Origin: Octopus vulgaris
Taxonomy: Eukaryota
NCBI GenBank assembly: GCA_951406725.2
Contig: OX597826.1
Location: forward strand, 36,456,001 to 36,520,000
Length of the DNA stretch: 64,000 nucleotides
Direction: 5' to 3'
Numbering within the stretch: the first letter of the stretch is position 1; each line of letters starts with the position of its first letter. Position numbers and translations under genes: made by a program. Below are positions 1-64,000 of the stretch, piece after piece. Under the pieces are notes generated by a model. The model searched no databases and was not told the DNA's origin. It was given only the letters and a program-made list of their open reading frames with translations.

Positions 1-147
1 ATGTATATACGTATATATACGTACATATATGATATATACCCTCTCACTTCTGCCACTAGCTGGCGTATACAGGTGCTTACACTTATCAAGTATTCACCCT
101 AAATTTGCAGTACCATGTATACATACATATATGCATATATACATACA

Positions 148-183
<36 letters not shown>

Positions 184-215
184 CATACATGCATACATAC
201 ACACATATATATATA

Positions 216-700
216 TTAATAGTAATGGTAAGACAACAAATGAATGAATGAAACCTTGATATTATGTAGATAGAGGAATTTATCTGTAGTATAATATGTG
301 AGAGTTATTTGGTCGCCATAATAAAACTCAGAGTTTTGGATATTGGGGTGGAAATCTGCTCCAGCATCTCATCAGTTATTCAGACAAACAAGAATGCTAA
401 TGAAAATGACCGTTAAACATAGGGAAATTACTATGAAGATGACTATTATTAAGTCAAACAAAAGAGCTATTAGAATGACCGTTAAATAAAGGGAAATAAT
501 CTTTGATTTTCTATATAAATGAAGATATTTCCTCCATCTGGCTGCTTTTCTTTCAGCAAAATGAGAAGTTACATTGCAGAACTGTTATTTTAATGAGTTG
601 TGTTTATTTATCACCTGATGAGACACATCTACACTGCCAGATGCTCCTGAACCAGTTGTTGAATGTCCCATCCATGAAGGATTGATGCTATATGTGCTAA
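216..700. mobile_element. Degenerate short Penelope-associated element(s) between (TA)n tracts, carrying HHR-like motifs
   Basis: Non-microsatellite block flanked by TA repeats. 283-355 resembles the foldback element at 56636-56760. Internal repeat AATGACCGTTAAA..AGGGAAAT at about 405 and 474. Confidence 0.5.
320..380 (-). ncRNA. Degenerate type I hammerhead ribozyme
   Basis: Minus strand: AATAA CTGATGA GATGCTGG..CCAATATC C AAAA CTCTGAG TT TTATT. Stem I AATAA/TTATT, CUGAUGA intact, GAAA mutated to AAAA, stem III CTC/GAG, GUU site. Confidence 0.6.
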
Positions 701-1668
701 GCGAGCAGGCCAATATATATATATATCATTATCATCATCATCATTGTTTAACGTCCTCTTTCTATGCTGGCATGGGTTGGACTATTTGACATGGAGTTGG
801 CCAGCCAGAGAGCTTTCCAAATTTCAACTGTCTGTTGTGGCATGGTTTCTATGGCTGGATGCTGGGTGCTTTTTACGAACCAACAATGTTGGTATCGATT
901 TCATTATATTGGTTTCAAATTTTGGCACAAGGCCAACAATTGTGGGAAAGTGCAAGGAAGTCAATTACATTTTATTGACCTAGAAAGGTTGAAAGGCAAA
1001 GTCAACCCCAGCAGCATTTGAACTCAGTATGCAAAGTTGGAAGAAATGTGACTAACCATTTTTTGGTGTGTGCTAATGATTCAGCATTGGATTTTGTTGT
1101 GTCAAAAATGAAAAAATAAGCTTGATGCTTTTTTTTCTAAATTAAAGTCTGATTCATAAAATGTGAGCCGTTCTTATTCAATTTTTATAGTTCATCCACA
1201 GATGAAAATGAAAGAGTGACACCCCGCCACCACCACCAGCACCACCACTACCACTGGCTGATGATAAGACACACAACAGCAGTGATGTTGTTAGGACTTT
1301 GTTTTTAAAATTAGGGTCAGTCTCTCGGTTCTTCCTTTTGCCATGTAGTTGCAGTCTATAAGAACTGTCAGTGACCTTAAAACATTTTGAGGAATGAATA
1401 ATTGAACTAAATTTAAATAGATGCAATATTATACAAAATATACATACATAAATACATATATTATTATTATTATTATTATTATTATTACTGTTTTTGTTGT
1501 TGTTCTTATCATTATTACTGTTGTTGCTGTTATGATTATTACAGTTTTGTTGTTGTAGTTGTTGTTGGTGTTGATATTATTATTATTATTGTTGTTGTTG
1601 CTATTATCTGTATTACTGTTGTTGCTGTTATCATTATTGCTGTTTTGTTGTTGAAACTGTTGCTGTTG

Positions 1669-1702
<34 letters not shown>

Positions 1703-2552
1703 CATTATTATTATTACTATAACAAGGTTTTAGACTTATTGATAGAAATTTTGAATTCTTACTTTATTTGTTCTATCTTATTCTTGATTTCTTTTTTTCT
1801 TTTTTCTTTTATTCTATCTGCACCCCCTCCTCTTTGCTTCCGTTTTCCTTATTTCCATAAATTAAAATAATGCATTATGTAAAGTTGAACGATTGATAAT
1901 CTTCATGCATGAAATCTTGATGGTGTTATAATGCTTGAGTAAGGAACAGAATAATAGAATATATTATTTTCAAACAGAAAAAAAAAAAGAATAAAAGCAG
2001 AAAAAAAAGAAAGAGCTAACCTAACCAGAATCAGCCAATCCTGGCACCTTTTCGCTCTTCTTACAATTTAAACTACAGACATATGTTCTCTGATCACTTA
2101 TATCAACTTGCATTAGTGCATTAACAATAATATATTTGCATAAATGTTCTATATATTGTTTACAGAAAGCACAAACCAAAATATTTAGTGTGTATGTTAA
2201 AAGAAGCAATGAAAATAAAATAAAATAAAAAAAAAAGAGATATTAATGAGTTTCATGATGGTCTTGGCACAAATTGGTTTCAGCAAATATTTTACATATG
2301 GAAATACAATGTTCCTGACCTACCATCATCATGTCCAATGCCGATACCGCTACCATCACCACTGACACCATTGCTACCGCTGCCAACATCGCCACCATCA
2401 TTACCATTACCAGTTCGCCCCTCTTCATCTGCTGCCCAACAAATATTAACAAATGGTAATTCCACTTATCATTGATTTTATTCTGCAGACAGAAAGTATG
2501 AAATTTAGAAGGAAACCGAACTGAAGTTTTATAGTAGGTAGTTGTTCATTTC

Positions 2553-2830
2553 TTAAGGATATAAGTGGCACACATGAAGAAAAGAAATGCTGTTATACTG
2601 CTTATTCATTTATCAAGCACATAAGTGGCAAATATGAGGTGAAGAAATGTTACACTATCAATTTATATTTAAGGATATAAGTGGCATTTAAGAAGTGAAG
2701 AAAAATTATTACAGCATTGAATAATTTTTTTAGAGCATAAGTGGTATATACGGAGAAAAGAAATGCTATTGCACCATTTATTCATTTCTCAAGGACATAA
2801 GTGGCATATATCTAGTGCAGAGAAAGTGTT
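2553..2830 (+). repeat. Degenerate minisatellite, about 59-bp unit, 5 copies
   Basis: ATAAGTGG recurs at about 2561, 2621, 2677, 2737 and 2797, each followed by a similar ...AAGAAATG... tract. Confidence 0.8.
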
Positions 2831-2839
2831 ACAATAAAT

Positions 2840-3020
2840 AGCACCCACTACACTCTCAGAGTGGTTGGCATTAGGAAAGGCATCCAGCTGTACAAACTTT
2901 GCCAGAACAGATTGGAGGCTAGTGGTGTCTCCTGGCTTGCCAGTCCTCAGTCAAACCATCAAGCTCATGTCAGCATGGAAAACGGACGTTATACGATGAT
3001 GATTATGATGATGATGATGA
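2840..3020 (+). mobile_element. SINE 3' part (Meta-domain-like, RTE-type tail)
   Basis: GAGTGGTTGGCATTAGGAAAGGCATCCAGCTG ... CATGGAAAACGGACGTT followed by a (GAT)n tail. Many related copies in the window. Confidence 0.75.
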
Positions 3021-6000
3021 TATATATATTTCAAAAATGTAACTCCACGTGGACTGTTGGCCCTTTTACCCCCTTTACTTCCTTTTCTTTTGGACTTTCC
3101 TATGTCTCCTGTTTCCAAAGAAGAGCTATGCTTGAAATGTAAAACAACCACTCTTTTCTTTCTTTGAGTGTCTTATTAATACTTTATATATACTACATCC
3201 TCATATTATTTTCTTTTGCTTGTCTTTTCTCCGTTTTTTTTTATTATTAATTATATATATATTCCTTTGTCTTTATGTTATCACACTTTCTTTCCACTTC
3301 ATAAATGCCAAATATCTCCTTGAGAAATGGATAAATATTAAAAAAAAAAGTATTTTTTCTACTACCTTAATGCCACTCACGTCTTTGAGAAATTAATGAG
3401 TATTGTGATAGCATATATATTTACTCAAAAGCAACTATACACACACACATGGATGTATATAAACATCTGCCCCTTTGAAAGTTTACAGAGCAATCATTAT
3501 CCTTATCATCACAATCAACATCCTCCTCCTTCTCCTACCACTCATCCAGTCCTCTCCATATCTCTAAGCCCTTCCCCCCACTCCTACCCTTCCCTTGCAA
3601 CAGTCCTTTTGTCATTTCCTTTATATACCTCACCCTCTGTGATATATTGAAGTAATTATGAAATCCTTGTGATGCCAGATAACTTTCAGATTTTGAAAAA
3701 TGCCTATCAATGAATTACTTTCATTAATTTTTCAATATTAATTAAGCTAAAACGATATTATTAGATTTTAAATGAATTATAAAGTTAATTATTACAGTTG
3801 TGAATTAATTTGTTTTCTTCATTAATTTTGGCCACATATAAGCAATACATTTATAGTTGCTATTGTTGTTTTTTCACTGCATTTGTTGTTATTGTTGTTG
3901 TTGTTGTCCTTGTATACCTGTATGTTACCCATGAGTGAGCAGACCCTTCATCAAAGTTTTAACAACTAAACCCATCCTGTCTTTCTATATATCCGTGAAT
4001 ATATTACCACATTTCTCTTCTGACTCTAAAAGCAGCGCTATGTGATTTTAGGGAGATTTGGCTGGTATTTCTAGCAGTTCGAATGAACCATTTAGAAGCA
4101 CACACAGTCTCTCTTCAGTTTAATTTTCATCTGTAGATGCTGAATTGGTGTATAAGCATTAAAAAAACCCAGTCATTACCCATGAGCAATAATAGATTTG
4201 GTAACTTGTACAAAGCTTCATCATCATTATCTTATATCAGCTTTCCATGCTGGTATGAGCTGGACATGTTACCACAGTTGAAGTCAACACGTATTCAAGG
4301 GCACTGATCCCCTTGTCGGGCTGGAATGAAAGAATCACAGTCACATCATATTTTTGGCTGGATCAAATGCTGTTCCTAACATCAACCAATTTACAAAGTT
4401 GACTAAGAGATTCTTTCATGTCACCAACCTAAGAGAAGTTGCCATATCTGTAAAGCAAGCAAAATCTATTTTATTGTCCTATAGTTGCAACAGCTGTGGA
4501 CTTTACACAACAGTTCAATCAACCAGAAATAACAATTGTATTATATATAAATCTTACCTTTATCATCGTCATCATTATCATTATTATCATCATCATCGTC
4601 ATCATCATCATTTAACATCCGTTCAACATGCTGGCATGGGTTGGACAGTTCAACAAGCGCTAGCCAACTGAAGAGCCACCCAGATTCCATTTGTCTGATT
4701 TCTTACTTAATGTCTTGAATAAGAAACTGAAACTCTTTTGAAATAGGTTGCTTACCTGTGGAATACCTTTGCTCATCAATATATTTGATCAGCATTAAAC
4801 AAAACTAACTACAAAGCGGTCATCATTTTCATCATTATCATTTAGTGTCCATCTCCCAATCTGGCATCGGCTGGACACTGTGACTGAATCCAACATGCCA
4901 AGGACTCCCATCAGCTCCAGTGTCTACTTTGGCGTGGTTTCTTCAGCTGGTTGCCCTTTCTATCCCCAACTACTTTACATAGTGTCCTGAGAACATTTTA
5001 TTTCGAGATACCAATGCTGGTGACATTACCAAATAGCTTGCAAGACAAATGAAAATGACACCTTGGTTGAGTGGGGTTGTAACAGAAAGGGAGGTGGCTT
5101 TACACCAGGTGTTGAGTAGCTAAAGTATGATAGAGGGACAGGAACAGGGGTCTTGCTATGGAAGAGAAACACAACTCATGATACAAGATGATGAGTATAA
5201 GAGAGAGAACAGACAAAGAATTAGGAAAGGTGGAGATGGATAAGTCCATCAGAATGCGAGAGAAAACTGATAAATGGTAGAGATGGTGGAGTAGATTGAA
5301 TGGAACAAGGGTGGAGATGTAGTCAATGGTAAATCTGAAAATGATTGTGAAAGGTGAAAGAATAGGAATGGTTGAGGAAGGAAGAAGTGGTGAGTGATAG
5401 TACAGGAAAAGCAGTCTTGTTTTATAAAAATTTACAGATTTGTGGAAATGAAAACAATTCTATTCTGTTCTTTTATAATCAACTGGCAAATACTTGAACC
5501 ATTTGTCAAAACTGAAATCTATTAACTCATTAACTCTCAACGATATGAAACCTTATCTTTTGGCAGACATCATTGGCTCTGAAATAGAGAATTCCTTGTC
5601 TTGCTATGATTAACTTAAATGTCTGCAGATAAGAATTCTATAACCAACTCAAGACAGATGGAATCATAGACAAACATTTTAGAGTATTTTAGATATACAA
5701 CATTTTATATACACATCATTTTATAGACATAACATTTTAGATGTATAGAATATAAGATATTAACCATTTTAGTTATGTAACATTTTAAATACATAACAAA
5801 GTGATAATCAATATCTGGACTTTGTTTAGTCTCTGGGAATTAATTGCATGGTTAAGAAGTTTGCTTCCCAACCACATGGTCTCAGGTTCAATCACACTGT
5901 GTAGCACTTTGTGCAAGTGTTTTATGCTAAAGCTGTTGGCCAATCAAATGCTTTGAATAGAATTGGTAAATGGAAACTAAAACAGGTGTGTTTGGATGTG

Positions 6001-6112
6001 TGCATGTATACACATATACATTTACGTATACATATATTTGCATGTGTGTGCATATATATATATATATAGGCACACATATATATCTTACCGTTTTTACCAA
6101 TATATATATATA

Positions 6113-6527
6113 GGCACAGGAGTGGCTGTGTGGTAAGTAGCTTGCTTACCAACCACATGGTTCCAGGTTCAGTCCCACTGCGTGGCATCTTGGGCAAGTG
6201 TCTTCTACTATTCTACTATAGCCTCGGGGCAACCAAAGCCTTGTGAGTGGATTTGGTAAACAGAAACTGAAAGAAGCCCGTCGTATATATGTATATATAT
6301 ATGTGTGCGTGTGTGTTTCTGTGTCTGTGTTTGTCCCCCTAGCATTGCTTGACAACCGATGCTCGTGTGTTTATGTCCCCGTCACTTAGCGGTTCGACAA
6401 AAGAGACCGATAGAATAAGTACTGGGCTTACAAAGAATAAGTCCTGGGGTCGAGTTGCTCGACTAAAGGTGGTGCTCTAGCATGGCCACAGTCAACTGAC
6501 TGAAACAAGTAAAAGAGAAAAGAGAAA
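6113..6527 (+). mobile_element. Full-length tRNA-derived CORE-like SINE (family A)
   Basis: Pol III A box TGGCTGTGTGGT and B box GGTTCAGTCCC, CORE-like CTTGGGCAAGTGTCTTC, internal TA/TG microsatellite, tail GACTGAAACAAGTAAAAGAG. Near-identical copies at 40476, 41919, 45396 and on the minus strand. Confidence 0.85.
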
Positions 6528-6779
6528 GATATATATATATATATATATGTATATATGTGTGTATGTGTGTGTATATTTATGAATGAATGAACAATTGTTT
6601 CTAATTTAGGGGAAGGCCTGAAATTTAGTAGAAGAGGATGGCTGATTATATCAATGCCAGTACTTCACTGGTACTTATTTTATGGATCCCCCAAAAATAA
6701 AAAACAAAGTCAACCTCAGCAGAAATTGAACTCAGAATATATTATTATTATAATTATAATAATAATAATTATTATTATT

Positions 6780-7315
6780 ATTGAGTGAGAGAGTTGTGCA
6801 TGTTTTCAAAGTGACGCTGGGGTAGAATATACAAAGCCCTGTATACCATTATGACTACCTGTCTGATAAGGGTACACCAAGCACATGTATCACAACCACA
6901 TGTGAAAAATATGGTGATCGCATATCAAGATAATGCATGACCTTGCAGGTGGGGCCCAGTTAGAATTTTCTTTGGGTCGAGTTCGCCCATCCTACTCAAA
7001 AGGTCCCTGAATAAGGGTTGTTTAAGGATGTTGAATGAAACTGTCATGTTTCCCGAGGTGAAATATTCAAACCCCCAAAGAATCCCTCTCAACACATGGC
7101 TATTACGCTCTCCCATTACTTCTGCTCATGATAAGAGATGCACATATCGTCACCCACTAAGGGACATGCTCAAATGGTTAAGGTCAAACAACTGACAAGC
7201 AAATCTATGGTATTGAGCAGAATATTTGCTGTAGTCCATCTTTTCTACCAAGACAAGACAATGTACATGATAGCACGTTCAGTCAGTTAAGATCAGAAGC
7301 CATCAGAGCCATCAA
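6780..7315. repeat. Probable interspersed repeat, class undetermined
   Basis: About 530-bp higher-complexity block bounded by (ATT)n tracts, with no convincing ORF. Resembles a common octopus repeat from memory only. Confidence 0.4.
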
Positions 7316-7378
7316 TTGCATCAATTGGTAATGCATCAATTATTGTTATTATCATTAATATTATTATTGTTGTTGTTG

Positions 7379-7452
<74 letters not shown>

Positions 7453-7454
7453 GA

Positions 7455-7682
7455 AGACGGCAAGCTGGCAGAATCGTTTGCTTAGTGAACAAAATACTTT
7501 GTGGTATTTTGCTCGCCGTAACATTCTGAGTTCAAATTCTGCCAAGGTTGACTTTGCTTTTGGGATCATCCTTTCTTGCTTTCGGGGTTTGATAAATTAA
7601 GTACCAATCAAGTACTGGATTCGATGCAATCGACTATCCCTTTCCCCAAATTTCAGGCCTTGTACCTATAGTAGAGAGGATT
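7455..7682 (+). mobile_element. tRNA-derived SINE (family B, Nin-domain-like)
   Basis: GGCAAGCTGGCAGAA..TTCTGAGTTCAAATTCTGCCAAGGTTGACTTTGC..GATAAATTAAGTACC..CTGGATTCGATGCAATCGAC, ending in (ATT)n. Related copies at about 10450, 10770, 11565, 26245, 26690(-), 28280(-), 32330, 43735(-), 62210. Confidence 0.75.
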
Positions 7683-7686
7683 ATTA

Positions 7687-7724
<38 letters not shown>

Positions 7725-7813
7725 GTTTTTTTAATTTTTTTTTATTATTATTATCATCATTATTACTATTATTATTATGATTATTATTATTATTATTATT
7801 AGTAGTAGTAGTT

Positions 7814-7880
<67 letters not shown>

Positions 7881-8248
7881 TAGTGGTTGCAGAAGCAGCA
7901 GCAGCAGCAGTAGTAGTAGTAGTTGTAGTAGTAGTTGTAGCAGCAGCAGTAGCATAGAGTTGAATAGTTTAAGAGAGGTATTGATGATGGTCATGCTGGA
8001 AGAAGTAAATTTACTTGTTATAAAACTTAAAGCTGATTGGTGGAGATGAGGGTGGATGGATGGATGGATGGAGAATGTAGGAAATGATGGAATAAGTAAA
8101 TTGCAATGTTTGGTTTTATGAGGAAATAAAATTAAGCAAAACTACAAAATCCTAAATATATAATTAAATATATATCAGTGTTAGCATGGAAAAGCTATCA
8201 AATGTAAGTAACAGAATATTACTCACTTGCAGCGCTATCGATGATAAT

Positions 8249-8293
<45 letters not shown>

Positions 8294-8407
8294 CTAGATT
8301 TATGTATGTGTATGTGTGTGTATATAAAGAGAGAAAGAGTGAGATTGGTGGATAGATAAACGTATATATGTACATATATATATATATATGTATATATATA
8401 TAAATAC

Positions 8408-8440
<33 letters not shown>

Positions 8441-8570
8441 CTACATACATTCATATCTATAGATGTATGTATGTTAATATAAAAATATATTAATATATAC
8501 TTCTATATAAACATACATAAACATATATTCATATGTATATATGTGTGTGTGAGTGTGTATGTGTTTGTGC

Positions 8571-8623
<53 letters not shown>

Positions 8624-8806
8624 ATGATTGAGAGAGATAGGTGATAAATATACATATATACGTACATACATATGTATGTATATGTATATGTATATATATA
8701 TACATATACATACATACATATATAAATATATGTATGTATGTTAATATTGAAACATATTCACATATATATATACTTCTATAAAAACATACACACACAAATA
8801 TACATA

Positions 8807-8850
<44 letters not shown>

Positions 8851-9076
8851 CGTGCACGCATGTGTAGTTTGCCACTAACAGCGCTAACTTTAGAAATAAT
8901 GTAAAAGACAAACATGATCAGTAATATACACCAGAATGTTATTCAATCATCATCGTCATCATCATCATCCTCACCATCATCATCATCATCATCATCATCA
9001 TCATGAACATCATCATCATCATGAACATCATCATCATCATCATCATCACCACCATCACCACCATCATCATCACCAC

Positions 9077-9139
<63 letters not shown>

Positions 9140-9375
9140 TATTCAAATAGAATCTAGTGTTTCAAAAAAACAAAAAGGAAAGAAAAGAAAGGTGATAAAG
9201 TGAAGACAAACATTGATTAGTTATTAAGATAACCGTTCTCTCTATAAGAGGCAGTGGATTGGTGAAAGTGTTAGAATATCCGTCTATGTGGATCATTATA
9301 TTCTGAGATCAAATCTTGCCTACTTTTACTTTGTCCCACATACTTCTAGATCAATAAATTTTATATAAATATATG

Positions 9376-9445
<70 letters not shown>

Positions 9446-9448
9446 TAT

Positions 9449-10040
9449 ATACGGGGTTTGATCAACAGGTATCTGAACTGTTACCATAGTAACAAAGGTA
9501 AAGCATGCAGTGTGAAGCCACATGGCAAAAGTTGACTTTGAAGTCTGATGTGCATGTGCACTAAGTTTTAACATTCTAGCTCACTTCCGCTGTTTACAGC
9601 AGTGCTTGGAAGGAACGTGTCTAGCATGTGGTCATCACATTGACCATGAACATGCTTCAAATTTTGCCCAAACATGGCGTTCCCTGCTCAAACGCAAAGT
9701 TGCAGAAAGTGTATGGAGAGAAGTGTATGAGTCAAAAAAATGTCAATTATGATGAACATTCTGAGAAACCTGTAACCAACAGAACTGAGAAAAACATTGC
9801 AGATATACATGCATCTGTGAGAGGAAATCATCGCATCACCATCCTTGAGTTATCAGAGAATGTGCAGATCAATTACGGTTCAGTTCAGTCCATTATCACT
9901 GAAGATTTGGGTATGAGATGTGCGTCTGCCAGGTTTGGACCAAAACTACTTTTCAACTGACCAGAAGGACATTCGGGTTTCAGTTGCACAAGAGATCCTT
10001 GATTGTGTTAAGAACAATGAAAACTATTTGAAAACTTTGA
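9449..10040 (+). mobile_element. Degenerate mariner (Tc1/mariner) transposon, left end and N-terminal transposase
   Basis: Begins TA-CGGGGTTTGATCAA (TIR-like). ORF 9628-9960 contains RITILELSENVQINYGSVQSIITEDLGMRCASARFGPKLL (second HTH plus WVPxxL-like motif) and continues after a frameshift with STDQKDIRVSVAQEIL. Confidence 0.85.
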
Positions 10041-10347
10041 ATATGAACCATGGACAAGATATCTCAAGAACCGCTGGATGGATATGGATGAAACTTTCAG
10101 GAATGTTTGTCCTCATGACTGTCATAAAATGATTAGATTTTGGGATCGATCTGGTACCGGACAAACGTTTTCCCTGTTTTTTTTTTTTACTTAAATTTTT
10201 AAGAGGCAACAGGTTCATTTTTAGTATTCTCGTTTATGAGAGCAATAGAGTTTATTTCAGATATTCAGATTTTAAAAATCCTCTCTGGCTAATTGTTAAG
10301 AGGATGTTAATGTTGCTTTGGCAGGGGTTTGTGCTCTCCGAGTGCTC

Positions 10348-10350
<3 letters not shown>
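10040..10350 (+). mobile_element. Non-autonomous Helentron/HINE-like element fragment
   Basis: GATATCTCAAGAACCGCTGGATGGAT..ATGAAACTT and 3' end GGCAGGGGTTTGTGCTCTCCGAGTGCTCT resemble rolling-circle non-autonomous element ends (by recall). Confidence 0.45.
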
Positions 10351-10402
<52 letters not shown>

Positions 10403-10704
10403 CATTGTTATTATTATTATTATTATCATCATTATTATTATTATTATAAGGTGGTGATCACTAGCATTGTTGGGTGAGCTGCTTTGTGGCATTTCACCAG
10501 TTTTTACATTCTGAGTTCAAGTTTTGCCAAGGTCGACTTTTCCTTTCATCCTTATGGGGTTAACAAATCAAATATCAGTGAAACACTAGGGTTGATGTAA
10601 TCAACCAATCCACTCTCACATAATTTCAGGCCGTGTGCCTTTAGTAAAAAGGATTATTATTATTATTACTATTATTATTATCATTATTATTATTATTCTT
10701 ATTC

Positions 10705-10747
<43 letters not shown>

Positions 10748-11130
10748 GGTTCTCATTAAGGGGTCACACAGGCAGACTTGTTATCACTCTAGATAAAACA
10801 CTTAGTGGCATTTTTGTTTGTCCCTCCTTGCTGAGTTCAAATGATGCTAAGGTTGACTTGTCTTTCATCCTTCTAGGGTTGATAAAATAAGTACCAGTTA
10901 TGCACTGGGGTTGATGTAATCGACTTAATCCCTTCCACCAAATATGAAGCCTTGTGCTTCCAGTAGATAGGATTATTTGTAGTAGTAGTAGTAGTAGTAG
11001 CTGTATTTGTAGTAGTAGTAGTAGTAGTAGAAGCAGCAGCAGCAGTAGTATTAGTAGTAGTAGTGTTAGTAGTAGTAGTAGTAGTAGTAGTTGTAGAACC
11101 AACAGCAGTAGCAGCAACAGCAGCAGTAGC

Positions 11131-11167
<37 letters not shown>

Positions 11168-12602
11168 TCATCATTATCATCATCATCATCCTATTCCCCT
11201 TCTTTCTCCTGTCATCCTCATCATCTCTATTTATCTATTTTGTTTCCAACTACCGTTTAATTGCTTTTTAGAGTAAAACGAAGTTAATTAGATAAATTAC
11301 CAAAAATATATTTGCAACAGAGAAAAATAACAAATTATTTTTTTAAAAATAAATAAAAAAAACACATAACTTTTAACTAAGTAAGTAATTAGTTGTGTGT
11401 TAGTCCTAAGATGTTTCTTGTCAGACTGGACTAACGAAGTTAATTGACTGACTTAATGTCAAGTTTATACCACTTGTACAAGAAGTATTTTATGGATTCT
11501 TAAGAAGAAATTGGTAAACATTGGAATAATTTAAGAATATTATTAGCTAAGGAACAGGGAATTAGCTGGCCAATTCATCACCATGCGGGTCGAAGAGCTT
11601 AGCAGCATTTTGTCTGACTTTACGTACTGAGTTCAAATGCTACTAGGGTCGATTTTGCCTTTCATCCTGTTGGGGTCAATAGAATAAGTACCTTTTAAAT
11701 GCTAGGATTGAGGTAATCAACTCACCCCACCACCCCCAAATTTTTGACCTTGTGCTAAAATTTGAAGCCAATATTAGCTAAGGGATTTGACTTAAATGGG
11801 ACCAAACCCACATATTTGAGCAAATATGGCAACGTCTGTTACAATGCATTCCTGATCTTGCATCACATAATTTCCTTTTATCCAATTTCACCCACAAGGA
11901 TTGAATGAAAGCAAGATTATTATAAAAGACTCTTGACAAAAATGCTCTGCTGTGGATTTGAACCTGCCACCTTGAGATTGAAAAGTGAACTACTTTATAA
12001 CTTAACTGTACTTACGTCAAGTAATAAAAGAAAAAAGAAAACCAAAAGTAAAGCAATGAAGTTACATAATATCATTTATAAAGCATGAAATTATTGCTGC
12101 CTTTTCTGTGCTATTGCAGGAAGATTACAGTCTTTGATTCCTCTTTGCAAGAATTGCTTTAAGACCAATCTAATCAGAATATGTGACAATAGTGACTTCA
12201 ATACAAGAACAGACTCTTAATTACTTTGGAAAATAAAAACACAATCCTTGTATCAAAGAGTGAAAATTTGATTTGTTACAAAGAGTTAGACATGTTATTT
12301 CATTTAGAAAAAGAAAATGGTTTGGAAAGAGAAAGAAACAGATATAATTATAAAGTGACTTGTAAAGTGTTTTGCAAATATACAACTTTAAGATTACAAA
12401 CTGTGAGCACAGTAATGAAACCATAATGTGAAGATTTATGGGGTGTAGAAAAAACGATGTTTGAGTTTCCTTGGTGCTGAGTTCAATTCCTGTTAATGTA
12501 CATTTTATCTTTTGTTTCTTGTTTTTTTGGGGTTTTTTTTTTGGTAGCCAACAATAAATTTTTTCCTCCTGTTACATTCAATCACTCAGTAACTTACTTA
12601 AG

Positions 12603-12633
<31 letters not shown>

Positions 12634-13045
12634 CCCTCTCTCCTCCTTTCAGTCACGGTAGTGTTTTAGCCTTTCCAAGTTGCAAGGTGACCCTAGCAGT
12701 GTTGGTGTTAACAAAAAAATGGAAGCAGCTTACTCTGTGAAGTGGTTGATGTCAGGAAGGTCATCCATGTCCCAAAAATAAGACACTGGAGCTTCACATG
12801 ATCCTCTAACACATGGAATTCTGTGGAACTGTCCAATCAATGCATGATAGCACCAAAGGTGGCCACAAAAAAATGGAAGCCCATCATTGTGATGACAACG
12901 AAATGTCATTGTGGCATAAATTGAAGGATAAAATATGACAGGAATAATTTTTGCATTACAAGCAGTGTGTGTTTTGTCTGCCTTTTGTTATCTTTTGCAA
13001 AGCATTATCTTGATAGCTATAGCTAATTCTAAGATCACAGAGAGA

Positions 13046-13109
<64 letters not shown>

Positions 13110-13471
13110 GAGAGCAGGTGGGGAGAAAGAAAAAAAGAAAAGAATTGCCACCAGAACTTGAATGGTATTTTGTTGATTCAGAGGATGAAAAATAAATTTA
13201 ACCTCCCAAGGTATGATTTGAACTCAGACCAGAAAGTCTTAGTACAAATACTGTATGGCTTTCTATCCAACAACCTAACAATTCCAGAAATATGTTGTTT
13301 CAGTGTAGGCCTAGATGTCTCTAAAAGAGCCATGGCAGAAATTTCTTTGAGCATAGATCTGTTTGATTAAGGTTTTATCTGGGACTAAACAACGCAAACA
13401 ACAATTACAACAACGAAAGAACATTATGCCTTGGTTTAAAAAAGAAAATCAATCCTTTGTCTTTGATTTAC

Positions 13472-13606
13472 CTTAGCCATGATGGCAACGGCCATAATGG
13501 AGCAACACATTTGTAAAGTGAAGTGAAGAAGAAAGAGATAAAAGATGACCGGAATGATATTCCAAGCCACATTTGCATAGGAGTCTCGTAGAAAGAGAGT
13601 AAATGT
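13472..13606 (-). CDS. Candidate internal exon, 45 aa, hydrophobic; resembles pore helix plus S6 of a voltage-gated cation channel
   Basis: Acceptor ..ttctacaacaatAG, donor AAG|GTAAAT, 135 nt, phase 0-0, open frame TFTLFLRDSYANVAWNIIPVIFYLFLLHFTLQMCCSIMAVAIMAK. Compare Nav FRLMTQDxWENL..LAVVAMAY. Confidence 0.45.
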
Positions 13607-13936
13607 CTATTGTTGTAGAATAAACCAGATTAACCTGATATCTATGGTCAAATGATAATTTGGGAGAATAAAAAACTGTTGCAAGGAACGAGTTTTCTAA
13701 ACGATTAACGATGCACTGACTATGAAGCAATTCTGTTAGACTGACTGTCTGCATAGATTTACTTGCATTGCACTCTCTTTCTTTCTCTTCTATCTTTTAC
13801 CCTTTCTCTTTTTATCTACATATTTATATATTATCTATCTGTTTATCACCCATTTTTCTCTCTGCCTCCTTTTCTTTCTTGCTCTCTATTTGTATCTATC
13901 TAATCACCTAATCTATTTTTGTACATACGCATATAT

Positions 13937-13973
<37 letters not shown>

Positions 13974-14291
13974 ACACACATATGTATGTATGCATGTACA
14001 TAGAAAAATACGTGGGATGGATGCATGTGTGTGTACTTGAGTTTCTGCATGTGTGCATGCACACACACACATGCACACATGCATATCCATGAACAACTAT
14101 CTTCTACTGAAGTCACAGGCTGACCAACAGTTCCTGAGCAAAATTTTCTTGATGGAAACTGTGCAGAAACCTGTAGGGAATATGTGCACACATTATTTAC
14201 GTCTCTATATCTATCTCTGTAGCGTGTACACACACACACACATATGTTTTTCATATATATATTTGTGTGTGTAAATATATATGTATATAGA

Positions 14292-14325
<34 letters not shown>

Positions 14326-14407
14326 ATAACAAAATAATAAATAAAACATATGCATATATACATACATATATGTACGTACCTATATCTATATGTATATATA
14401 CATGCAT

Positions 14408-14579
14408 ATATGGGTACAGGACACCAAAAAAACGTCGAACACAATAAGAAACCTAAACATAAAAACAAAACCAAGAAAATGGACATTTTTCTTAAACAAC
14501 GAAAAGATAGAGTACAAGACATACAACACAAGGAACATTCCCCTTCTTCAGCCACCTCTGTTTCATCTACTCTGTGTTT
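14408..14579 (-). mobile_element. Short Penelope-associated repeat (same family as 16089-16292) with CUGAAGA half-core
   Basis: Reverse complement of 16120-16292, flanked by TA repeats. CTGAAGA at 14551-14545. Confidence 0.7.
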
Positions 14580-14705
14580 ATATATATATATACATATATC
14601 TATATGTGTGGTGTGTATATATATATATATATATCTGCCTGGCGAATGTCCAGTGACTGAAATTAGTAAATGTGTAAAAAGGGTGTCTATATATAAATAT
14701 ATAAA

Positions 14706-14990
14706 TATTGTGTTAAGCCAAAAGTTTTGCTCTATTTTGATAACTTATTTGCCTCAATCTACGACAAAGCCAGCCTAAAATATAAAGTAGAGGCCATCTC
14801 GTTGCACTGTTTGAAGCCATCTTTTCTGCCAGTTCTTTGACCCCATGCTGACACCAGTTCTTGCGCTTTGAGGCAAGGAACTCCCTCTCTGAATCCTCCA
14901 TCTCCTCTTGGTTGATGAAGCGTTGCAAGTGCAGGAATTGAGTCAGGGGTCAGAACAAATACTAATCCAAGGGAGATATTTTTCTGCAAT
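14706..14990 (-). mobile_element. Mariner transposon right end, degenerate transposase C-terminus
   Basis: ORF 14713-14928 FINQEEMEDSEREFLASKRKNWCQHGVKELAEK fits the mariner C-terminal pattern EFFASK..W..GI..L.ERW. TIR-like TATTGTGTTAAGCCAAAAGTT at about 14707. Confidence 0.7.
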
Positions 14991-15698
14991 CTTAATGTAC
15001 ATAGGCAGTGGTTAAGCAAGGGTCAGCTTCCAGAACCTGTCGCCAAACTTGGGTATTTTGAACAGAAGGTGATTCTCTGCATCTGGTGGTATTCTACACA
15101 CAATACAGATTCATACAAAAGGTACACCTCATAATCCTCATCATCATCATCATCTGGTAGCAGTTGGATGGTTTGACCACAGCTGGCAAGCGAGAGAGCT
15201 GCACCAAGTTCCAGTATGATTTGGCTTAGTTTCTATGGTTGGGTCCCTTTCTAACACCAACTACTTTACTGAGTGTGTGTATCAGGGACATGCCACCTGG
15301 GTAGGTAAGGAGGCAGTGCCTACTTGGAATAAAATAGAACCATAGCAACATTTTCCTTTTATGGCAAAATATGCACCTAATTCAATTAAATTATGAAGGT
15401 TACTCTGATTACTCTACATAAAATACAAAATATTTTATTTTTTGTAGATTAGATAGACATAATTTTCCCCTGCTTTTCAATCTCAGTATTAAAGCTATGC
15501 ATTGTACTGCTGTAGTACACATGCTGTGTGCATTCCTACAACATTTTATTTATGCATTATAAAGGCAGAAGTAATCTGCCTACAACTTAGTCATGTGCCT
15601 GTTTTTGCTTATTTTTTGTGTTTTACTTCATAAACGTCACCAACTACCTACCCTGTGTAATTACTGATGGCACATGCCTAGTGCGTGTGTATATATAT

Positions 15699-15755
<57 letters not shown>

Positions 15756-15757
15756 CA

Positions 15758-16088
15758 GAGACTCCCTTCAGTCACAAATGACCATGGGATTGCATCTAGA
15801 AAGTTACCCTCTGAGGCACAAGTCCAGGCAAGGTTGTTTATGGAAGGCTGGCAGTCACCCATGAATACCAGCCTCCCCTCTCTACACCACTGATGTTAGC
15901 CAAGGGAAAGGCAAAGGCCGATATAGCTTGGCACCAGTGACGTCACAACTCATTTCTACAGCTGAGTGAACTGAAGCAACATGAAATATGGTGTCTTGTT
16001 CAAGAACACAACATGCAGCCCAGTCTGGGAATCGAACTCACAACCTTACGATCGTAAGCTCGATGCTCTAACCACAGAGCCCTGCACC
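15758..16088 (-). mobile_element. tRNA-derived SINE (family D)
   Basis: Minus strand GGCTCTGTGGTTAGAGCATCGAGCTTACGATCGTAAGGTTGTGAGTTCGATTCCC is tRNA-like with A and B boxes, followed by a CORE-like TTCTTGAACAAGACAC. Second copy at 60134-60448 (+). Confidence 0.8.
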
Positions 16089-16292
16089 TTTCATCTACTC
16101 TGCATTTCACCTTCGAAACGCAGAGTAGATGAAACCATGGCGACCGAAGAAGGGGAATTTTCCTTGTGTTATTTGTCCTGTACTCTATTTTTTCGTTGTT
16201 TAAGAAAAATGTCCAGTTCCTTGGTTTTGTATTTATGTTTTCGTTTCTCATTGTGTTCGACGTTTTTTTGGTGTCCTGTACCCATATATTCA
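16089..16292 (+). mobile_element. Short Penelope-associated repeat with 5' micro-inversion and HHR core halves in GAAA-then-CYGAAGA order
   Basis: 16089-16108 is an inverted copy of 16115-16134. Sequence CCTTC GAAA CGCA..GGCGA CCGAAGA AGGGG. Confidence 0.65.
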
Positions 16293-16859
16293 TGTAGAGG
16301 TAGGTACATACATATATGTATGAATATATGCATATGTTTTTTTTATCAATTTATTATATGACGCAACACACGCATCCATTTCTAAGTAAGATTGTTCTAT
16401 ATATATATATATATATATGTATCAAATATAAAGATATGGAAATGTCATCCTTACAATATTTGACTTGTCCTGATATTTGTAACTTTGCATAAAAGTGTTA
16501 AGAAAAGAAGTTCCAGGTGGAAATATGACCACTAAGTGGGCCTACCAGGGCTGTGCATGCAAAGAACAAAAGATCTTGTGAGTAGAGATGTGGTCAAAAA
16601 AATTAGCTCACTATTAACTCTGAGAAATACAATTCCTCTACAAACATTACGAATATGCCGACTGAAGTCAGTACACAACCCGTCAAAATGATATTTGAAA
16701 CATTTGCTAATGCAGCTGACCAAATGGGATTTGGCAGTAAGCATGCATAATTAAAATTACTAATATCATTAGAGGCTACTGAAATTTTGCTTAAAGTTTT
16801 GTATTACCTCATTTCAACATAATTTGGTCTGTCTATCTGTCTATCTATCTACATGTGTA

Positions 16860-16896
<37 letters not shown>

Positions 16897-16941
16897 GTAT
16901 ACGTGTGTGAGTAGGTATATGTATGCAGTGCCTTTGTGTGC

Positions 16942-16976
<35 letters not shown>

Positions 16977-17011
16977 TGTCTGTGTGTATATGTACATTTA
17001 TTCATTCATTT

Positions 17012-17198
17012 TACATACATACCCCTATGCTAGCAAGGGTTAAATGAACATATATACACACTATGTATGCAAATGTGTAATGGTACATAAATGTATGTAT
17101 ATATATATATATGTGCATGTGTGTGTGTAAGGATATATATATATACATACATACACACACACACACACACATAAATATATATATATACACATACATAT

Positions 17199-17233
<35 letters not shown>

Positions 17234-17364
17234 CACATACATACCCCTATGCTAGCAAGGGTTAAATGAACATATATACACACTATGTATGCAAATGTGT
17301 AATGGTACATAAATGTATGTATATATATATATATGTGCATGTGTGTGTGTAAGGATATATATAT

Positions 17365-17395
<31 letters not shown>

Positions 17396-17422
17396 TAAAT
17401 ATATATATATACACATACATAT

Positions 17423-17455
<33 letters not shown>

Positions 17456-17470
17456 CACATACATATACAC
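17012..17470 (+). repeat. Tandem duplication, about 222-bp period
   Basis: CCCCTATGCTAGCAAGGGTTAAATGAAC..GGTACATAAATG at 17022 and 17244, identical apart from microsatellite length. Confidence 0.9.
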
Positions 17471-18729
17471 ACACACACATATATATATACACACACATAT
17501 ATATATACACACACATACACTCTCACACACACACAAACACACACACATAAATACAGAGAGAGGGGGAGGGAGAGGGAAAGAATAGGAGAGTGAGAAAGTA
17601 AGAAGAAAGACATAGACTCATACATCTTTATTTTGTAGCAGCTTCATTTCTTCTTGCAGAACCAAAATTTATTAGAAATAAAAGTTTTTTTTGTCTTTTA
17701 CTATATGCCATTATTTATTTATTTCTTCCACTGAGATGAGAAATGGTTACTGTCTGCTTGCTTCCCACTCTGATGTTACATTACTTCAGTCGGATATAGT
17801 ACTTTTTTTTTTTTTACTATGCATTGAATTATAGGAAAGCTAGCATCTGACAGTCTATAATATAAAAATGTGAGCGGAAGAGCAAAACAGAAGGACCGAG
17901 TCCTTTTAGTGGTATCTAAGTTCTCAAGTTGATAGTTGCTTTCTTTCTGCAGTGTAATTAATTGTAGAAGTAGGACTTAGTACAGGTGTTGTAATATAGA
18001 ATGTGTCTCAACTTGGTGGAGATAACGACGTGTGTATGATTGATTGGAGAAGAAAAAAAATTAATAATAAATGTGAATTCAGAAAGAAAATAGAGAAATG
18101 ATATGAGTTTATGATGTAAAGTGGTTGGCGAGAGGATGGACATCAAGTAATGTAAAAGACATGCAAGAGATATTGGAAGACCTATCCAACCCATGCAAGC
18201 ATGAAACAACAAATGTAAAATTATGAAGATGACAATATGTGTGTGTGTGTGGTGGTGATGGTGGTGGTGGGTGTTTAAGAAGTCCACTTCCCAACCACAT
18301 CATTTCTGGTTCAATCCCACTGCATGGACATCATGAGCAAGTATCTTCTAACGTAGCACAAAGCTAACCAAAGCCATGCGATTGAGTTAGACAGGCAGAA
18401 ACTGAAACAATTTTAACATGTATATGTGTGTGTGTGTCTGTGCGTGTATGAGTGTGTGTGTGTATGTGTGTACATAGTTGTGTGTGTGCGTGTGTATTTG
18501 TGTTTTGTGTGTGTGTCTTTGTATCTTTGTGGTTTGGCATTGCACAATCGTTATGTATAGTGCTTCTGTCATGCATCTTCTATGAAAACATTTCCAGCCA
18601 AGGGAAAATATTATCTCACTTGGAAACAGGTAAGGTTTGGCAACAGGAAGAGCATCAGGCCCTGGACAATCTGTCCAACCCATGCAAATATGGTAAAAGG
18701 ATGAGAATGAGGATATAAATACATACATG

Positions 18730-18768
<39 letters not shown>

Positions 18769-19079
18769 ACACATCCAGAGGTAAATTTAATGTATTGCCT
18801 GATTCTGGATACAGTTTCTGATTACCAAATTCCACTTACAAGTCAATCAGTTAATCTGAAGAATCACTCACCTGGAACAAAATTTGTTGATCCATAACAG
18901 TGCTTTCAATCCATTAGAATTTTGTCTGATAGAAAGTAATAATTATTCCAAAGTACCATCTTATTCTTTATTGTCTTGAAGATGCAGTTCTTTGATCATT
19001 TAGAACTAAGTAAATCAAAAAACCATTCTATTCTGTAATAGAATAAAACAAGGACATTAGTGACATTCAGAAATGAGAA

Positions 19080-19197
19080 ATAGTAGTACAAGCAGTTCAA
19101 AGAGTGGAATGTACTTGGAAGGATGTGCCATATCGGATATGTTTGAAATATCAAAACAGTTACAGTATTCATTGAAGATTTGGTGTCTGATCTGATT
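19080..19197 (-). pseudogene. Candidate degenerate exon, channel extracellular loop (YG-TSF-like)
   Basis: Acceptor ttctttaattacAG. Frameshifted fragments EYCNCF / TYP / YGTSF / STF resemble Nav NPNYGYTSFDTF. Confidence 0.3.
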
Positions 19198-19521
19198 CTG
19201 TAATTAAAGAAACCATTGTCTTTGAAATGCCATATGTATATGCTTACATTTACAGGCACACACTCACGCACAAACATAAATGTGCATATACATCCACACA
19301 TATGAATTCTTACAGACACATATATCAGCTTATATACCTACAAACATATATACATACCGTATATATGTGTGTTATATGTGTCAATATGCGTTGATATTGA
19401 TCTATCTATCTATTGATCTATCTATCTATTGATCTATCTATCTATCTATCTATCTATTGATCTATCTATCTATCTATCTATCTATTGATCTATCTATTGA
19501 TCTATCTATCTATCTATTTAT

Positions 19522-19605
<84 letters not shown>

Positions 19606-19752
19606 CTGTTTATCAGTCTATCTTTATATCTATTTATCTATCAAGCAATCTTTATAAATATATAAATAAATATATATATACATCTTATCTGTTTATCAAT
19701 CTATCTTATCTATCTATCTATCTATCTGGCAATCTTTATATATTTATATATA

Positions 19753-19897
<145 letters not shown>

Positions 19898-22029
19898 TTT
19901 ACCTGTTTGTCAACCTATATTTATATCTATTTATCTATCTATCAATCTATATATATATATATATGAAACAAAAGCATTGCTTTACACATTGTACACTGAT
20001 TGATGTTTATCAGGTTATGTACTTTAAAAGCATAAATAGACATATATACATAGAAAGAGAGTTTCATCTGACTTTGTAAGTATTTAAAGCTATAAACACA
20101 ACCAAACAGTTGAATGATGGTAAGGAATTGTAAAAGAATGAAACTGGTTCATGAATATAGATTTATTAATCCTAAATGCAGGCACAGCCAATGAGCATAT
20201 GTGTGTACTTGTGTGCATGCATAGTGTAGGGTTTCCATAGGTCACTGTGAAGGTATATCACACTAACATCATCGTCGTTGTCGTTGTTGTCGTCGTCATC
20301 GTCGTCGGCGTTGTTGTCATCATTGTCATCATCATTGTCGTTATCATCATTAGTATTATCATCACCTTTATTTAAAGTGCTTTTCTATGCTGGCATGGAT
20401 TGACTGGTTTGACAGGTCCTGGCTAGTTTGGGAGCCACCCCAGATTCCATAGTCTGTTGTAGCATGGTTCAATAGTTGGATGCCCTTCCTAACCCCAACC
20501 ACTTTACAGAGTGTACTCGGTGCTTTTTTCCATGGCACCAGCACGAGTTGTTTTTTTTTACATGACACTAGCATCAGTGATTATTTATACTCTTTGTGAT
20601 CTAGTTATGTTTTTTATATAAATATATTTTATTTGTTAGTTATGTTTTGGATTATGTCTATCATTGTTTGAATTGCATATTAGTGGTTTTATCTCTAATT
20701 TATATAATATATATATATATATAAATATATATATACATATATACGACAGGCTTCTTTCAGTTTCCATCTACCAAATCCACTTACAAGGCTTTGGTCCACC
20801 CAAGGCTATAGTAGAAAACACTTGCTTAAGGTGCCACATGGACTGAACTCGGAACAATGTGGTTGGTAAGCAAGTTTCTTACCACACAACCACTCCCACG
20901 CCTACGAAGAAAAACACATATATACCTATGCTTTGACCCCTATTTTTCTTCTCATCACCAAACCTACACATGCACATACACACACATGACCAATGGTATG
21001 TATAATATATAAAACAGCAGAGACCTGACTCCCATGTTGATATAAAATGGGTGAAACTGATGGATTGTGAAAACTGCCTCATCTAATCTGCCTTGATAGT
21101 TGTTTTTGTATCTTAACCATCCGTAATGGGATATTGTGTGTACTAAATGCTTAGATATTCTCAGTCAACTGAAGTTGCGGCAATTAATATGTAAAAGCAC
21201 TGATAAATTTTATAGCTTTGGAAATATTTCTGGATTTTCCATACGTATTGCTAATAATGATTGATATATCATTATAGTAATATTATTTATATGACTAATT
21301 ATATTTCTAATTGAGTTACTAATAAATTATTCATTTATAATTAATGTATTTGTGTATAACTATTTCAGTTTACTATATTATGCAGTTTCAGTGATGAAAT
21401 GATGGCCGCAACTATCTGGTCACTGCGTGTGCCACCCTGAGCTGGAAGCATCCACATTAGGGGACATAATAAAGGCTGCCGTTCATGGTGATGTAAGAAG
21501 AGGCAAAGATTGTCATGCTTACATCAACAACTTGATTGCAGACACTGGCGTGGATTGTATCCAGGACATCAAGACAGTGATGATGGACTGAGAAATGTGG
21601 TGGGTTGATATTGCTGTCGCAGCCTGGGTCAGAACCCAGCCATAATAATGAATAGTGATGAAAAAAGAACAAGAAAATTATCAAGAAAAATACCCTTAAA
21701 AAAGAGAAAGAAAACAATGAGGTGGGGGTAATTAAGTAGCAGTGAATGGTTGTGTGAGGCACTGACAGGGTGTACACCCCAGAACAAATGGTGTGTTTAG
21801 CCACACCTCACAGACATGATTGCGAAGGTGTTTCCATAGAATATGGTCAGTGACACTTGCTTCAGCACCAACCTCACCTCATGGGACTTATTCTCATAAC
21901 TTCTCATTTCTTTGATAGATTATGTTCCAGACATGAGGTTTAACATAGTAATTTTACTATATTCCCTCAAATATCTGATTATTCTCAAAATTAAATTAAA
22001 CATATTATAGAAGTATTGAACAAAATTCA

Positions 22030-22500
22030 TAATTTTTACTTTCACTTTAAGATATCTTTTTTCCTTTTAGTTTCATGTTGATCATATAAACCGTTGGAGG
22101 CTTTCTTGGAAATGAATTCTTGACTATTGATTTACAGTAAATCGGAGAATGACCACATTCTATCTTCTTCTGCTGAAGACCTTAATAATTTCTAACACAT
22201 CATTCTGTTTCATATGACAAGTAAAACTGGACCAAAAATTTCTGCATTAAAGATATTCTACAGTTTCCTTATTAGATATTCCAGAGGTATTTCCAGTTTA
22301 GCTTCCAATGGATATTTCTGGAAGCGTAAAGTTAATTTCTATGAATTCTTGAATTTGGTGATTTTAATATAGGAAGAGATTTCACTTACCGAAATTTTCA
22401 TTAAAAATTAAAATGACATAGTTATAATGTATTAATCATGAACACCGACAATTCTAAATGAGTATATTAATACGATTTTCACGAATATATGATTTTTCCC
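22030..22500 (-). pseudogene. Candidate degenerate segment, channel S5 plus extracellular loop
   Basis: IVLIYSF / LSVFMINTL*LCHFNF**KF resembles Nav LSVFALIGLQLFMGNLRxKC, and the stops are explicable as C>T changes from CAA/CGA. Later fragments ETVEYL*CRNFW and IECGHSP. Confidence 0.35.
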
Positions 22501-22573
22501 ATATATATATATATATATATGATGACGATGATGATGATGATGATGTATAAATAATAAGGGTGAAAAATTATAT

Positions 22574-22604
<31 letters not shown>

Positions 22605-22670
22605 ACATACAAATACATATATATATATATATATATACAAATACATATATATATATATATATATATACAA

Positions 22671-22716
<46 letters not shown>

Positions 22717-23071
22717 GTATGTATGTCTGTCTATATCTGTCACCATACATGGAATCAGGTAATCTGGCAGTACTCATAAAAGAAGCTCCTTAATGTATCA
22801 TTCTACAAAACATATAGAATATATAGTACAATGTGAGACAAAATGGTAGGGAGTGTATAAAGTCATAAATGACAGAGAAATGTAACAGTAAGAAAATTCT
22901 AATATCACAACAAATTGTTTCGTAACTTAAAGACATGTAAATAATTTGTATTGTAATATTTAATAATAAATAAATTACTTACATGTCTGTATTAATGTAA
23001 AATGCAAAAAATCCTTGAAATTAATGCACGATTTAAGCTTTATTTATATATATACATATATATATATATAT

Positions 23072-23205
23072 ATGTAAAAAAATACAAACTGGGACAAGAA
23101 CGCAAAACATTTAGAAGATGCTACAAAAAACATGGATGGGACATTCGAAGCCTTCAATCTTCAGTCAAGAACCGGATCATCCTCGGAATTTCAGCTGATT
23201 AATCT
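23072..23205 (-). mobile_element. Short Penelope-associated repeat with truncated permuted HHR-like motif
   Basis: Minus strand: AGA TTAATCAGCT GAAA TTCC (14 nt) TCTTGA CTGAAGA TTGAA GGCT. Flanked by TA repeats. Confidence 0.55.
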
Positions 23206-23213
23206 AAATATGT

Positions 23214-23260
<47 letters not shown>

Positions 23261-23465
23261 TGTATGCATGTATGTATGTATATATGTATGTATATAATAT
23301 GTATATATGTATTTATGTGTATTTATGTATGTATATATATATATGTGTATATGTATATATATACATATGTATGCATATAATATGTATATATGCATACATT
23401 TATGTATTTATATATGTATATATATGTATGTATACATATCTGTGTGTGTGCATATGTGTGTGTTT

Positions 23466-23503
<38 letters not shown>

Positions 23504-23865
23504 TGAGTGCTCAATACATATTGCTTTTTTATTACAAGTGAAGCTAAGAATTTGTCTCCGAACTCAACTTTCTTAAAACCGTGAGAAGTTTTACTAAATT
23601 CCTTCAAATTCCTGGTTCTTTTCAAAATCAACTGAAACACATTTTGCTACAAGTACCTTAAAACATTTATTAGTATTTTGGTTTTCACATAAAGTTGATT
23701 TGCCTGAAGATCACTGTTGTATGAAACTGGAGTCGTGAGACACACTCTAGATTTCAGTATTTATAAAAAAAACTCTGTGTGTGTGTGTTTGTGTGTGCAT
23801 GCATACATGTGTGTGCCCATGTTTGTATAAATGAATAGATAGGCAGATAAATAAATAGATAGATA

Positions 23866-23898
<33 letters not shown>

Positions 23899-24760
23899 GA
23901 AGAGAGAGATATGCCCACAAATATATTTCCTCCACAAATTTAACAAGCTGATATGCTTGCTAACCTGAAAAATATTCATTAGAAATGAGAATATTTACAA
24001 GGGTAATTAAAAAAGATTTTTCACCCTGGAATTTTGATACGGCACCTCTGGTAAGTTATGAACATGGGAGCAATAATTCCCAGCTTCATAAACCTCTAAA
24101 TTATTCCTTTATTTATTTATGTCATTAACTGGATTTCTTTAAGAATTTTCTGCCCACTTTTACTTTCGAGTAAAGATCAAAAAGATTGTAAATAGTTTGT
24201 TTTGTTTTTACTTTTTGTTTGTTTGAATATTTTCTAAACCAATAAATATCCACCAATTGACACCCTACCTCACCCACCCACCAAAAAAAGAATCATCATT
24301 CTTATATTCGGATGTCTGTATCTTTATCATGTTGTTTATATCATTTAGGTTCCATTAAGTTCAACTAAAAAAAAAGAACCACAAAGACCAAAAAAAAAAA
24401 TACAATTAAAGGAATAAATATAAAATAAAATAAATACATCAACATAAAAGAAAGTAAAATTTTAAGGAAAAAAATGTGAATTAGCAGGAAATAAATTCTC
24501 TGTTTGACTAAATTCTTAGAGGCTGATGCATGAAGTTAATATGGCTTCCGTGAGAAAAATCTAGTGAATGTGGCAGTATGAATTCAACCAGTGATACAGG
24601 CTTGGAATCTGTGTATGGCTTCCACGTTTATTGTGGAAGTTTTCTGTTTAGTCATGTGTGAATTGCTTTTGAAATAATAAGAGATTCCAAAATAAGATGA
24701 AAAGATACATGGAGAGACATAAATATTGCAATATATGCATACATATATATATACAAACAA

Positions 24761-24826
<66 letters not shown>

Positions 24827-24865
24827 GTATGTGTGTATGTATATGTGTATATGTGTATGTGTGTA

Positions 24866-25124
<259 letters not shown>

Positions 25125-25688
25125 CATACACACATACACATACATATATACATATATATGTATATGTGTCTGTATATGTGTATTTATCTTCTATCTATCC
25201 ATCTGTCTATCTACTTATCTGTCTATCTATACATACACACACACACACACACACAATTATATATATATATATCTTTATATATGGAAAGCATTAAAAAAAG
25301 TTTCGCTGTTAAAATTTCTTTATTTCTTCATCTGTATAAGATGTCAGATGAATATATGTTTTCAATGTCTTAAATAATAGTAGTACTGATGATATAGTTA
25401 GAAAAGTAAGATAATGATGATGAGGAGGAGGAGGATGATGATGATGATAAGGTAACCAAAAAAAGTATGAATATAAACACAGAAAAAAAATAAATATACA
25501 ATACAAAGGTAGAAAGAGATTTATTTATGAAGAATTCAGTATATGACCAGAGGCATCTTATTACTGATCAGAAAATATCAGTGTTGAATACAGAGGACAG
25601 AAAGAGAAAAAAATATATATATATATGTAGGTATGGGTGTTGAAATGTCTGCAAAAAAACACTCTTTTTTCATTTTATCTCTTTTAAA

Positions 25689-25721
<33 letters not shown>

Positions 25722-25748
25722 TACATGCATATAAACATACATATATGC

Positions 25749-25779
<31 letters not shown>

Positions 25780-25905
25780 CATATATATATACATACATAT
25801 ATATGTATATATATATACACACACACACACATATATATACACATATGTACATAATAATTTATTTTTTATGTATTTTAATTTATATATTTGTATGTGTATA
25901 TATAT

Positions 25906-25958
<53 letters not shown>

Positions 25959-27169
25959 TATATATAATTTATCATTTAATTGACTGTAAATTCGAAGTTT
26001 TTCGCTGGTGATAGCTCACTGTTAAATATGGGCAGTCTGAAAAAGCCACCATGATAAAACTTTGAAGTTATTATTATTGAACTTGTGTAAACTATTATAC
26101 ACGGGCCTTGTATTGAATCCTTCAGTCGCTCTCCATGTATAAAAGCCTTTTTTTTAAATATATATTTTTTGTAAGTATTTAGATATCTTTTGTGAGACAT
26201 CATTTTCCTATGGTGCATCATTTGCGAATCACTATTTTAAGTCCTTAAGTCAGCAAGCTGGCAGAAACGTTAGCACACCGGGTGAAATGCTTAGCGGTAT
26301 TTTGTCTGTTTTTACATTCTGAGTTCAAATTCCGAAGGTCGACTTTGCCTTTCAGGGTCTAAATTAAGTACTAGTTGCATACTGGGGTTGATCTAATCGA
26401 CTGGTCCCCTCCCCACTAAAAATTTTGGGCTTTGTGCCTAGAGTAGAAAAGACTATTCTAAATCCTTGATGGAATGTTTGTGAGAAAGCTAACATTCCAA
26501 TCTACTGCCCCTTCACAGGGTTCAGTGCTCACCTTTACACTTTGAGCTTAAATATTTGGCTAAAACTTTTTGCTGAGAACTTTATTTTTTATAAAATATT
26601 GTATCATTTAATTATGCTTCATGTAAAATTTTAATTTTAATTAATCATGTTTTAATTTAACTCATAACATCAATGAAATGACTTATAATAATGGTTCCAA
26701 ATTTTGGCACGAAGCCAGAAATTTTGGAAGAGAGTGAAAGTCAACTCAAATGCTCAAATGGTACTTATTCTTTACTGACCCTGAAAGGATGAAAGACAAA
26801 GCTGAACTTGGAGGCATTTGAACTCAGATTGCAAAATCACACGAAATGTCACTAAACATTTTGCCTGGTTAATGATTCTGCCAGCTCACTGCCCTAAAAA
26901 ATGATTTATAATGATGAAAATATTAATGAATTCCAGGTCAGAATGCCTGACCCAGAAGAACAGAAACACGTTATTGTGTAACTTATCTCAAGACTTGATA
27001 TAAGAAGTGAAACTCACAACCTATGAATAGAGATGCTGACATCTGTATCTACTCAATCACAACTGTTTCCGTATAGGACTTATATCACAATTCTTAGAAA
27101 ACAAAATCCATTCATGCATGCACGCACATACACACTACAACACATACACATGCACAGATACATATACAT

Positions 27170-27573
27170 TTAATGCTTATAATCCAATCAGTAAATAGAT
27201 AATGTCCAGAGAATACCACTTAATTATCCTAGCAGCAATTTTATTCTAGTTAAACCTGTCACATTGGTTTCAGATTATTTCCGATATCGCACATCTGAAT
27301 GGAACTTGAAAATCTCATGCACAACTAAAAACAATGCCAAACAAATTGAAATCCAGTAACATTAATAAGAACACATCTGGTGCATGTGATAAATATCTGA
27401 TGAAAGTGTTACTAATAAAAGGCTCATTGGATTGTGTGTGAAGCTTCTCAAAGTTCCTTTTGTTAACAATCTGTCATCGCCTTAATCCATTGACAATAGG
27501 AAGTAATTAAGAGACTTATCACGTATTACAGGCAAGATAATTGTCAACGGATGGTCTTAAAACTGGTGAGATG
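27170..27573 (-). pseudogene. Candidate degenerate segment, channel S4-S5 region
   Basis: Acceptor ttgtctttaacAG. Fragments HLTSFKTIR, LLPIVNGLRR* and ISNTFIRYLSHAPDVFLLMLLDFNLFGIVFS; compare [29 protein letters not shown]. Several stops. Confidence 0.3.
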
Positions 27574-29439
27574 CTGTTAAAGACAAGTTAATGAAAAGAT
27601 TTATTTATTCATTTCACCTATGTGATTAGGGTTTGCAAGGTTTTTAGCGGTTTGTGAATAGGAAAGATGCAGATTGATAGAAATATGTTGTGATGATATC
27701 TTGGTGAACTGTCAAAGACATTAGAATGGTAAATAGAATCTCATGTGGTCTCTCATCTGGTTCTTGCTGTTCATATTCCTTGAGGTATGCGAATATGAAC
27801 CACATATATTGATGGACGCATGCCGTAATCTTACATCGAGGAAAAAAAAAAAGGAAATGTCAATTCGATCTTGGTGTTCTGGATTCAAATGCAACCCAGG
27901 TCTTCCCCTTCTTTGCTTTTAGGGTGGTAGTGATGGCAGTGATGGTGGTGGTGGGGTAGTTGTGGTGGAGTAGTGGTGGTGGTGGTGATGGTGGTAATTA
28001 TAGTAATGGTATACATATGTAGCATGAGCTATTGTCATTGATTGTATTCAATAAACAGCTGTAAGCAGGCTGAAGAGGATTCTTTTTGTAGTGCTAGCCT
28101 AGGGTCCTAAATATTCTGGCATTAACCTAGAGTTTCCATGTCACAAATTTCGCTTGAATGAGGTTTTGATAGAATCAAGTCTATTCTGGAGGACACATCC
28201 TCAAAGCCTTTATAGAATCAAGGCTTTTTCAGAAGATGCTGTACTGAATATGGAAAAAAAAACACAGCTCATATTAACATTGGGTTCAAATTTTAACACA
28301 AAGCCAGCCGCTTTGAGGAGAAGGGGAAACTAATTACATCGACCGCAGTACTCAACTGGTACTTATTTCATTGACCCCCAAAAGGATGAAAGGCAAAGTT
28401 GACAGTAGAATAATTTGAACTCAGAGCGTAATGAAGTGGATGAAATGCTGCTAAGCAATTTACCTGGTGAGCTGATGATTCTACCAGCTTCTTGCTTTCA
28501 CAGTTGATATTAATATTGACGTTTAGCTGTAGAATTCTTACAGATAGCGTTTTAACCAATGCCACCAAAGAAACCTACTTTGACACATTTCTTGTCAGGT
28601 ACTGGACAAAATTCTTTGGAGATAATTCTGTTTAATTTCACCTATCCATTTTCTGGAATGGATGATGTCTCGAGTTCTAAATCGAATTTTTCATTACAAC
28701 TCATTTAACATAGAATTCAATTAACCAAAAAGCAATTAATCAGCTAATTAATTTACAAATTAGTCAATTTATCTGTGTTACAGTAACAAACTCTAACTAA
28801 ATTTACAGTAAAACACAATTGACAATGTTAACAGATGTGAATCTGTTTCAGAAAGAAAGCATAAACTTATATCTCAATAAACACGAGGTAAATTCCTTGC
28901 TGGTTAAGTATGAAATGTGAGTTCAATTCCAAGTTGCAGATATTTCAAATTACATATTTGAAGTCTGTTTATCCCATAACAACACATATCTCCACTTGGG
29001 AATTTCCTAAGGTGTAGCTTCGGGTAAGGATTTCTAAAGTAGACTAGTCCCCCACCTTTCTAAGCCACTGATGTGCAGGAGCCAGAACACCTCAGCCCCA
29101 GTTTTACCACAGGATCCACTACAGTTTGTCATCATTGTTATTGCAGGGACCAGAACAGGGGGTTAACATCTCATCCATCAAGCTAACAGTTCTGCCAATC
29201 CACCTAAAAAAAAGTCAAAAAGAACACTTGACCTCAGCAGGATTCGAACTCAGATTGCAGAGAGGCAAAAGGAAACACGATGTATTCAAGGCAACTCTCT
29301 AACAACTCTGCCAGCACACCATTTATTTCTTCTTCTTCTTCTTCTTCTTCACTTAAATTCAAAAATATTTTCCTTCGTTTGTAGCTGGCTCTACCTTTAG
29401 AACGTCAATCATTCAACTGTTTCTTTATTTGTTTTGTCA

Positions 29440-29484
<45 letters not shown>

Positions 29485-29790
29485 ACAAATAAATATTTAT
29501 TCATAGATTTATTTAATTCTGACATTACTTTTGTTTAAAGAACTAAGAACACAGACATTTGTTGCTGACAAAAGAAAAAACCAGAAACATTTTCCAAGTT
29601 AGAAACAATATTGTTCAATTTTAATTGATGCAAAACGCTTCATTTCAGTTGGAGAAGAAAAATGAAATTATGTGATATACTCGAGTGTTACCTGTCAAAT
29701 GTACATTCTGGTACATTCCAACATATACATTCTGGCACACATACACACACACACATAATATATATACATACTAGAGTGTGTGTGTGTATA

Positions 29791-29867
<77 letters not shown>

Positions 29868-30409
29868 ATATATATATATATGGCATCTACTTAACTGCCC
29901 ATACAAGTGAGTGTGTGTGTGTGTGTGTGTGTGTACAAAAGACCAAGCATGTGTGTGTGTACAAAGGACCAAGCAAGCGTTTGTGTACAAAGGGGCAAAA
30001 GTGTTCATATGGAACTAACTATACCTGGGAAGTGATGTAACTAATGTTTTACTTTATTCTCCTTATTCTTATTTTTCTTAATTACTCCCTGTCTATATCT
30101 ATAACTTTGCATCAGAATCTGTCTCTCACTATTCTTCCTTTCCAAGAGCCTTGACCTATGGATACTAACAACCTGCTGTGTAAAAATTCGAGTGAAACAG
30201 AATTCATTTAACAAGACACCTCTTATAATATCACTTGACAAAAAGGTATGGAACCAACAGATGCACCACAATAATTTGTTTACTTTCCCACACACAAGGG
30301 ATCGATGCTGAATGTGTTGAAAATATCATTGTGGGCAATAAAGTTTCCTGCGTACTCCATTTTCCATCTCTACCATTTATCTTATATTTATATATATATA
30401 TTTACATAT

Positions 30410-30892
30410 AATGAAAATAGTAATGCAATACGAGAGTATTGCTTTCCAGTAAAGGATAGCCCGTGAGGGTAAAATTATACATAAAAGTAAATAAACGGTA
30501 CAACGAAGCACCGATATCTACTGGAAAATAGCGAACGTAATAAATACGACGCTAATGTATAGCTTCACTGCGTATGTACTAGTAAAGATGCGTGTGTGCA
30601 ACAAACATGAACAAAATTGTCTTACCTCTAGGAAAAACATCTGAAAAATGAAAAACCTACATAATGGATAATGCAGTACCGGTTTCGGATTTTTCAAAAT
30701 TTGCTTGCCAAACGTATACTTGATTTATCCTCATCAGCTGCATAAACCTTGACAATATTTCAAAAGTTGCCACATCTATACCAGTACACTCGTCTGAACA
30801 CCACAACGTTAACAGAACGAGAACAGTGAAGAAGTTTCAATGAAAATAGTAATGCAATACGAGAGTATTGCTTTCCAGTAAAGGATAGCCCG
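30410..30892 (-). mobile_element. Retrozyme-like element: 429-bp monomer with 54-bp perfect terminal direct repeat and an internal HHR
   Basis: 30410-30463 is identical to 30839-30892. No ORF, HHR at 30671-30743, flanked by (TA)n. Confidence 0.85.
30671..30743 (-). ncRNA. Intact minimal type I hammerhead ribozyme
   Basis: ATGCAG CTGATGA GGAT (loop) ATCC GAAA CCGG TA^CTGCAT. 6-bp stem I, perfect core, 4-bp stem II, palindromic ACCGGT stem III, GUA site cutting between 30677 and 30676. Confidence 0.9.
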
Positions 30893-30906
30893 GGGGTCAC
30901 AACTAC

Positions 30907-30941
<35 letters not shown>

Positions 30942-31030
30942 TATTTTCGTAGAGCCATAACCAGGTTTGGTTGAATTGTCTTACCTTATGTTCTGCTTTT
31001 GTTAAATTGTTAAATTTACTCTTTATTCAC

Positions 31031-31108
31031 CTGAAGAAAAAAGTTTTTTTGCATGATGTAACACTTTTGTTCATCAATTAAGAACATGTCTGTAACAGCT
31101 GTTGTAAA
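31031..31108 (-). CDS. Candidate 78-nt exon resembling channel S2 and the S2-S3 link
   Basis: ttgcAG acceptor, CAG|GTGAAT donor, phase 0-0. FTTAVTDMFLIDEQKCYIMQKNFFLQ; compare FTxIYTxE..KI.ARGF....F.FLRD. Confidence 0.3.
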
Positions 31109-31290
31109 CTGCAACCCGTCTGTGTTATTGTTTACATATATAAATATATATATCAAGGGTTGAACAGAAAGAACACCACAAGCAGAAAAAGTTAGATGAA
31201 AGCAGAGCAAATGGGAATCTAGATGAAAATTTAATGGATGGGAAATTTAGACAAAGACACAATACTCAGAATATTCACAAATGAGTTTTC

Positions 31291-31350
31291 CTCATCAGTC
31301 AATGCTCCAAAATATCATAGTGGTTTCGTGCCATTGCCATTGAGACCACT
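31291..31350 (-). ncRNA. Hammerhead-like motif with non-canonical strand order
   Basis: AGTGG TC^TCAATG GCAATGGCAC GAAA CCACT (14 nt) CATTGA CTGATGA G. Stem III AGTGGT/ACCACT 6 bp, stem I TCAATG/CATTGA 6 bp, all core nucleotides present, stem II ambiguous. Confidence 0.65.
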
Positions 31351-32826
31351 CAATTTGGGAGGTGTGAATGCTGTTATTAAGCTACTGGGGAAAAACTAGT
31401 GAATGTATACTAAGACAGAAACAAACAAGACATTGTATAAATACAACAGACGAAGATTTATTCATATATAACAGCATGGAGCCTAATGGCTGTATACAAC
31501 AGAAGAAAAACCATAATAATTATATATATACCACACATACTACAAGAATAGCTTTTTAGCTATTGAATGAACTTAGTGGGGTTGCACAGGGTGAAATGGA
31601 GTAAGTCCTAATGGACGTAGTAGGAGCCCAGCCCAGCATGATCAGTCTGGTCAAAGGCAGGGTGAAAAAGAACAACACCGTCTTCACCGGACACTGGTCA
31701 TGTGGTAGGGAAGAAGTATTAAGAGAGGGAAAGGATGGGAGAGAGAGAAAGAGAGAGAGAGAGAGAGAACGAAAGAGCAGAGAGTTTGAAGAAACAGAGT
31801 GAGAGAGGGGAGAAAAATAGAGAGAGAGAGAACAGAAAGAAATGGCAACAGAGAGAAAGGAGAAATGTACAAGGGAGGCAAGCAAGGGCAGAAAGAGAGA
31901 GAGAGAGAGTAAAAGTGGAGAAGGAGATAGAGTAAAAGTAGAGAGAGTTGTGTGTGTGTGTGTAATTAATAATTTCTTACCTCATGGTATTTTTTACGCA
32001 AGCTATGCCACTTGATATTATTGTTTACAATATTGTAAACAATAATATCCTTATATGTATATACATACATGCATACCTACCTACCTACTTACATACACAA
32101 CTTTTTATCAAATTTCTTGGTACTTATATAAAATAATGAAAAGAATACTAATTTTTAAAAGAATAATTTTATTAGCTTAACATAAAATTGGATTAAAGAT
32201 ATTTCTCATTTATATATCTGCAGAAATATATTCTAGGAATAATATATTTCTAAAGCTCTCAGAGAGATTTATGCAGTAGCAGCACAATAAAGTGATGGTA
32301 TGTTGTCAACTTAATGTGACATAACCATTAGCAGGGTGGACAAAATACTTAGTGGTGTTTTTTCTGAGTTGTTACATCCTAAATTCAAATTCTGCTGGGG
32401 TCATCTTTGCCTTTCATTCCTACAAGCCATGTACAGGGGTCAATGTGATCGACTAACTCTCTGCTCCAAATTTCAGGCCTTGTACTTTTATGAGAAACAA
32501 ACAAAATAAAAATGTTTCTAAATTCTATCAGTAGAATCACAATTTACTCCATCAAAAGCCTATCATCATCAAAATTACATTGAAAAATATGCATTTTCAG
32601 AAAGTTATCATTGCCAGCCACCAAACCTTGTATGTGCACACATTCTGCTTTCCTTATGTTCATTTTCTCTGTATGTCTCCAGAAGGGATATAAAGCATGA
32701 TTGGAGAATTCATGAAGCCAACCAACCAACCAACCAACCAACCAACCAACCAACCAACTAACCAACCGACCGACTGACCAGCCAACATTTATATCAGCTA
32801 CTATTGTTTACAGGTGTGTGCATGTA

Positions 32827-32859
<33 letters not shown>

Positions 32860-33020
32860 ACAGATGTGTGCACAGGTGTATATGCATGTGTGAGAGCGTG
32901 TGAACATGTTTGTACATGCATATGTGTGAATATGGGCTTATATGTGTATGCATGAGTGCACACATGTGTACGTGTATGTCTATATGCCAGCATGTGCTAG
33001 TATATGCATATCTGTGCATA

Positions 33021-33090
<70 letters not shown>

Positions 33091-33327
33091 CATGTATTTC
33101 TAAAAGAAAGTAGCATGATAAATCATGAGAACTGATTTGATGAAGCATTCAAAACCAGGTCAGGGATTCAGATTGCCAAAAGCTTGATGAAATTCTGAGA
33201 GTCTCAAAATTCTGTCAGCCATAATATTACCATTCCTTTAAATTTCCTTCATCTTCAGGCAAACTAGAAATGACTGAGAACACACTGAGTAGAAGAAACC
33301 TTTATATTTTGCAAGAGAGAACTTGGT

Positions 33328-33410
33328 AACTGAGGAAACAGCAGGAAGTTCATAGAATATTGGTAAATATGAACAGGCTGAAAGAGGAGTGAAAGAAGGA
33401 GAATTTTTAC
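33328..33410 (-). pseudogene. Candidate degenerate exon, Nav-like domain I S1
   Basis: Acceptor tatttatttcAG. VKILL / FHSSFSLFIFTNIL*TSCCFLS resembles Nav KILVHxLFSLFIxxTILxNC. One frameshift and one stop. Confidence 0.4.
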
Positions 33411-33620
33411 CTGAAATAAATATTTTACTTCTATTTTCAGACTCTACCAAACAGCAGCATTGATGCTGTTGTTGTTGTTGCTGCTGCTGTTCTTGTTGTC
33501 ATTGCTGTTGTTGTTGTTGTTGTTGTTACATATTTTAATATTGCATTTTATCATCTCCAGTAAATTATTTTCAATCATTTGATTAATACCAATTCTCATC
33601 CAAAATATAGAATATATACA

Positions 33621-33661
<41 letters not shown>

Positions 33662-33929
33662 TGATGATGATGATGATGATGATAATGATGATGACGATGA
33701 TGATAATGATGATGATGATGATGATGATTATGAGAGTAATAATAATAACAATAACAATAATAATAATGATGATGATGATGATATTAATAATAATAATGAT
33801 AATAATAATAATAATAATAATATTATTAATAATAATAATAATAATAATGACAACAACAGCAATAACAATTAATAAATAAAGTAATAATGAATAATTGAAT
33901 AACAAAATAAAGCAATAACTCATTTAACG

Positions 33930-33973
33930 GCAAATTCTTCGAAGAAAGACAAGGAAAGGGAATGCTCTTTTAG

Positions 33974-34004
<31 letters not shown>

Positions 34005-34055
34005 AGAGCAACTACCAAAGTCTCTGCAAATCAATATTCTTAGTCTTCGTGAATG
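33930..34055 (-). pseudogene. Candidate degenerate segment, Nav-like pre-S1 N-terminus
   Basis: SRRLRILICRDF..(TGC)n..SKRAFPFLVFLRRIC resembles IFRFSA..AL..L.PFNP(L/I)RRxA, and lies just upstream of the S1-like segment. Confidence 0.3.
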
Positions 34056-34727
34056 GTTTTTTAGAGTTGGAAATAATTTAGAATTCCAAACGTCACTATA
34101 TTCTTTCAAGTTAAACTCAATTCACTTTATTTTATTGTTATTTTTTTTTATTTATTATTATTAATTGAAAAATAAATGAGATAATCTTATTAGTTAAACT
34201 TGGGTTAATTATTCAAACTACGATATTCAGTAGGGGTGGGCAGTTCTTCCATTTGAATGCAATATGTTTTTAATTCAGAATGTATTATAAGACTGAGAAA
34301 GATTCTATGTGGTTCTTGCTTGTGTTATTGGCATTGTTCTTTAGTTCCAGGTCAGCTCTGACTGAACAACACAGGATTCGAGAAGTTTCCTGCATTACCA
34401 TATCTTACCAAAATAGCTCTTGGTTATAGTAGAAGACTTGTGAGTGGATGTGGTCAACCAAATTGCAAGAAATCAATGTGTGTGTGTGTGTATACACATA
34501 CATACATATATATTCGTTTACTTGTTTCAGCCATTTGACTGTAGCCATGCTGGAGCACCACCTTTAATCAAAGAAGTCGACCCCAGGGCTTATTCTTTGT
34601 ATGCCTATTACTTATTCTATCGGTCTCTTTTGCCAAACTGCTAGGTTATGGGTATGTAAACATACTGATATCGGTTGTCAAGCGATGGTGCAAGGACAAA
34701 CACAGACACACAAATAAATACATACAT

Positions 34728-34766
<39 letters not shown>

Positions 34767-35057
34767 GTCATCGTCATCATTTAATGTCTGGTGTCCATGC
34801 TGACATGGGTTGAATGGTTTGACCAGGGCAGGTAAGCTGGAAGGTTGCACTAGACTCCAGTATGATTTGGCATGGTTTTCTATGGCTTGATGCTCTTCCT
34901 AATACCAACCACTCTGAGAGTGTGATGGGTGTTTTTACATGCCACCAGCATGGGTGCCATTTGTGTGACTCCAATATCTGTCACGACTGCAATTTTGTTC
35001 AGCTTGATGGGTCTTCTTCTCAAGTACAACAAATATATATGTGTGTGTGTGTGTGTG

Positions 35058-35200
35058 TACCTCTGTTTATTTTCTCGTGTTCTTTTTTGTTGAAGAGTGT
35101 AGGCTCTAAATGTAAAAGACTTTCTCACCTTCCTGTGCATTAAACTAATACACCTATTTGTTTTTTACACACCTGTCTGGTTTTCATGACTTTTTATATA
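35058..35200 (+). mobile_element. Short repeat family E, degenerate CUGUNGAA-core HHR-like motif at 35083-35119
   Basis: TTT TTGTTGAA GAGT GTAG GCTC TAAA TG TA AAAGA. Homologous to the copies at 35520, 52292(-) and 63136(-). Confidence 0.6.
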
Positions 35201-35235
35201 AGTATTTTAACAAAATTAGCACTTTCAACCACTAT

Positions 35236-35338
35236 GTACTGATCAGATTTTGAATGTGTTTAACTGACAGTTAAAAGAGGTAATAAAATTGTCAAGAACT
35301 CGACAATCAGTTAAACACATTTGAAATGTGATCAGTAC
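35236..35338. repeat. Inverted repeat (foldback), about 35-bp arms
   Basis: GTACTGATCAGATTTTGAATGTGTTTAACTGA ... TCAGTTAAACACATTTGAAATGTGATCAGTAC. Confidence 0.8.
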
Positions 35339-35449
35339 ACTGTGATGTTACAATACCATAATAAAAAAACGTGAAAACCAGACTATGTTTTAACTTTATT
35401 CAACAAAATATTATTCTATACACATTCACACAAATTCAAAACAATATAC

Positions 35450-35505
<56 letters not shown>

Positions 35506-35517
35506 GTATATATATAT

Positions 35518-35667
35518 TCTCTCCTTGTCTTTTCTGTGTCCCTTTCTGTAGAAGAGCATAGGCTCGAAATATAAAAGACTTTTTCTATTCCTGAGCATTA
35601 TACTAATACATCTGTTTGTTTTGTACACAACCTGTCTTCATCTTTTGTTTTTTTTCGTAAACTCTCC

Positions 35668-35672
<5 letters not shown>
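35518..35672 (+). mobile_element. Short repeat family E with HHR-like motif at 35542-35578
   Basis: CTTT CTGTAGAA GAGC ATAG GCTC GAAA TA TA^AAAG. Inserted between (TA)n tracts. Confidence 0.7.
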
Positions 35673-35713
<41 letters not shown>

Positions 35714-37032
35714 ATACACACACACACACACATATATGTGTGTATGTATATATATACATATGCATGTATTACAGAGGCTCCCTAAGAAGTGCATTTCATC
35801 TACTACAAGGTCTCACAAGCTATGTAACAGCTTAAGAGTGTTAAATTAGATACTTTGTTGCCAAGTTACCAAGTAGCAGGATGGAACCGGAGACCAAATG
35901 ATTGTGAGCAAACCTCTTAACCACACGGCTATGTCTACTCATATACCATGCTGGCACCTGTATTAATGGCAATATGGTATTTATATGTGCAGGTCTACAC
36001 CACCCACACACACATATAGAGAGAAATATGCATGTTTGTGTGTGTGTGTGTGTATGTATGCATATAAATATATGTATAAAGATAAACATATATACATATG
36101 CATATGATATACACGCAAATATTTACATACACTCACACGAATATATGTACATGCATGATTGTGTGTATACATGCACAGAGATATATTTATGTATATATAT
36201 ATAAATATGTATATATATATACACATATGTGTGTATGTATATATGAATAGATATATATTTATATATATATGCCTACATACACACGTGTGTATATATATAT
36301 ATATATACACGTACACACTAACAGACATATGTATATGCATGTGTATGAGTATATATGTGTATAAAACAATGAGCATCAAATCTATTTAAAGTCTTTTCTC
36401 CAAATGATTAAAGAAACGACAACTTCATTAACCTGACATATATCTATATTTAATTATATGCTCAAATGAAGCTAATTACATTGAAATATCCCATTCATGA
36501 AGCGTACTGCCTTATGCTTAGTATCTAGCAATTAAACCTGTAGCCAATATTATATAATTGCTTTGAAATTAATTTTCACACTTTGCCTTGTTAAATAAAA
36601 TTTGAGATTATAAATTGATAGATTCATTGATGTATTATATTGAATATGTACATAATCACATTGAGAAACTTTCATTTATGATTAAGAACAGATCTCAATG
36701 TCTTTCATACCATATTGTAATCGGAAGATGGAAGAATATCAATGACAATACCTTAATATTTATTAAAGCAAATATACAGGATTCTGTTTTTATATGTAAG
36801 GTCTCTTAGCTTGATTAATGACTCATTCCATGAGTCAGGAATGCCTTTAGTTAAGTGCAATACACTACTGCTATCATATTAGCAGCTGTCAACTCACTTT
36901 GGGATTTCTTTTAGTATCAAGCTGTGCCAGATTGCTCACAAAAACTCTTTCTCTAAACAATTTTCTGTGGACCCTTTCATAATAGAAACATTATTATTTC
37001 AAATCTCTCAAAGAGAGACATTCAGTGACAGT

Positions 37033-37540
37033 TCTTTAAAGTAAAAGCTATTTGCCAACATAATGTGGCTGTCACAAAAAGGATGATGTTATTGTTGTAT
37101 AAGGGCACAGATGGTGTGTCGTATAGCAAGCTAGAAACGATGTTTCTTGGGGCTAAAACAACAGTAATATCGTCCCTTTTGGGACAGCAACATTATGTTG
37201 GCAAATAGTCTTTACTTTAAAAAAAACCCTTACTGAATATCTCTCTTTAAGAGATATAGAAATAATAATATTTCTGTTTTTTGATCAGTGGCTGTGTGTC
37301 TCTTTGAAAACTTATATGTTTGAACGGTGAGTTCAGCAATGCCATCTGGACAAAGCAGCCATTCTGTGTTGATAAAGAGCAATAACTCAGAAACTAGTCC
37401 ACAGATGTTCAAAAATATAAGGACACAGATAGTGTGCTGCATAGCCAGCTAGAAAGGATGTTTCTTGGGGACAAAAACAACAGCAACATCATGCCTTTCG
37501 GAACAGATACATTATGTTGACAAATAGCCTTTACTTCTTT
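37033..37540 (+). mobile_element. Retrozyme/Penelope-like element: inverted 5' arm plus about 1.4 monomers (318-bp period) with degenerate HHR
   Basis: 37098-37217 is repeated at 37416-37537, and 37033-37097 is an inverted copy of about 37156-37221. HHR 37363-37405: TCTGTG TTGATAA AGAG CAATAA CTC A GAAA CTAG TC^CACAGA. Confidence 0.75.
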
Positions 37541-38197
37541 GATAATTTTCTTTCTTATACTTGATAAGGGGCATTTTTCCCGAAATATTATAAAATCATT
37601 AAACAATAAATATAAAGTAATACAATGTCTTTCCTTTTTGCTTTTATTTATGTACATCACTTTACATATTTCTCAACTGCATGGTTCAAATGTTTCTTTT
37701 TTAAACATTTATATATCATTTAAATACTCTATTCGTGGCACTCCAGCATGACAACAGCTGCATGGCTGGAGTGAGTAAAAGAGTTATTTACACATTCAGG
37801 CTTTAATATTAAAAACAGTAATTCCACCAAAGTTGAAATCATTTTTTTTTTTACTATTGAAACATCAGAAACAAGTGAGAATGGTTGAATATCTCATCAT
37901 AAAGAATTCTTTATGCTACCATTCTGCTAGAAATGGAAGACAAACTGCTTTCCAATCACACCTCAATATCTTAAGGATGTATTATTATTATTACCATGTG
38001 TAACTCAGATTTAAAATAGGAAAACAAATATCCCTACATGTTCTACAACGTAACTATAAGGGTTTGTGTCATGAAGAGCATCTGACTGTGAAATACTGCC
38101 CCAACAAACACCATCCAACTCTGACTACAATGGAAAATCAGATGCAAAACAATGACGATTTAGAACATTGCAGACCAGAAGACAATTTGTTGGTAAA

Positions 38198-38390
38198 TAT
38201 CAGGTCATCCCATAAGATCTGTCCGAATTTTGAATAAAGAAAACAAGTGATCAAATGTTATATTTAATTGAAATTTAAACATCAGTGTACTTTCCCTGAT
38301 TATCTATGACTTCCTTCCATCTATTTACAAGCTTTTTAATACCATCAATGTAAAACTCATTTGGTTTCAAAACGAAGAACTCTGACATGT
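38198..38390 (-). mobile_element. Mariner transposon right end
   Basis: Minus frame SEFFVLKPNEFYIDGIKKLVNRWKEVIDNQGKYTDV* is a typical mariner C-terminus. TIR-like TA-TCAGGTCATCCCATAAG. Confidence 0.85.
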
Positions 38391-38394
38391 GATT

Positions 38395-38640
38395 GAAATG
38401 TTACAGGAGAGAATCACAAGATAAATTCTTCAAGCCAAGCCAACTGGCAGGAGACCTATGGGTAGTCCAAGGGAAAGATGGCTTGTTAATCCCCAGAGTC
38501 ACATTTTGTTAGACTTGGGAATGCAGTCAGAAAGTCTAATGACCATTTCTTCTGAAAGGTTCCTATAGAGGAGGTGCCTGAGGCCTCTACCCCCATGACA
38601 ATCCCAGGAATAATGAGCAAAGAAGATGGATGGATAGCTA
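38395..38640 (+). mobile_element. RTE-like LINE 3' fragment
   Basis: ERITR*ILQAKPTGRRPMGSPRERWL fits the GxRPRGRPxxRW motif at the RTE ORF C-terminus. Confidence 0.65.
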
Positions 38641-40475
38641 GACCTAGTACCTTGAGTTCTTTCAGTGCATTCCTTGCTATTACAAGCATTTAAGCCAAAC
38701 ATCTGCTTAGAGGACATCTTCCTCCTTCATCCTTACTAGTATTGAAGACACTTTAAAACATTATGGCTGCTAACTTACATTCTGAATATTTTTTACAGAA
38801 AATGGAAAATTTTAATTTAAATATGAACCCTATAAAATATGAAATTTTATACCCCAGGACAAAAGGAAGACCCACTTAGGGTTGGAATCAAATGAAATTA
38901 ATATTGTAAACCACTAAATTATCAATCCTGTCTCTCAAACAAATACAATAATGAAAATACATCACAAGAGAACTAAATGAAGTCAATTTGGCATCAGTAG
39001 AACTGAATTGCAACAACGTTTTTTTGATTTTTATTTTCATAACAAATTGAAATGAATTACAAGATGTTTATACTCCAAAGACAAGTAGGTACTTAAAAAG
39101 GAATAAAATAAAAACTTGATTTTTTTTTTTTGTGTCGATGAGAGATGTATTTCTATTCTATTTCATCTCACACTTAACTCTTCTGCAAATTCTCTCACTC
39201 ACCGTATTCACCAGTCTGTACTAAAGCCATAACAGCCATAGTTCACCTACAAAATGTTTTTTTTTCTTCCTTTATAGTGGATATTATTGAATTTTATTTC
39301 TATTTTTATTATTTAAATATTGGTAAAAATTTTTTGAAAAATATTATTTTCAGGACAAGTTTTTGTGTATTTGAGTGGAAAAATGTATTCAGTGTATCTC
39401 TATGAATGGTCTCAGATTGTACAAGTGATAGGAGTCTGATGGCATTGAACTGCTAAAGTGTATATGTGTCTATATGTATATGTGAGTGCGTGTGTGTGTG
39501 TGTGTGTAAACATAATATATATTTGTGACTGTGTTTCTGTGTGTAAGGACATACGTGGAAGTGTATATGTGTTGTAAATATATGTTAATATGTTGTATAT
39601 GGTTTTGTGAAGTGATATCTTTTCGATAGTGTGTGTGTGTGTGTGTGAAAAACATTTAATGTGATGGAAGCGTGAAATAGAGTTGTTGATTGTTGATAAC
39701 AAAGTAAACGTGTATGTATGCATGTGTACATATGACTCTTGGTGTGTGTGTGTATGCATATTTGTGTTTCAGTGTGTGTATTTGTGTGTGTGTGTGTGTA
39801 TTTGTGTGCTTGCATGTGTGTAGTAATAAACTGACAATATCTCTCCTGAGTGAGTGGATGAATGATTTGTATGGACAACTTGTTCTTTTCACATGTATGT
39901 GTGTATATACACACTCATGTGTGTGTGTTTGTGTGTGTGCTTGTGTGTGTGTGTGTGTGAGTATGTTCCTTTCTGTGTAGAACAATGAAAAGTGTAGGGA
40001 GAGGAATAAGTGGTTGATGCTTGTAAATATTTGGCTGTGCGTTGAGTGTCTCAGTTTAAAATAAGAGTGTGAACATCAGGAAAACTGTATTCTTTGATTT
40101 GTGAAGAAATCAAAGTTAAAAACTCAATGATGTATAAAATAAAACGGAGATAAAGGAATAAGACATCAAAAAGGAAATAGAATACTGTCATGCCAGGGGA
40201 AAATTAATTTTATTGATTAAAAACATATTTCGCTCTAATTAGACCAATTATTGACTTCAAAGAGGAAAAATAAAATTTGATTTTGTCTTTAGAGTTTCTG
40301 TTTATTTTCTTTTATTTTTAAATCCCTGATTCTGTAATCTAGGTTTCATCAGATGTATTATAATATTCTCTGGTAAAAGTGCTGGTATCATCCACTTATG
40401 TACTGTCGGTGCCAGCATGAAATTTGGTTAAGACTATAAAATTGCAATGCTTGAAAATAGTTCTATAAATAGTTA

Positions 40476-40885
40476 GGCACAGAAGTGGTTGTGTGGTAAG
40501 TAGCTTGCTTACCAATCACATGGTTTTGGGTTCAGTCCTACAGCATGGCACCTTTGGCAAGTGTCTTCTACTTTGGCCTCGGGCCGACCAAAGTCTTGTG
40601 AGTGGATTTGGTAGCTGGAAACTGAAAGAAGCCCATTGTATATATCTATATATATATATGTGTGCGTGTATGTATGTGTGCTTGTGTCTGTGTTTGTCCC
40701 CTCACCATCGCTTGACAACCGATGTTGGTGTGTTTACATCCCCGTAACTTAGCGGTTTGATAAAAGAGACTGATAGAATAAGTACTAGGCTTACAAAGAA
40801 TAAGTCCTGGAGTCAATTTACTTGACTAAAAGTGATGCTCCAGCATGGTTGCTGTCAAATGACTGAATCAAATAAAAGAATAAAA
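40476..40885 (+). mobile_element. Full-length SINE family A
   Basis: Same A/B boxes, CORE-like region and tail as 6113-6527. Confidence 0.85.
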
Positions 40886-40924
40886 AAATAAAATAGATGT
40901 TTTAGTAGGACATAACTACATATA

Positions 40925-41330
40925 TTCTTTTACTTGTTTCGGTCGCTTGACTGTGGCCATGCTAGAGCACTGCCTTAAAGTTTTTTAGTCAAACAAATTG
41001 ACTCCAGGACTTATTCTTTGTAAGAATTAGTACTAATTCTATCAGTCTCTTTTGTTGAGCCTCTACATTATGGGGACGGAAACACAACAACATCGGTTAT
41101 CAAGCGATGGTGGGGATACAAACACAGACACATATATATAAATATACTCACATTTATATAAATATATATATACATGTACGATGAGATTCTTTCAGCTTCC
41201 ATCTATTAAATCACTCACAAGGCTTTGGTCAGCCCAAGGCTATAGTAGAAGGTGCCATGCAGTGGGACTGAACTCAGAACCATGTGGTTGGGAAGCAAGC
41301 TTCTTACCATACAGCCATGCCTGTGCCTAT
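40925..41330 (-). mobile_element. Full-length SINE family A, inverted relative to its neighbours
   Basis: Reverse complement of family A, from TTCTTTTACTTGTTTC to CAGCCATGCCTGTGCC. Confidence 0.85.
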
Positions 41331-41918
41331 ATATATATATCAATAAGGGATGGCCTAAGGCCCCGGATGGACCGGGGGATTTATGTATCTGCATCGGGAA
41401 GGTTCCTTCCTAGGGTGTAGCTTTGAACAAGATTTATCTTGCTTTATTTTATTTTATTCTATTTTTACAGAAAGCTACCATTTCTCTAGAGCAAAAACCC
41501 CTTTCTACAACAAACCGATCTTATTCAAGAGAAATTCAAGAGTTGATATGATTCATCTTGGCACCAGTGTCGATACAGATTGTTTACACACTGATGCCAA
41601 GGTTTATCAACCGGTAGTGTGATAGTTGGCACCAGCGTTGCTGCAACTTGGGCACCAGTGTTGCTGCAACTTGGGCACCAGTGTGATCAATGACAAACTC
41701 AGAATGTAAAACACAAGAAAAATTACTGCCAGTCATGTTGTTCATTTTCTAATTATTCTACAAACTGATGGGTAAAACAGGTTTTTGTGAATTCCTTAAT
41801 TGGTTTTCTGTATTGTATATATTTGCTTCTGCACCAAATAGTCTCCTTGGGTTATTGAAAAACTGTCTGCCCATCATCTCTATATAATCTTGTTTGATGT
41901 TGCAATTTTATTCATAGT

Positions 41919-42322
41919 AGGCGCAGGAGTGGCTGTGTGGTAAGTAGCTTGCTAACCAACCACATGGTTCCGGGTTCAGTCCCACTGCGTGGCATCTTGG
42001 GCAAGTGTCTTCTGCTATAGCCCCGGGCCGATCAATGCCTTGTGAGTGGATTTGGTAGATGGAAACTGAAAGAAGCCTGTCGTATATATGTATATATATA
42101 TATATATATGTGTGCATATGTTTGTGTGTCTGTGTTTGTCCCCCTAGCATTGCTTGTGTGTTTACGTCCCCGTTACTTAGCAGTTCGGCAAAACAGATCG
42201 ATAGAATAAGTACTGGGCTTACAAAGAATAAGTCCCGGGGTCGATTTGCTCGACTAAAGGCGGTGCTCCAGCATGGCTGCAGTCAAATGACTGAAACAAG
42301 TAAAAGAGAGTAAAAGAGAAAG
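41919..42322 (+). mobile_element. Full-length, young SINE family A
   Basis: GGCGCAGGAGTGGCTGTGTGGTAAG..GGTTCCGGGTTCAGTCCCACTGCG, with CpGs largely retained. Confidence 0.9.
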
Positions 42323-42344
42323 AGTATATTTATCATCATTTTTC

Positions 42345-42840
42345 AAGCACTTGTGCCAGTGGAACATTAAAAGCACATCTGAACATGATCGTTGACTGGG
42401 CCATAGATTTGCTCCCAAGCCGGTGGCATGAAAAAAGCACCATTTAAGCATGATTGTTGCCAGCATTGCCTTACCAGAACATGATTGTTGCCAGCATTGC
42501 CTTACCAGAACATGTGCTAGTGGCACATGAAAAGCAACATTCGAGCGTTGTCATTGCCAGTGCTGCTGGACTAGCTCCCATGCAGGTAGTACTTAAAAAA
42601 CACCTTTTGAGCATGGTCGTTGCCAGAACCACCTGACTGGCCCTCATGCCAGTGGCATGTAAAAGCACCCACTACACTTTCAGAGTGGTTGGCGTTAGGA
42701 AGGGCATCTAGCTATAGAAACTTTGCCAGATCGGATTTAGCCTGGTGCAGCCTGCTGGCTCACCACTCTTCAGTCGAACTGTCCAACCCATGCCAGCATG
42801 GAAAGCGGACGTTAAACGACGACGATGATGATGATGATGA
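42345..42840 (+). mobile_element. Meta-like SINE with internal tandem subrepeats
   Basis: Repeated GTGGCAYRTAAAAAGCACC..GAGCRTG..GTTGCCAG units, a duplicated CATGATTGTTGCCAGCATTGCCTTACCAGAA, then GGCGTTAGGAAGGGCATC and a GGACGTTAAACGA(TGA)n tail. Confidence 0.8.
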
Positions 42841-43734
42841 TCTATCATAGTATATCTATCATTATTTTTCCAAGTTTCTGTCAGCCACACAAAATTTGGT
42901 CATATGCACTTTCTTTTGTGACCTCTTAGTTGGTTCCAGGCAATGGAATATTTTCTTCAATTTTGGACAAGATTTGAAGGAAGATTGCGTTCAAATGATA
43001 CAGCTTGTATGATAGTGATGCTTATTCACAACTGGAATGTGATATCAAGAAAAGGACACACACACACACACACACATGCACACACTTAAACAAACACAAA
43101 CTTTCCAGTAATTTTTTATGTTTTGTTTCTTTTACACTTGTTTTAATTATTAAGTATTTATTTAATTCTAGACAAAAATAAGCCCTTTCAATAATTAATA
43201 TGCGCATTTCTATCTGGTATAACCATCTCTGACCCCTCCTTTCCTTATTTTTAAACATGTCTTTCACATTCCATTTCTTCTTCTTCTTCTTCTTCTTCTT
43301 CTTCTTCTTCTTCTTCTTCTTCTTCTTCTTCTTCTTCTTCTCCTCCTCCTCCTCCCCTCCTCCTTCTTCTTCTTCTCCTCCTCCTCCCCCTCCTTCTCCT
43401 TGTCCTCCTCCCCTCCTCCTCGTCACCACCCCTTCTTCTTCTTCTTCTTCTCCTTCTGCCATATCATTGCTTGGGGGTCCCACCACCCAAATTACTATTA
43501 AAGACTTACCCCACTCACTACATTAACTTCTACCTCCACCTGTTTGCTCACCCCTCACACACTTTCAAAAGTATCCACTCTCTCTCATCTCCATCTACGA
43601 CACACATCTTATGTTCACCTTCTCGTTCCTTGAGAGTTTGCTCTGGCACATCCATCACTGCCTTCCCCTTATCTTCTTGAGCCATATGTATCTCCCCTAT
43701 AGCAAGAAACCTGGGCTTGTCCCTCCATCAATAC

Positions 43735-43968
43735 CTATTTCGTTACTACCCACAAGGGGCTAAACACAGAGGGAACAAACAAGGACGGACAAACGGATTA
43801 AGTCGATTATATCGACCCCAGTGCATTACTGGTACTTAATTTATCTACCCCGAAAGGATGAAAGGCAAAGTTGACTTCGGCGGAATTTGAACTCAGAACG
43901 TAACAGCGAACGAAATACAGCTACGCATTTCGCCCGGCGTGCTAACGTTTCTGCCAGCTTGCCACCAA
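43735..43968 (-). mobile_element. Young SINE family B copy
   Basis: Minus strand GGTGGCAAGCTGGCAGAAACGTTAGCACGCCGGGCGAAATGC..GAGTTCAAATTCCGCCG. The flanking CCCTCCATCAATAC is repeated at about 43721 and 43984 (possible target duplication). Confidence 0.85.
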
Positions 43969-44302
43969 TACTTGGCATAGAGTCCCTCCATCAATACCTG
44001 GCATAGAGCTACCCACCTCCACCTTCTCCTCCAATATATTTCGCATGAGCAGTGAGAGGTCTGCTGTTTGCTTTCTCTCCCAGTTTTTTTTTCTGTCTTA
44101 CAAGTCACGTTACAACCTCACTTGCTCCAGTGGCAAGAACACAGCACACAGAACCCTCTGTAAAAAGAGTTGGCGTTAGCAAAGTCATCCAGTCATAGAA
44201 CCATACCAAAGATGACACTGGAACTCAGTGCAGCTCACTGGTTCCCTGTCCAACTGTTCCAGCCATGTCAGCTTGGAAAGTGGACATTAGGTGATGATGT
44301 TG

Positions 44303-44339
<37 letters not shown>

Positions 44340-44358
44340 CGACGACGACGACGACGAC

Positions 44359-44392
<34 letters not shown>

Positions 44393-44895
44393 TTATTCTC
44401 TACCTTTTTGCACTGCTTCTTACCAGACAACACCAACATTTATTGTGCAGCTTTTAAAAAACTGGAAGACTTCCAAACCATTCCATCAGACTCTGCTACA
44501 GATTTGATGGACATATTAGCCTAACCGTAACTTCCTGTTTCTCCTTCTCTGTCGTTCTCGCCATCTCTCTCCTCTCCCTCTCTCATTCTCTACCTCTCCC
44601 TCTGTCATTCTCTACCTCTCCCTCTCTCTCCCTCTCTGTCCACACATACACATACACCTTATATATATTCTTTTATTTCTTTTTTGCTTTCGCCTCCCGC
44701 AACCCTCTCTCCATTTCTCATTATTGCTTGTTGTCTGTCTCATCACATGAATAGACAATGAACTGAAATTACAATTTAAATTTTTTCCAACAATATTCAA
44801 GTACAAGATGCAAGTACACACACAAGTATACATACCTAAAAATATAAAGATACATGCATGAGTGTGTTTGTGTGTGCATATATGTGTATATATAT

Positions 44896-44946
<51 letters not shown>

Positions 44947-44985
44947 GCAGGTGGCTCATTAGCAAGTTAAACCTAAAGGCAAATT

Positions 44986-45360
44986 TATAAGCAAGGGTAT
45001 GAAAGAGTACCTTGCATTGCTAGAAACAAGAGTCGAAAACGACTCAGCCACCAATCTTAATAAGTTGACGAAAAAGACTAAGTGAGAAAGCTACGTACCA
45101 TAGTGAGACAGGTTTACAAGTGAAGAAGTAGACATGTCCATATCACATCCACAGGCGAGAACTGAGATGCAGCACATCAGAGTTTGAAATCAGACGATAC
45201 GGATATACCTGCCTCTTCACTTGTGAACTGGTCTCACAATGGTACGTAGTTTTCTTGCTTCCTCTTTTTCATCAGTTTATTAAGATGAATACTTTTTGTG
45301 GCTAACTGTGTCGTTTTGGGCTCTTGTGTCTAGCAATGCTGCTACTATTTTGTACCCTTG

Positions 45361-45366
<6 letters not shown>
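44986..45366. repeat. Large diverged inverted repeat (foldback element), about 165-bp arms
   Basis: TATAAGCAAGGGTA..GCATTGCTAGA..CTACGTACCA..ACAAGTGAAGA is mirrored by TCTTCACTTGT..TGGTACGTAG..TCTAGCAATGC..TACCCTTGCTTATA. Confidence 0.8.
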
Positions 45367-45395
<29 letters not shown>

Positions 45396-45398
<3 letters not shown>

Positions 45399-45790
45399 CG
45401 TAGGAGTGGCTGTGGGGTAAGTAGCTTGCTTACGAACCACATGGTTCCGGGGGTTCAGTCCCACTGCATGGCACCTACTATAGCCTCAGGCTGACCAAAG
45501 CCTTCTGAGTGGATTTGGTAGATGGAAACTGAAAGAAGCCTGTCGTATATATGTATATATATATATATATGTATGTGTGTGTTTGTGTGTCTGTATTTGT
45601 TCCCCCCAACATCGCTTGACAACTGATGCTGGTGTGTTTATGTCCCCGTAACTTAGCGGTTTGGCAAAAGAGACCGATAGAATGCGTACTAGGCTTACAA
45701 AGAATAAGTCCTGGGGTCGATTTGCTCAACTAAAAAGGTGGTGCTCTAGCATGGCCACAGTCAAATGACTGAAACAAGTAAAAGAGTAGG
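45396..45790 (+). mobile_element. SINE family A, internal deletion in the CORE-like region
   Basis: Same head and tail as 6113 and 41919. Confidence 0.85.
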
Positions 45791-45810
45791 AGCATGTATA
45801 TATATATATA

Positions 45811-46052
45811 CTTTATTTAAAAGCAGCAGAAACATCATGAAATCTGTTACTCAGAGTTTCACATTCCCGTTCGTTGGACAGTTTTGTTTAGAATGGCCAT
45901 TCTAAACAAAACTGTCCAACGAACGGGAACATGAAACTCTGAGTAACAATTTTTGTGATGTTTCTGCTGCTCTTAAATAAAGTATATTACACTACCTCTG
46001 GTATTTGAGTACTCTCTTTCACCTTGTTTCACATTTTTGTGCTTACTCCAGC
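45811..46052 (+). mobile_element. Penelope-associated element with a 172-bp spacer-less palindrome containing two opposed HHR-like motifs
   Basis: 45811-45982 is palindromic about 45896/45897. Right arm: CTGT CCAACGA ACG GGAA CAT GAAA CTCTGAG TA ACAA. The 3' tail 45976-46052 is shared with 50208-50288. Confidence 0.8.
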
Positions 46053-46054
46053 AT

Positions 46055-46192
<138 letters not shown>

Positions 46193-46942
46193 GTACATAC
46201 ACACACACACACACACACACAAACACAAATATTGTGTTACGTAAGAAAAGATGTATTGGGAGAACGCAATTTATAAGGATAAAATATTTATATATTAATA
46301 GGAATAAACAATTTATATATAAGCAAGCTGCCAGAATTTCATGTAAGCAGCAGTCCCTAAGTGGGTGTACACAAGAATATTATATTCGTCAAGACTGTCT
46401 TGTTAAGAAATACATTTTTTAAAGAATTCTACACTGTGATGTCTTGTATGAGTTGTACAAGTCTAAAAAATTATTGGATGCAATTTATGTCATGTCAATG
46501 GAACATAAATATCTTTCTCAGAGGCTTGTAACTCTGTAAATGGTTTTAGATATATTCACTTTCCGTGCAACAATGTTCAGGGATGAGATCAAATTAGCTT
46601 GAAGTACTGTGTCTAGGGGCCCACCAATCATGTGAACAAAACCATTTATTTTAATACAAAAGTTACTTTGAGAAATTTTTTCTCAAAATATTCCAGTTAG
46701 TTCTGTTTTGTGTTTGCACATATAGAAATTTTTTACACACTGGTATTTTCTTTTAAGGCTGTTTCAAGTGTGTGTAATGATATATATATATATATATATA
46801 CATTGTGACTTAGTGGACTGGAGTAATGTGAAAGAAAGAGCTTTGCACAAGAATACAATCTGTAGCCAGTCTGTGAACAGAGACAATGGACTCTTGGTCA
46901 TGAATGTAACAGGCTAAACCAAACGGCATTGTGCCTTCACAA

Positions 46943-46973
<31 letters not shown>

Positions 46974-47311
46974 AACAACAAATTGGCGCCTATGCAGGTG
47001 GCATGGAAAAAGTACCCTTTGAGCATGGCCAATGCCAGTACTGCCTGATTGGCCCTCGAGCCAGTGGCACGTAAAAGCACCCACTACACTCTCGGAGTGG
47101 TTGGCATTAAGAAGAGCATCCAGCTGTAGAAACTTTGCCAGATCAGATTGGAGACTGGTGCAGCCTTCTAGCTCACCAGCCCTTAGTCAAACCGTCCAAC
47201 CCGTGCCACCATGGAAAATGAATGTTAAACAATGATGATGATGATGAGTGTGTGTATGTGTATATGAATCCTAAAACCTGATCATAAGGCGTAGTGGTTA
47301 AGAGCACAGGC

Positions 47312-48681
47312 TACTTCTTGGACATTACCCTCAATCTGCAGAATAACTCATACTTCCCTTATCATAAACCTTCCACTAATCTTAAGTATATCAGCATTTT
47401 CAGTAATCATGCCAAGCCAATTACCGATAATTTAGTTAAAAACATATCTCTGAGACTGTCCAAATTATCTGCTAATGTCGACATCTTTAACCAAAAGGCA
47501 GACTTCTATAACGCCGCCTTGTAAAGAGCCGGTTATAAGGAGAAAGTGTCATACATCGACCCAGCTCATTCTAAACCAACATCTGCTTCTCCAGATAGTA
47601 AAGATACTCGTAATAGGAATAATGATTTCAATTCTAATAGTGCCAGCAACCCTGTACATAAAATAAATTCTTTACGGACTAGGGGAGGTAAGCGCCATGC
47701 AACCCCAAATTTCCAACCCAGAAATTTTCCCCTTACTATCACAAACAACACTAAGAACAATTCAAAGGCCACAAAAAACTGTATCTGGGATGTAATACCT
47801 TTCGGAAAACAAATTAAATCGAACCTTCCCTTACAGTTCCGTGAAGCCGTTGCTAGTAACTTTCCCAGAAATTCTAGATATCATTCTATTATCAATTCCC
47901 ACAAGGTCAGAATAGATTTCTCTAGCACTAGGAATTTTCACAAATTATATCTTCCCACAATACCAAGCTGCTAAACAAAGATTCTTCACCCGAGAGTTCC
48001 AACGCTAATCTTGCTAATTCCATCCCATCATACAATCATAATAATAGGAATAGTAATAATAGTAGCAGCATTAGTAGCAGCGAAAGTGTTAACAATGATA
48101 ATATTAATAATAGTATTAGTCGTGTTAATAACAATGGTAGTGTTGATGGTAACAACAATAACGGTATTATTGTCGGTGGTATTGCTGGTTATAATACCAT
48201 TAATAATACTAATAATAATAGAAATAGTGTAGTTGTTAGCGCTAATAATAATAGTAACAACAATCATAACAATAAAAACTTCGTCTCGATCTCGGAGGAC
48301 AACCCCAACAGAATTAAATTTTTGTCTAGTAATTCTAAGATTAAGAATTCCATTTACCAGTGTATAATTTCTTCCGGTACCGATGTCTTCTTCTATATAG
48401 GAGCGTCCACTTCACAGTTATCCAAGAGAATTTCAAACCACTATTCAACATTCAGGGATAGGGAAAAATGACATAGTACAGGGCTAAGTAAATTAGTTTG
48501 GCGTCTTAAAGACAACAATATAATTTTCAAGTTAGATTGGTTCATATTATCTATATCCTTTCCTTTTGATCAGGGCAGGAGATTTTGTAACATTTGTAAC
48601 TCTGAACTCTTCCATATTCTTTTCGCCAAGTTTCCCCTAGTAAGCACACTCATGGAAAAATCGTACAAATTCTATAAATGA
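47312..48681 (+). pseudogene. PLE polyprotein remnant: RT C-terminus/thumb, linker, GIY-YIG endonuclease
   Basis: FLDITLNL..YHKP..YISIFSNH..ISLRLSKLS..YNAAL*RAGY; KNCIWDVIPFGKQIKSN..NFP..IINSHKVRIDFSS; NSIYQC (48346-48363)..FYIGAST..KRISNH..TGLSKLVWRLKD..W..FCNICNSE. Stops at 47522 and 48469 and a frameshift near 47940. Confidence 0.9.
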
Positions 48682-49126
48682 TAACGATAGTCACTGTGGT
48701 TTGAACAATTAGCTTCACCCCACTGATATAGAGAAATTCTTTCCTAAGCCTTCGAACATTCTTTCAATCAACGTACCCTTCCCTCTCCACTTGTCCCTAC
48801 CTATTATTCCTTTATACCTTCCCTTCCTACTATCTATCTTTGACGTCTGTCTCTCTCTCACACACACAATCACAGACACAAATGCAGTTATACACACACA
48901 CAAGCACACGCACTCATTAACACAAGCACACACCTACACATTTCCATACATACAGCAAACATACTGTTCCCTACCTATTATTACTTTATCCCTTCTCTTC
49001 CTCCTACTATCTATTTTTGACGTCAATTCTTCTAACGGATTTTTAAAAAAAAACACTCATTATCGCTTTGTTTACCATGTAGGCAATTATCGAAATTTTT
49101 ATTTGTCTTGTTGTCGAGAGAGGCTC

Positions 49127-49219
49127 CCTTTCTTTCCTGATGAGAAGATTGCATAATGCACCCTTTATTCCTTTGGAATGAAAATATGCTGTCTTCGAAA
49201 CATGTGTCGAGAGTAAAGG
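49127..49219 (+). ncRNA. Intact type I hammerhead ribozyme in PLE 3' region
   Basis: CCTTT CTTTC CTGATGA GAAGA..GCATA..TATGC..TCTTC GAAA C ATGT G TC^GAGAG T AAAGG. 10-bp bulged stem I, perfect core, extended stem II, GUC site after 49208. Confidence 0.9.
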
Positions 49220-49267
49220 AATTTTGTTAACATCTTCGTTCGACTCCATTCTTTCATTTATTCATAT

Positions 49268-49348
<81 letters not shown>

Positions 49349-49863
49349 CATAGTTATTAATCTTTGTTAGGTTTCTCTTCATATTTATTACGGAATTCCC
49401 CCTCTGATAAACTAAACAAAGAATTATTTTGTTAGTTACTCTTAACATTTTTTATATCAATAACTTTAAATAAAAGAGAGAAGTCGTTATATATTACCAA
49501 TATAATAGTATACTATCATTTAACTTTATTTACATGTTTTATTACAGTCTCTAGATTAAGTAAGACCCCGATACTTGTATACCTATATTGTTGTTGTTGT
49601 GTGTTATTATGATAACCAAAGATTGTCTTCGACCTCAACGAATTTGGATCAATATTTTTTTTAAGATATATAGAAATATATTTCGATAGTTGTAGATTCT
49701 ATTTACTAAATTATTTTGTCTGCGATAATTTTGTTGTTTTTTAATTGTAATTTCTGTGTAGTTGAAAATTTAACACACACACTCATAATACATAGGTATT
49801 TGAATTAACTTTTTTACAAACCAGCTGTCCTTTCACACGGAATTTCATCTGTCTTTAAGCAAA

Positions 49864-49941
49864 AGCTCTGATGAGACTTATAACTGAATTGAATTGTTTA
49901 TAAATTCAATAATGTATATAAGTCAAAGCAAATTGTTGGCT
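49864..49941 (+). ncRNA. Degenerate type I hammerhead ribozyme
   Basis: AGCT CTGATGA GACTTATA..TATAAGTC AAAG C AAATT G TT^GGCT. 8-bp stem II, GAAA mutated. Confidence 0.7.
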
Positions 49942-50080
49942 CTTTTAGTACTTTAATGATTTTTTTTGTTATCTTACATTATATTATATTCATAGTATAT
50001 TAGGTTATATTATAATATAAATAAATTATTTGAATGTCAGCTGAATCTCTCTCTATTTAATTTATCATTTATATATATAC

Positions 50081-50126
<46 letters not shown>

Positions 50127-50284
50127 GCATATGTACATATATATATACATACATACACACATGTACTTTAGTAATAAAACTACAAAAACATCACAATGTA
50201 GCTTTATTAATAAAGCATACTACTCTACCTCCAGTATTCGAGTACTCTTTTTTCCACCTTGTTTCACGTTTATGTGCTTACTCT

Positions 50285-50326
<42 letters not shown>

Positions 50327-50329
<3 letters not shown>

Positions 50330-50706
50330 AATGTAGGATAACATTTTTTCGAAAGAAATTTTATAAATGGCCACCATATTAAAAAATACCTTTAAAGGTT
50401 AAAATTATAAACAACTTGTAGATAAGAGAAAGCGAAAACATTTCTAACGCCAAATATGCCAAAATTGAACATATTGTCCATAGCTATATAATTTTTCACA
50501 ATACGTACGCTACTCGAAAAAAAGCCGACAGAAATTTCCCCAAAATTCCATTATTACCATATCGGATTTTAGGGTTAGTAAGTGATTCTGTCGGCTTTTT
50601 TCGAGTAGCGTGCGTATTGTGAAAAATTATATGGTTATGGGCAATATGTTCAATTTCGGCATATTTGGCGTTAGAAATTTTTTTGCTTGCCCTTATTTGT
50701 AAGTTA
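50327..50706. mobile_element. Foldback Penelope-associated element (family shared with 58682-59037)
   Basis: 50413-50534 is inverted at 50587-50706. The left end TCTAAT..AGGATAA..TTTTTCGAAA..ATGGCCA.CATATTAAAAAATACCTTTAA matches 58683-58760. Confidence 0.75.
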
Positions 50707-50713
50707 AATATAT

Positions 50714-51867
50714 ATCTCTCTCTATATATATAAACAGCAGTTTGTCTGTCTGTGTGTCTGTCAGGTTGTACCCTCACACTGACCACGGCTTTCAACCGAT
50801 TCTGATGAAACTTGACACACACATAGCCCAATGTCATAATTCAAATCTAACGCAGCGAAAATTTTGAAAAGTTCCCCCAGTTCTGAAAAAAATCGATAAA
50901 TTCGACATGGGGTCGAGAATCAAAGCTTTTTATATGCAACACATTTTCTGTTGTAGTTTTCGCAACTTGCAATCGATTTTCACCAAACTCATGGTGAAGC
51001 TTAATGTTACCCTAAGAAACTTAATTCTGACGTTAGTTTTCCATGCAATACCTTACCATCAGAAAAAATCGATAAAATCATGCCATTTTGGGAAATCACG
51101 TTCAAATTCAAGATGACATATTTTCGACAATATCTTTCAGAAATTGTCAGGAATTTTTTTTTAATTCACAGCGAGCATCATGTCTGCTTCAAGGAGCTAT
51201 ATGGCCCTTTTTATTCGAATAGGATACTTTATTACTGGAAAAAATCGGTTAATTAAATCATATGTGGCACACATAGCAAACCGATTTGTGTATTAAACAC
51301 AAACCACAGACTGTCTAGGGGACGCAACTCGACCTTTTTAATTCTCGGAACACGTGGGGTAAGTATCCCAAAATGTATAAAAATGTACAAAAACGGCAAA
51401 AAAGCGGGCAGCAATGTGAGTGACAACAACGAAAAAGTCAAAAGTGACCAAACTGAACAAACAAATGGAAAAGGTTTTTTGGTGCACACGACAAAAGCGG
51501 TTTATAATAAACCAAGATTTTGCAAGTAGCGTCCGGGGACCCTTAGGGTACGTCAAAAATTAAAGGTAAAACGTTTGGGGTGGTAGTTATAAAGAAAGTT
51601 TAAACCAAAAAAGTATTCGAATAACTTGCGGCTGCAGCAGCTATTAGCAGAAGTGTTGGGGGTAAAGTCTCGAATGTAATTTCTTCCTGGTAGGAATTGG
51701 TTGGGTTGAATTATCGATAGCTGTTTGATAGTTATTTGGGAGTGAAGAGAAGACATTGCAACCTACACATGCGCCTTCGTTTCCTAGAGGGAAAGGACTA
51801 GATTGGGATTAGTCGTTGCCTACTAGGGGCTCTTACATACACGGGCAACGCCGGGCTATGCTGATAG

Positions 51868-51870
<3 letters not shown>
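50714..51870 (+). mobile_element. Non-autonomous Helitron-like element
   Basis: 5' TCTCTATATATATAAA, (TGTC)n, CAACCGATTCTGATGAAACTT. 3' GC-rich ACGGGCAACGCCGGG (degenerate hairpin) followed by GATAGT, a variant of the CTAG-T end. Confidence 0.65.
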
Positions 51871-51899
<29 letters not shown>

Positions 51900-52205
51900 C
51901 ATATAAGTGCGTTTGGAGAAATGTATTATCCAGGTGAATACTGTATTAGCTCTCAGTTGAGTTCCAGTTCGTGATTAGCCACAGCAACGAGTATCTAAGG
52001 TTGAGGCACTAGGTCACTCCGGTATTATCCACACACCTCAAAGTAAGGTGAATTAAAACAAAATAAGTAACAGGATGTCAAGTATTAATGCAATATGACC
52101 GTTTCAGGTGGTTCCATTTAATTGAACAATGCAAGCATTACATCAATTTAAATACAGTGCTATCTTCAGTTTCAATAAACTTGGAATTTCACCATATATA
52201 TATAC

Positions 52206-52291
<86 letters not shown>

Positions 52292-52293
<2 letters not shown>

Positions 52294-52505
52294 CGGGAAG
52301 CTTTATGAAAATAGACAAAAGACGAAGGCAGGAGGGAAAAAGAAACAAACAATTGTATTAGCATGGCGCTCAGGAAATATAAATAAAACAAGTCTTTAAC
52401 GTTTCGAGCCTACGCTCTTCAACAGAAAGATACACAGAGAGAAAAAAAACACAGAAAGAAGGAGAGAAAAAAATGCGTGCAGTAACTAACGAATCAACAT
52501 GGCGA
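52292..52505 (-). mobile_element. Short repeat family E, best-preserved copy
   Basis: Homologous to 35518-35672 and flanked by microsatellites. Confidence 0.75.
52393..52430 (-). ncRNA. Ultra-minimal HHR-like motif with variant core
   Basis: TCTTT CTGTTGAA GAGC GTAG GCTC GAAA CG TT^AAAGA. 5-bp stem I, 4-bp stem II, loopless palindromic AACGTT in place of stem III. Confidence 0.65.
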
Positions 52506-52543
52506 CACACACACATATATATACATAACTTATATATATATAT

Positions 52544-52606
<63 letters not shown>

Positions 52607-53131
52607 CATAGCTTTTAAATTACTGCTTATTATATCCACTCAGCAGACAGTGTCTGATTTCAGCTTAGGCTTTTTGTTGTCAGCACTTACCCAAGGTATT
52701 GCATAGGAAAATTGAACTGGGAACCACTTAGTTGGGAAGTGAACTTCTTAACAAATCAGCCATATATGGATATCTACTGCACAGGTTACATACATACTTA
52801 TATATACACATATCTTTATTTATATTTTATCATTTTACTTAGGCATAGAAATAATAACCTAATGTAGAGTTCAGTGTACATATGATTCAGAAGACACCAT
52901 CAGTTGAGTACAGAGCAGCAATAAGACATTTAAGTGACATGGCAATAGGAAATTGTGCTAGGAACTTCATCAGCTTACAGCTGTTTCTTCTATGAGATGC
53001 AATGCACACATAGTTATATGTGTACGTGTGCGTGAGCAGAAAGACAGATAGATAAATAGATATAGAAACCAGCATATAGATATAAGTATATTTGAATATA
53101 TATATATGCATACAGATGTATGTGCCTATGC

Positions 53132-53188
<57 letters not shown>

Positions 53189-54444
53189 TGTACGTGTATC
53201 AATGTATGTAATACTTATGTGTATTTATGAATGTGTCTATGCTAATATATATATGTATTGATATGTATGCGTGTACATATGCATGTTGATATAGGTATCT
53301 AAATATACGTATTCCTTTAATTTTGAAGAGTATGGATTCCATTTACAATATTAATTAATCTTAACGAGAAACTTCAGAAAACACACACACACACATACAC
53401 ACACATACATACATATAAACAAACTACAATAATTATCAAAACTACAAAAAATAAAACGAATATATAAAACATAATTATTTGTCAGTTTAACTTTACTAAA
53501 TAAAGACTTGAATAAAGCAATAACTAATTTAAAATGCTCGTTCCATGGAGACATAATTAGAATCCAAAGATTAGCAATTTGCAATATTTGAAAATCGAAT
53601 CAGTTCTTGTTTTTTCTTATAGAATTATTTTCCTAATTTTAGAATTATATTTGTTTCTTTTATATCCTATTTGTTTTATTGAATATCATACAAATAAATT
53701 AAATTTCTTTTTTGTTTTCTCTCTCTCTCTCAACTTTTCCTCTACATATATCAATGTGTTTGTTCTAAGTTTTCGTATGTGTGTTTCTCATAAATATGGC
53801 GTTTATATTTGCATTTGTTTATTTGATATTTTATTTTATTTTTAATATTGTAGCTTGATTTTGTTTGCTAATTATTAGGAAATTGTTTTGAGTTTGTCAG
53901 TATTATTATATTTTTTTGTCACTGTTTTATCTTCAGTTATGTATATATATATGTACGCATGTGTATATATGTATATATGCACACACACACATATTTGTAT
54001 ATCCAAAAATATATAATTATATGCTTGTATATATATATAATTTGTATGCATATATAATATTTATGATATATACATAAATGTACATATATATATATAATAT
54101 ATATTATACAGCATATACATCATATATACACAAATATTTATATATGGGTGTAGAAATACATGCATAGATGTATATACATATGTATGTTTATATATATATA
54201 TATATTTATTATATATATATATGTACACACACATATTATATATATATATACACATATAATATATATGATATATATATATATTAATTAATTAATAAACCAC
54301 AATACAAAGCTTTTAGATAATTTGAAATGTTATATAAGGTAAACCTTTTTGATAAAAATTCAATTTAACCTCTCCGGGAAAAGTAAACAAAAGATGCTAT
54401 ACCACAAATTTTTGTCTCTCTGTAGACATAGGATAAGGGGTTGT

Positions 54445-54483
54445 TCTGACTAGTTTCTTGTCTACTTAGACCTTCATCAGAGA
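54445..54483 (-). ncRNA. Minimal type I HHR, core intact, weak stems
   Basis: TCT CTGATGA AG GTCT AAGT AGAC AA GAAA CTAG TC^AGA, with palindromic ACTAGT. Confidence 0.6.
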
Positions 54484-55144
54484 TAGGATACCCATGCTCA
54501 ATCCGTGGAGTTATAGCTTATAGCTATTTTTAGTAAATATAAACTCTGAAACATTTAATCTTGTTTGTCTAATTTGTGTAATCCTGTATGAACTGACAGT
54601 ATAGTTGGTTAATTAATTAATTAATTAATTGTGTATGAGATACACTTTCAGTAATTGAAAATGTTATGTGTTTTACCGTTTTTGTCTTTGCCTTTATTTC
54701 TTCCATGTTTTATAAGCTCCGTGGTACAAAGCTCAAAGTATTTTAATCATTCCTGAAATAATCTCAGTTAATGATAGATTTTGTAAAGATATGTGTGTAT
54801 TTGTTTGTGTGCGGTGAAACGTTTGTTTCTCAACCACGTGGTTCTGGGTTCAGTTTCACTGTATGGTACCTTAGATAAGTGCCTTCTGCTAAAGTCCCTG
54901 GCAAATTAAAACCTTGTGAGTAGATTTGGCGACTGGAAACCGAAAGAAACCCATTGTATGTACATACACACATACATATACAGATATATATTTATATATA
55001 CACACATATATATCAGTTCAAACTGATATTGCTTGAAATAAGAATTAAAGACTTTTAATACTGTGAGACATGAACAATATATATATATATATACAAACAG
55101 GGGAGGTAATCACTCTGTGATCGTCTCTAGAATCACTAGACTAA

Positions 55145-55185
55145 ACTAGACTAGTTTCACCAATTTCATAGACATCATCAGTAGT
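55145..55185 (-). ncRNA. Minimal type I HHR, core intact, decayed stem II
   Basis: ACTA CTGATGA T GTC TATGAAATT GGT GAAA CTAG TC^TAGT. A local duplication of TAGTCTAGT follows. Confidence 0.6.
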
Positions 55186-55199
55186 GACTATATATTTAT

Positions 55200-55238
<39 letters not shown>

Positions 55239-55817
55239 CCAGGTAACCATTTACTTCCTCTAGAGCAAGATACCCCTTTCTGCCTCTCTATTTCTCTGTC
55301 ACCCTCTAATCATTCATCATCTGACACAAGATCTCTTCCTCCAATGCTCCCACCTTTCTCAAAATTCCTTGTTTTGCAAGTTACTTGGCGACCCTGCCAG
55401 TGCTGGTGCCATGTAAAAAGCATCCAGTCCACACCGTAAAGTAGTAGATTTGGTGACTGGAAGCCGAAAGAAGCCCATTGTATATACATACACACATACA
55501 TATATACATATATAGATATATATTTAAATATACACACATATATATTAGTTCAAACTGATATTGCTTGAAATAAGAGTTAAAGACTCTTAATACTGTTAAA
55601 AAACATCCACCTGTAAAAATCCTGCCAAAACTAACCTCACCTCTGTTGGTGCCACATAAAAAGCACTCTGTCCACTCTGTGGAGTGGTTGGTGTCAGGAA
55701 GAGATTCCAGCCATAAAAACCATACCAAAACAGCTCGGTAGCCTGCGGTAGTCTTCTAACTGACTAGCTCCTATCAACTGTCCTACCCATGCATGCATGA
55801 AAGACGGACATTAAACG

Positions 55818-55852
<35 letters not shown>

Positions 55853-55870
55853 GTATATACATATGTATAA

Positions 55871-55919
<49 letters not shown>

Positions 55920-55944
55920 AAGAGAGAGAGATACTTATAGTCTT

Positions 55945-56370
55945 TCTTTTATTCTTTTTCTTGTTTCAGTCATTTAACTGCGGACATGCTAGAACACTAT
56001 CTTTAGTCGAGCAAATCAACCCTTATTTTTTGTAAGCCTAGTACTTATTCTATCGGCCTATTTTGTCGAACTACTAAGTTACAGGTACATAAACGCACCG
56101 ACATCAATTGTCAAACGATGGTATAGGAACAAACACAGACACAAACATATACATACAAATGCACACACAGGCACACACACACACACTCGCATGTACACGC
56201 ACGCACGCACATACTCACACACATATATACGACGGGCTTCTTTCAGTTTCCATCTACCATATCCACTCACAAGGCTTTGGGCAGCCCGAGGCTATAGTAG
56301 AAGACATTTGCCCAAGGTGTCACGCAGTGGGACTGAACTCGGAACCATGTGGTTGGTAAGCAAGCTACTT
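55945..56370 (-). mobile_element. SINE family A, head split by an insertion of about 130 bp
   Basis: Reverse complement of family A. AAGCTACTT occurs at about 56362 and again at about 56520, where the head resumes (CTTACCATACATCCACTCC). Confidence 0.75.
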
Positions 56371-56551
56371 TATTTCATTATATTTGCCATAAAGGCAGTA
56401 CATAGAGTAGTAGCTTTGCGGGCTGGACAAGGACATTAATGAAATGAATGATAACGAAGCAAAGATAAGGATGGGAGAAGACAAAAAGCGCCCGCCGACT
56501 TTTGCTTCTCTAACCACACAAGCTACTTACCATACATCCACTCCCACATCG

Positions 56552-56585
<34 letters not shown>

Positions 56586-56591
56586 GTATAT

Positions 56592-56635
<44 letters not shown>

Positions 56636-56641
<6 letters not shown>

Positions 56642-56820
56642 GTAAATGTGACAATTATTCAGTGACCATGATAAAACTCCAAGTTTCAGATGCCTGGGTG
56701 GAAACTCGGAGTTTTAACATGGCTACCGAATAATTGTCACATTACATTTACAGATAAATTCCTCTATTTGCATAATATCGAGTTCTCTTTCATTCTTTTG
56801 TTGTCTTACCATTTTTATCA
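56636..56820. mobile_element. Foldback Penelope-associated fragment with mirrored HHR 3' halves
   Basis: TCTGTAAATGTGACAATTATTC..AAAACTCCAAGTTTC is mirrored by GAAACTCGGAGTTTT..GAATAATTGTCACATT..TTTACAGA. Same family as 283-380. Confidence 0.7.
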
Positions 56821-56821
56821 G

Positions 56822-56855
<34 letters not shown>

Positions 56856-56862
56856 CACACAC

Positions 56863-56912
<50 letters not shown>

Positions 56913-57072
56913 CACACACATATATACATGTCTATCTTTTTATATCTGTATTTCGTATTTTGATTCTATTAATGTTTTTTTTGTTTTGTCTGTAAACTGT
57001 TGAAAAGAGACACTGCTTTTGGTATGCATTCTCACCCTGAAATGACAGTAGGATCTAACAAAGACCTTAAGC

Positions 57073-57180
57073 AATCACCTGAAGAGGTGCAGTTTACACC
57101 TTGGAGAGATGATAATGATTGCACAACATCTCACCAATATATTATGGGCGTAAAAATTCGTCAAAACAATTGTAGTCATT
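57073..57180 (+). ncRNA. Degenerate type I HHR with long stem II
   Basis: AATCAC CTGAAGA GGTG..TTTACACC..GAGATG..CATCTC..GGCGTAAA..CGTC AAAA C AATT G TA^GTCATT. Confidence 0.55.
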
Positions 57181-57392
57181 TTGAATAAAGATTGTCATTC
57201 ATTCCATTTTCTACCATTTATCGCTTCATATAAATTCTATGGATACTATGGATACTATGGAATTCCTGATGTAAATCTAGTAGCAGGATCATTTCCATTG
57301 TGTAATGACATCAGGTAACCAATAACTGTGGATGTGCTTTGCAGAGCATTAATACAAAGATTTTATGTGAATTTAAACAATGCATACACACA

Positions 57393-57436
<44 letters not shown>

Positions 57437-58219
57437 GGGTAATACATGATAAAAGGTGGGAAGAAATGTAATTTGTCCACTTTCATTTACTCATTTCCAC
57501 TAATTTCTGATTGTGCGTATCTTCCAAAGTAATTCCAATCTGAAATACTTTAAAGGTTCTGAAGAGAATGGTTTGGTAGATGACTGTTCCATAAATCTGC
57601 TGATTAATTGATCAATTAATGCATCAATTAAACATGCAAAGCGCAGTGTCTAATAAATACAACTCACTGAATCATCTGAATCGCAGGTAAGCAAGCAAAG
57701 TATTGTATTCTTAAATCTTTATTTCATTAAGGATATCCTCTGTGATCAATATACCAAAATTACTAATTGGTAATGAACAATTTGCACCTGTCACATGGTA
57801 TAATTAACTTGTATGGATTGTTATTATCTTTATTGGACATCCTATTCTTCATCTTCTTCTACACCATTCATGGACGTCAACTTGAGAGCATGGTATATTT
57901 TTCATTGCAGTTCTCATGGCTATGGTCTTCGTCCAGCTGCATAGATTTCGCCTGTCCATTGCTGCAATGTTTTAACGAGGGACCACTTGTATGAATGGTC
58001 ATGGGAAACCAATGAGTTCATCTGTCCGTTGAGTGATCTCCTCACATAACAAACCAGATAGGGAATTACACAAAAGACACTGATAAAATATATACCAGGC
58101 TTACATTGAATAAGTCCAGGAGTTGATTTTTTTCAACTAAAGGCGGTGCTCCAGCATGGGTTCAGTCAAATGACTGAAACAAGTAAAAGGAAATATATAT
58201 ATATATATATATATATATA

Positions 58220-58624
58220 TCATCATCGTTTAACGTCCGTTTTCCGGGCTAGCACGGGTTGGACGGTTTGACCGGGATCTGGGAAGCCAGGAGGCTGCAC
58301 CAGGCTCCAGTCTGATCTGGCAGTGTTTCTACAGCTGGATGCCCTTCCTAACGCCAACCACTCCGTGAGTGTTGTGGGTGCCTTTTACGTATATATATAT
58401 TAATATATATATGTAAATATGTATATATATATCATCATCATCATCATTTAACATCCATTTTCCATGCTAGCATGGGTTCGACGGTTTGACCGGGGTCTGG
58501 TAAGCCATAGAGGCTGCACCAGGCTCTAGTCTGATTTGGCAGTGTTTCTACAGCTGGATGCCATTCCTAACGCCAACCACTCCGTGAGTGTAGTGGGTGT
58601 TTTGTACGTGCCACCGGCACAGGA

Positions 58625-58628
<4 letters not shown>
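58220..58628 (-). mobile_element. Two tandem 3' portions of the Meta-like SINE
   Basis: CATCATCGTTTAACGTCCG..GGATGCCCTTCCTAACGCCAACCACTCCG at 58220-58390, repeated at 58432-58628. Confidence 0.85.
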
Positions 58629-58681
<53 letters not shown>

Positions 58682-58684
<3 letters not shown>

Positions 58685-59037
58685 TAATAAAGGATAAAAT
58701 TTTTCGAAAAAATTCTCTCAATGGCCAGCATATTAAAAAATACCTTTAATGGTTAAATTTATAAACAACTTATAAACAAGGGCAAAAGAAAAAATATTAT
58801 AATACCAAATATGTCGAGAACAGACTTAAATCGTCAATAACCATATAATTAATCACTAGAAGCACGCGTCTCGAAGTAAGCGGACAGAAATTTCTAAAAA
58901 ATTCCGTTATTATCGTATCTTCCATGGGCATAAATAAGCATTTCATTTATTTCTTGCTGTATCGCTGACGAGGAGAAAATTCTTATGAATTAACTCTGAA
59001 ATCAGGGCCGATACGATAATAATAGAATTTTTTAGAA
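58682..59037. mobile_element. Penelope-associated element with inverted arm and degenerate HHR (58959-59014, plus)
   Basis: GTATCG CTGACGA GGAG..CTCT GAAA TCAGG GC CGATAC (U16.1 lost). 58892-58919 is an inverted copy of 59010-59037. Confidence 0.7.
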
Positions 59038-59048
59038 TATAGAATATG

Positions 59049-59125
<77 letters not shown>

Positions 59126-59457
59126 GGTTGCTTAAGGGTCACAATACACGTCTTTGGATGCTAGTAGCAATTTATGTCATGGTATGAATACCACATCGAT
59201 TAAAAACTACTAGTAGTGCCCGAAGAGATGTATTGTAACCCTTAAACAACAATATTTGATTCTCACCAGATGGAGTACACTCCTTGTTGAATTATACCAC
59301 AGATCAATACATACATACATATATATATATATTTTATATATGTATACATTCATACACACACACACACATATATATATATGTGTGTGTATGTGTGTATGTA
59401 TGTATGTATGTATGTATAAATATACATATATATACACATATATATACATATATATAC

Positions 59458-59519
<62 letters not shown>

Positions 59520-59609
59520 ACATATATATATACATATATATACATATATATATATACATATATATATACATATATATATATATATACATATATATTTATA
59601 TATATATGC

Positions 59610-59679
<70 letters not shown>

Positions 59680-60133
59680 ATATCATTTTTAGGTTATCTC
59701 TATAGATCTTCTGTCAAACTTACAGCCAACACTGTAGAGTGCAGACGTTAAATTCTATAGAAAATCTTTAGACACAACTTAAAAGTGCTTGTATCAGACT
59801 GTCAACGCAAAAGTAGGACACAATATTTTCTTATGAAACTTTAATAAACTTGTTAGTTTATAATGATTACAAAACGAAATACTATGTCCTGACCAGCAAT
59901 TTATATTAATTAGAATTATGAAATTAGAATACGTATAGATCACTTGTATGAACTGAATGGTGAAAAAATTCATACACATACAAATATTATATATAGTTGC
60001 AGGAGTGGCTGTGTGGTAAATAGCTTGCTTACCAACCTCATGGTTCCGGGTTCAATCCCACGGCATGGCACCTTGGGCTGCAGTCAAATTACTAAAACAA
60101 GTAAAAGAATAAAACAATACACAAAATATAAAT

Positions 60134-60448
60134 GTGCACGGCTCAGTGGTTAGAGCTCCGGGCTCACAATTGTGAGGTTGTGAGTTCAATTCCCAGCCTG
60201 GCCTGTGTGTTTTGTTCTTGAGCAAGACACTTTATTTCACGTTACTCCAGTTCACTCAGCTGTAGAAAGGAGTTGTGATGTCACTGGTGCCAAGCAGCAT
60301 TGGACCTTTTGCCTTTCCGTTTTAATAACATTGGTGGCGTGGCGAGGAGAGGCTGGTATGTATAGGCAACCTTGTCTGGACTTGTGCTTTGGAAGGGAAC
60401 TTCCAAGGTGCAATCCCATGGTCATTCATGACTGAATGGGGTCTCCTA
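60134..60448 (+). mobile_element. tRNA-derived SINE (family D)
   Basis: GGCTCAGTGGTTAGAGC..GAGGTTGTGAGTTCAATTCCC, homologous to 15758-16088. Confidence 0.8.
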
Positions 60449-61666
60449 TATAATCAGATATTAACTTGCATAATGTCCTAATGTGCCATAATGTGTGTGT
60501 TTAAGTGCGTGTGACCATTCATGCACTTAAATGTGCATGTGTTCATGTGTATGTGTGTGTATATACTTACGTGTGTCTGTTTGAGTTTGTGTGACTCTGC
60601 ATGTGTGTGTGCATGTGTATGCATGTGTGTGTGTGTGTGCTCATATGCATGCATGTGTGTGAGTAGCAATATAAGACTTAGACACTCAACAGAATATTTT
60701 TCAATCTTCCAACCAAAATAATATTCATTGAAGATGTTTCATAATTTCTCTTAAACCAAGACAACATAAGGGCGTCTTTCAATTTTTGTCTACCAAATCT
60801 ACTCACAAACTTTGGTCAATCGACTGCTATAGTAGAAGACACTTGCCCAAGATTCCACACAGTAGGACAGAACCCAGAACCACATGGTTGGGAAACGAAC
60901 TTCTTACCCCACACTCATTACAGAATAGAATTCTTTGACTGAATATTGCTAGTTTTATTACTACGTGATTTAGTTCCTTAGTTAAAGTTATTTACATCAC
61001 AATACCCGATCACGCAAATACCACAGCAAGTAGAATAAGATAAAAGGTGATAATAGATAACTCCAGGTTATCTATAATGAAAATATAAAAATGAAAAAAA
61101 GTAAGCTATAAAATTCCTGACACGTCTTTTAAATGAAAGATATCTACTAACAAAACATCACTGTTCTCTTTCATAACAAACTTCTCTGATCGTTCTCATC
61201 TTATATACATTGTGAGCCTGTGTCTGGCAGTTGCATTTTCTCCAAGAAAATTATCACCAGTTTATGCGTGTTTCTCTGTGACTGTGTGAGTGTGAGTGTG
61301 TGTGAGAATGTGTGTGTGTAAGTCTATATGTATGTGAGTGTGTGTATACACATACTGTCACAAATAGACCCCACGTAGTCTTTCCAACACCACCTGAAGG
61401 CAAGGGTGACCACAGAAACACACCTTTATTGTATAAGTACAAAACAGAGAGGTAAAAGTACATTTATTTTCTTTATGTGGTGTGTTTCAGAAATTGGTTG
61501 TTTTAATTTGATTTTATTTCCTTATATCGTTGCCTAGAGTAATTCATAATTATTTTTGATTATTCATTGAGGTCTTTCAGTGAATAATTATTTAAGATGT
61601 ACTCGCTGGAGTTCAAGAGATGTTTATTATTGCATAGCTACATACTTAGATATATACATATATATA

Positions 61667-61728
<62 letters not shown>

Positions 61729-62449
61729 TGTATGTATGTATGTATGTATGTATGTATGTATGTATGCATGCATGTATGTATGTATGTATGTATGCATGCA
61801 TGTATGTATGTATGTATGTATGTATGTATGTATGTATGTATGTGTGTATGTTTGTATGTATGTATATGGGTGTATGTCAGTGTGTGAAAGCCTTATAGCC
61901 ATATAGATAGGTGTGTGTGTGTATGTGTGTGTGTGTGTGTGTGTTAGTGTTTTGCAGTATGTTTTGCAGGCATGGTTTTCTTTAAGAATATGATGCTGAA
62001 AATTCTATCTTAAAGATGCAAAGAAGGAAGAATAATGGAACGTAATTTTATTAAAAAAAAGTTAATTATTCATAAACAACAAAAATATATAAATAAATGA
62101 AATGGGAAAAAATTAATATTGAACATCATCAGTGACCAGAATTTGTTCCAATAACAAAGTATTATTGACGTTGTGGTTGGAATAACTTCTGTTATTATAA
62201 TCATAATAATGTTTTGGTAGAACCAATAGAATAAATAGCAGTTAAAATGTCTCGTAGTGTTATTTCCAGCGGTTTATATTCTGAGCTCAAATCTCACTGA
62301 GGTCAACTTTAATTTTGATCCTTCTGGGATCGATAAAATAAAGTGTCAGTAAAGTAAAAAGGGTCAGTTCCAGTGACCAACTCCTTTTCACATATTGGTG
62401 AGCTGCTGCCAATATAAAACTTTAATTATAATGATAGTAATAACGGGCT

Positions 62450-62760
62450 GGCAGCTTTGCTCAAATGAAAGACTGCAGCTGCACTACTATGGACATCTGG
62501 TAAAAATGTCTCGAAAGAGAATTGTTGGTTAGGTTTTGGGTGGATGGGTGGATGGGTGGGGGGGGGGCATGGCTGGGAGACTCAGGAGTAGACCATGAGC
62601 AAGATGGTTGGATAGCATCCATGGGCTCAGCAAGTCTTGCTTCAGGTTCCAGCTGGATCAAATAAAGATGCTTACTTGTGACATGATCTGATGGAAAGAA
62701 TGTCTGAGAACTCTGTCTCTACGTTCTCCCAAGGATTAAGTGGGCAAAGAAGATGAGATG
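62450..62760 (+). mobile_element. RTE-like LINE 3' fragment
   Basis: ERLQLHYYGHLVKM..GRLRSRP*ARWLDSI, a degenerate L.W.GH..RM..GRP..RW.D motif. Confidence 0.55.
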
Positions 62761-63135
62761 GTGGGTTGGCAAAATTATTAAAGTATCACAAGAAATGACA
62801 TGACATGTTTGTTCTAATTGTTTATATTCTAAGTTCAAATTATATTGGAGATAACTTTCCTTTCGTCTTCAATGAGATCAATGAAATAAGTAACATGCAG
62901 ATATAAGGGGCACTTGAATCAGCAAAACCCTGCCCATAAATTTATGGCCTCCTACCTATGTAAGAAATTATTATTGGTATACTGGTTAGGTCATTAGAGT
63001 ATTGGTTAAAATGCTTTGCAGTATTTCTTCTGAGTCTTTATGGTTTTTGAGTTCAAACCCAGTTGAGGTCATCTTTGCTTTTCATTTTGGAGTTTGATAA
63101 AGTAAAACATTAAGTACTGAATTGGGATGGATGGT

Positions 63136-63215
63136 ATCAGGAAATAAAATAGTCTTTTATGTTTCAAGTCTACGCTCTTCCACAGAAACGAACACAGAAA
63201 GAAACAAGGAGACAA
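63136..63215 (-). mobile_element. Short repeat family E fragment with HHR-like motif at 63153-63190
   Basis: TTT CTGTGGAA GAGC GTAG ACTT GAAA CA TA^AAAGA. Confidence 0.6.
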
Positions 63216-64000
63216 ACACACACACACACGTTTGGTCACATAGATATCTGCAGAGTTTTAGCTATTAGTTTCCAGTATCTTGGCCAGAAATATAAAATGT
63301 GTAACAATTTCTAAATGCAAAATAATTTCTTAAAAAGCGAAAAAAAAATATCAAGAGATACTTCAGCTGAAGATGAAAAAGTTGTAAACAGAATCAGATG
63401 AAAGATCCATAAACTCATTCAGCTTATTCTTTTGTGCAGCAGACTGAAATTAAATGAAGCTTCCATTTCTTCTCAGGAACCCAAATACCAACTGATATTT
63501 TATCATTGGTTGGTAACAGGCAGAAAATAAATAAAAAAAAGCAACGTTAAACACATCCAATAAATATTACAGTTAGTATAATGATTGTTGTTGTTGTTGT
63601 TGTCATCGTTACTGTTGCTGTTATTATTTCTTACTGTGATGGTATATGTTGAATGGTTTATTATTATTATTTTTTTTATTTCTAGAACAATTATGTTTTT
63701 TCTTTCTATCCATTCTTTTTTTTTTTTTTTTCAGGATAATGTTCTATTTACTATTTATCCATCGGTGAAGTCAATAGTCAATGCTGAAATTGAGAATATC
63801 TTATAAATACAGGCATATACATCATCATCATCATCATCATCATCATCATTGTTTATGTGCACACTGATAAAAGTAAAGCCACTATGTTGGCTAGTCACAT
63901 ATGGGGTTTGAAAACCAACTGCACACCATGTACAATCAAATAGAGAATTGTAGAAAAATCCATGTCATATGTAAATGGATCTGAGAAATGCAACTTATGT

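Follow-up and report, generated by a model that had tools for sequence, protein, structure and literature searches.

The window, as the whole 64,000-nt stretch of Octopus vulgaris DNA analysed here is called, carries on its minus strand a hammerhead motif in which stem III, the triplet GUC, stem I, GAAA, stem III, stem I and CUGAUGA follow one another from 5' to 3'. With the blocks named S (cut site), G (GAAA) and C (CUGANGA), as in Eckert et al. (2023, PMC10085705), this is the order S-G-C. Stems I and III have 6/6 pairs each in hammerhead register, and the whole motif, at 31286-31393, lies within a repeat element bordered by a (TA)n tract. The features of the site are:

31153..31948, minus strand: single, 5'-truncated copy of family A, a putative non-autonomous Penelope-like (Naiad-type) element; ~800 nt, 5' boundary approximate
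31136..31152, no strand: (TA)n tract that adjoins the element at its 3' junction and was probably the insertion target (Naiads favour (TA)n; PMC8557442)
31388..31393, minus strand: 5' strand of the enclosing helix P0; 5/6 pairs left
31366..31387, minus strand: hairpin Pa, adjoining position 10.1 with no unpaired base; 3/4 outer pairs left
31361..31365, minus strand: stem II, 5' strand; position 10.1 is 31365; 2/5 pairs left
31353..31360, minus strand: interaction helix, 5' strand; links stems I and II at their outer ends; 7/8 pairs
31344..31350, minus strand: stem III, 5' strand (31350-31345), and GUC triplet, with H17 = C31344
between 31344 and 31343, minus strand: predicted cut, placed by analogy with hammerheads
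31338..31343, minus strand: stem I, 5' strand; 6/6 pairs
31328..31332, minus strand: stem II, 3' strand; its last base is C11.1 (31328)
31319..31327, minus strand: G12-A13-A14-A15.1 (GAAA, 31327-31324) and stem III, 3' strand (31324-31319)
31314..31318, minus strand: AUGAU linker, seen in 8/8 families of the genome, partly by search design
31306..31313, minus strand: interaction helix, 3' strand
31299..31304, minus strand: stem I, 3' strand; 6/6 pairs
31292..31298, minus strand: CUGAUGA core (C3-A9); family consensus CUGACGA
31286..31291, minus strand: P0, 3' strand, beginning at the base directly after A9

The S-G-C hammerhead motif at this site is real. A descriptor for the order (5-bp stems I and III, G-U allowed) matched once in the window, at the motif, and twice in 100 shuffled windows. 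CUGANGA, GAAA, the U16.1-A15.1 pair and an H at position 17 are present both in this copy and in its family, and helices I, II and III adjoin the core in register with covariation at the family level, stem II failing in the window copy. An initial annotation had read the site as a hammerhead with strand order A-C-B and with two perfect 6-bp helices against the core, and the location of the core blocks and stems, together with the descriptor match, bears this out, although its span of 31291..31350 was too narrow. It had also expected searches for types I-III to miss the motif, and Rfam at gathering scores indeed gave no match anywhere in the window. Five other CTGATGAG matches in the window have no hammerhead stems by eye, and none was matched by the S-G-C descriptor. 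Elsewhere in the window, 17013-17465 and 58193-58655 each hold a two-copy array, of period 222 and 219 nt respectively, resembling tandem short interspersed repeats.

The 221-nt motif region has 313 candidates in the 2.8-Gb genome, and among the 40 that were scored there are 42 matches of 77-87% identity, the self match excluded. In an alignment of 34 near-full-length copies the order is S-G-C in 34/34 and none of the orders CGS, GSC and SCG of types I-III, so the arrangement is not a one-off rearrangement. The proposal of a non-circularly permuted, pseudoknotted motif thus holds across the family, in which stems I and III covary.

The host is best read as a non-autonomous Penelope-like element of ~950 nt. 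Family A copies end at a common 3' point ~190 nt downstream of the predicted cut, are 5'-truncated at variable points, and are frequently arranged as partial head-to-tail tandems; an inverted 5' copy is frequent, and some copies carry a tail of 30-40 nt. All of these are traits of Penelope-like elements. Most of the 30 3' junctions viewed, by eye and without a count, run into TA, CA or related microsatellites. Where two motifs share a locus they stand 949 nt (L021) and 941 nt (L055) apart, and the L021 copy comprises 1.25 units and is intact across the predicted cut. The family A unit has no meaningful ORF, only low-complexity frames, and none with the N-terminal GIY-YIG and C-terminal RT of Naiads; nor was RT found upstream of family A in loci L001-L060 with 1.5-kb flanks. 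One sequencing run, guessed to be RNA, contains 27 contigs of family copies and is uninformative on expression or ends.

The window copy is ~80% identical to the family A unit and has decayed in places that matter. Its position 10.1 (31365) is A where the family has G, and the junction-closing pair of Pa is lost. In three DNA runs the family base makes up 83-87% of family-contig depth at 31365, indicating that the changes in the window copy are private decay. To judge from its broken helices, this copy is most likely inactive. Of 54 family A members, 22 have all five stem II pairs and 5 have two or fewer, and 12 combine a whole core with near-complete stems.

Related families were sought with patterns. 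A generic 3'-half pattern had 733 genomic matches against 4 for its reversed control and yielded six further families, and a 20-nt motif of family B had 683 matches in the genome against 0 for its control. From 645 fuzzy candidates, 208 in eight clusters were used, a few of which are offset duplicates of one site, giving eight consensuses, built from 54, 49, 24, 20, 18, 16, 15 and 12 members; the families are lettered A, B, D, E, F, G, H and I. Eleven other clusters, all pairs and all singletons were left out by eye (antisense same-family matches, unrelated repeats and lone divergent copies). Families B-I were found through patterns requiring parts of the core, so the conservation of their core is partly by design. 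Nor are the families independent, since their core spans are 97% identical between B and D, 74% between A and I, 71% between F and I, 70% between B and E and between D and E, 68% between I and E, and 45-63% in all other pairs. Lone divergent copies with the same layout and other stems (L177:4442(-), L179:4505(+), L187:4489(-) and L117/L118/L064) indicate that there are probably more families than the eight analysed. Another repeat family (L004, L005, L023, L054, L170, L216) has CUGAUGA, a stem II hairpin and GAAAC in succession, an ordinary arrangement that looks like the canonical type I hammerhead of Penelope elements.

The comparison settles the position of stem II. In family A a perfect 5-bp partner for the stem II strand before GAAA lies upstream of the cut-site block, and only one base pairs after CUGANGA. 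G10.1 and H17 lie 21 nt apart in 8/8 consensuses, and at this offset stem II is Watson-Crick at 40/40 positions, as compared with 2-17/40 at 18 other offsets. The eight families use five different stem II sequences, with G10.1-C11.1 in all eight. Downstream, in the ~75 nt after CUGANGA, a 5-bp Watson-Crick partner occurs in 0/8 consensuses and G-U-containing ones in 3/8 at unrelated offsets, and contiguous pairs number 0-2 in 8/8. The base directly after A9 is G in three families (A, I, E), U in three, C in one and A in one; being free, and starting P0, it is not G10.1. A stem II split between 10.1 and 10.2 was likewise rejected because this base is other than G in 5/8 families. The initial annotation was mistaken here. 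It took G31291, in fact the first base of P0, for G10.1, and allowed, as uncertain, a stem II either of 1 obvious bp or formed by GGCAC with a downstream GTGTC, both of which were rejected in favour of the upstream strand, which gives the family a stem II of 5-6 bp. The upstream strand was overlooked because it is mutated in the window copy. For the same reason the transcript that it proposed (31370-31250) would carry a broken stem II, and would also miss the 5' strands of P0 and Pa. A splice joining CUGANGA to the upstream strand was considered and rejected, a GT donor being absent after the core.

Each helix pairs better within its own family than with the strands of the others: 40/40 against 177/280 for stem II, 39/40 against 140/280 for stem I, 39/40 against 186/280 for stem III, 40/40 against 176/280 for the interaction helix, 30/32 against 99/224 for Pa and 22/24 against 82/168 for P0. 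For these six helices, 2-16 of 40320 strand permutations reach the observed own-family pairing. Among 16 real copies, a set biased towards pairing as 15 were picked as well preserved and the window copy was added, both sides have changed at 4/5 stem II pairs and 5/5 stem I pairs, and the covariation score is 0.69 against at most 0.12 in slid registers. The two family H rows of alignment A1 are out of register at stems I and III. The consensuses have a C-A mismatch at 15.2/16.2 in family I and a stem I mismatch in family E. H17 is C, A or U in 8/8 families and never G, and N7, the free position of the core, varies.

What fills the opening in block C is a junction of helices. Pa ends at the base directly before G10.1 in every family, and the bases directly after A9 pair, as P0, with the strand just 5' of Pa, so that P0, Pa, stem II and the core meet at the A9-G10.1 step. 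P0 has 12 bp in family G, 7 in D, 6 in A, 5 in H and I, and 3 in B and E; in F the parser gives 1 bp and RNAfold 7. No base separates P0 from Pa in six families, and the parser leaves 2 in D and 1 in F, where RNAfold has a longer Pa or P0. The four-way junction appears, from this arrangement, to stand in for the A9-G10.1 bond. An interaction helix of 5-8 bp is present in 8/8 families, and the short tether between stems I and II foreseen by the initial annotation was recovered as a linker of 1-5 nt between stems of 5-6 bp. The interaction helix, Pa and P0 were placed where they gave the most pairs, and in 300 shuffles of the upstream region the resulting score was reached 0 times for A, G, H and I, 9 times for D, 17 for F, 30 for E and 93 for B. 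CCAAAAT/ATTTTGG could be taken for a prolonged stem III, which would imply a dimer, but published Naiads show that it is the interaction helix.

Single-sequence folding, which is blind to pseudoknots and was given no weight here, gave z values of -2.07 and -0.25 for the window copy and of -1.49 and -1.30 for two other copies. In minimum-energy folds family A forms a 6-bp hairpin over the cut site (31338-31353, minus strand), a rival to stems III and I. This hairpin could delay cleavage during transcription in family A, and it is no rule in the other families.

Hammerheads of the S-G-C order have been described. Type SGC (HRIMA-1), detected solely in metatranscriptomes, comprises 583 predicted examples, five of which were shown to cleave, and has a short linker between stems I and II and a required interaction helix (PMC10085705). 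The view of the initial annotation that no natural hammerhead with such connectivity had been described was therefore wrong. Type CSG, known from two sequences, likewise cleaves and needs the interaction helix (PMC10085705). These RNAs came from metatranscriptomes and metagenomes, with a single weak GCS candidate from the genomes of known organisms, and the scheme admits only six orders because CUGANGA and its adjacent stem strands are assumed to be contiguous (PMC10085705). The family motif shares with type SGC the S-G-C order, the short linker between stems I and II, the interaction helix, the full core and the pseudoknot. In type SGC, however, block C is contiguous and one of the three links between blocks is open (PMC10085705), whereas in the family motif all three links are closed and short, and block C is split at A9/G10.1, where P0 and Pa form the four-way junction. 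A stem II strand directly after CUGANGA, as in an intact block C, is found in none of the eight families. The family motif is further distinguished by its occurrence as high-copy repeats in an animal genome. Judged by its sequence and helices at the family level, it would count as a hammerhead, outside types I-III and outside type SGC as defined. The novelty is the break between A9 and G10.1 and not the order of the three blocks.

The A9/G10.1 step is known to be tolerant, since the minimal type I hammerheads of Penelope pseudo-LTRs have a conserved one-base insertion at 9/10.1 (PMC4209133). Both they and the family motif lie near an element end and carry an insertion at this step, but it is one base in the former and a two-helix junction with chain exit in the latter, and the minimal hammerheads have the type I order, a tiny palindromic stem III and a dependence on dimers (PMC4209133). 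Non-LTR retrozymes are non-coding tandem units with one hammerhead each, proposed as non-autonomous Penelope derivatives (Cervera and de la Pena 2020; 10.64898/2026.07.22.740005) and defined and searched by type I (Li et al., 10.64898/2026.07.22.740005). Family A is unlike them: most copies are dispersed, truncated and single, tandems are partial, and the motif is permuted and not type I. A literature search, which covered few subscription papers, found no report of permuted hammerheads in Naiads or animal genomes or of an opening at A9/G10.1, and a variant opened there is absent from the passages searched in Forgia 2023 and in a 2019 review. Other hammerheads with additional helices are credited to Weinberg et al. 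(2015), and there the helices reportedly occupy another site of the core than A9/G10.1.

Naiads, a large group of Penelope-like retrotransposons in animals, were stated to be devoid of canonical hammerheads, although unexplained strings in them were flagged as 'HHR_core' (10) and 'HHR_half_core' (8) (Craig et al. 2021, PMC8557442). Family A resembles Naiads in its common 3' end, truncated 5' ends, partial tandems, inverted copies at the 5' side, tail of 30-40 nt and (TA)n target. Naiads measure 3.4-4.4 kb (PMC8557442), and family A ~950 nt without an ORF. The 3' ends of the octopus consensuses Naiad_Obim and Naiad_Ovul are family B of this genome; they have the layout of family A, but their stems differ and are fully paired, and U follows CUGAUGA. 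RT pieces lie upstream and on the same strand at four places in family B and one in family D, the RVT_1 match among them (E = 1.3e-5) being below Pfam's cut-off, and the one locus that was extended, L261, yielded no GIY-YIG domain. The RT piece upstream of a family D motif (L108:2454-2999, minus strand) is 31-43% identical to the family B RT, from which it is taken to belong to a second autonomous Naiad-like family, despite the 97% identity of the B and D cores.

File S5 of PMC8557442 contains 54 families, of which 23 3' ends, 450-600 nt each, were viewed by eye. Six have the split form (Naiad_Obim, Naiad_Ovul, Naiad-2_Movir, Naiad-3_Chem, Naiad_Plae and Naiad_Bfor), one has type CSG (Naiad_Smim), and the remainder have a partial motif or none in the stretch viewed. 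Naiad-2_Movir and Naiad-3_Chem, from cnidarians, and Naiad_Plae and Naiad_Bfor show the eight-strand layout with unrelated stem sequences, which backs it independently of the families in this genome. In Naiad_Plae, from an acanthocephalan, stem II has 6 bp, Pa 8 bp and P0 5 bp, there is no gap, and the spacing is again 21 nt; Naiad_Bfor, from a ctenophore, has the same layout with a stem I of only ~2 bp. By eye, complete type CSG motifs are present in four nematode Naiads and one spider Naiad (Naiad-2_Nbra, Naiad-3_Nbra, Naiad_Hcon, Naiad_Parc and Naiad_Smim), that of Naiad_Parc lying further upstream than the 3' stretch viewed. These five have a 5-bp stem II, stems I and III of 5-9 bp, an interaction helix of 7-15 bp and different stem sequences; they share their cyclic sense with the split form, and the spider Naiad_Smim has a single extra U between A9 and G10.1. 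In one further Naiad 3' region in the file, which resembles type SGC, block C is contiguous, stem II is weak at 3 bp, and the linker between stems I and II is long and structured. The bivalve Naiad_CGi, Naiad_Tgra and Naiad_Pmar have a common GC-rich 3' motif, with no CUGANGA in the stretch shown, that is possibly another ribozyme or signal.

These observations make it quite probable that the family encodes a monomeric hammerhead, a closed pseudoknotted ring of S-G-C sense opened between A9 and G10.1. The strands would run P0, Pa, the 5' strand of stem II (from G10.1), interaction strand, the 5' strand of stem III and NUH, then stem I, 1-5 nt, the 3' strand of stem II, GAAA, stem III and AUGAU, and finally interaction strand, stem I, CUGANGA and P0. 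The four-way junction, usually without an unpaired base, would hold A9 beside G10.1 with no covalent bond between them. Tandem transcripts would fold the ring and be cut after NUH into unit-length RNAs of ~950 nt, whose two ends P0, stem II, the interaction helix and stem III would keep together, ready for ligation or template jumping. The Naiad RT/GIY-YIG protein would then copy the unit RNA into (TA)n, and family A would borrow this protein. Genomic copies begin ~190 nt past the cut and read intact across it, indicating that their template was circular, multimeric or uncut; for a Poseidon element, internal initiation of reverse transcription has been shown (PMC11167929). The interaction helix reaches the outer end of stem III over linkers of 2-4 and 5-7 nt, which are hard to fit to a gamma-shaped fold, a short-linker puzzle that Eckert et al. 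also raise (PMC10085705). As a structure the motif appears well supported, and its catalysis is predicted.

Three other explanations have been weighed against such a monomeric ring. The same helices may require a strand-swapped dimer, or two units in tandem, for activity, with the CUGANGA strand docking on the S-G half of a different molecule. Most metazoan Penelope hammerheads do act as dimers (PMC4209133), very short linkers flank the interaction helix, and tandem two-motif copies exist (L021 and L055, above). Against this, stem III is a full 5-6 bp and the palindromic loop is absent, the entire domain is locally enclosed by P0, a path of constant length, 21 nt from G10.1 to H17, points to a single compact fold, and single motifs of the natural SGC and CSG forms cleaved in the course of transcription (PMC10085705), so that obligate dimers seem unlikely. 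An ordinary type SGC hammerhead would need the G after CUGANGA to be G10.1, with a stem II of 1 bp or formed downstream and the upstream pairing incidental or inhibitory. The G in families A, I and E and a G-U-rich downstream match 31 nt after A9 in family A are in its favour, but the base is U, C or A in the other 5/8, where contiguous downstream pairs are 0 (B, D, G, H, F), and the upstream strand pairs at 40/40 while a downstream Watson-Crick partner occurs in 0/8. On this comparison of families the ordinary reading is largely refuted and highly improbable.

Another conceivable reading is that the fold is real but non-catalytic, now or ever, a hammerhead-derived scaffold for Naiad protein recognition or priming. 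In canonical hammerheads a metal site lies in the A9/G10.1 region, where a break could abolish catalysis. Further, one Poseidon hammerhead needed its protein in order to cleave, and its cleavage was dispensable for insertion in vitro (PMC11167929). A mere scaffold nevertheless sits poorly with the conservation of C3-A9, G12-A14, A15.1-U16.1, G10.1-C11.1 and a non-G H17 while N7 is left free, the more so as these are also kept in family A, which a search by DNA similarity alone brought up, and in six published consensuses whose curation took no account of the motif, and it is accordingly held to be quite improbable.

If the motif is the catalytic ring that we favour, a new descriptor beyond the standard searches is at hand, with many natural covarying examples. 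Its break at A9/G10.1 contradicts the explicit assumption of six permutations in the published scheme, and helix entry at this step would give ribozyme engineering a new place of attachment and structural work a compact target. Non-circular permutations would move from anonymous metatranscriptome contigs to named animal genomes and to a defined mobile element. The apparent absence of hammerheads in Naiads had been taken as evidence for hammerheads as dispensable passengers. It now seems likely that Naiads kept hammerheads, many of them active and non-circularly permuted: a seventh topology, the closed ring with a four-way junction for the A9-G10.1 bond, in cephalopods, cnidarians, an acanthocephalan and a ctenophore, and CSG in nematodes and a spider. 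With hundreds to thousands of copies, they would be the first non-circular permutations of an RNA in the genomes of animals, and their permuted wiring may explain why Naiads seemed hammerhead-free.
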